This document shows, piece by piece, positions 1 through 32,000 of a DNA stretch of 32,000 bases (positions are counted from its first letter, which is position 1; each line of letters starts with the position of its first letter). The translations under genes were made by a program, and so were the position numbers. The DNA is from Candidatus Harpocratesius repetitus. Lineage in GTDB: Archaea > Asgardarchaeota > Lokiarchaeia > Sigyniarchaeales > Promethearchaeaceae. The stretch covers positions 2,490,001 to 2,522,000 of the forward strand of contig JAIZWK010000001.1 in NCBI GenBank assembly GCA_021498095.1. Reading direction: 5' to 3'. Under the pieces are notes generated by a model. That model did not search any database, had not been told where the DNA came from, and saw nothing but the letters and a program-made list of their open reading frames with translations.

Positions 1-1
1 A

Positions 2-661
2 ACAATAGCTGATGGAGAATCTCCATTATATTCAATCAAAATTGGTTATATTTCACCATTATTTGATGATTATATTGTTGTTTTTAATGATGCTTGCCGA
101 AATTTGGGAATTAAACTTGATTCTATTTCATATGATCAAGCCAATTTCATTGGATTTATCACTTCAAATAGCGACGAGGATATTAAAAATACTTTTGATT
201 GTTTTGTAATGGGAGTCGGCTTTGGAACATCTATCTACCATCTATTAATGCGTTTGCACTTAAGTACAGGATTCTTTAATATTGCTACTCTCAATGATAC
301 AATAGTAGATGATTTGATCAACGATTTCTTAACTGCAAGTAATAATGCAGAACGTCAAGATATTGCAAATCAAATTGCAGATCGAATTCAAAATGTTCTT
401 TTTGCATATATTTGGATTGATCAAGCAAAAAACCAAATTGCATATCAAAATAAATGGACTGGAATAAATCCATATATCTTTCTTAGTCGAACTGTAAAAT
501 TAGCTGGGAGCTCTTCAGATGATACTGGAAATGATGATTCTGGTGAAAAAATAGGAATTCCTGGATATTCAACTGGTTTTATAGGAATTGCTGGAATGCT
601 TTCAATATTATTCATAACTCGTAAACGAAAACAGAACAACATAAAAACAAACAAATTGTAA
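2..661 (+). CDS. C-terminal part of an ABC transporter extracellular solute-binding protein (family 5, peptide-type) with a Loki-CTERM-like sorting/anchor tail; 5' end outside window
   Basis: Frame is open from position 2 (TIADGESPLYSIKIGY...), so the track start at 104 is not the true start. RQDIANQIADRIQNVLFAYIWI resembles the family-5 SBP C-terminal helix. It is followed by an S/D/G linker and IPGY-hydrophobic helix-RKRK tail. Confidence 0.7.
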   Translation, partial: TIADGESPLYSIKIGYISPLFDDYIVVFNDACRNLGIKLDSISYDQANFIGFITSNSDEDIKNTFDCFVMGVGFGTSIYHLLMRLHLSTGFFNIATLNDTIVDDLINDFLTASNNAERQDIANQIADRIQNVLFAYIWIDQAKNQIAYQNKWTGINPYIFLSRTVKLAGSSSDDTGNDDSGEKIGIPGYSTGFIGIAGMLSILFITRKRKQNNIKTNKL

Positions 662-725
662 GTTAATTTCTATTTTTTTTTTTAGGTTTTCTTTTTTTCA
701 TTAGATTTTTTTTCTTTTTTCCATT
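662..725 (+). terminator. Oligo-T tract, archaeal-type terminator candidate
   Basis: Several T7-T11 runs immediately after the stop at 661. Confidence 0.45.
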
Positions 726-975
726 TTCACTATTTATCTTTACCTTTCTTTAGGCTATTTATTTGTTATAAGACCTGGAACAGTTAATATTACTTTTGTG
801 TGTTTTCTACTAATAATTGGGATGGAATCTAATATTAATAACAAGTATTTCAAAATAAAAATCAAATTAAGGAATTTGAAAAACAATGGAACCCTTATCT
901 TATAAAAATTAACGAGCATAGAAATGATTACTTAATAGAATGATGTTGATTCAAAAACTAATGTGATGATTTTTC

Positions 976-2310
976 ATGGATGAACAAAATCCCAATCTAT
1001 CTTTCAATCATAATATTACAAAAATAGATGAAAAAGCAAAAGAATCAGAAGATAAACGAAATTTCTCAATGTATATTCAATTCTGGATAGGTCAAGTATT
1101 TTCACTCATGGGTTCCGCAATAGTATCATTTATTATTATTTGGCAGCTTTCAGAAATGGAACCAGGAAATAATACATTAATTTCTGTAGCGTTTTTCGTA
1201 AGCTTTTTTCCACAAATAGTCATTTCTCCACTGGCAGGAGTAATCGCTGATAAAATGAATAAAAAAATAATAATAATAATCAGTGATTTTGCACAAGCGA
1301 CCTTAACCTTGATTTTGATTATTCTATTTGCCTTAGGAGTGGTTGAAATATGGCATATTTTATTATTAATCTTCTTTAGAGGCATTTGTCAAGCATTTCA
1401 AGCCCCGATTTCTATTGCAATTATTCCTCTTATGGTTCCTAAGGATAAAATGACTCGAGTCAATGGTTTAAATTATCTTTTATCCAGCCTAATCAATATG
1501 ATCAGCCCAATTGTTGGAGCATGGCTTTTAATTGTTTTATCGCCTTCTCAAGCATTATGGATCGATATTTTTACATTTTTCATTGCTTTCTTCACAATTA
1601 TCAGAATAAGAATTCCCAAATCAAAAACTGAAACTACTAACTTTGATGAGATTCAAGAAAAACAAAAGAAGATTAGTTTTTTTAGTGAAATAAAGGCAGG
1701 ATTGGATGTAATTCATGATATAAAAGGATTAGGTAGTGTAATTATCATGGCGATTTTTCTGAATTTTATCTTTATGCCTGTTGATGCGTTGATGATTAAT
1801 TTTATAAAAATAAACCACGGAGGCACCAAAGTCGAATTAGGATATTTTATGGCTGCCCTTCAATTAGGAATGTTATTAGGAGCCTTATTAACAATACTTG
1901 TTAAAAAATGGCGGAATTGGTTTGCTTGGATAATTCTTGGGTTAGTAAGTGAAGCATTAGCTTATCTTGCTTTAGGGCTGATTCCAGAAGGTTTCTTTAT
2001 CCTCTTATATATCGATGCTGTTATGATGCTTATTATGAATCCTATCGTGAACAGTCTTTTCTTGACGGGTATTCAAAATATTATCCCAAAAGATAAGATA
2101 GGGCGAATTTCATCAATTATCATGATGTTGAGTAATATTGCTTCTCCTATTGGATTACTTTTATCAGGAATTATTGCCGATGCGATTGGTTCAATACCAA
2201 TTATCTATATTTGTTGCGGAATTCTTACCTTAATTGTTTTAGGAATAACAGTATCGGGTAAAGGATTTCGTCAATTGACAAAAGAAGGAGAACGAATTAC
2301 AAATCAATAA
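976..2310 (+). CDS. MFS transporter, DHA3/MefA-like efflux family
   Basis: About 12 hydrophobic segments; motif A-like GVIADKMNKK; N-terminal FWIGQVFSLMGS; P-x5-R-x-N-G (PKDKMTRVNG) typical of DHA3. Confidence 0.9.
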   Translation: MDEQNPNLSFNHNITKIDEKAKESEDKRNFSMYIQFWIGQVFSLMGSAIVSFIIIWQLSEMEPGNNTLISVAFFVSFFPQIVISPLAGVIADKMNKKIIIIISDFAQATLTLILIILFALGVVEIWHILLLIFFRGICQAFQAPISIAIIPLMVPKDKMTRVNGLNYLLSSLINMISPIVGAWLLIVLSPSQALWIDIFTFFIAFFTIIRIRIPKSKTETTNFDEIQEKQKKISFFSEIKAGLDVIHDIKGLGSVIIMAIFLNFIFMPVDALMINFIKINHGGTKVELGYFMAALQLGMLLGALLTILVKKWRNWFAWIILGLVSEALAYLALGLIPEGFFILLYIDAVMMLIMNPIVNSLFLTGIQNIIPKDKIGRISSIIMMLSNIASPIGLLLSGIIADAIGSIPIIYICCGILTLIVLGITVSGKGFRQLTKEGERITNQ

Positions 2311-2373
2311 AAAGATTAAAAAAACTTTTTTCTTTTTTCTTTTTACTATGATCACTTAATTGTATAATTATTA

Positions 2374-2721
2374 TCAAAGTATTTTTGTTGGTTGATTTTG
2401 AGGTGTTGGGGTCTTTATCACCAAAAATTTGAAATCTTTAGTGTTAGATTCTTCATTAAATAAACGATGAACTATTCCTGCAGGGCTAAAAACAATTTCA
2501 TCTTTTGATAATGTTTCGATTTCATCCCCAATTTCCACTTTTCCAATTCCATCCAAACCATAAAAACACGCATCTACAGGAGTTATATGCTTTTTAAGAG
2601 TTTCACCTGGTTTTAATGTAATGTGAATATAACTTGCATAGGGAAATTCGAGGAGTTTACGTACTGCAACTTTATGTGGTGTGGAAGAAATATCTTGTTC
2701 TGCTACAACTATTTTTTTCAT
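2374..2721 (-). CDS. Cupin domain protein
   Basis: LKPGETLKKHITP...GKVEIGDE...IVFSPAGIVHRLFN matches the two cupin motifs. Confidence 0.9.
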   Translation of the reverse strand: MKKIVVAEQDISSTPHKVAVRKLLEFPYASYIHITLKPGETLKKHITPVDACFYGLDGIGKVEIGDEIETLSKDEIVFSPAGIVHRLFNEESNTKDFKFLVIKTPTPQNQPTKIL

Positions 2722-2865
2722 ATTAAATTCCGTTAATTAAGAAGAAGTTGAGATTGATGAATATTGTGCTTATTTTCAATAATCTATCCTTAGATTTTTT
2801 TGAATATTATTATCCATTTTAATGCTTAAGCTTATTTTTAATTGTAGCATTCCTTTGATACTTGA

Positions 2866-3465
2866 TTGGATATGGATTCACTATTACTTTTGCCAGATAT
2901 ACCTATAAAAGACTGCGGCGAAATGACCAGATATTTTTTAGTTCACGACATTATGACATTTCAAGCCGCTTGTTTGTATGTTCATGATTTACCCTATGGA
3001 TATAATACAGATAAGGATAATAAATGGAGTCTGTTTCAAGAAAATAAAGGATCATGTACTACAAAACACGGAGTTATTGCAACACTTGCTCAAGAACTTA
3101 ATCTTCCTGTTAAAAAAAATGTAGGTATATACCGATTTACAGAAGAAATCTGCACAGGAACTCAAAGAATCTTGGATAAATATAGTATTCCGTATATTCC
3201 AATGGTTCATTGCTTTTTGAAATATAAGGATTATCGTTTTGACTTGACTGAAGGAAATCTTAATGGGAAAAATAAATCCATTGAAAATTTCATTCATATT
3301 GAAGAAGTCGAACCCTTTATTACACGTAAAAACGAATATCTGTTATTCAAAAAAGTATTAAAGGAAAAAATTCTTAGATCCCCTGAAATGAGAAATATCA
3401 AAGAAATTACATTATTAAAAGCGCGAGAAGAAGCTATTCATCTACTTCATTCAAAAATCGAATAA
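2866..3465 (+). CDS. Transglutaminase-like (Cys-His-Asp) hypothetical protein; true start probably ATG 2872
   Basis: GSCTTKH (Cys), MVHCFL (His) and RFDLTEG (Asp) in transglutaminase-like order. Confidence 0.6.
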   Translation: MDMDSLLLLPDIPIKDCGEMTRYFLVHDIMTFQAACLYVHDLPYGYNTDKDNKWSLFQENKGSCTTKHGVIATLAQELNLPVKKNVGIYRFTEEICTGTQRILDKYSIPYIPMVHCFLKYKDYRFDLTEGNLNGKNKSIENFIHIEEVEPFITRKNEYLLFKKVLKEKILRSPEMRNIKEITLLKAREEAIHLLHSKIE

Positions 3466-3843
3466 TCTATTTGAGGATATTTTATCTTTTTTAATTTAAA
3501 CGCTTTTTTGAATATCATTTATATATATCTGACTTAAATCTGAAATATAGCAATTCTTTTTTTGTCGAACTCGATTTTTTCAAAGAATTTGTTAAAAATT
3601 TACCATCCTGTTTATAAATTCTTCAATCTAATGTCTATTTTATTATAATTCTTGATTTACATATTTTGAATTTGGCACCTTGGTAAAATCGACAAAAAAT
3701 AAGAAAGGATATTTTAGAATTGAGTCGGGAAAATTAAGATGATAAAATGAAAAACTTCGAATCTTTAAAATTTAAAATACCCTCATTTGCATTTTCTAAT
3801 TTTTAGCAAGGTTTTTTTTAATATTGCTCCTTGATAAACTGCG

Positions 3844-5526
3844 ATGAACGCAACAGAACAATATCAAAAAGCTTGGATACCAATGCTTTCATTAAATGGA
3901 TTTGCGATAATTTGTATGATTATAGGAATAACAACTCCAGTGTTTTCAGCAATTTCTATTTTTTGTGCTTGGACGGTTTGGATTGTTCAAATCGGAAGTT
4001 ATATTTTCATAAGTATTATTGGATTTCGAGGAAAACTTTCACGGATAAATTATGGATTATTAATTGGTTGGTTATTTATTTCAATATTGCTTCAATTAGG
4101 AATTTATATGCAAAAGTACCAATTATCTGCAAAATACGAGAATAGTTGGGGTGAAATAGCACCAAGTCTAATCAAATGGAGAATTTTCCAAATAATTGTT
4201 CTTATTTTACCCATAATTATTACTTTTTGCTGGAAAAAGAACGAATCTATGGAAATAAAAGAATCTCATTCTACATTATTACAGTATATTCGATTAACTG
4301 CTTTTTTTATCGCTCAATTCACTGGAGTTTTGCTTTTTCTCTCAGGGATACTCTTTACTGTCTTGTTGTGGATTTATGTCAACGGAGATTTTTGGGGTTA
4401 TTTAGGAATTATGGGTTTAAATTTTCCAACTGAAATGCCAATTATAATTTTGCTCGGTATTCTTCTAACTTTCTCACTAATTCAAGAAAAAAATAATTTT
4501 AATAAAAAAAAGAGAAATTATTTAATCCCAAAGCTTAAAAAAATTTATATTCCCATTTCCATCCTAATCATTCTTCTTATGTTAATACCAATTCTTTTTA
4601 TCCCATTTAATCTTAAATCAGCTAAGGAAACTTTTCCAAATCGATGGAATACTGAAGATCCTACCTTTTTGGAGAAGCCTTATTCTTTCTCTTCTCAAAT
4701 TTTTGGTCGAACTGTTCCAGAATGTAAAGTTCAAGAAGATATTCTCTTTTTCAATGGCTCTCAGAGTTCTTTTCCCCAAGATCACAATCTTTTACTTCAT
4801 TTTGATGTTTATTCTCCCCTAAAATCATCAGAAAATCTCCCAGGACACAATGCAACCATTATTCGGATTCATGGAGGATATTGGGTACAAGGTGATACAA
4901 AAATGATGGTGCAGCAATGTCGTTACTTTGCAGCTCAAGGATATATTGTCTTCGATATTCAATATGGATTGCATAATTCGACATCAAATACTCCTACGAA
5001 TATAAAAGGTAATTTCACACATGATGATATGGTTCGTCAAGTTGGAAATTTTACTCATTATCTTGAAACACATGCTGATGAATATGGCGCAGATCTTAAT
5101 AGAACTGTGGTTTTTGGTGCATCTGCCGGTACCACTTTAGCGATGGCAATAGTATATGGACAATCTGATTCACGATTTTCTGAATGGATTTCACAGAAAA
5201 TCAATTTTGTGGGATTATATTTGTTTTATCCTGCCAGTGGATATCAAAAAAACCGCGATGTTATAGGAACTCCCGACTTATTAACACCAGAAGTGTTAAT
5301 TAAAGCAAATTCCCCCCCTTGCCTAATTTTTACAGGCACTCGAGATCAGTTAATTAATCCAGATGTTTCTCAAGAGATTAAATTAAAATATGATAATGCG
5401 GGAAATGAAGAATGTGTGGTAATTTGGTTGAAATTTTATTCGCATGCTTTCGCTTGGAATGAATATAATTCTGGATCTCAAATTGCTTTATATTATACAG
5501 AAAGATTTCTTAAAGCAATCACATGA
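3844..5526 (+). CDS. Membrane-anchored alpha/beta hydrolase (HGG-type esterase/lipase)
   Basis: About 7 N-terminal TM segments, then IHGGYW, YFAAQGYIV, nucleophile GASAG, GTRD (Asp) and SHAF (His). Confidence 0.88.
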   Translation: MNATEQYQKAWIPMLSLNGFAIICMIIGITTPVFSAISIFCAWTVWIVQIGSYIFISIIGFRGKLSRINYGLLIGWLFISILLQLGIYMQKYQLSAKYENSWGEIAPSLIKWRIFQIIVLILPIIITFCWKKNESMEIKESHSTLLQYIRLTAFFIAQFTGVLLFLSGILFTVLLWIYVNGDFWGYLGIMGLNFPTEMPIIILLGILLTFSLIQEKNNFNKKKRNYLIPKLKKIYIPISILIILLMLIPILFIPFNLKSAKETFPNRWNTEDPTFLEKPYSFSSQIFGRTVPECKVQEDILFFNGSQSSFPQDHNLLLHFDVYSPLKSSENLPGHNATIIRIHGGYWVQGDTKMMVQQCRYFAAQGYIVFDIQYGLHNSTSNTPTNIKGNFTHDDMVRQVGNFTHYLETHADEYGADLNRTVVFGASAGTTLAMAIVYGQSDSRFSEWISQKINFVGLYLFYPASGYQKNRDVIGTPDLLTPEVLIKANSPPCLIFTGTRDQLINPDVSQEIKLKYDNAGNEECVVIWLKFYSHAFAWNEYNSGSQIALYYTERFLKAIT

Positions 5527-5651
5527 TCTATAAAAATCTTTTATATTTTTTACATCATATATTACCAAAAATCAAAATTTTCAAATAATCTGCGCTTTTT
5601 TATTTTTTAGCTAATATTTTATCACTTATATTTAAGGATAATGAAATTTTA

Positions 5652-6341
5652 ATGAGCACTTCAATCTATTGCGATAAACAATTTAGAGAATATATTTCAA
5701 TTTGGGGAGATTCCATTATAAATCTAATAAAGATTCAATTTATTGTATTAATCATAACAACTACAGAACAACTCTCAAATATTTTTAAAATTCAAGATTT
5801 AATTGATATAGCGTATTTAATGTTATTTCTTTTTTCAATTTGGTTATTTGTTCGATATCTGCGATATTTAGTTGCATTGAAGCAAATTGTCAAATTTTCT
5901 AAGGATCCTACTTTAAAAAATTTCTTTCTGATTGAAATTATTACGTTACTTGGTGCTATTTTAGTTAATTTTGTGGAATTTTTCTTAAATATTTCTTATA
6001 ACTCTTGGATAATTCATTACACTATTTCTTTACCAATCTTTATTCTCTCCTTAATATCAGTACTTCTTTTATCTAAATGGCAAAAGAACTTATTCGAAGA
6101 AGATATAGAACCTGATTTATTTGAAGCAATGAAGAAGGGTATCAATCTTTTATTTATAGGCGCAATTCTAAATTTTATTCCTCAATTTGATAATATTCTT
6201 ATCATAGTAAGCTTTTTTTCTGCTCTTTTAAGTATTCTTGGTTTTTGGAAATTTGGAAAAGCTCTTATTATAGAATTTGGTGGAGGAGAATTAGATAGAA
6301 TTTACGATACTCCAACACCTGAAATGTATGAAGGATTATGA
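5652..6341 (+). CDS. Hypothetical integral membrane protein
   Basis: 229-aa ORF with several hydrophobic helices and no recognised motif. Confidence 0.7.
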   Translation: MSTSIYCDKQFREYISIWGDSIINLIKIQFIVLIITTTEQLSNIFKIQDLIDIAYLMLFLFSIWLFVRYLRYLVALKQIVKFSKDPTLKNFFLIEIITLLGAILVNFVEFFLNISYNSWIIHYTISLPIFILSLISVLLLSKWQKNLFEEDIEPDLFEAMKKGINLLFIGAILNFIPQFDNILIIVSFFSALLSILGFWKFGKALIIEFGGGELDRIYDTPTPEMYEGL

Positions 6342-6389
6342 GTTAATGATATTTAAGTATGTGAGAATTTGGTGTAATTATAATAAAAT

Positions 6390-6417
6390 AAAAGTGAAAA
6401 AGTGAAAAAGTGAAAAA
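6390..6417. repeat. 8-bp tandem repeat (AAAAGTGA x3) directly upstream of ATG 6420
   Basis: GTGA cores at 6394, 6402 and 6410. Confidence 0.85.
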
Positions 6418-6419
6418 TT

Positions 6420-7331
6420 ATGGTAATTACTTCCCTAAATATTGTTCCTCATGGAATGCAGATAATTCCGGGATTGGATCCGAAAGCATCTCCTGAATTT
6501 TCCAAAATGCATCAGTCAATGTTAGAATTGATTAAAATTCTTCGAAAAGAAAATCCTGATACCATTGTATTATTTACACCTCATGGGTATCGGCTTGAAC
6601 AAAAATTTTGTCTATACTATGCAGACACCCTACGCGCCTATTACCCAATATTAAACAGATCTAATGTGGATGGAACCCAAATTCACTCTACTATCGAATT
6701 CTCAAGTGATATTGTATTATTAGATGATATTTGGGAAAAATTCAACTCATTAAAGAATCCCCCATTTAAATTGGATAGAATTACATTAGGAACAAAAAAT
6801 TATCCCATTCCTCTTGGATGGGGCGCGAGTGTTCCGTTATATTACTGCAATCAACCTGATTTTCATCCAAAGATTGTCGTTGTTTCACTTCCTCGTGCGA
6901 GACTAAATATTATCAAATTTTATTCCGCGTTGAAAAGTTGTGGAGAATTCTTTGGAGAAATTGCGTTAAATACAAATAAAAAGTTTAGCATTTTCTTTAG
7001 TGGAGATTTAGCTCATACACATCAAGATTCGGAGAATTTTTCATTCCATCCATCAAGCAGGAAATATGATGAAGCAGTAATCACTTGGCTTCAAAATATT
7101 TCAAATAATAAGACCTTTAACACAATTCCTAAGGTAATTTTTGATTATGAAAGAAAAGCGCTTGCATGTGGATTGTCAACGCTTTCAATAATGGAAGGAT
7201 TTATTCATGTTATGCATAAAAGAAAAGGAGATGGAGATAGATACAGTGATTTGTCATTGAAATCCAAAATTCTTCAATATCTTCATCCTACTTACTTCGG
7301 TATGGTATTAAGCCATATCAGCTTAAATTAA
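6420..7331 (+). CDS. LigB/MEMO-like (class III extradiol dioxygenase superfamily) protein
   Basis: IVPHG, FTPHG, LGWGASVPLYY, FSGDLAH and ACG motifs. Confidence 0.78.
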   Translation: MVITSLNIVPHGMQIIPGLDPKASPEFSKMHQSMLELIKILRKENPDTIVLFTPHGYRLEQKFCLYYADTLRAYYPILNRSNVDGTQIHSTIEFSSDIVLLDDIWEKFNSLKNPPFKLDRITLGTKNYPIPLGWGASVPLYYCNQPDFHPKIVVVSLPRARLNIIKFYSALKSCGEFFGEIALNTNKKFSIFFSGDLAHTHQDSENFSFHPSSRKYDEAVITWLQNISNNKTFNTIPKVIFDYERKALACGLSTLSIMEGFIHVMHKRKGDGDRYSDLSLKSKILQYLHPTYFGMVLSHISLN

Positions 7332-7332
7332 C

Positions 7333-8283
7333 TTAAATCATCATGAAGTAACTACTTAGAGTATAGCGCGTCATTAAGTATAATTCACGTTTCATCATAA
7401 ATCGAGAATGGTTAATTGCAAAACCAATAGCAGAAAAAATGATAAGAGCAAAGCCAATTCTCTGGAATAATCTCGTTGAATCTCCACTAAAACGCATAAT
7501 AATTCCGACAATGCAAAGCAAAAGTAAATAAAAAAGAATTTTTAGATAACTTTGAAAATGATCTTGATAGAATTTTTGTAAAAAATTTGCTAATTCCAAA
7601 AATTCACGTATTTCTAATTGTCTGCGAGTTATTGGATTAGAATGAATGTTTATTCCCATTTTATCTAAATAATTATTAAATTCTAAAGAATGAATTTGTA
7701 AAGTAAACCGCTTTTGATTACTAAGCCTAACTAATCGAGCAATAACGAAGATTAATAAAGCAAGGAAAATTGAAGTGCTAATAATAATTTCGATTAAAAA
7801 ATGTGGGCGAGGAGCATGATTTTTCGTTCGATTTAAGAATATTATTATAAAGACTCCCGCTATAATACATAAAAATGAAAAATATGCAGAATTCCGATGA
7901 TATTTCTCTTGTAAAGCTTGAAAAGTAGGATCATCCTTTAACACAAATTTTTGATGGAGATGATAAAAATCAATTACATTTCCTCCGCGCAACTGATAAG
8001 CTCGAGTTGGAGAATAATCTTTTTCATCAGGTTGGCTTAATAAATTTATCTTATAAAAAAATCTAACCAATTGAATTAAAGATAATACAGTTGATACAAT
8101 AGCCAGTAAAAGAAATTGCTCCAAAATGGATCGATCTAAAAGTGTTGTGCTAGAATCGAGTTCTACAAGTAAGATCACAATACCAAACAAAGAAAACAGA
8201 AAAAATACAGCAACAAATGTGAGTAATTCATATGAAATAGGTTCATCTGAATTTGGAGAATTGTTTGATTCCATTATGTGCAC
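7333..8283 (-). CDS. Hypothetical integral membrane protein (ATG 8274 is an alternative start)
   Basis: 316-aa ORF with hydrophobic hairpins separated by soluble loops; convergent with and abutting the LigB-like gene. Confidence 0.7.
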   Translation of the reverse strand: MHIMESNNSPNSDEPISYELLTFVAVFFLFSLFGIVILLVELDSSTTLLDRSILEQFLLLAIVSTVLSLIQLVRFFYKINLLSQPDEKDYSPTRAYQLRGGNVIDFYHLHQKFVLKDDPTFQALQEKYHRNSAYFSFLCIIAGVFIIIFLNRTKNHAPRPHFLIEIIISTSIFLALLIFVIARLVRLSNQKRFTLQIHSLEFNNYLDKMGINIHSNPITRRQLEIREFLELANFLQKFYQDHFQSYLKILFYLLLLCIVGIIMRFSGDSTRLFQRIGFALIIFSAIGFAINHSRFMMKRELYLMTRYTLSSYFMMI

Positions 8284-8466
8284 TATATCTGCTCCCTCTT
8301 CTTTTAAAATTATAAAATATACAATCTATTCTGTTTATTTTAGATAATCTCATTATTTTTGATATATTTATGATTATTTATCGTTTTAATTTTTATTTAT
8401 GAAAAACTACTGTTTATGATAAAGGATCTATATCACACTACTTATAAAAAATTGTGGGTTTTTCAA

Positions 8467-9195
8467 TCAACCAAAATCAATATGATCAATTTGACAAAAT
8501 AATAATCCATTTGTTAATAAGATGATTGAAAGCGCGAAGATCCAAAATTTTTGAAAGAATCCAGGACGAATTTGAGCGATATAACTAAGAAGATAAAGAA
8601 TCGATAATCCAAGAAAAACAAAGGCAAAAATTCGATAAAATGAAGACATTTCGATAAATACACCCACTTTTTTATAAAAAATTAACAAAGCAATATTGAC
8701 AGCGGTCATTCCAGCAAAAACGCAAGCTGTTGCAAAAATATGCATCCATTTTACTTGATCAATTGGTATTAATCCTTGAATAAACATACTGAATGCAGTA
8801 AAATACAGAAAAAAAACTAAAAGATTCATATGTTTTAAATAGATATAATAATGACGTAAAAGAATTCCGAACATCATTGCAATGTTTGCCATTAAAACAC
8901 AAAAGATAAGATAAAACCAATAAGCACGCATATTAGAAATGCCGTGTACTTGCATTTGTCCAATATAACTAACAGGATGGAGAAAAAATCTATGATTATA
9001 AGATGTTACATTTCGAGCTATAAATAAACTGATGAAACTAAACAAAAAGTGAAGATAAAAGAGAATTTGAAAAGTTGTTTTTGAAAATTGAAAATACTTG
9101 TTGCAAATTACAAAAAAAAACACATAACAAATACTTGCAATTAAATATTTCCCGTTTAAATTCTTTTTTAGAATTAGTTCTCTCTTCTCATTCAT
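8467..9195 (-). CDS. DUF998/Frag1-DRAM-Sfk1-like membrane protein, paralog 1
   Basis: About 6 TMs; HPVSYIGQ and GLIPIDQVKWMH motifs. Confidence 0.6.
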   Translation of the reverse strand: MNEKRELILKKNLNGKYLIASICYVFFFVICNKYFQFSKTTFQILFYLHFLFSFISLFIARNVTSYNHRFFLHPVSYIGQMQVHGISNMRAYWFYLIFCVLMANIAMMFGILLRHYYIYLKHMNLLVFFLYFTAFSMFIQGLIPIDQVKWMHIFATACVFAGMTAVNIALLIFYKKVGVFIEMSSFYRIFAFVFLGLSILYLLSYIAQIRPGFFQKFWIFALSIILLTNGLLFCQIDHIDFG

Positions 9196-9267
9196 CGTCT
9201 ATTCTTCTGTTCAAATTTTATTCTTCAATTTTTTATTCATTCATATATTCTTATTTTTTTTATTTAT

Positions 9268-9993
9268 TTATAGATAAGTGATGATTTGAATTAGGCCCTC
9301 AATTTGAGCCAATAATCCAATAAAACTTCCGATAAACCAAAAATTCTGGAATAAAGAAGCTTTTTTTTGGATGATATAAGCAATTAAATAAAGTGAAGCA
9401 CCGATAAGATGAATTATTCCTCCAATATAAACCATAATTGATACAAACACGCTATATCTTTGCATGTATAAAAAATAGGCAGTAATTATAATAGTAATCG
9501 CATAATGAAGTCCAAAAAGTGTAAATGTAACCATTAAATGTTGCGGGCGCGATTCATTTATTGGAATTATCCCCATAAGAATAACTAAAACTACACAAAT
9601 ATAAAGAACAAATGCAGTTGCTTGTAAATATGGATTAAAAGAAAAATAATTTCGAAGAATTGCAGCTATAAAATAAAACATTGAAGCAAATCCTAAGAAA
9701 AAAACTTGAACAACATACATAGCCCGAGTATTAGGTTGATTAAAAACATTAGTTTGACCCAAATAACAAACAGGATGCTTTTTAAAACTGTGGGGATAAA
9801 CTGCAATTTTTGCTGCAATTTGAGCACCTGTATAAGAGATAGGAATAAATAGAACATACAACCAATTTGGATGAAAAATTGGGATTTTCATAAAAAGATC
9901 GGAAAGAATAATAATTAAAATCACTAAAATAGTGATAATGATTCGGAGATTTCTTCCAAATTGTGCCATAATATTCTTCTCTACTCTTTTCAA
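9268..9993 (-). CDS. DUF998/Frag1-DRAM-Sfk1-like membrane protein, paralog 2 (start TTG 9993 or ATG 9969)
   Basis: About 6 TMs; HPVCYLGQ and GIIPINESRPQH align with paralog 1. Confidence 0.6.
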   Translation of the reverse strand: MKRVEKNIMAQFGRNLRIIITILVILIIILSDLFMKIPIFHPNWLYVLFIPISYTGAQIAAKIAVYPHSFKKHPVCYLGQTNVFNQPNTRAMYVVQVFFLGFASMFYFIAAILRNYFSFNPYLQATAFVLYICVVLVILMGIIPINESRPQHLMVTFTLFGLHYAITIIITAYFLYMQRYSVFVSIMVYIGGIIHLIGASLYLIAYIIQKKASLFQNFWFIGSFIGLLAQIEGLIQIITYL

Positions 9994-10076
9994 ATAAATG
10001 ATTAGAAATTATTTATATTATAATAAATATATTGGGATACTCTTTTCAAATAAATGATTAGAAATTATTTATATTA
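9982..10076. repeat. Exact 39-bp direct repeat x2 (period 56 bp)
   Basis: TACTCTTTTCAAATAAATGATTAGAAATTATTTATATTA at 9982-10020 and 10038-10076, separated by 17 bp. Confidence 0.95.
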
Positions 10077-10105
10077 AAAAAATTTTAATAAAATGTGAAT
10101 AAAGA

Positions 10106-10630
10106 ATGAATGCAAATTCAATGACATTTTCTAATGAATTATTTAATTGGTGTGAGAATTTCCCATATCAAGATAATCGACGTCCTAATTGGGATGAATA
10201 TTTTCTATTATTAGCGTATATCGCCAGTAGAAGGAGTTCTTGTTGGAGGAAAAAAGTAGGCGCGGTGATTGTAAAAGATAAAGCTGTAATTTCAACAGGA
10301 TACAATGGTGCCCCAGCACCTCAAATCAATTGTTTAGAATTGGGCGAATGTTATCGAGATGTACATAACATAGCAAGTGGTACAGAACTTGAAAAATGTC
10401 GAGCTTCAGGATCGCATGCAGAATCCAATGCAATTGCTTTAGCTGCAAAAAATGGGCATTCCACGGCTGGAGCGACACTGTATTTATTCGGACACAATTA
10501 TATTTGTAATGTATGCCGAGGAATTATTGCAAATGCTTATATATCTCGAGTCGTGCATCTGAAAGAAGATGGATCTGTTGTTGAATTCGATGTCTTTAAA
10601 GATTGGAATAAAAATCCACTTGATTCCTAA
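10106..10630 (+). CDS. comEB: dCMP deaminase (ComEB family, Zn-dependent)
   Basis: RPNWDEYF, SSC..KKVGAVIV, STGYNGAP, HAE and CNVC zinc motifs. Confidence 0.92.
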   Translation: MNANSMTFSNELFNWCENFPYQDNRRPNWDEYFLLLAYIASRRSSCWRKKVGAVIVKDKAVISTGYNGAPAPQINCLELGECYRDVHNIASGTELEKCRASGSHAESNAIALAAKNGHSTAGATLYLFGHNYICNVCRGIIANAYISRVVHLKEDGSVVEFDVFKDWNKNPLDS

Positions 10631-10755
10631 TTGAAAGTATTTATTGACAATCAAAATTATAAACTTAACCATTTTTTCAATGGAAAGTTCACTTTTGGCT
10701 GAAGAATTTCGATTGTTCAACCTTAAAGAATATAAAGTAAGTATTTTTTAACTTT

Positions 10756-12537
10756 TTGATGAAAGGGATGAAAGGAAGTAAATGGGTCGCTAAATTAGCA
10801 TTTCAGTATCCAATAACCACAATCTATGTAATAATTGTTTCAATTATAGAAGTTTTGTTGTTCATCTTTCCAATATCAATAACTGCGCAGTTGATCGAAG
10901 CATTATTGAATGGAGCAACCATGAAAGATGTTCAATCAGATCTTTTTTTTCTTTTTGGTCTGGCTCTTTTCCAAGCTTTGATTTTCTTTTCTATTTCGTT
11001 TTTAAATGAAGTTATTGCGCATAGGGTTACCACTGATATGACACAAGAGTTATTTGAATCACTTCAATATCGGAGTTTAACTTATCATGATGGTAAAGAT
11101 GTTGGTGAAATTATGGCGCGAGCCACGGGAGACACAAGAACTGTAAATATTGCAATTTCACCTGCAGTACGAATATTCTTAGAAATTTTGACACTTTGGT
11201 CTGTTATTTTCATACTTACTGCTTTGGTTCATTGGGTACTATTACTCTGGGCAATTATTGTGTTTGTTTTATTTACAATTACGACCTTCTTTTATGCAAA
11301 AAAGCTTGTTCCCTATACAGTTAATCTTAGAGAGAAATTTGGTGAATTATCAGAAACAACTAATACATATTTCACAGGTATACGCGAAATTAAATCATTT
11401 GTTTCCCAATCTTGGGCAAAACGAAAATATGGTAAAAAAGTTATGCAATATCGCTCTATTGAATTAGCTTCAGGAAAACGAGGAGCATGGTTTTACCCAA
11501 TGTTGGTAGTTACCTTCTTTTCTGCATCAATTATTGTATTAACTCTCTTTTTTGCTTTTAAGGGGATATTTGGAGTCACATTTAGTGATGTTATCAAATT
11601 ATCAAGCATGATAACCCTTCTTACCGGAATGTCCGAAGAGATGGGATGGTCTACAGAATTCTTGATTCGAGGAAATACATCAGCAAATAGAATTTATAAC
11701 ATTATTCATGAAAATGATCCTGGTTCTTTTTCTGATGGAAAAGAAGAATTTAATTCAAACCAATCTGATATCGAATTCCGCAATGTATCATTCAAATATC
11801 GATCAAATCTTCCTTGGGCTCTAAGAAATGTTTCTTTCAAAGTAAATAAAAATCAGACAATTGCAATAGTGGGTTCACCAGGATCTGGCAAATCAACAAT
11901 TGCTAAATTAATTCAACGCTTATATCTTCCTAATGAGGGAGAAATTCTCTTAGGAGGACGACCAATTCAAGAATATTCAAATAAATCACTTCGAAAAAAC
12001 ATAGCCACAGTTGAACAAGATATTTTTCTTTTCAATACGACAATAAAGGAAAATATTCGGTTCGGAAAGCCATCTGCTACAGACGAAGAAGTAATACAAG
12101 CAGCAAAACTTGCCAAAGCACATAATTTCATTATGGAATTACCACAAAAATATAATAATCTTATCGGAGAAGGGGGTATTAGATTATCGGGGGGACAAGC
12201 TCAACGTTTATCGATAGCAAGAGCATTATTGGTAAACCCTTCGATTCTATTGATGGATGATGGGGCATCAGCTCTTGATGCTCAAACAGAAATTCAAATT
12301 CAAAATGCAATATCTAATATTTTGAAAACGCATACCACAATCATAACCACACATCGACTTTCGATTATAAGTAAGGTTGATTTGGTTATCATATTGGAAA
12401 GAGGAGAAATTGTCGGATTAGGAACACATGAACAATTGATCCGTTCGAATTCTTTCTATAGGCGCCTTTTTGAGCGACACTATGAGCTTCCTCCTATTGA
12501 GGAGGTTTTAATAAATACTGAAGTTGTAGGAGAATAA
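10756..12537 (+). CDS. ABC exporter (TMD-NBD half-transporter), subunit 1 of a heterodimer
   Basis: TM domain then GSPGSGKS, LSGGQ, non-canonical Walker B LLMDD and THR. Confidence 0.95.
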   Translation: MMKGMKGSKWVAKLAFQYPITTIYVIIVSIIEVLLFIFPISITAQLIEALLNGATMKDVQSDLFFLFGLALFQALIFFSISFLNEVIAHRVTTDMTQELFESLQYRSLTYHDGKDVGEIMARATGDTRTVNIAISPAVRIFLEILTLWSVIFILTALVHWVLLLWAIIVFVLFTITTFFYAKKLVPYTVNLREKFGELSETTNTYFTGIREIKSFVSQSWAKRKYGKKVMQYRSIELASGKRGAWFYPMLVVTFFSASIIVLTLFFAFKGIFGVTFSDVIKLSSMITLLTGMSEEMGWSTEFLIRGNTSANRIYNIIHENDPGSFSDGKEEFNSNQSDIEFRNVSFKYRSNLPWALRNVSFKVNKNQTIAIVGSPGSGKSTIAKLIQRLYLPNEGEILLGGRPIQEYSNKSLRKNIATVEQDIFLFNTTIKENIRFGKPSATDEEVIQAAKLAKAHNFIMELPQKYNNLIGEGGIRLSGGQAQRLSIARALLVNPSILLMDDGASALDAQTEIQIQNAISNILKTHTTIITTHRLSIISKVDLVIILERGEIVGLGTHEQLIRSNSFYRRLFERHYELPPIEEVLINTEVVGE

Positions 12538-12540
12538 AAA

Positions 12541-14553
12541 ATGAGTGTAGATCTTGAAGATACAAAAATTCATAAAGTAGATAAAATCAATACATTAAAG
12601 AAAAAACAAGGAGAATTCAGTAAATTATTTGGTATTTTTTTTGATTCTTCTCTTCAATCGCTAGATGAGATGAAAAAAAGAACTCAAAAAACTACAAGCA
12701 AAATTAAATCTCCTAATTTAAAAAGTGAAAACATAAAAAAATCCATTTCTAAACTACAAAAAATACAAAAAAAAAGAAAACACTCAGATAAAGAATTACT
12801 AAACTATTTATGGAGCTATATTGTACCTAATAAGCAGAAATTTTATATTGTAAGTATTTTGATGCTGGTTAATGTTGGATTGGGAATTCTAAGCCCTCTA
12901 TTATATCAAAAAGCATTAGCTTTAATAGAAGAAGCAAGCATTAATCCTAATCTATCTCGAATTTTTCCATTTCTTTTAACTTACTTCATAATCGTCATGG
13001 TATTATGGTTTACAAATGTAATTCAGCGAATTTTCACAATTCAGTTGAATAGCTTTACAACAAATGCAATGCGTACGCAAGTTTTTAATGAAATTTTGCA
13101 AAATTCTGTTTCCTTTTTCGATCATTCAGAAACTGGAGTTTTAACAAGTAATATTACTAATGATATTCAAGAATTATATGAAACTGGAGAGCGGTTTGTT
13201 GTTGTTTTTACGAGTTTGATTAGGCTAATTGTAACCGTTTCAATTCTTTTCAGCTTTTCACCACGAATAACGGCTATTTCAATGGCATTTCTTCCTATTT
13301 TTTTCTTTATTTCAATGGCACTACGAAAATTTCAAAGAAGAGTTGCACGAATTTGGCGGAAAAATTTTGGAAAAGTAAATCAAAGTTTTTCGGAATCAAT
13401 GAGATCTATCAATATTTCAAAAGCATTTGAACGAGAAGAAGAAAATATTAGACGGTTCCATAAATTAAATGAATTAACCTACAAATCATCTGTAAAACGT
13501 GGATTAGGTATTTTTATTATGGGTCCAATCAGCGATTTCCTCCGACATGTACTGCTCATCATTATTTTATGGATTGGAACCTTAGAATATAATAATGCTC
13601 ATATTACGCTTGCTGCATTTTCTTTGTTTATTTTTATGTTTGACTATTATTTCTATCCAATTATAGCTTTAGCACGCCATTATAATCGTTTTCAATCTTT
13701 ATTTGGAATCTTAGAACGATTATTAGAAAGTAGCGAACAATTAGGTTTAAAAGAACCAGCAGATTATGAGATGGAGGCTTTAGATATCCATGGTGAATTA
13801 GAATTAAGACATGTAAATTTTGAATACCAAGAGAATAATCCAATATTAAAAGATATTTCCTTTAAAGCTAAATCTGGCCAAAGAATTGCTTTAGTTGGTC
13901 CAACAGGAGCGGGAAAGACAACAATTGCTTCAATTCTGATGCGTTTCTATAAGATTAAATCAGGAGAAATCCTTATTGACGGTAAAAATATTTTAGATTA
14001 TCCATTAAGTGCTTTAAGAAAATCGATTGGTTTGGTTAGTCAGCGAGTATTATTGATTAAAGGAACAATTCGGGATAACCTTTTATTAGGAAATGAGCAA
14101 GCAACAGATGAAGAAATATGGAATGCCTTAGATATGGTACAAGCGCGAGAATTTATAGAGATGCTTCCTAATGGATTAGACTCTTTTGTTAATGAAAAAG
14201 GGAAAAACCTTTCCGCTGGACAGCGACAAATGCTTTCATTCGCTCGTGTTTTATTAGCTAATCCGAAATTAATTATTCTAGATGAAGCCACTTCAGCAGT
14301 GGATCTTTATACTGAGTCAAAAATACAAGATGCTATTGATATTATGCTTGAAGGTCGTACAAGTTTAGTTATAGCGCATCGATTAACAACGATTTTAAAA
14401 AGTGATCTAATTTTAGTTATTGATCAAGGAAAATTATTACAACAAGGAACTCATGAAGAATTAATGGAACAATCTGGGCCTTATAAAAAGATGTATCAAT
14501 TGTATTTTGAGACGCAATCTGCAAAATATTTGGAAAAAATAAAGAAAAATTAA
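12541..14553 (+). CDS. ABC exporter (TMD-NBD half-transporter), subunit 2 of a heterodimer
   Basis: Starts 3 nt after subunit 1; GPTGAGKT, LSAGQRQ, ILDEATS and AHR; Lys-rich N-terminal extension. Confidence 0.95.
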   Translation: MSVDLEDTKIHKVDKINTLKKKQGEFSKLFGIFFDSSLQSLDEMKKRTQKTTSKIKSPNLKSENIKKSISKLQKIQKKRKHSDKELLNYLWSYIVPNKQKFYIVSILMLVNVGLGILSPLLYQKALALIEEASINPNLSRIFPFLLTYFIIVMVLWFTNVIQRIFTIQLNSFTTNAMRTQVFNEILQNSVSFFDHSETGVLTSNITNDIQELYETGERFVVVFTSLIRLIVTVSILFSFSPRITAISMAFLPIFFFISMALRKFQRRVARIWRKNFGKVNQSFSESMRSINISKAFEREEENIRRFHKLNELTYKSSVKRGLGIFIMGPISDFLRHVLLIIILWIGTLEYNNAHITLAAFSLFIFMFDYYFYPIIALARHYNRFQSLFGILERLLESSEQLGLKEPADYEMEALDIHGELELRHVNFEYQENNPILKDISFKAKSGQRIALVGPTGAGKTTIASILMRFYKIKSGEILIDGKNILDYPLSALRKSIGLVSQRVLLIKGTIRDNLLLGNEQATDEEIWNALDMVQAREFIEMLPNGLDSFVNEKGKNLSAGQRQMLSFARVLLANPKLIILDEATSAVDLYTESKIQDAIDIMLEGRTSLVIAHRLTTILKSDLILVIDQGKLLQQGTHEELMEQSGPYKKMYQLYFETQSAKYLEKIKKN

Positions 14554-14606
14554 TTAGCGCTTGTATTATTATATTTTTCCAGAGAAGCTTCTTTAAATTT
14601 TATTTT

Positions 14607-14647
14607 TATTCTTGTTGTATTCTTGGATTATTCTTGGGTTATTCTTT
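14607..14647. repeat. 11-bp imperfect tandem repeat x4 between convergent genes
   Basis: TATTCTT core at 14607, 14618, 14629 and 14640. Confidence 0.85.
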
Positions 14648-14693
14648 TTTTTATTTTTCGCTTTAATGCAATGTTATTTCCTTAACAGCTGTA

Positions 14694-14927
14694 TTATGAG
14701 AGGAATTCGTATTCCACGACAGTAGCTAATGCTAATACACCTGCTCCAATTACAAAGCCACGCCAAACCCAAATATTAACTTCTGCGACTTTTAACATTA
14801 ATCCAATTACTATTAATACTACAGCAGATAATAATGTAATAAAAATAATCGTAATCGAAAGATAAGATTTATCTTTAGCAAGCCAGGCTAATCGATTTGA
14901 TTTTTCAGCAATTTGATCATCATTCAT
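14694..14927 (-). CDS. Small two-TM membrane protein
   Basis: 77-aa ORF with two clear hydrophobic helices in an otherwise empty gap. Confidence 0.6.
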   Translation of the reverse strand: MNDDQIAEKSNRLAWLAKDKSYLSITIIFITLLSAVVLIVIGLMLKVAEVNIWVWRGFVIGAGVLALATVVEYEFLS

Positions 14928-15044
14928 ATTTTTAATAACAGTAAATCCAATTAAAATCTATTTCAAATTAAAATAAAGTATTATCCTAAAATTTCAATGG
15001 TTAAAATTCTTATATTTTGATTTAATTATTATTAATCTGATTAT

Positions 15045-17048
15045 TTAATGAATTAATCCTAGAAGTTCTTTAATTTCTTGTAAAACAGATGGAAAATCAT
15101 CAAATATATCCCTGATATCATTCTGGAGACAAATATTAAGAATTTCTTCAATTTTATAATCAGAATCTGCAGAAAGACCTAATATAAGAGGGTTTTGAAA
15201 AATAAGATAGATTATCGGAGCAAGATGGAAATAATAATAGTATATTTGATTTGTTTCTTTTGTTTTTTGATATTTTTTCATTTCAATTAAATATTGGGGA
15301 ATTAAATTCATAATATCGATTTTTTCAAAAATTGGAAGAAAGGTTTCTAATGTTTTTTTTATTATAAAAAAATTAGGCATGAATTCGGGACCTTTTTTAA
15401 TTTGAAATATTAATTCAACTAGCTTCGCCCATTGATAATAAATTTCTCGTTTATCCCTGTTATATTGAAGATTTAAGAACTCAGGAAGTCTTTTAGCATC
15501 ATAAAACGCGCGAAAGATATAATACCATGTTTTTTTTTCTGCCACCTGCCGTTCCCTATCAAAAAGTTCAGTTTTTATCAATTGAATAGCTTGATCAAAT
15601 TCTAATTGACGGATTAGAATTGAAATTTCATATTGGAAAGCAATTTCACCAATGCGGGTATATTTTCTGCGGATTTCTTGAATCAAATCCCAACAAGCTT
15701 GATATCGTTTCTGAATGAAATAATAACGCGCGATATAATGAAGAAAATTAATAATTGATGTTTTTCCATTGCCATAACTAACATTGATATTCTCCCATTC
15801 AGCAACAGAATAGTTGGTCAATAAATGTTCGGTGAAAATTTGCACAATTACCGGACTTGGATATTTAATAAAGATTTCATTAAGCTCGTTAAAGGTAAAA
15901 TCTAATTCACTAATTATTTGTACAAGATTTGTCTTTACTCTATTAAGATCTGGTTTTTCTTTAAAATGATTATAAAGACGGTTAAATATTGCCAAATTGA
16001 ATTCACTTTTATATTCTAATTCTTGAAAATACTGTAGAAATAACCCCCATTTGGCGGAATCTTCAAAAATCGATACAATTTCTTCTAAAATTTCTTCTTG
16101 GGTAATTGATTTTAGATGGGTTAAGAATGGTGGTTCTTTTGGAATCTCTGTAACAGGTTCCTTCTTAGGAGATTCCTGCATGACTGAATTTTGCTGCTGA
16201 CTTGAATTTAATTCATTGTTTTTATTTTCATAGATATCCTTATTAGGAATAGATATTGAATTTGAGATTACATTAGAACTAAGATGTGAAACAGATGAAG
16301 ATTTTAAGGTTGTTTCTTGATTATTTCCATTATTATTATATAATATTTTTCCCTGCGGGTTCTCAAGTATACTACTTTCTACTGAATTAGCATTATTATA
16401 TGTTTCATAATCTCTAGAATCTCCAGAATCATCATAGTCTCCATAATCCCCATGTTCATCATTTAAATTTGATTTTGATGATTCATGGGAAATTTGGGAA
16501 GGTATTGTTTGAAAATGATTAATATTTTTTAGTTGTGATTTAAGCGATTTGATTTCCTCGATTAAATAACTTATAATATGATCATTTTGACTATTTGAAG
16601 TATTTCCGATATTATTTTGGGCTTTATCTAAACGAATTTGGTTAATTTGCAAAATTGAATTCAAATTCTTACTATTTTTTAGCTTGTGGATATTTAATGA
16701 ATTCTGATAATCTTGATAACTAATCATTTTTTGATTTTTGGGTAGTTTAAAAAGAAAATCTAAGTATTCTCGACCTTGCTGTGTTATTGTATAAGCATAA
16801 TATTGTCTATTGGAAACTATATCCTTAACCTTTTGAATTAAGCCAAACGAGATTAGACGTTGATAAATTTTATAGTAAGTGCGACTACTTTTACGATTTA
16901 CTCCTGGATATTTCTCATTAAAATGTTGGATTTCAGAATGTCGAATTTTGTCGTGATGATAAAGAATGAAGAGAATTTTTAGTTCTTGTGTGGCTTTTTG
17001 AAGGAAATTATTCATGTTGGAATTAAGTTTGACCATCTGACTTGACAT
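15045..17048 (-). CDS. Winged-helix (PadR/MarR-like) N-terminal domain + N/S/Q-rich linker + C-terminal helical-repeat (TPR-like) region
   Basis: ELKILFILY...YYKIYQRLISFGLIQK...YAYTITQQGREYL fits a wHTH; the middle is low complexity; the C-terminus has amphipathic helix pairs (e.g. YQACWDLIQEI, FDQAIQLIK). Confidence 0.72.
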   Translation of the reverse strand: MSSQMVKLNSNMNNFLQKATQELKILFILYHHDKIRHSEIQHFNEKYPGVNRKSSRTYYKIYQRLISFGLIQKVKDIVSNRQYYAYTITQQGREYLDFLFKLPKNQKMISYQDYQNSLNIHKLKNSKNLNSILQINQIRLDKAQNNIGNTSNSQNDHIISYLIEEIKSLKSQLKNINHFQTIPSQISHESSKSNLNDEHGDYGDYDDSGDSRDYETYNNANSVESSILENPQGKILYNNNGNNQETTLKSSSVSHLSSNVISNSISIPNKDIYENKNNELNSSQQQNSVMQESPKKEPVTEIPKEPPFLTHLKSITQEEILEEIVSIFEDSAKWGLFLQYFQELEYKSEFNLAIFNRLYNHFKEKPDLNRVKTNLVQIISELDFTFNELNEIFIKYPSPVIVQIFTEHLLTNYSVAEWENINVSYGNGKTSIINFLHYIARYYFIQKRYQACWDLIQEIRRKYTRIGEIAFQYEISILIRQLEFDQAIQLIKTELFDRERQVAEKKTWYYIFRAFYDAKRLPEFLNLQYNRDKREIYYQWAKLVELIFQIKKGPEFMPNFFIIKKTLETFLPIFEKIDIMNLIPQYLIEMKKYQKTKETNQIYYYYFHLAPIIYLIFQNPLILGLSADSDYKIEEILNICLQNDIRDIFDDFPSVLQEIKELLGLIH

Positions 17049-17085
17049 TCAATATATAAAGTAGCGGTTTTATTTATTTAAAGAT

Positions 17086-17180
17086 ATTGGTAAAATATAG
17101 GTAAAAAATAAGTAAAATATTGATATTATGTGTAAAAAATAGGTAAAACCAACAAGAAAAAAAATAAAAAATAGGTAAAA
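17086..17180. promoter_or_regulatory. Array of six ATAGGTAAAA-like direct repeats in the divergent intergenic region (putative operator)
   Basis: ATTGGTAAAA 17086, ATAGGTAAAA 17097, ATAAGTAAAA 17108, ATGTGTAAAA 17128, ATAGGTAAAA 17139, ATAGGTAAAA 17171. The repeats are observed; the regulatory role is inferred. Confidence 0.6.
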
Positions 17181-17255
17181 AATTAGATCTGGTTTTAACG
17201 TGAAAGCAAGTAATGCTTTTAATTCATGAAATCAAATTTATTGTAGGGAATTTAA

Positions 17256-18404
17256 ATGTCAGATAAACAATCCACTTTATCAGGAATCATAAAAGAAAAA
17301 CAATCAGATGAATCCCCCAAAAACCAATCTTTTAACGAAAACGAATCATCGACTATTAAAGAAAAAAGGCAACTACCACAAAATCCTGTAGAAATTCTAA
17401 AATTAACCAAAAGTGGGGGGATTACATTACCAAAATTAATTCGATCACAATTAGAAGAAAAGCAATTGTTTGCCTTTTGGAAAGAAGATGATCGCTATAT
17501 ATTAATGCCAGTAAAGGAATATGAAATTCCTGATTTAAATTTACTAGAAACTAAGAAAAAATCAAATAAGGTAGAGGATTCTGATACTAAAGCAAAAAAA
17601 ACACGTAAAAAAAGAACAGCAAAACAAAAACCATCTACAGGACCGCAACCGGAGTTAACAAAATATTTCCCATTTCCTTTAGAAAATCAAGAAAAAATTC
17701 AAAATGCGGTTGAAGCAAGCTTTTATAAACTTATTGAAATACCCCCTAAAATTGACGAAGTCATAGAACGGATCAAATACATCATAATTAATTATGGAAT
17801 TGGAAAAACCACAAATGATTCGCGCCTAAAACATACAATAGTTTTGTTTATTGATGATATTATCTCAAAAGTCCCTGAACAAGATTTTACACCAATTCTT
17901 GAATATCTATCATCAAAAATTGTTCCAAATATTGATAGCACCTTCTTGCGAGAGCAAAGTTTAATTACATTATGTGGTACAACTTTGAAAGCTCAACTTC
18001 CTGAACTTGCATTAAGCTTGCTTAGACAAGTATTTGCTGGAATTGATTCATACGATCAAGAATTTGCAATAATGCAAGGTATTAAATCAATAATGAAGAA
18101 ACTTCAATCGATTGATGTTCCTCTTTCAGAGGACTTTCAGTTAACTGTTCAGAAAAATTTAAGCAAGTTTATTATAGGAAAAAGCAAAGAAAGGTTCATT
18201 GAAGTGTCAGAATCTTCAAACAATGAACAAATTATATTATCTACTGATAATTGCTTGGAAATAATTGAATTAATGCAGAATTTTCAAATGATAGATGCAG
18301 CAATGGAAGCAGCACAAAAGCTTTTAGAACGTATTCCACCAGAAGATATTCATATCGAAGATGTGAGGGCGAAAGTGAATTCATTAAGGAAGCATTCTCG
18401 ATAG
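17256..18404 (+). CDS. AbrB/MazE/SpoVT-like DNA-binding domain + basic patch + alpha-helical repeat C-terminus
   Basis: ILKLTKSGGITLPKLIRSQLEEKQLFAFWKEDDRYILMP matches the swapped-hairpin consensus; then KAKKTRKKRTAKQK; remainder helical. Confidence 0.72.
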   Translation: MSDKQSTLSGIIKEKQSDESPKNQSFNENESSTIKEKRQLPQNPVEILKLTKSGGITLPKLIRSQLEEKQLFAFWKEDDRYILMPVKEYEIPDLNLLETKKKSNKVEDSDTKAKKTRKKRTAKQKPSTGPQPELTKYFPFPLENQEKIQNAVEASFYKLIEIPPKIDEVIERIKYIIINYGIGKTTNDSRLKHTIVLFIDDIISKVPEQDFTPILEYLSSKIVPNIDSTFLREQSLITLCGTTLKAQLPELALSLLRQVFAGIDSYDQEFAIMQGIKSIMKKLQSIDVPLSEDFQLTVQKNLSKFIIGKSKERFIEVSESSNNEQIILSTDNCLEIIELMQNFQMIDAAMEAAQKLLERIPPEDIHIEDVRAKVNSLRKHSR

Positions 18405-18473
18405 GAATAATCATCGACAGTTTTAATTAGCGCGTGAATCATATATATTATGAGGGAAAAGGAGTAACATCAA

Positions 18474-20738
18474 ATGCTCAGGCAAGTAATTTTATATTTT
18501 CAAAATGAAATAATATTTACTCATATTTTTGCACAAGCTTATTCAAAAGAAACGCTTGAATTAGTTTTAACTAAAAAATTAATTGGATATATTGAAAAAC
18601 CATCGAGAGGTCAGACCTTTAATAAACCTCTTTTCGATTTTCAAGCGCATTTTGGAATGTTTGGTAATGTATTTTTTCTATATATTACAGATATGAGTGA
18701 TCGTCCAAAAGTTATTGCTAAAGAAATACAACGTGCTGCGCGCATGTTTCAAAAATATTTTCCAGATCCATTAGAAATTAAAAATCCATCGGTGCAAAAA
18801 GAAGAATTTATTAAGTTTATCAACGAAACTCATTACTTTCTGCATCCTAAAATTTGTTTAATGGGTCCAAATTATACAGATCGACAACAGATAGTAGATT
18901 ATTTAAAATTAAGCCCAGAACCTGATAAAAGAATAATGAATTTTGCAGTATATCATCAAATTCAAATTGGAACACTCTTTTTGGATTTATGGAACTTTAT
19001 TGAAAAGGATACTCTTTCACCATTATGGAATAATTACGTTCGCGGTTCTGATATGATTTTATTCATTCTAGATGGAACTAGTCAAGAATTAAATGAACAT
19101 TCTCTGAAATTTTTTCACTCACTACGCTTAAGAGAGGGAAAATACAGTAAATCGGCTATATTCCTAACACATGCACATCAACCTTCTTTCATTGGTAAAG
19201 AAAATCTAATTTCAAAGTTTCCTTTTTTAGAAAAATATCCTATTTTTGAAATTGATTTGGATGATGGAGATGGAAAAGATCAATTAATAAATGCTATGAG
19301 TGTTGCTATCGGTTTAAAGCAACCATTACCTCCAGAGTTTAAAATAAAACTTAAGAAAGCAAATGATTTCGTGGGTCAACAAAAATATCAAGATGCTTTG
19401 AATTTATTAAAAGATTTAATTCAAATATGCGAAAAATATCAAGAATTTAATTATATTGACGTTTTTCAAAATAAAATAAAAGAGTTGCAAGAAAAGCAGA
19501 AAGAAAAACAACTTCAAGAAGAAATTGAAAGAAAAAAAATAAAAGCTCCAAAGAAAATATCTTTTGGAAAATTTAAAGGTGCAAAAACACTCCCAACAGA
19601 TTTAAAAGGTAAAATTCTTCCTGATCTCAGCAAATTAAAGAAAGTCAGCACAAAATCCAAAGATAAACAATCGAGTTCAGAACCATTATCGCATATTTCT
19701 TCTTCATATTCATCCACTGATAAGAATGTAAGTGAATCTTTACCGAAATCGTCTGGAAATGAAGGTATATTACAAGATATTGATTCAGCAAATCCATTTT
19801 TTAGTGGATTAAGTTCATCAAAATCTATAAAAACTTCTCAAGAAAAAAAAGATGAAAAATCAAATCAAACATCAAATCATGCATCAAATCAAGCATCAAA
19901 TCCATTCTTTACTGGAATCCCAAATGTTGATCCTGGTAAAATGTTATCAAAGAAATCCATAGACGACAAATCTTCCCATGAATCTAAAAAAGATTCAACA
20001 GATCATTCTGATGAAAATCCTGATTTATTATTTGAAAATGAAATTGAGAAATTATTGAAAGAGCACGATAAGATTAAAGACATAAGCAACGATTTGGATT
20101 TTTTTGAAGAATTACAGGCAGATCATGATAAAGAAAAACAAAATTGGCAGAATAAACCCGAAGGAGTTAAATATCAATCAAATGGCACTAAATCTTCTAT
20201 TCAGGAAGAGAAAAGGGAAGCAATTCCAAATATCGAATCAGGTGCATCTATCGATACTTTTAAAATACGTAATTATTCTGTTAATCCAATCGATCTTTCT
20301 GGCGCGCCATTACCAGAAAATCATGAAAAAGCTGAAGAAAGACCTAATCCATTCTTATCAAATCTTTCAAAACAAAAAAAGGGGTATACAAGACGTAAAA
20401 CACTTACCTTCGAAGCATCGCCATTAGTTTCTTCAGAACAAAAGAAACCAAAAGTAAATATTCAAAAAACAAGAACAACCACTCCATTTATAGAGCGAAA
20501 TCCACTTCAGCAATTTACCCTTGAAAAATCACCACTGACACCAAAAAAAATTCTTACCCCCGCTGAAAAATTAGAACAGACTATTTTGATAAAAGGTGAG
20601 ACTTTAGCATTGGATTTATGTGAGAAATTCATTTCACAACTCCGTATTAAACTAAAGCGTACAATTACTGATGCTGATATTGAAAAGGTAGCAGATCTTT
20701 ATGTAAAGCAAAAACGACAAAAAGCCAATCAAAAATAG
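18474..20738 (+). CDS. Longin-like domain + degenerate Arf/Rab-like small GTPase domain + helical/coiled region + long disordered NPF-containing tail + small C-terminal helical domain
   Basis: MLRQVILYFQNEIIFTHIF...FFLYITD...IAKEIQRAARMF is longin-like. PKICLMG...LDLW...LWNNYVRGSDMILFILDG is a small-GTPase scaffold with substituted G1/G3/G4. Confidence 0.78.
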   Translation: MLRQVILYFQNEIIFTHIFAQAYSKETLELVLTKKLIGYIEKPSRGQTFNKPLFDFQAHFGMFGNVFFLYITDMSDRPKVIAKEIQRAARMFQKYFPDPLEIKNPSVQKEEFIKFINETHYFLHPKICLMGPNYTDRQQIVDYLKLSPEPDKRIMNFAVYHQIQIGTLFLDLWNFIEKDTLSPLWNNYVRGSDMILFILDGTSQELNEHSLKFFHSLRLREGKYSKSAIFLTHAHQPSFIGKENLISKFPFLEKYPIFEIDLDDGDGKDQLINAMSVAIGLKQPLPPEFKIKLKKANDFVGQQKYQDALNLLKDLIQICEKYQEFNYIDVFQNKIKELQEKQKEKQLQEEIERKKIKAPKKISFGKFKGAKTLPTDLKGKILPDLSKLKKVSTKSKDKQSSSEPLSHISSSYSSTDKNVSESLPKSSGNEGILQDIDSANPFFSGLSSSKSIKTSQEKKDEKSNQTSNHASNQASNPFFTGIPNVDPGKMLSKKSIDDKSSHESKKDSTDHSDENPDLLFENEIEKLLKEHDKIKDISNDLDFFEELQADHDKEKQNWQNKPEGVKYQSNGTKSSIQEEKREAIPNIESGASIDTFKIRNYSVNPIDLSGAPLPENHEKAEERPNPFLSNLSKQKKGYTRRKTLTFEASPLVSSEQKKPKVNIQKTRTTTPFIERNPLQQFTLEKSPLTPKKILTPAEKLEQTILIKGETLALDLCEKFISQLRIKLKRTITDADIEKVADLYVKQKRQKANQK
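19859..19902 (+). repeat. 12-bp in-frame imperfect tandem repeat (SNQT-SNHA-SNQA-SNP)
   Basis: ATCAAATC core at 19859, 19871, 19883 and 19895. Confidence 0.8.
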
Positions 20739-20786
20739 ATTGTTTTCGTCTATGAAAAATTAAGAACCAACAGAAGGCCAAAGATT

Positions 20787-21188
20787 CTATATATACAATA
20801 ATATTGATTGCTTTAGCTCTTCATTCTGCAGATAATGATTAACTGATGTTTCAGAAGAACGGAAAACAGCACGGGATAGAATATGGGCGATGTTTCGGTT
20901 TAATCTGGTTGATTTAGTATTTATTGAGCGCTTCATGTATGATTTTTTGAGTAAGAATATAAAAGCTCGAGTACATTCTTTAATATTTTTAATTTTAAAT
21001 TAATTTTCTTTCCAGTTTTTTTTCTGCTGAAGTAGAGCGACCGCTTTTATATTACTGTTTGAATGTTTTATCAATTTTCTTTACTCAAAATTCTTTCTGG
21101 CTGTATATTCTGATAAAGATATTTGATTATTATCCGAGGTTTTTATTTTAATTTTACTTGTTGACTTTTCTAAATGTATTGTTCTCAT
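20787..21188 (-). pseudogene. Possible degraded ORF (134 codons with two internal TAA) downstream of the LRR gene
   Basis: ATG 21188 lies 12 nt after the LRR stop, and one frame runs to TAG 20787-20789 with only two internal stops. No family recognised. Confidence 0.25.
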
Positions 21189-21200
21189 TTATCAGAAGAT

Positions 21201-22139
21201 TTACATTATAATCTCATAGCCGCTTTTTAATTTAAACTTAGGCCGAAAGTTTTTCTCCCACCTTATATATTCCTCTCGCAGTTCTTTTTCTGGAATTTGC
21301 TCCGCAGCAATTAATGCATAATCCATAAATTTAATCCGCTCAGCGGTCCAGACGGTTTCAAACCCGTATTCTTCAAAAAATAGTTTCTCCCATTCCTTAT
21401 AACGCTCGATATTCTCCTGTTTTCGGGGATGGATGAAAGAATCAAAATCATACATGAATGATTCGCTGTTTTCAAACTGGGTGCAGTCCCAGAACTCAAT
21501 TGGCAGAAATGAAATATGTGGGATGTGAGGAAGATTTGAAATGTTAATCCATAGTTCAGGATTATGGGTAAATTCAATCGGAATCTCCTTTACTTCCCGC
21601 AAACTCCATAATTCCAATTTTTCTAATGAAATGCTGAATGCCCAATTGATTGGAATCTGCTTCATGCGGTGCTTTCCGTCATTTTTCGGCGGCAGCGTTA
21701 TTTTTTCACCATCGAACATATTTTCATAACGCTCGTTATAAAAGTCTTCACCGATTGAAATTTTCCGCAGTCGATAGCAGTGGGCGAAATCTATGTTGTA
21801 GTCATCTAAAACTGCAGCAATTGTTGTGAATTTTTCCAAATGTTGGTATTGATCGTATTTTAGGGGTATTTTCAGATTTGGAAAGTTAAAAATTAGAATT
21901 GATTCTATTTTAGGCGGCCATTTAACTACTCGCAGTTGATTTTCTCCAGATATTTCAATTTCTCTGCAGTTGGTAAAAGCCGAAAAATCCACATCATTAT
22001 TGGAATAAATACAATCATATACTTTTAGTTTGTAAATTTTATCCACATCTTTCAATTTTTTGATATCGAATACTTCACCTGCAATTGTCAATACTTTTTT
22101 TTTCATCGTGATAATCGTATCTTGTATATGCCAAAGCAT
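21201..22139 (-). CDS. Leucine-rich-repeat-like protein
   Basis: LxxLxI-type repeats: FTNCREIEISG, IESILIFNFPNL, HCYRLRKISIG, ISLEKLELWSLREV; strong SD upstream. Confidence 0.65.
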   Translation of the reverse strand: MLWHIQDTIITMKKKVLTIAGEVFDIKKLKDVDKIYKLKVYDCIYSNNDVDFSAFTNCREIEISGENQLRVVKWPPKIESILIFNFPNLKIPLKYDQYQHLEKFTTIAAVLDDYNIDFAHCYRLRKISIGEDFYNERYENMFDGEKITLPPKNDGKHRMKQIPINWAFSISLEKLELWSLREVKEIPIEFTHNPELWINISNLPHIPHISFLPIEFWDCTQFENSESFMYDFDSFIHPRKQENIERYKEWEKLFFEEYGFETVWTAERIKFMDYALIAAEQIPEKELREEYIRWEKNFRPKFKLKSGYEIIM

Positions 22140-22144
22140 TAATT

Positions 22145-22152
22145 ACCTCCTT
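22145..22152 (-). promoter_or_regulatory. Perfect Shine-Dalgarno AAGGAGGT, 5 nt before ATG 22139
   Basis: Plus strand ACCTCCTT at 22145-22152. Confidence 0.8.
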
Positions 22153-22233
22153 AACCCTTTTGTTTCATTAATTTTCCCTTTTTTCCTGTATACCTTTATT
22201 TTCTTATCCAATGTATATAAAAAAAACGATATT

Positions 22234-22259
22234 AAAAAATTAACCCGCTCTTGGGCGAA
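22234..22259 (-). terminator. Weak GC hairpin + T-run after ORF 22268..23113
   Basis: Minus strand TTCGCCCAAGAGCGGGTTAATTTTTT; the stem is short (3-4 bp plus wobble pairs). Confidence 0.3.
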
Positions 22260-22267
22260 CTTATTTT

Positions 22268-23113
22268 TTATCCGACAAATCCCTCAATCGCATTTAAATA
22301 TGCATCAAAATTATTCATGGCACTTTCATCCGCATACTCTTCGTAGTATAAGCGCATCTCGTTTTTGTACTTCAAAAAGTATGCGAAACACTGCTTCAGC
22401 ATCAGTAACTGCGAATTTGAATTGAATATGCTCACTGGATTTTCAATCTGTGCGTACCACCGGTCAAGTCGGGAGTCAAATTGAATGTTGCCGTTCTCAT
22501 CCAAAGTGGGAACGAAGTATTTAATTGACTTCTTCTTACTTATTTTAATTGTTATTGTTTCACCTTTAACGCCGAATGCCTTGATGATGCCTTCAATTCG
22601 GTTCCATGTGGCAATGTATGCATTACTAATACCACTTTTTCCTTTCATCATCAACTTAATATCGTTGTAAAACCTTTTCTTTTTTAAATATGATTTTTTC
22701 AAATCCTGTTCGGATGAATGCAGTGAATACTGCTCATAAACCCACCTTGCCAGCACAGCCACCACATCTCGAATGCTGGAGCCTTGAAATTTTGCAAGAT
22801 TGCGGAGGTTGAAAAAGGCACGACCGTCTTCAAGTTCAATCAGCACCATTTTAGAGGCATCTCCACCAATTTTTTTATCTTCCATCATTTTCGTAAATGT
22901 ATTAATACCATCTTGATTTTCAAATATGTTTATCATGGATAAGCCGTTTTGGAAGGCGGTCCAAACCTTGCGCGCCTTTTCTGTATAATATTCGGTATCG
23001 CTTGCATCTGCTTCATGCATCCCTACGCCGTAAATACCGGGATACCGCCAATTCACCGCCCCGCCGTCCGATCCAAGTAAATTCAGCATATTCTCAAATA
23101 CCAGAAAATCCAT
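22268..23113 (-). CDS. Hypothetical soluble protein, probably the 3' part of a longer 5'-truncated gene
   Basis: 281 aa from ATG 23113; the frame stays open without ATG for 50 more codons to the TAA at 23264-23266; locally higher GC. Confidence 0.7.
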   Translation of the reverse strand: MDFLVFENMLNLLGSDGGAVNWRYPGIYGVGMHEADASDTEYYTEKARKVWTAFQNGLSMINIFENQDGINTFTKMMEDKKIGGDASKMVLIELEDGRAFFNLRNLAKFQGSSIRDVVAVLARWVYEQYSLHSSEQDLKKSYLKKKRFYNDIKLMMKGKSGISNAYIATWNRIEGIIKAFGVKGETITIKISKKKSIKYFVPTLDENGNIQFDSRLDRWYAQIENPVSIFNSNSQLLMLKQCFAYFLKYKNEMRLYYEEYADESAMNNFDAYLNAIEGFVG

Positions 23114-23287
23114 AACGAAGCGCTCAATTCCATTATTTATTTTGGGTTTGTTGGTTTTCCTTTCTGAATTAAGGAGAGTAAAAGTTAAATGAAGATTGGG
23201 TATTATATTGCCTTGATCTTCTCTTCTCAGAATAAAACGGTTGATCTGGGCACAATGATCAGATTAACAGAATTATAAGAAATAGAG

Positions 23288-23569
23288 ATGTTCATCATGA
23301 AAAAATTAGAAAAATTACAGCGGGATTTAAAAGTATTAAAACGAAAGATGTCGCAGTTAGAAATTGAACAAAAGAAACTTTCCACAGATAAGCGTGTAAG
23401 AAGTCGTGCTGTTCATGGAAAAAAAGAAGCTGAAGAAATTGATAAAAAAATAAAACACATTATCTTAGAGAAACGGAGAATTCTTCAGAAAGAGAAAAAA
23501 ATTAAAGCAAAAATTAAATCTCTTGAGAAAAAACTGAAACCTGAATCAACACAAGAAAAGAAATCCTGA
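23288..23569 (+). CDS. Small basic coiled-coil protein
   Basis: 93 aa, K/E/R-rich with heptad pattern. Confidence 0.7.
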   Translation: MFIMKKLEKLQRDLKVLKRKMSQLEIEQKKLSTDKRVRSRAVHGKKEAEEIDKKIKHIILEKRRILQKEKKIKAKIKSLEKKLKPESTQEKKS

Positions 23570-23633
23570 ATTTAATGTTTTTCATAATTACAAGATTATT
23601 TTTCAACTTCTTTTTAAGAAGTTTTATTCTTTT

Positions 23634-23714
23634 TAATCTTAATTATTAATCTTCAATTTTTAATCTCAATTTTTAATCTCAATTTTTGATCTTCAATTTT
23701 TAATCTTTAATTTT
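23634..23714. repeat. Intergenic 13-14-bp imperfect tandem repeat x6 (TAATCT(T)CAATTTT)
   Basis: Unit starts at 23634, 23647, 23661, 23674, 23687 and 23701. Confidence 0.9.
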
Positions 23715-23979
23715 TTTCACCAAATATACTTGCATTTTTTTACGTCAACTAATTATTCATCTATTTTTTTTATAAAAATGTCATAATATATTCTAAAATT
23801 AAGGGTGGAAAAGTATTTTGCAATCAATCTGAAATTAATTTTTTAAATACAGCAAATCAGTGCATACTTTTTTAAATTTCATGAATAATATTAAAATGAT
23901 GATTCTATTCATAGAGAAATCTATGAAAGAATTCCAAAAAGCCCGAAATGGGAAAAAACAAAAATAAACAAAAAAACAC

Positions 23980-25962
23980 TTGATGAGAATGCAAATTCAA
24001 CGAGTAAAAATTCAAAATTATAGAACGATGAAGAAATGCACGTGCTTTTTATTTCCATATATGGTATTCGTAGGGAAAAATAATGCAGGTAAATCTAATC
24101 TTATGAAAGCATTGAACGTTTTTTTTCATAACAATGCTACTCTTGAAGACTTTCGTATAGAAAAAGGGAAAAGAGTAAGGGCTTTTTCTATAATTCTAAC
24201 ATTTAAAAATTTAAACCAAGAAGAAAAAGAATTGTTTAAAGATTTTATCTATAATCCTGGATCTACTTCTGAAAAAGTCGTGATTCGATTTAATGCAAAA
24301 AGAAATGGCGAAGTTATTCACTCTGAATATACATTTGCTTTTAAAACATTAGATCCTTCAACTGAAGATGAAAAAAAGAAGTATCTTTTTTTAGATGATG
24401 AAGGTTTAAATACTAAATCTAAACTTCTGAAAGCTTCAAATGTTCCTGATGATTTTAAAGAAAAAATTGAAAAAATCTCTGAACAACTCTCTTCAGGAGA
24501 AAGATTTTCAAAAAAGCATATTATTCGCGCAAAAAGAGAATATATTGATGAGATAATCAAGAAGGAAAAAATTCATTCTAAAATAATATGGGAACCATTA
24601 GCAATAAAGAAGACAGATTTTGAACGCTATTTTGGGCATTATTTTTTCATTCCGGCGGTGCAGGATATTACACAAGAAACAACATTTTCTGCAAAAGGAA
24701 ATACAAATATTTCCAAATTAATGCGTTATATCTTTGCTCAAATGCAGAATCAAGATCGACAGCAGCAATATGAAGCAGAGATTCGAAGAATTATTCAAGA
24801 AATTTACAGAATTAATAAAGAAGATTCTGAAATAAACAAATTGCGCGAGGGATTAAATTCATATTTAAGTGATTTTGATGGTTCTCAAGTAAGATTCGAT
24901 ACGGAATTACCTTCAATAAATAAAGTCGTCCGTGATTCATTGAAGATCTTCATCAATGATGGTGTTGAAACTGAAGTGGAACATAAAGGACATGGTCTAC
25001 AGCGCTACTTTATGGTAATTTTGTTTAAAGCTTGGGCTAATAAACTCGTTCAAAAGAATAATTCTAATCCAACACAGACTTTAAAAGATGATAAATCAAA
25101 GATACTCGCTTCTTCTTCTTTGTTTTTCGCAATTGAGGAACCAGAATTATTCCTTCATCCTCAATATCAACGGTTGATGAAATATTACTTAAAAAATATC
25201 GCAGAAGCGCCAGATAATCAAGTAATATTAAATACTCATTCTCCAAATTTTATCGATTTTAAAGAATATAAGAAAGTAGCAAGAGTTGTTAAACCTATTC
25301 GAGATGGGGTACCATGCACAGAAATTATTCAACCTATTGAATATCGTAATGGAAAATTGGAATTTAAAGATTTAACACATGCACATGGTTCAGTTCCCGA
25401 AAAAAAAGAAAAATTTCATAAAATTAATGCGTTAAATCTCGATTATTTTATGGATCCACACAGAAACGAGTTATTTTTTGCTGATCGAGTTGTATTGGTG
25501 GAAGGTGAAACAGAAAAACTTATGTTTCAACAATGGGCTGAATATTTTCTCCCAAATGAAGCAGATCTTCTTGCTACCACCACATATATTGATATGGGGG
25601 GTAAATTTAATGCACAACTTTATGAAACGCTACTAAACGGTTTTGAAATTCCTTATGTAATAATTATTGATAATGATAAAGGATCTGAAGATCAAACTAT
25701 GAACTCTACGAATTATCATATTAAAAAAACTGCTGAAAAAGGTACAGGCACATACATTGAATTGGAAGGTGATTTTGAAGCCGAATTTGGAATTACAGGA
25801 CATGAATTAGATAGACATGGGCAAAAAAAGCATAAACCTTATGTTGCTTTTAAGACCTTTTTTGACGATAAAGGAAAACCAAAAAAAGAAGCTTTAGAAC
25901 GAATCCGAAAACATCCCAAGTGGAAAACGATTGTAAAAGCAATATATAATAAAGAAATCTAA
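23980..25962 (+). CDS. OLD-family ATP-dependent nuclease (ABC-type ATPase + TOPRIM); likely start ATG 23989
   Basis: MQIQRVKIQNYR, GKNNAGKS (Walker A), GHGLQRY, IEEPELFLHP (Walker B), NTHSP, TOPRIM LVEGETE and IDNDK. Confidence 0.92.
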   Translation: MMRMQIQRVKIQNYRTMKKCTCFLFPYMVFVGKNNAGKSNLMKALNVFFHNNATLEDFRIEKGKRVRAFSIILTFKNLNQEEKELFKDFIYNPGSTSEKVVIRFNAKRNGEVIHSEYTFAFKTLDPSTEDEKKKYLFLDDEGLNTKSKLLKASNVPDDFKEKIEKISEQLSSGERFSKKHIIRAKREYIDEIIKKEKIHSKIIWEPLAIKKTDFERYFGHYFFIPAVQDITQETTFSAKGNTNISKLMRYIFAQMQNQDRQQQYEAEIRRIIQEIYRINKEDSEINKLREGLNSYLSDFDGSQVRFDTELPSINKVVRDSLKIFINDGVETEVEHKGHGLQRYFMVILFKAWANKLVQKNNSNPTQTLKDDKSKILASSSLFFAIEEPELFLHPQYQRLMKYYLKNIAEAPDNQVILNTHSPNFIDFKEYKKVARVVKPIRDGVPCTEIIQPIEYRNGKLEFKDLTHAHGSVPEKKEKFHKINALNLDYFMDPHRNELFFADRVVLVEGETEKLMFQQWAEYFLPNEADLLATTTYIDMGGKFNAQLYETLLNGFEIPYVIIIDNDKGSEDQTMNSTNYHIKKTAEKGTGTYIELEGDFEAEFGITGHELDRHGQKKHKPYVAFKTFFDDKGKPKKEALERIRKHPKWKTIVKAIYNKEI

Positions 25963-26001
25963 TTTTTTCTTGATATTTATTTTTATTTCGCAATTTAATG
26001 A

Positions 26002-27000
26002 ACTTTTCTAAGATTTATTAGCGGAAGTTTCAGTATTTTAATGGTTTTTGTTAATAATTTTATCGTGTTTAATATTTTGGCTATCTTAATGGGTATTTTG
26101 GGTAATACAGGCGGCCCTGCCCAACAAGCTATGGTCGCTGATTTACTTCCTCCTGAAAAACAAGCAGAAGGTTTTGGAGCTCTTCGGGTTGCAGTTAATT
26201 TATCTGCAACAATTGGTCCAGCTATCGGAGGTCTTTTAGCTGCCTATTCTTATGTTTATTTATTTATTGCTGATGCCCTTACCAGTGGTATTACAGCGAT
26301 TATTGTTTTTAGAATAATACCAGAAACTAAACCTGAAAATCAAGGAAAAATAAAACATGAATCATTCATGGAGACGTTCCGTGGTTATAAAGTAGTGATC
26401 AGAGATTTGGTTTATATGGTATTTCTATTTATCTCTTCCATTATTGCATTAGTTTATATGCAAATGAATTCCACTCTTTCAGTGTTTTTACTCGATGAAC
26501 ATGGTTTCGTAGAAAAGAATTTTGGATTGTTGTTAAGTATGAATGCATTAATGGTTGTGTTATTTCAATTTTGGATTACCCGAAAAATTTCCCGCTTTCC
26601 TCCAATGATTATGATGGCTATTGGAGCGGGATTATATGCTATCGGATTTAGTATGTATGGTTATGTCTCCACTGCATTTTGGTTCTTTTTTGCAATGGGT
26701 GTGATTACTATCGGAGAGATGGTAATTTCTCCATTTGGACAGACTGTTGCAGCGCATTTTGCTCCTGAAGATAAGAGGGGTCGATATATGGCGTTTTACA
26801 GTTATTCTTGGATTATTCCTGCTCTGTTTGGTACGTTAGGTGCGGGGATTATTATGGATAATTATAATCCGAATTGGGTTTGGTTTTTAGGAGGAATCTT
26901 GGCAATCATTGCCACTTTTGGGTTTTTATTTTTACATTCTAAATCAAAGCATCGTTTTTCGCAATCAGAAACAGAACTTGATGTTGAAGTAATAAAATAG
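26002..27000 (+). pseudogene. N-terminally truncated MFS transporter (ORF from ATG 26041)
   Basis: Only 319 aa, starting around TM3/TM4 (GGPAQQAMVADLLPPEKQAEGFG), with no N-terminal motif A. The frame is closed upstream by TAA TGA at 25996-26001. Confidence 0.7.
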
Positions 27001-27108
27001 AACATAATACCTTATTTTTTTAAGCAATTTCATTCTTTTAATAGAAATAAAAAAGGAACAATACTATTTGAGATAACGATTGATTTAAAGAAAAGGAATT
27101 ATAAAAAA

Positions 27109-27954
27109 TCAAGAAGGATTATGTAATGATTTCAATTTTTGTAGTTTTTTCTCTAACTCATCAGCTCTTCTTTTTTCTTCATCAGCTCTTCTTTTTTCTT
27201 CATCTGCTCTTCTTTTTTCTTCATCAGCTCTCTTTTTTTCTAATTCAAATTTTGACAAATACATTTCATTCGTTTCTTTTTTAAGTAATACTAAACGAAA
27301 ACGGGGTTTAAATCCTAAATAAGTTCTTTTTAGTTTTTTTATTGCAAGATCAAAGGGAATTCTTTCTGGTAATTTTATTCGGGCTTGATTATCAGCAATT
27401 TTATCTCCATCAAACATATATCTATTTATTTCTTGGGGTATATACATATCCATATCGTTTAAAATGTAAACTCTTAAAAATGGATAATTAAGAACTTTTG
27501 TAGCAAATGGATATGGAAGAAAGAGAACAAAAACAGGGATTTTTAATCTTTTACATGATTCTTGAATTTCAGAAAGATCTTTTCTCCATGTACTTTTAGA
27601 AAGAATATTTATTACTAAATCCGGAATGCGATTTCCAAACTCAGAAGCTTTATATGATGGAAGATCTTCATTAATCATAAAATTTAGAAAGAGTGAGATA
27701 TCAAATTGTAAATCTACTTGCTCACCTTCGATCGAAAAGTAATGATGTAAATCCCAAATCGCCCGGTGGTTTGGAAAATTTGAACTTAATACATCAAATA
27801 AAAATGAAACTTCCGCAGAATGGGGTTCACTTTCTCTTCGACCTATTCTTGGTGGCTCTTTTTCTGCTTCTTCTCTTAATTCCCGTTCGTATTCAGCATC
27901 CATACGAGCATGTCTTGTAGAAAAAAAATCAGGTCTTTCACTATGTTGTGTCAT
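27109..27954 (-). CDS. Uma2-like (PD-(D/E)xK fold) protein with C-terminal RADEEK heptad coiled coil, paralog A (ATG 27954 preferred to track TTG 28017)
   Basis: EPHS, QFDIS and PDLVINILSKSTW..DL resemble the Uma2/DUF820 pattern H...D...PDLxxExxSxST. The N-terminus aligns with paralog B from STRHA. Confidence 0.75.
   Translation of the reverse strand: MTQHSERPDFFSTRHARMDAEYERELREEAEKEPPRIGRRESEPHSAEVSFLFDVLSSNFPNHRAIWDLHHYFSIEGEQVDLQFDISLFLNFMINEDLPSYKASEFGNRIPDLVINILSKSTWRKDLSEIQESCKRLKIPVFVLFLPYPFATKVLNYPFLRVYILNDMDMYIPQEINRYMFDGDKIADNQARIKLPERIPFDLAIKKLKRTYLGFKPRFRLVLLKKETNEMYLSKFELEKKRADEEKRRADEEKRRADEEKRRADELEKKLQKLKSLHNPS
27158..27241 (-). repeat. 21-bp coding tandem repeat x4 (EKRRADE)
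   Basis: Plus-strand unit TCATCAGCTCTTCTTTTTTCT at 27158, 27179, 27200 and 27221. Confidence 0.95.
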
Positions 27955-28074
27955 GGGGAAGTTCACACCTTTTAATTCAAAATAATAATATAAGATGAAT
28001 ATTATTAATATTAGCAATATAACTTTGGAGCCCGTTGATTTTTTAATTTTTTTTTTAACAATTAGAATTAATGA

Positions 28075-29718
28075 CTAAATTTGATATTCTTGCGCTTTCG
28101 ATAGTTTGACAATTTTAATATCAGAAGGAATATCTAAAGTGGAGATTAATTCTGGATGCTCTGAATGAATTACCAGGACTGCTTTTGGATGTATTTTGGT
28201 GATCATTTGTGCTAGATCTTTTGCTGATAAATGACCTGAACAGTGTAATTTATGAAAAGTTTTTGTGCTGATATTAAAAATTTTTAACCAATTCAATAGT
28301 TTATCCATTTTAATTTGGGCTTCATCAGTAAAAGGTTCACTTTCAGACCTGATCCAATGTGAACCTGGAGGAGGACGAACATCTAAAAGATCATTCATAT
28401 TATAAAATGACATTTGTAAACAGAATCTACCAGGACTTTGATGAATTTCATCCGCTCTAATTGTATTTGGATTATCGATAATAGCTTTGATTGCAGGGGA
28501 ATTTTTATAATCTATCATGTCATAATTTCCCCACCCTTTTCTGGGAAGAAACACCCTAATTCTTTGGAAAGCGTCTTGGGTTAGGCGCGATTGGTTAAGA
28601 TCAATCATTTTTTGAAGAAAAAGATATGATTTAGGTAATAAAATTAAAGTACGATTATTATCTTTGCATGCCAAATAAAATGATTCTAAACGGTTGCTAT
28701 CGCGCATTGAACAAGTAAAAAAGATCATCTTAGGTGCTGGTTCTCTGTTTATCTCTTGAAATATCTTTTTAAGTTCACTTTCAACATCCTTTTCAGATAA
28801 AATTTGATCAAAATCTACAAAATCTAAATCATCAGTATTTGAAAGATTTTCTTGAACGCGTCCCAAGCGCGTTCCTTCAGTTATAAGCAGATCAGCATTG
28901 AATCGGCTTGCTTCGTCGATAAACTTTCTCGTATTTTGCCCCATTGGACCATGCAACCTGAGATCACCTGTATAAATTATACGTTTTTTTGAAATTTTAT
29001 CTTCCAATAAATAAGCACAAGCGCCGGGAATGGAATGATCAACTGGATAAAGTTGAATATTAAATGCAAAACTCCCATCTATATCTCCGTAATAATAGTC
29101 AGGAAGTTCATCAATTTTTCGTTCAATATTCTCATAATTTTTATTCTTTTTATTCATTCTTGTCCCTTTTTCGCTTATTTGAAATCCTTTTCCATATTTT
29201 AAGATTTCTCTAAACATGGAATTACTTTTATAGAATTCTTCATAATAATCTAAAATAGCTTTACTAACTTGACCACAAACTATTTTAATTGAAGAATTCA
29301 GATAGCGAATAGAACCAATGTGATCGCCATGACAGTGTGAAATTAGCACGTGGGTAATTTTTAGTGGTTCTGTGGGGATATTTCCATATAATTCGCTAAT
29401 TCGGGCTTGATTATGATTCCATAAATCAGTACGGTAAATACCCGTTAGAATATTGGAAGGAAAGGGTAAAAATCCTATTAAAAATCCATCTATTAAGACT
29501 TGCGTTTGTCGAATTGGTAAAAATTCATCAAAAAATTCATTTAAAAACCGAAATTCAAAGCCAAAATCCAGTAGAATCCCTGAACCATCAGATGCTCGCA
29601 AAACTATTTTATTTCCACCAATTTCATTAAGTCCACCGTAAACAAACACAGCAGTAGTAGTAGATGATGAGAAATCGCTCTCAGGTATTTTTTCAAGAGG
29701 GGTCACAATATATTTCAT
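28075..29718 (-). CDS. MBL-fold / beta-CASP hydrolase, RNase J-like
   Basis: GLNEIGGN, LDFG, SHCHGDH, VDHSIPG, YTGDLRLHG, ITEGT, HCSGH and IHSEH motifs. Confidence 0.88.
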   Translation of the reverse strand: MKYIVTPLEKIPESDFSSSTTTAVFVYGGLNEIGGNKIVLRASDGSGILLDFGFEFRFLNEFFDEFLPIRQTQVLIDGFLIGFLPFPSNILTGIYRTDLWNHNQARISELYGNIPTEPLKITHVLISHCHGDHIGSIRYLNSSIKIVCGQVSKAILDYYEEFYKSNSMFREILKYGKGFQISEKGTRMNKKNKNYENIERKIDELPDYYYGDIDGSFAFNIQLYPVDHSIPGACAYLLEDKISKKRIIYTGDLRLHGPMGQNTRKFIDEASRFNADLLITEGTRLGRVQENLSNTDDLDFVDFDQILSEKDVESELKKIFQEINREPAPKMIFFTCSMRDSNRLESFYLACKDNNRTLILLPKSYLFLQKMIDLNQSRLTQDAFQRIRVFLPRKGWGNYDMIDYKNSPAIKAIIDNPNTIRADEIHQSPGRFCLQMSFYNMNDLLDVRPPPGSHWIRSESEPFTDEAQIKMDKLLNWLKIFNISTKTFHKLHCSGHLSAKDLAQMITKIHPKAVLVIHSEHPELISTLDIPSDIKIVKLSKAQEYQI

Positions 29719-29919
29719 TCCAAAGAAATTATTTAATCAAAAAAGTAAATATTCGCACTTTTTAATAATCTTGGAGTATTTTTGTTTTTAAAATTGTTAT
29801 TATGACAATAATATTTTTTGATTAACATATATATAATGGGTAATTAATATCATGATCATTTTGTCATATCTTTGAAAGAATAGATATTTGATCAAACAGG
29901 AATAATGTGAACAAGTTTT

Positions 29920-30720
29920 ATGGAGAATAGAAAACAGCGCACTAAACGGGGATATCCTGTAGCTTTTTTGATTGCATTTATATCCATGCGAGTTATTTAT
30001 TATAAAATTTACAGCGAACGCATTGAATCTTTTAAAAATAAGAAACTGGCACGAAAATATACCAATATGGAAAAAAATCAAAAATATCATCTTTTTGAAG
30101 AGATTCTTACAGAAATTAGACCTGTTCTCCAAAGTGGATTGAAAAGCATTCTATTAGTTTCTCGAATCAAGCAAACTGAAGCATCTGATTTCTTACATCA
30201 TTTAAAAAAACATCATAAATGGATTTTTAATGTAAATAATCCTAATTCAGCATATATAACAGTATTAACTGGAGATCTCACTGATATGGAGCAAGTTGCT
30301 TCATTCACTCAAAATTCATCTTTTAAAGAGTCTCTCGGTCAAACTGTTGAAAAAGAAGCAGATTCAATTATTACTTTGTTAGAAAAACGATTGAATAATC
30401 ATGAAAAAAGTTTTTTCCTACATTCTTTAAAAGAGATTGAAAGTTTAATTTATGCAGGAGGCACTCGGAAAAAGAAATTTAAGTCATTACCACTTATTCC
30501 TGAATATATACTTTTAACAGATGAATATCTTGAAGAACATCCCAACAAAGCTCGTCTTCAACGATTATTACAAATTGTACGCAATCGAAAAATAAGATTA
30601 AAAATTATTTCCAGTGAATCTAGCGCAGGAAATCGATTGACAGATTTAGGGGGAATCATATGTTTTTTGGAAATTAAAACAAAATATGAAGAGCAAAAAG
30701 CTCAAGAGTTCTTCGATTGA
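29920..30720 (+). CDS. Pelota/eRF1-like (baeRF-type) protein with domains 2-3 only
   Basis: C-terminus LLTDEYL...LQRLLQIV...LKIISSESSAGNRLTDLGGIICFL matches eRF1/pelota domain 3. No GGQ, no PGF and no N-terminal domain 1. Confidence 0.7.
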   Translation: MENRKQRTKRGYPVAFLIAFISMRVIYYKIYSERIESFKNKKLARKYTNMEKNQKYHLFEEILTEIRPVLQSGLKSILLVSRIKQTEASDFLHHLKKHHKWIFNVNNPNSAYITVLTGDLTDMEQVASFTQNSSFKESLGQTVEKEADSIITLLEKRLNNHEKSFFLHSLKEIESLIYAGGTRKKKFKSLPLIPEYILLTDEYLEEHPNKARLQRLLQIVRNRKIRLKIISSESSAGNRLTDLGGIICFLEIKTKYEEQKAQEFFD

Positions 30721-30757
30721 TTTTATTTTATAAAATAGTAATGTATTCAACCAATTT

Positions 30758-31705
30758 TTATTGATTTTGTATTTCTAATTTTTCTTTCAACTTTTTAACC
30801 AGTTCTTCTGCCTTTTCTGCTCTTTTCTTTTCTTCATCAGCTCTTCTCTTTTCTTCATCAGCTCTTCTTTTTTCTTCATCAGCTCTTCTTTTTTCTTCAT
30901 CAGCTCTTCTTTTTTCTTCATCAGCTCTTCTTTTTTCTTCATCAGCTCTTTTCTTTTCTTTGTCGGCCCTCTGTTTTTCAATTTCTTTTTCAGTTAAGAA
31001 TTGATCTTCAGTATTTGGTTTCAAAAAAATAATTTTATAAATTGGCTTTTTGTTATCATATTTTTTAGTAATACATTCTAATGCAACGTCAAATGGAAGA
31101 TCTGGACTTAATTGAATTTTCGCAGTTGAATCTAGTAATTTTCCTTTATCAAACATTATTTTAGTTAAATCTTTATATTGATATCGAGAATTCTCATTTA
31201 AATAATAAACACGTAAAAAGGGAGGTGGATAAAATTTCGTAGAAACTTCATATGAAAAGAAAACAATATAATATTTTATACGTAATCTTTCGCATAAGGC
31301 AACATTCTCAAGTAAATCATTATGCCATGTACTTTTTGAAAGAATATTAATTATTAAATCAGGGACTCTATTATTAAATTTTTCAGCTTTGTAAGATGAA
31401 AGCTGGTAATCAATTTTTAGGTTGAGAAAAAAGGAAATATCAAATTGAATGTCAATTTTTTCATCTGCAACGTAAAAATAATGATGTAAATCCCAAATAA
31501 CGCGGTGTTCCGGGAAATTTGTACTTAAAACATCATAAATATATGAAATATTAGCTGAATGCGGCTCACTTTCTCTACGACCTAATCTAGGTTTAAGCAT
31601 CTGAGCATCATCATCTACATCCTTTGACGAGTATTTTAGATGTTCATCCAAAGCATGTCTTGTACTTCTGAATTTATTAGCATCATTTGCTGATTCTTCT
31701 TCCAT
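30758..31705 (-). CDS. Uma2-like protein with C-terminal RADEEK heptad coiled coil, paralog B
   Basis: Shares STRHA, GRRESEPHS, WDLHHYF, QFDIS and PDLIINILSKSTW with paralog A. Confidence 0.75.
   Translation of the reverse strand: MEEESANDANKFRSTRHALDEHLKYSSKDVDDDAQMLKPRLGRRESEPHSANISYIYDVLSTNFPEHRVIWDLHHYFYVADEKIDIQFDISFFLNLKIDYQLSSYKAEKFNNRVPDLIINILSKSTWHNDLLENVALCERLRIKYYIVFFSYEVSTKFYPPPFLRVYYLNENSRYQYKDLTKIMFDKGKLLDSTAKIQLSPDLPFDVALECITKKYDNKKPIYKIIFLKPNTEDQFLTEKEIEKQRADKEKKRADEEKRRADEEKRRADEEKRRADEEKRRADEEKRRADEEKKRAEKAEELVKKLKEKLEIQNQ
30813..30980 (-). repeat. 21-bp coding tandem repeat, 6 core units plus 2 degenerate flanks
   Basis: TCATCAGCT cores at 30834, 30855, 30876, 30897, 30918 and 30939. 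Confidence 0.95.
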
Positions 31706-32000
31706 ATTCTCATTCCCAATTATATTAAACTATTGTATTTATTTAATTATAACCATAAAAAAAACGAGAAAAACATGAGTTTAAGCAAGATTTTTTCATT
31801 TATAATTTGAATAAAATAGGTCTCTATTTTTAAGACAAAACTGCGGTAAAATTATAGAAATAGGCGATGATTGTAAATTATATATTTACAAAAAAAGAAA
31901 AAAGAATTAAAATATAATCAAATTCAATTAAAATTGAATAATCTTAATTAAACTTAATTGAATCAAACGAGAATCCAAAAATAATTATTTCTTTCTCTCT

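Follow-up and report, generated by a model that had tools for sequence, protein, structure and literature searches.

Genomic context and architecture of the locus

The window analyzed here, a stretch of 32,000 nucleotides from Candidatus Harpocratesius repetitus, harbors an open reading frame that the ORF list and its translation identify as a real gene, coding for a protein of 754 amino acids in which a longin domain, an Arf-like G domain and a long composite tail follow one another (Table 1). All relatives of this gene share the N-terminal sequence MLRQV, and the first 300 residues of its product match 20 orthologs with E-values of 1e-78 to 1e-146, so the longin-pseudoGTPase arrangement is not a chance feature. 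Homology to family members with canonical motifs (group A, see below) extends over both domains (phmmer with residues 1-290, E 1e-10 to 1e-18), and a canonical paralog in the same genome is matched at 2e-30.

Orthology is further supported by synteny, which comprises the upstream gene of 382 amino acids and a downstream Peptidase_U32 gene. The upstream product is 44-57% identical to the proteins that occupy this position in L005, L006 and L009; gene order is also the same in L007 and L008, the upstream proteins of which align at 53% identity, and Peptidase_U32 lies downstream in all five genomes (L005-L009). In the ESM Atlas, the upstream protein matched only a Promethearchaeota cluster. A divergent gene coding for a 667-amino-acid wHTH protein (15045-17048) was considered as a component of the conserved module and rejected, because, although the nearest relative has it (L009, 48% identity), Lokiarchaeum ossiferum does not.

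Table 1. Features of the longin-pseudoGTPase gene and its upstream neighbor (window coordinates).
Feature	Coordinates	Strand	Residues	Basis
Upstream co-directional gene, 382 aa, AbrB-like N-terminus and helical domain	17256..18404	+		Conserved neighbor in five other genomes
Whole gene: longin, pseudoGTPase, helical hairpin, motif-bearing disordered region, C-terminal helical domain	18474..20738	+		ORF list, translation, full-length orthologs
Longin domain	18474..18845	+	1-124	AF2 model, structural matches
Arf/Arl-like G domain without nucleotide-binding motifs (pseudoGTPase)	18846..19319	+	125-282	Profiles, Foldseek, AF2
G1/P-loop remnant GPNYTDRQ (second Gly to Asp, Lys to Arg, Ser/Thr to Gln)	18864..18887	+		Alignments
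G3 remnant WNFIE, aligned to WDxxG	18990..19004	+	173-177	Alignments
Switch-II/alpha2-like stretch SPLWNNYVRGSD	19017..19052	+		Alignments; counterpart in Arf1 is PLWRHY
G4 remnant THAH, aligned to NKxD	19167..19178	+		Alignment; NKQD in canonical paralogs
Conserved helical hairpin and long helix	19320..19541	+	283-356	AF2, conserved columns
Conserved basic-hydrophobic motif KIKAPKKISFGKFKG	19536..19580	+		P359, F364, F367 and G369 invariant
NPFF motif 1	19791..19802	+		N440 and P441 invariant, F442 nearly so
NPFF motif 2	19899..19910	+		This clade only
Clade-only helix	20022..20150	+	517-559	Alignment, AF2
NPFL motif 3	20346..20357	+		Motif comparison
Conserved motif KKGYTRRKTLTFEASPL	20376..20426	+		Alignment
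Conserved three-helix C-terminal domain	20556..20735	+	695-754	AF2 pLDDT 83-87

A longin domain precedes an Arf-like G domain

The longin fold that a sequence-only reading of this DNA had assigned to the N-terminus is borne out by the AF2 model (pLDDT 94), which presents a beta-beta-alpha-beta-beta-beta-alpha-alpha topology (DSSP elements E2-9, E12-18, H25-41, E48-53, E56-63, E66-72, H78-95 and H107-123); the absence of an N-terminal helix and the presence of an additional C-terminal one place it among longin domains. Its best VIA structural matches are the N-terminal domain of AP-3/AP-2 mu, the VAMP7 longin, sedlin and synbindin (Z 12.7-11.5 over 111-118 residues), followed by SRX (Z 9.3-9.6; PDB 1nrj, 5ck3) and, less well, by roadblock domains (Z about 8), while Foldseek matches AP sigma and VAMP7 at 6e-5. 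The Pfam longin, sigma-adaptin and sybindin models yield no match to the protein, even at E-values of up to 10.

The small-GTPase scaffold proposed for the following domain is likewise recovered, in the form of an Arf-like fold. Searched against the PDB, the family profile matches Arf3p/Arl8 over the G domain at 1e-8 and, weakly, RagC (7e-4); Foldseek aligns the modeled domain (pLDDT 80-91) with Arl1, Arf1 and Arf6 (E 5e-8, TM-score by target 0.70-0.77), and phmmer relates it to Arf1 at 1e-3. On the Pfam Arf model (PF00025) the domain scores 19.5 bits, under the gathering threshold of 22.3, and the canonical paralog L002 scores 66.9. The Arf-type N-terminal amphipathic helix is absent, the longin domain directly preceding the G domain.

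As judged from the alignments, this Arf-like domain has lost every nucleotide-binding motif. Relatives and Arf proteins carry GxxxxGK[ST] where this protein has GPNYTDRQ, and THAH stands at the position of NKQD, both as previously claimed. For G3, the claimed substitution holds, since Asp and Gly are replaced and the catalytic Gln is missing, but its location does not: D171 (nt 18984), although conserved, lies three residues ahead in the same strand of the fold, and the residue aligned with the Mg-coordinating Asp is N174, within a stretch (WNFIE) that corresponds to WDFAG in the paralogs and to WDVGG in Arf1. The switch-I Thr is also missing, there being none in the IMNFA stretch. What does persist is the PLW-type interswitch/switch-II signature, SPLWNNY aligning with RPLWRHY of Arf1. 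With a G fold retained, G motifs lost and purifying selection acting on the domain, the domain fits a putative pseudoGTPase of the nucleotide-free class.

A tail with conserved motifs and a C-terminal domain

The tail of about 350 residues had been described as disordered, and uniform disorder is not what we find, given its conserved motifs and a three-helix domain at the C-terminus that is confidently modeled over residues 696-753. The segment following the G domain is modeled as helices 287-301, 305-322 and 325-354 (pLDDT about 87-90), and a basic stretch (KIKAPKKISFGKF) and a TRxKxLTFExSPL motif are conserved further along. All relatives without switch motifs have the C-terminal three-helix domain, and the canonical paralogs lack it. 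Pfam searches of the tail returned only a sub-threshold saposin-like match (E 0.58), an ESM Atlas look-up with residues 283-754 gave no match, and a search for EH domains (PF12763) found none in the genome of the window and none in the control genomes either, so that this negative carries no information.

Stepwise motif loss across the family

Motif states were scored across 118 family members, which fall into four groups. Group A is canonical (GFSGVGKTT, PT, WDFAGQ, NKQD); group B lacks the switch residues and retains the P-loop and NKxD; group C retains only the P-loop; and group D, composed of the protein in the window and P0002-P0006, has no motif left. In an IQ-TREE phylogeny rooted on A, computed from an alignment that retained the motif columns (about 15 of 324), D is monophyletic (100/100) and nested in C (96/93), with C and D together nested in B. 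The choice of the canonical group as root is an assumption, justified only by the fact that its motifs are common to all other small GTPases. On the tree so rooted, the reconstructed losses begin with the switch-I Thr and DxxGQ, continue with NKxD and end with the P-loop.

The motif-less state was found in all three searched genomes of the genus of the window and in further MAGs, at one copy per genome, whereas the P-loop is intact in all seven genomes examined from other genera of the same family; orthologs in sister genera, including that of L. ossiferum, retain GxGxGK[S/T]. Motif loss is fixed within clade D. Two canonical paralogs whose N-terminal architecture is the same, L002 (667 amino acids) and L003 (300 amino acids), are also encoded in the genome of the window; they are 19-28% identical to the longin-pseudoGTPase protein and lie about 345-360 kb away.

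Selection, and alternative interpretations

Within clade D, four pairwise comparisons of the G domain give dN/dS values of 0.16, 0.10, 0.08 and 0.085, and the whole gene 0.11-0.15. The ratio of G-domain to longin identity is 0.90 both within D and among P-loop-bearing relatives and 0.81 between these groups, a pattern suggestive of rapid change along the stem that later gave way to normal constraint. That constraint is unevenly distributed: mean pairwise identity in clade D is 0.32 for the G4 loop, 0.60 for G1, 0.97 for switch-II/alpha2, the most conserved portion of the domain, and 0.71 for the remainder.

These values make it most improbable that the gene is decaying or that it represents a redundant paralog drifting after duplication. 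Retention of the P-loop by orthologs in other genera could be read in that sense, and the sequence-only reading had indeed held that intact orthologs would mark this copy as decaying. Orthologs with an intact P-loop do exist, but the second half of the proposition fails, because the loss is fixed in a monophyletic clade under purifying selection. The 754-codon frame is unbroken in a genome of 30% GC, six orthologs share the same motif-less state, and the gene is kept as a single copy in conserved synteny; the pseudogene and spare-paralog interpretations are accordingly rejected on selection, copy number and distribution. It is also unlikely that the domain binds nucleotide, or some other phosphorylated ligand, at a non-canonical site, which would make it an atypical GTPase or NTP-binding protein. 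In favor of this, six of six clade members conserve [D/S]-R-Q where the P-loop once ended, with R137 and Q138 as candidate contacts, and certain supposed pseudoenzymes have proved to possess relocated catalytic residues, according to the review PMC10211241. Nevertheless, all five G elements have changed together, an acidic residue occupies the P-loop Gly position, the Mg-binding Asp has become Asn, and the base-specificity Asp is gone from a G4 loop that varies freely within the clade.

Also unlikely is the notion of an inactive partner or regulator that pairs through longin domains with an active paralogous longin-GTPase, in the manner of pseudoenzyme-enzyme pairs or of the Rag heterodimer. 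Canonical paralogs of suitable N-terminal architecture are at hand in the same genome, a Lokiarchaeial longin domain found among the structural matches was crystallized as a dimer (PDB 8yqg), and AF2 homodimer predictions have been reported for such architectures (PMC10933270), but the low identity and the distant location of the paralogs speak against it.

We therefore favor, at a probability of roughly three in four, the interpretation that the product of the gene is a conserved pseudoGTPase scaffold that is probably nucleotide-free and that descends from Lokiarchaeial longin-Arf-like GTPase fusions. Absence of nucleotide binding is predicted from the loss of the canonical motifs and scaffolding is inferred, whereas the eukaryote-like adaptor role suggested in the sequence-only reading would be an analogy only. 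In the course of this descent, the residues for gamma-phosphate sensing and catalysis (the switch-I Thr, and the Gly and Gln of DxxGQ) were lost at the outset and the guanine-specificity motif NKxD subsequently; the G3 Asp and the P-loop disappeared along the stem leading to the genus of the window. The fold and its near-invariant switch-II/alpha2 surface were retained. Under the scaffold interpretation, the G domain would constitute a permanently frozen binding surface and the longin domain a second platform, for dimerization or GTPase binding, while the tail motifs (KIKAPKKISFGKF, NPFF and TRxKxLTFExSPL) and the small C-terminal helical domain may recruit partners or membrane.

Eukaryotic AP/COPI adaptors, together with the Arf that recruits them, are built from HEAT solenoids, longin domains and Arf-like G domains. 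In other lineages, a HEAT-repeat gene and a gene for a protein of roughly 320 amino acids adjoin switch-less family members in three differently arranged loci; the genome of the window has a HEAT-repeat gene with a neighbor coding for roughly 330 amino acids at C1:2418999-2421238. One might speculate, though we consider it unlikely, that groups B to D contribute the subunit bearing longin and G domains to an archaeal assembly of adaptor type with these two proteins as partners, the series from A to D then recording the change from a GTP switch to a constitutive structural subunit presenting NPF-type motifs, prior to the origin of eukaryotes.

Relationship to known systems

The longin-Arf-like fusion architecture has been published previously (PMC4917890, PMC10933270), Lokiarchaeial fusions of longin domains to Arf-like or Rag-like GTPases having been reported by Klinger et al. 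2016 (cited in PMC4917890) and by Tran et al. 2024 (PMC10933270). Clade D shares with them the phylum and the N-terminal longin followed by an Arf/Rag-like G domain, but the published fusions are described as GTPases, whereas clade D lacks G1, G2, G3 and G4 and has a tail of its own, which bears NPFF and further motifs as well as a helical domain at the C-terminus. Our reading is that it constitutes a nucleotide-free pseudoGTPase variant among the known Asgard longin-GTPase fusions.

Scaffolding roles of nucleotide-free pseudoGTPases are exemplified by CENP-M and the p190RhoGAP domains, as reviewed in PMC10211241. These domains (pG1/pG2 in p190RhoGAP), as well as AAGAB, resemble clade D in the retained G fold, the lost G motifs and the conservation of the domain as an interaction module; past the G fold there is no sequence relationship, and the origin here is independent and archaeal. 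The structural matches of the longin model include the AAGAB pseudoGTPase with longin-fold AP-1 sigma (PDB 9ddt), but AAGAB binds a separate AP sigma, whereas longin and pseudoGTPase are here joined in one polypeptide. The pairing of a longin-like domain with an Arf-like G domain also recalls SRX of SR-alpha with SR-beta, although SR consists of two polypeptides, SR-beta binds GTP, and a protein-targeting role is not indicated for the clade D protein. Rag/Gtr proteins similarly fuse a G domain to a roadblock/longin-superfold domain, which in their case mediates dimerization; they differ in that their roadblock is C-terminal, the order here being reversed, with an N-terminal longin, no G motifs and a three-helix C-terminus.

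Within the literature searched, no paper joins the terms pseudoGTPase and Asgard. To our knowledge, previous descriptions of pseudoGTPases come from eukaryotes, and papers on Asgard small GTPases treat longin-GTPase fusions as switches. The predicted inability of motif-less members to cycle calls for caution in annotation, since counts of small GTPases in Asgard archaea include them. In an archaeal lineage near the eukaryotic stem, a longin-fused Arf-like GTPase has been converted in full, and in a phylogenetically ordered manner, into a motif-less conserved domain, and intermediates survive in cultured or closed genomes, L. ossiferum included. They provide a natural series for probing the contribution of each G motif and the partners of the frozen switch surface, and one that also bears on whether motif-bearing disordered tails of the eukaryotic adaptor type may already operate in Asgard archaea.

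Domain architecture and substituted motifs

The longin-pseudoGTPase gene lies in a window with a GC content of about 30% and consists of a 754-residue ORF without interruption. The 69-bp gap upstream of its ATG contains a TATA-like ATATATATTA box and an AGGAG sequence, so that, judging from these signals, the gene could be transcribed either alone or together with its co-directional upstream neighbor. Residues 1-124 have no covering sequence match in Pfam or PDB. An AF2 model built from 19 orthologs (mean pLDDT 94) arranges them as beta-beta-alpha-beta-beta-beta-alpha-alpha, and an exhaustive structural comparison, with which Foldseek is consistent, returns longin domains as top matches (Z 12.7-11.5 over 111-118 residues), comprising the N-terminal domains of AP-3 and AP-2 mu, VAMP7, sedlin, synbindin, delta-COP and Sec22. 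A Lokiarchaeial longin domain (8yqg, Z 9.7) and SRX (Z 9.3-9.6) are also matched, and roadblock domains score below longin domains (about Z 8). As modeled, residues 1-124 adopt a longin fold, in agreement with the sequence-only reading.

The longin fold is followed by an Arf/Arl-like G domain. On its own, the sequence matches Arf1 (E 1e-3) and its Pfam Arf score of 19.5 bits falls under the 22.3-bit cut-off, but a 20-ortholog profile matches Arf3p and Arl8 (E 1e-8), and residues 126-280 of the full-length AF2 model (pLDDT 80-91) match Arl1, Arf1, Arf6 and an Asgard ArfR1 at E values of about 5e-8 and target-normalized TM scores of 0.70-0.77. Alignment to Arf1 and to the canonical paralogs of the same genome reveals that G1 reads GPNYTDRQ, with the second P-loop Gly replaced by Asp, the Lys by Arg and the Ser/Thr by Gln; that the switch-I Thr is missing; that G3 reads W-N-F-I-E instead of W-D-x-x-G, with no Gln following; and that G4 reads T-H-A-H instead of N-K-x-D. 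This alignment places G1 and G4 exactly where they had been located from the sequence alone. The substitution of G3 likewise stands, but the residue formerly taken for its Asp, D171, is ruled out, the aligned equivalent being N174.

Fixation of the motif loss

The motif loss is shared by orthologs, fixed, and maintained under selection. Promethearchaeota MAGs contribute five more proteins, with 67-73% identity across the first 310 residues, that share the motif state GPxxx[D/S]RQ, WN and no G4 Asp, and each of the three genomes of the window's genus shows the motif-less state. More distant orthologs (47-55% identity), among them that of Lokiarchaeum ossiferum, annotated as a Rab family GTPase, retain GPxGxGK[S/T]. 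Matches at E 1e-40 or better number at most one per genome among 81 genomes of the order; a search of the own genome yielded no second copy, the next matches being the canonical paralogs (28% and 19% identity).

It had been considered that orthologs with intact motifs might mark this copy as simply decaying. Such orthologs do exist, the P-loop being intact in 7 of 7 readable genomes from other genera of this taxonomic family, but decay is contradicted by within-clade dN/dS values for the G domain of 0.16 (P0003/P0006), 0.10 (P0003/P0004), 0.08 (P0006/P0004) and 0.085 (P0001/P0002), dS being saturated in deeper pairs. The corresponding values are 0.04-0.07 for the longin domain, 0.01-0.07 for the C-terminal domain and about 0.2-0.28 for the tail. 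Dividing G-domain by longin-domain identity gives 0.90 within the clade, 0.90 among P-loop-bearing lineages and 0.81 between the two, consistent with a phase of rapid change on the stem, after which constraint was normal. Within the clade, conservation is 0.32 for the G4 loop, 0.60 for G1 and 0.71 for the rest of the G domain, and reaches 0.97 in the switch-II/alpha2 stretch SPLWNNYxRGSD.

A stepwise series of losses

An exhaustive HMMER search identified 124 representatives with the longin-G-domain architecture, in 118 of which the motif columns were read. Group A is canonical (GFSGVGKTT, PT, WDFAGQ, NKQD) and includes both own-genome paralogs (Pfam Arf 55-67 bits). Group B has the P-loop and NKxD, lacks the switch-I Thr and shows WDFQLxD where DxxGQ is expected; group C has the P-loop and a G4 reduced to [T/S]-H-x-[D/N/other]; group D, to which the window protein belongs, has no motif remaining. 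In an IQ-TREE tree of 64 members (LG+C20+F+G4; root on A assumed, motif columns included in the alignment), B, C and D form a clade (100/100), C and D fall inside B (99/95 and 99/94), and D is monophyletic (100/100) inside crown C (96/93). With the root so assumed, this nesting gives the order of losses: hydrolysis and gamma-phosphate sensing went first, therefore, then base specificity, and phosphate and Mg binding last.

Partial erosions within the intermediate group B are independent: the P-loop Lys is Arg in the metagenome proteins P0039 (GGRTT) and P0047 (SGRTT), and in P0035, also from a metagenome, the G3 Asp is Asn (WNF) with the P-loop intact.

Gene neighborhood and tail

In L. ossiferum and four clade loci, a co-directional gene for a protein of 366-487 residues, AbrB-like at its N-terminus and helical in its C-terminal part, lies directly upstream, and a convergent Peptidase_U32 gene directly downstream in 5 of 5; these conserved neighbors support orthology. 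The upstream proteins are 44-57% identical to the window copy where compared, for which no Pfam family was found. In the window, unrelated minus-strand ORFs occupy the place of Peptidase_U32 (20739-23300), and its own-genome ortholog (80% identity) is found at a distance of about 76 kb with its relative orientation reversed, which suggests that a rearrangement broke the region immediately 3' of the longin-pseudoGTPase gene. A gene pair, encoding a protein of about 300-330 residues without known family and a HEAT-repeat protein of 360-450 residues with weak, sub-threshold similarity to Adaptin_N (E 1e-5 to 3e-4), adjoins the longin-GTPase gene in a group B locus (L010), a basal group C locus (L011) and L. 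ossiferum (L005), in a different arrangement each time. In the own genome it lies about 87 kb away, which, together with the displaced Peptidase_U32, indicates that the ancestral cluster was broken up there. The recurrent linkage in other lineages offers a lead to candidate functional partners. The own-genome pair stands beside a weak beta-propeller gene. Separately, the divergent 667-aa gene of the window has a weak PadR-like wHTH match (E 5e-3) and is present in the nearest relative's locus (48% identity), not in L. ossiferum.

Tail elements were read from the full-length AF2 model and the alignment. The C-terminal three-helix domain is common to groups B, C and D and not found in A; NPFF occurs only in crown C and D. 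The tail of the canonical 667-aa paralog has about 13 tandem PPAPKTSVT-type repeats, and its C-terminal coiled coil a weak CdvA-like match (E 5e-3).

Genes (window positions unless a contig or locus is named) and tail elements (residues)
Feature	Position	Strand	Remarks
Divergent wHTH gene	15045-17048	-	
Upstream gene	17256-18404	+	382 aa; AbrB-like N-terminus, Lys-rich linker, helical domain
Longin-pseudoGTPase gene	18474-20738	+	
Unrelated ORF	21201-22139	-	
Unrelated ORF	22268-23113	-	
Peptidase_U32, own genome	C1:2431611-2432825		
Gene pair, L. ossiferum	L005:4659-6752		
Gene pair, group B	L010:495-2779		
Gene pair, basal group C	L011:4705-6723		
Gene pair, own genome	C1:2418999-2421238 (L033:6997-9245)		
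Canonical paralog	L002:1501-3504 (C1:2149203-2151206)		
Helical hairpin and long helix	283-356		Conserved; model and alignment
Basic-hydrophobic motif KIKAPKKISFGKFKG	355-369		Invariant; model and alignment
NPFF	440		Invariant; low-confidence region
Second NPFF	476		Low-confidence region
Helix	517-559		This clade only; model and alignment
NPFL	625		Low-confidence region
F-x-I-x-x-(H/Y)-x-V-x-P-I			Model and alignment
KxGxTRxKxLTFExSPL			Model and alignment
Three-helix C-terminal domain	696-753		pLDDT 83-87

Precedents and interpretation

The longin-Arf-like fusion as such is not new: PMC4917890 counts five in Lokiarchaeum (2016), and for MK-D1 the number of GTPases carrying a fused roadblock or longin domain is put at 26 (PMC10933270). 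Our literature search found no paper describing a motif-less member or a stepwise series of the longin-GTPase family. Eukaryotic precedents include CENP-M and the pseudoGTPase domains of p190RhoGAP (PMC10211241), and AAGAB, whose pseudoGTPase domain has an AP sigma subunit of longin fold as its binding partner (PDB 9ddt). The G domain is best read as a putatively nucleotide-free pseudoGTPase that has kept its effector-type surface, within a protein best seen as a scaffold, in which the longin domain would serve as a platform alongside short linear motifs and a small helical domain, a view that matches the sequence-only reading.

Follow-up and report, generated by a model that had tools for sequence, protein, structure and literature searches.

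An invariant NPF motif in the disordered linker of a probable Lokiarchaeial longin-GTPase and a candidate clade-specific NPF network

Asn-Pro-Phe (NPF) motifs of eukaryotes are read by EH domains, including those of Eps15, intersectin and EHD1-4, and their ligands include epsin, Numb, Rab11-FIP2 and rabenosyn-5. Three NPF motifs also occur in the tail of a protein, P0001, encoded by the archaeon Candidatus Harpocratesius repetitus. Its gene lies in a window of 32,000 nucleotides (contig JAIZWK010000001.1, positions 2,490,001 to 2,522,000), which is the whole stretch of DNA analysed here and to which plain coordinates refer. This locus raises the question of whether the motifs are functional docking signals and, if so, what kind of partner reads them. 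Literature searches returned no papers pairing 'Asgard' with 'NPF motif', and none that deals with archaeal NPF/EH or with the short linear motifs of trafficking-like proteins in Asgard archaea.

A probable longin-GTPase with degenerate nucleotide motifs

P0001 consists, in order, of a longin-like domain, a degenerate Arf/Rab-like GTPase domain, a helical stalk, a disordered linker and a C-terminal three-helix domain.

18474..20738, plus strand: open reading frame P0001, 754 aa (translated from 18474-20735)
18474..18839, plus strand: N-terminal longin-like domain, aa 1-122 (AF2 pLDDT 81-92)
18849..19313, plus strand: small-GTPase fold, aa 126-280 (Foldseek; alignment)
19587..20549, plus strand: disordered linker, aa 372-692, about 330 aa (AF2 pLDDT; column conservation)
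20559..20732, plus strand: C-terminal three-helix domain, aa 696-753 (pLDDT 74-87; alignments)

The protein is a Lokiarchaeial Arf-like GTPase with a putative longin domain, and a disordered linker, about 330 residues long, joins the folded head to the C-terminal helical domain. AF2 assigns residues 1-122 the topology beta-beta-alpha-beta-beta-beta-alpha-alpha, an order that fits longin; fold searching gave no matches to a longin domain, and an atlas look-up of this region was empty. The best Foldseek matches of the GTPase domain are Arl1, Arf1, Arf6 and Rab chains (E 2e-7, TM by target 0.6-0.75), and the Pfam Arf profile scores 19.5 bits on P0001, which is under its cut-off. The three-helix domain is kept throughout the order, NPF-less relatives included. 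Outside the NPF-bearing clade, relatives share the same architecture, with shorter tails and no NPF. Sequencing runs listed for the locus comprise one DNA run, which may derive from the source sample, and no RNA runs.

Alignment reveals that the nucleotide-binding motifs have decayed. P0001 reads GPNYTDRQQ in place of GxxxxGK[ST] at G1, DLWNF in place of DxxGQ at G3 and THAH in place of NKxD at G4. The G1 sequence GPNYTDRQQ is common to P0001-P0006, and other orthologues have GxGK[ST]; the P-loop Gly-Lys-Ser/Thr has been lost in P0001 and its own genus, and is intact in P0007, the orthologue of Lokiarchaeum ossiferum. All orthologues carry DLW[DN]F at G3, and their G4 departs from NKxD. Tran et al. 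(2024, Commun Biol 7:273, PMC10933270) reported longin-GTPase fusions in Lokiarchaeia, including MK-D1 architectures; their passages on the fusions deal with the folded domains and say nothing of the tail. P0001 resembles such Asgard fusions in its putative N-terminal longin-like domain, its Arf-like small-GTPase fold and the presence of orthologues throughout the order, and differs from them in having no intact G1, G3 or G4.

One of three NPF copies is invariant

The NPF copies and an adjoining repeat all fall within the linker.

19767..19811, plus strand: extended motif NPF-1, ILQDIDSANPFFSGL, aa 432-446, with the NPF core at 19791-19799; universally conserved copy
19855..19902, plus strand: 12-bp tandem repeat, four copies (SNQT SNHA SNQA SNPF), TRF score 68, 88% matches
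19899..19919, plus strand: NPF-2 (NPFFTGI), aa 476-482; lineage-specific second copy
20346..20366, plus strand: NPF-3 (NPFLSNL), aa 625-631; only in P0001 and P0002

Translation bears out the preliminary description, which had placed three NPF motifs in the tail: they begin at aa 440 (nt 19791, SANPFFSGL), 476 (nt 19899, SNPFFTGI) and 625 (nt 20346, PNPFLSNL). Composition predicts about 0.13 NPF in the whole of P0001, and three or more copies arose in 0.03% of 50,000 shuffles (P ~3e-4), so the count is not a product of compositional chance. For the tail alone the expectation falls to 0.06 and P to ~2e-5. Among P0001 tripeptides that occur at least three times, NPF is the only one made up of rare residues.

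Far from disappearing where the protein persists, the N, P and F of NPF-1 are shared by every one of the 27 distinct orthologues, together with F/M/I at position +3 and L/M/I at +6. The consensus extends over about 15 residues, [IV][LF]x[DK][IL][DK]xx-NPF-[FM]-[SGT]-[GDN]-[LMI]. Its surroundings are poorly conserved: mean column conservation is 0.33 in the linker versus 0.66 in the folded head, about 200 residues around NPF-1 are unalignable among orthologues, and NPF-1 forms the sole island with conservation of at least 0.6 between aa 389 and 583. AF2 gives pLDDT <50 at aa 372-515, 562-675 and 682-692, and aa 436-444 are the sole part of 387-515 not flagged in this way; one helical hairpin in the linker (aa 517-559) is lineage-specific. 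Codons within NPF-1 vary synonymously (AAT/AAC, CCA/CCT/CCC and TTT/TTC), so selection acts on the protein. These data support the earlier view that the disordered tail contains a short linear motif that is conserved and non-random, and they clearly contradict the refuting condition attached to that view, absence of NPF from orthologues that retain the protein.

The other two copies have a different history. At the position equivalent to NPF-2, P0003 has NPFFSNI and P0002 has KPFFTGI; the copy is confined to the closest relatives and most orthologues lack it. The 12-bp SNxx micro-repeat does run into NPF-2, as originally noted, and its last unit encodes the S-N of that motif. A second NPF copy in P0004 stems from an independent exact duplication. 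NPF-3 sits on an older conserved island with the consensus ExxLxxSLS (FLxSSLS in several orthologues), and P0003 has NPL at this position. NPF-2 and NPF-3 are, as judged from the alignments, young, lineage-specific extra copies. Of the three similar copies pointed out originally, NPF-1 alone is conserved; a set of three characterises the genus rather than the whole family. The motif has been duplicated locally time and again (P0001, P0003, P0004 and P0021), a pattern in keeping with selection for valency.

Three further islands of the linker contain Asn-Pro or other conserved positions.

20259..20291, plus strand: island FKIRNYSVNPI, aa 596-606 (alignment, column conservation)
20388..20426, plus strand: conserved island TRRKTLTFEASPL, aa 639-651 (alignments, column conservation)
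20499..20516, plus strand: second Asn-Pro motif NPLQQF, aa 676-681, consensus NPLxxF[T/I]

The preliminary description had listed ENPDL, VNPID and RNPLQ as related motifs, with mixed outcomes. ENPDL is not conserved. Only the P-I of VNPID is invariant: in the island that contains it, F596, I598, P605 and I606 vary little or not at all, and the Asn is variable. RNPLQ belongs to the conserved NPLxxF[T/I], which 20 of the 27 NPF-clade members carry, against none of six sampled outside the clade. The TRRKTLTFEASPL island is also kept by genus g2, which has no NPF.

NPF motifs recur in unlinked proteins of one clade

NPF-1 occurs only in one subclade within a single Lokiarchaeial family. When the tree is computed from folded-head sequences, with the tail excluded, all 32 NPF-bearing rows form one clade (support 95/91), which implies one gain and no losses across those rows despite long internal branches. 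The tree thus shows a single origin of NPF-1 without later loss.

The motif is not confined to P0001 and its orthologues. A Rab-like GTPase whose long disordered tail ends in a zinc ribbon (for example, G000:C1:812021-813838) conserves NPF in that tail, with one to six copies, in genera g1, g3, g4 and g72. Counts per tail among its orthologues are 5, 4 and 6 in g1, 5 and 2 in g3, 1, 2 and 1 in g4, and 1 in g72, where about 0.1-0.2 would be expected. Metagenomic orthologues carry four to seven NPFs despite tail identity as low as 33%. Complete tails from g2 have none; the tails that represent g71 and g73 are truncated. Outside the motif's family, 13 complete Rab-like tails from families f2 and f32 contain no NPF in 4,796 residues. 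This protein is like P0001 in its NPF-studded disordered tail, its occurrence in the same genera and its lack of a lipid-anchor signal. It is unlike P0001 in having an unrelated, canonical Rab-like head with intact motifs, one to seven simple NPFs that lack the extended consensus, and a zinc-ribbon end with no helical domain.

Two additional proteins share the feature. A beta-sandwich/zinc-ribbon neighbour of the Rab-like GTPase keeps one NPF in its disordered tail in g1, g3 and g4, and NPFF is retained within g1 by a fourth protein that has a tail and a zinc ribbon. In an atlas, the beta-sandwich neighbour matched no named clusters at >=0.9; named CBM-like rows, at 0.82-0.87, are no more than leads. 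Co-distribution of NPF across unlinked genes is thus apparent from these sequences, all within one clade, which amounts to effectively one evolutionary event per protein family and few independent events.

Low-hydrophobicity segments of the proteome, which comprises about 3,200 proteins, contain 14 NPFs against 2.5 expected, and the five permutations of the tripeptide occur zero to three times each. This enrichment is smaller than it first appeared because four of the 14 are extracellular: three are part of a PGF-CTERM-like sorting signal, and the remaining one, in a different protein, precedes a C-terminal transmembrane segment. The sorting signals that inflate the count read NPFENIPGY. An initial disorder filter for this count was over-strict and uninformative.

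A probable docking motif with a putative shared reader

NPF-1 looks like a real docking signal because it is kept across the clade and recurs in the tails of two unrelated proteins. The reading we favour, which we judge to be somewhat probable, is that NPF-1 is a protein-docking short linear motif under purifying selection and a member of a clade-specific NPF network with a shared reader. Its binding to a protein, and the action of that reader in trans, would be the central features of such a system. The Asn-Pro-Phe turn and the hydrophobic positions at -8, -7, -4, +3 and +6 would dock in a pocket on a folded partner protein and thereby tether the GTPase head to it. In P0001's genus, NPF-2, NPF-3 and NPLxxF may raise valency and hence avidity. 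Conservation of NPF in the Rab-like GTPase and its beta-sandwich neighbour points to one shared trans-acting reader, which might have arisen, or been re-tuned, at the base of the clade.

More tentatively, one Lokiarchaeial family may have evolved its own NPF network, linking at least three unlinked proteins through a reader whose fold has so far had no association with NPF. The proteins so linked would be the longin-GTPase, the Rab-like GTPase and the zinc-ribbon partner; we regard this fuller picture as possible, if somewhat doubtful.

The adjacent gene and binding within the module

One gene is closely associated with P0001.

17256..18404, plus strand: P0026, 382 aa, directly upstream; AbrB-like beta domain, basic disordered linker and alpha-solenoid

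In each of the nine NPF-clade loci for which the upstream flank was read, the gene immediately upstream, on the same strand, is a 41-64% identical counterpart, and P0026 is a conserved operon partner of P0001 within this clade. An apparent co-occurrence of this neighbour with NPF proved to be an artefact of short flanks, as the neighbour occurs throughout the order, at a distance of about 2.2 kb in f2. A three-gene module that includes the wHTH gene at 15045-17048 does not extend beyond the organism's own genome, as the wHTH gene is not beside orthologous loci.

Such an arrangement could mean that NPF-1 acts as a latch, binding its own longin/GTPase head or the P0026 solenoid and so controlling or building the longin-GTPase module, as opposed to serving a general NPF network. 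Regulatory segments are common ligands of longin domains. The C-terminal half of P0026 is modelled confidently as an alpha-solenoid (pLDDT >90); its fold matches are weak (E >=3e-3) and generically TPR, HEAT or ARM, and some of the matched structures contain bound peptides (KLC-TPR, LGN and importin-alpha). Furthermore, the extended NPF-1 consensus is peculiar to the P0001 family and absent from the NPFs of Rab-like tails, so the two sets might use different readers. We nevertheless consider a latch unlikely. P0026 and the head domain occur order-wide, in NPF-less clades too, and neither of them is tied to the motif. In the full-length AF2 model, NPF-1 has a pLDDT of only ~50 and lies away from the confidently folded parts. 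A latch also leaves the parallel gain of NPF in the Rab-like GTPase and its neighbour unexplained, which a shared trans-acting reader would accommodate. Complex prediction with P0026 128-382, P0001 1-356 and tail 425-485 gave an ipSAE of 0.00 in both runs, which were made without controls, and this outcome speaks neither for binding nor against it.

The search for a reader

The resemblance to eukaryotic EH ligands extends beyond the tripeptide. In both systems an Asn-Pro-Phe core, often followed by a hydrophobic residue, lies in a disordered region, some carriers have several copies, more than one carrier protein occurs per proteome, and the carriers are associated with small-GTPase pathways. 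NPF-bearing Rab effectors of eukaryotes bind EHD proteins, and the greater frequency of NPF than of its permutations in disorder-like segments would suit the same logic. A very divergent EF-hand/EH-like domain, missed by Pfam profiles, might therefore read the NPF turn.

Profile searches make such recognition improbable. EH (PF12763) had no matches at E<=1 in a six-frame search of the organism's own genome, which a highly divergent domain could escape, and none above cut-off in the 14 genomes of the family, where the best hit (20.8 bits) has a stop codon in frame. The own genome yielded nothing significant for EF-hand pairs (EF-hand_7, best E 0.2) or for the SHD1 and PID/PTB profiles, and MSP (PF00635), the FFAT-motif receptor domain, had no matches at E<=1. 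The NPF-1 consensus is also longer than a classical EH ligand. Because only one subclade within a Lokiarchaeial family has the motif, its likeness to the eukaryotic system is more simply explained by convergence, and binding remains putative. The label 'EH-domain ligand' from the preliminary description thus holds as an analogy and not as membership: the NPF network would resemble the EH/NPF system in logic and is not a demonstrated member of it.

Readers other than EH domains have precedent. In yeast COPII, the A-site of Sec24 is said to recognise YNNSNPF of Sed5, reportedly described by Mossessova and colleagues in 2003. The genome studied here encodes a Sec23/24-like protein, P0034, with collinear zinc finger, trunk and beta-sandwich matches. 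However, the gene is patchy (17 of 101 genomes), and P0034 was rejected as an obligatory NPF reader because it is absent from G089 and G094, the other two genomes of the genus, and from g4 and g72, all of which keep NPF. Two further leads were set aside. A PCI-wHTH/beta-rich/zinc-ribbon protein (G000:C1:1310468-1311733), proposed to be appendage-like, is present in 35 of the order's 46 genomes and is not clade-specific, and a 756-aa protein (L138:514-2781, inside G000:C1:350400-353800) has PCI, UFL1 and DDRGK matches, for which an appendage identity was rejected.

Membrane insertion and chance

The motif might instead contact lipid, with its Phe-Phe/Leu cluster dipping into the bilayer and helping to hold a GTPase without lipid modification at the membrane. 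Archaeal small GTPases are not known to carry prenyl or myristoyl anchors, the tails of two GTPases carry several NPF copies, and hydrophobic residues flank NPF-1 at -8, -7, -4, +2, +3 and +6. Insertion does not, however, need an invariant Asn and Pro, the flanks are mainly acidic or neutral (DIDS, LDEK) and not basic, and NPFs of the Rab-like protein often precede K, S, Q or N without a hydrophobic patch. We regard this role, too, as improbable.

That the motifs have no function, being chance, compositional or a by-product of the 12-bp repeat, is very improbable: it draws on the repeat that adjoins NPF-2, on the sharing of NPF-3 with only one relative and on a whole-proteome NPF count (174 observed versus 154 expected) without over-representation, and it could still apply to NPF-3, but it is contradicted for NPF-1 by retention in every orthologue inside a poorly conserved linker, with synonymous codon changes, and by the shuffle P of <=3e-4.

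Implications

Asgard archaea encode many small GTPases without lipid anchors, and an invariant peptide shared among such proteins offers a practical handle on their partners. If the fuller picture of a network with a reader of its own is true, the NPF proteins of this clade would constitute an archaeal parallel, evolved independently, to the EH/NPF network of endocytic interactions in eukaryotes. Motif-based multivalent wiring, usually deemed typical of eukaryotic trafficking, would then exist in archaea. Since NPF is confined to a subclade, the finding would bear on the convergent evolvability of such wiring and not on the direct ancestry of the eukaryotic EH/NPF system.

Domain architecture of P0001

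The source genome, which the names of homologues assign to the Promethearchaeota (Lokiarchaeia), is a single 4.36-Mb contig (G000:C1 below) with 31% G+C. The open reading frame under study lies within the window as follows:

18474-20738, plus strand: P0001, a 754-aa longin-GTPase that contains all three Asn-Pro-Phe (NPF) copies.

Based on 24 orthologues, the AlphaFold2 model of P0001 reaches high confidence at residues 1-355, a helical hairpin (517-559) and a three-helix domain (696-753), with pLDDT <50 across nearly all of 372-692. Residues 1-122 are predicted to adopt the beta-beta-alpha-beta-beta-beta-alpha-alpha order of a longin domain. Residues 126-280 resemble Arl1, Arf and Rab structures (Foldseek E 2e-7, TM by target ~0.7), and Pfam gives only a sub-threshold Arf match.

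Alignment of the orthologues reveals degenerate nucleotide motifs. The P-loop is GPNYTDRQQ in P0001 and GP[NHSF]xx[DS]RQ across P0001 and its five closest relatives. Only these six are missing the Gly-Lys-Ser/Thr of the P-loop, whereas other orthologues retain GxGK[ST]. G3 is DLW[DN]F, not DxxGQ, in all members of the family. With the P-loop lost only in P0001 and these five relatives and DLW[DN]F family-wide, the alignment suggests a recent transition from an atypical GTPase to a pseudo-GTPase in residues 126-280 (window 18849-19313).

Longin-GTPase fusions of Lokiarchaeia are known from structure predictions (Tran et al. 2024, PMC10933270); a term search of the accessible text of that paper found no mention of the tail. 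The source genome also encodes a paralogous longin-GTPase (G000:C1:2149203-2151206; L002:1501-3504) with intact GVGKTT, WDFAGQ and NKQD motifs, in whose tail a coiled coil follows 13 near-identical PPPAPKTSVT repeats.

Occurrence and conservation of the NPF copies

The preliminary description reported NPF at residues 440, 476 and 625 (NPF-1, NPF-2 and NPF-3), with NPF-2 at the end of a 12-bp micro-repeat. The nucleotide positions match exactly, and the repeat spans 19855-19902 in four copies with 88% matches. The three copies are genuine and lie far outside chance. The compositional expectation that had been proposed as a check is 0.13 NPF for P0001 versus 3 observed, and at least three copies arise in 0.03% of 50,000 whole-protein shuffles and in ~0.002% of tail-only shuffles. 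Eleven other tripeptides also reach at least three copies, all composed of the common residues K, S, E, I, L and Q, which leaves NPF as the sole rare-residue tripeptide in that set.

At least one tail NPF is present in 23/23 full orthologues from the protein database and in three further orthologues found by genome searches. The N, P and F of NPF-1 are identical in all 27 distinct sequences, which give the consensus [IVA][LFV]x[DK][IL][DK]xx-NPF-[F23/M3/I1]-[SGT]-[GDN]-[LMI]. Compared with the rest of the tail, as had been advised, this motif stands out: between residues 389 and 583, columns with conservation of at least 0.6 occur solely there, and mean column conservation is only 0.33 in the linker versus 0.66 in the folded head. 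NPF codons differ synonymously between loci (AAT/AAC, CCA/CCT/CCC, TTT/TTC), and therefore constraint acts on the protein.

The other copies are restricted to near relatives. NPF-2 is common to the nearest only (NPFF in P0003, KPFF in P0002), NPF-3 is common to P0002 only, and the second copy of P0004 is an independent exact duplication. Near residue 676, 20/27 sequences retain another Asn-Pro motif, NPLxxF[T/I]. The three-copy tail stands as present and non-random; its conserved part is NPF-1.

Distribution and gene neighbourhood

The P0001 family is present in 72/75 other sampled genomes of two families of one order, and a search with this query did not find it in the rest of the phylum. Relatives in families f2 and f31, and in genera g2 and g73 of the source genome's own family, share the head and C-terminal domain and have shorter tails without NPF. 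In a maximum-likelihood tree of the folded head only, rooted with a paralogue, 32/32 NPF-bearing rows form one clade (support 95/91), with one gain and no loss, although its internal branches are long.

Two further genes of the window lie near P0001:

17256-18404: P0026, directly upstream of P0001, a conserved operon partner in the NPF clade (the genera whose P0001 orthologues carry NPF).
15045-17048, minus strand: a protein of 667 aa that combines a weak PadR-like winged helix and an N/S/Q-rich linker with a C-terminal half made of helices.

P0026 is predicted to fold as an AbrB-like beta domain, a basic disordered linker (KAKKTRKKRTAKQK) and a confident 11-helix alpha-solenoid. It carries an invariant GPQPEL..YFPF segment, and its fold matches are generic TPR/HEAT/ARM only. 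The gene occurs order-wide (90/101 genomes searched, source genome included). In f2, a P0026-type AbrB gene lies in a four-gene neighbourhood, with HEAT/coiled-coil and Cys-rich genes between it and the longin-GTPase gene. In the source genome, these two genes lie together ~88 kb away (G000:C1:2419008-2421166; L066, L067), and the neighbourhood is therefore split into two pairs. The 667-aa protein has no homologue beside orthologous loci in other genomes. Elsewhere, the window encodes an OLD-family nuclease (AAA_15 + TOPRIM; 23980-25962) and a pair of ABC exporter genes (ABC_membrane + ABC_tran; 10756-14553).

Other NPF-tailed proteins of the clade

NPF shows no general excess in the whole crude ORF set (174 observed versus 154 expected). 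Low-hydrophobicity segments hold 14 versus 2.5 expected, and its five permutations occur 0-3 times each. Four of the 14 are extracellular and irrelevant here: three reside in NPFENIPGY-TM sorting signals and one ahead of the C-terminal TM of a fourth protein. Three secreted proteins (G000:C1:3426662-3428590, 3432528-3434519 and 229343-232672), of which two are SBP_bac_5 solute-binding proteins, share a terminus in which TTDD repeats are followed by NPF(E/A)NI(x0-4)IPGY, then by a transmembrane helix and a tip of basic residues. Except that Tyr replaces Phe, this terminus resembles a PGF-CTERM-type archaeosortase signal. The other low-hydrophobicity copies concentrate in a few tailed cytosolic proteins, which include:

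G000:C1:812021-813838 (L058:917-2731): Rab-like GTPase whose G domain is intact and whose disordered tail of ~400 residues ends in a zinc ribbon.
G000:C1:811105-811905 (L058:1-798): upstream neighbour of the Rab-like gene, beta-rich (beta-sandwich) in its N-terminal domain, then disordered in a tail that leads to a final zinc ribbon.
G000:C1:3290679-3291890 (L059): fourth zinc-ribbon protein, 403 aa, helical at its N-terminus, disordered in the middle and closed by its zinc ribbon.

The Rab-like tail carries five NPF and seven other xPF, and counts of 4-7 NPF per orthologue persist even at 33% tail identity. Tails hold 5, 4 and 6 copies in the source genus (g1), 5 and 2 in g3, 1, 2 and 1 in g4, and 1 in g72; counts are 1-7 among NPF-clade orthologues and 0 outside. 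The two complete g2 tails have none, and the 13 complete tails of f2 and f32 have 0 NPF in 4,796 residues. The upstream neighbour conserves one tail NPF in g1, g3 and g4 (PYNPFSP in all three g4 genomes, PYNPFSA in g3). In the disordered middle of the fourth zinc-ribbon protein, NPFF is kept within g1, and DPFGP is found in 6/8 complete orthologues, the g2 one included.

The genera with NPF in the longin-GTPase are those with NPF in two unlinked proteins. Such a co-distribution would be expected had an NPF reader emerged, or shifted its specificity, at the root of the clade; it covers a single clade, however, and so counts as a single event for each protein family. NPF-1 might instead serve as a private intramolecular latch. 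The recurrence of NPF in further tails within the clade makes a trans-acting reader used in common likelier than such a latch.

Candidate readers

The NPF copies had been likened to ligands of eukaryotic EH domains. The conserved, non-random motif in a disordered tail agrees with that reading, but the EH profile matches nothing at E<=1 in the source genome and nothing over the cut-off across 14 genomes of the family. Any EH-type reader would have to be too divergent for profiles to pick up. EF-hand_7, SHD1, PID and MSP profiles gave nothing significant in the source genome. One further protein was noted:

G000:C1:3244683-3246401 (L088:826-2544): Sec23/24-like protein with collinear weak Pfam matches to the zinc finger, trunk (2e-5) and beta-sandwich (5e-4).

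It has a helical tail after these regions, without a gelsolin domain, and is patchy (17/101 genomes of the order), being absent from several NPF-keeping genomes.

A probable clade-specific docking motif

The best-supported reading of these comparisons is that NPF-1, one of a clade-specific NPF set, is a selected short linear motif with which a flexible tether docks onto a protein. The invariant Asn-Pro-Phe, probably a turn, would enter a pocket on a partner together with the flanking hydrophobic positions, and extra copies may raise avidity. A membrane-inserting role, close to the amphipathic membrane-binding motif once offered as an alternative, is hard to square with acidic flanks and with an Asn and a Pro that never vary.

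Our literature search found no mention of NPF motifs in archaea or of short linear motifs in Asgard GTPase tails. For L. ossiferum, 'an ARF-GTPase' is reported from a co-immunoprecipitation with Lokiactin. The NPF set is alike in logic to the eukaryotic EH/NPF network, but the EH domain that defines the network is undetected in the 14 genomes searched from the clade's family, which places the set outside the network on that feature. Since NPF is confined to a subclade, its distribution argues for convergence as the source of the likeness.
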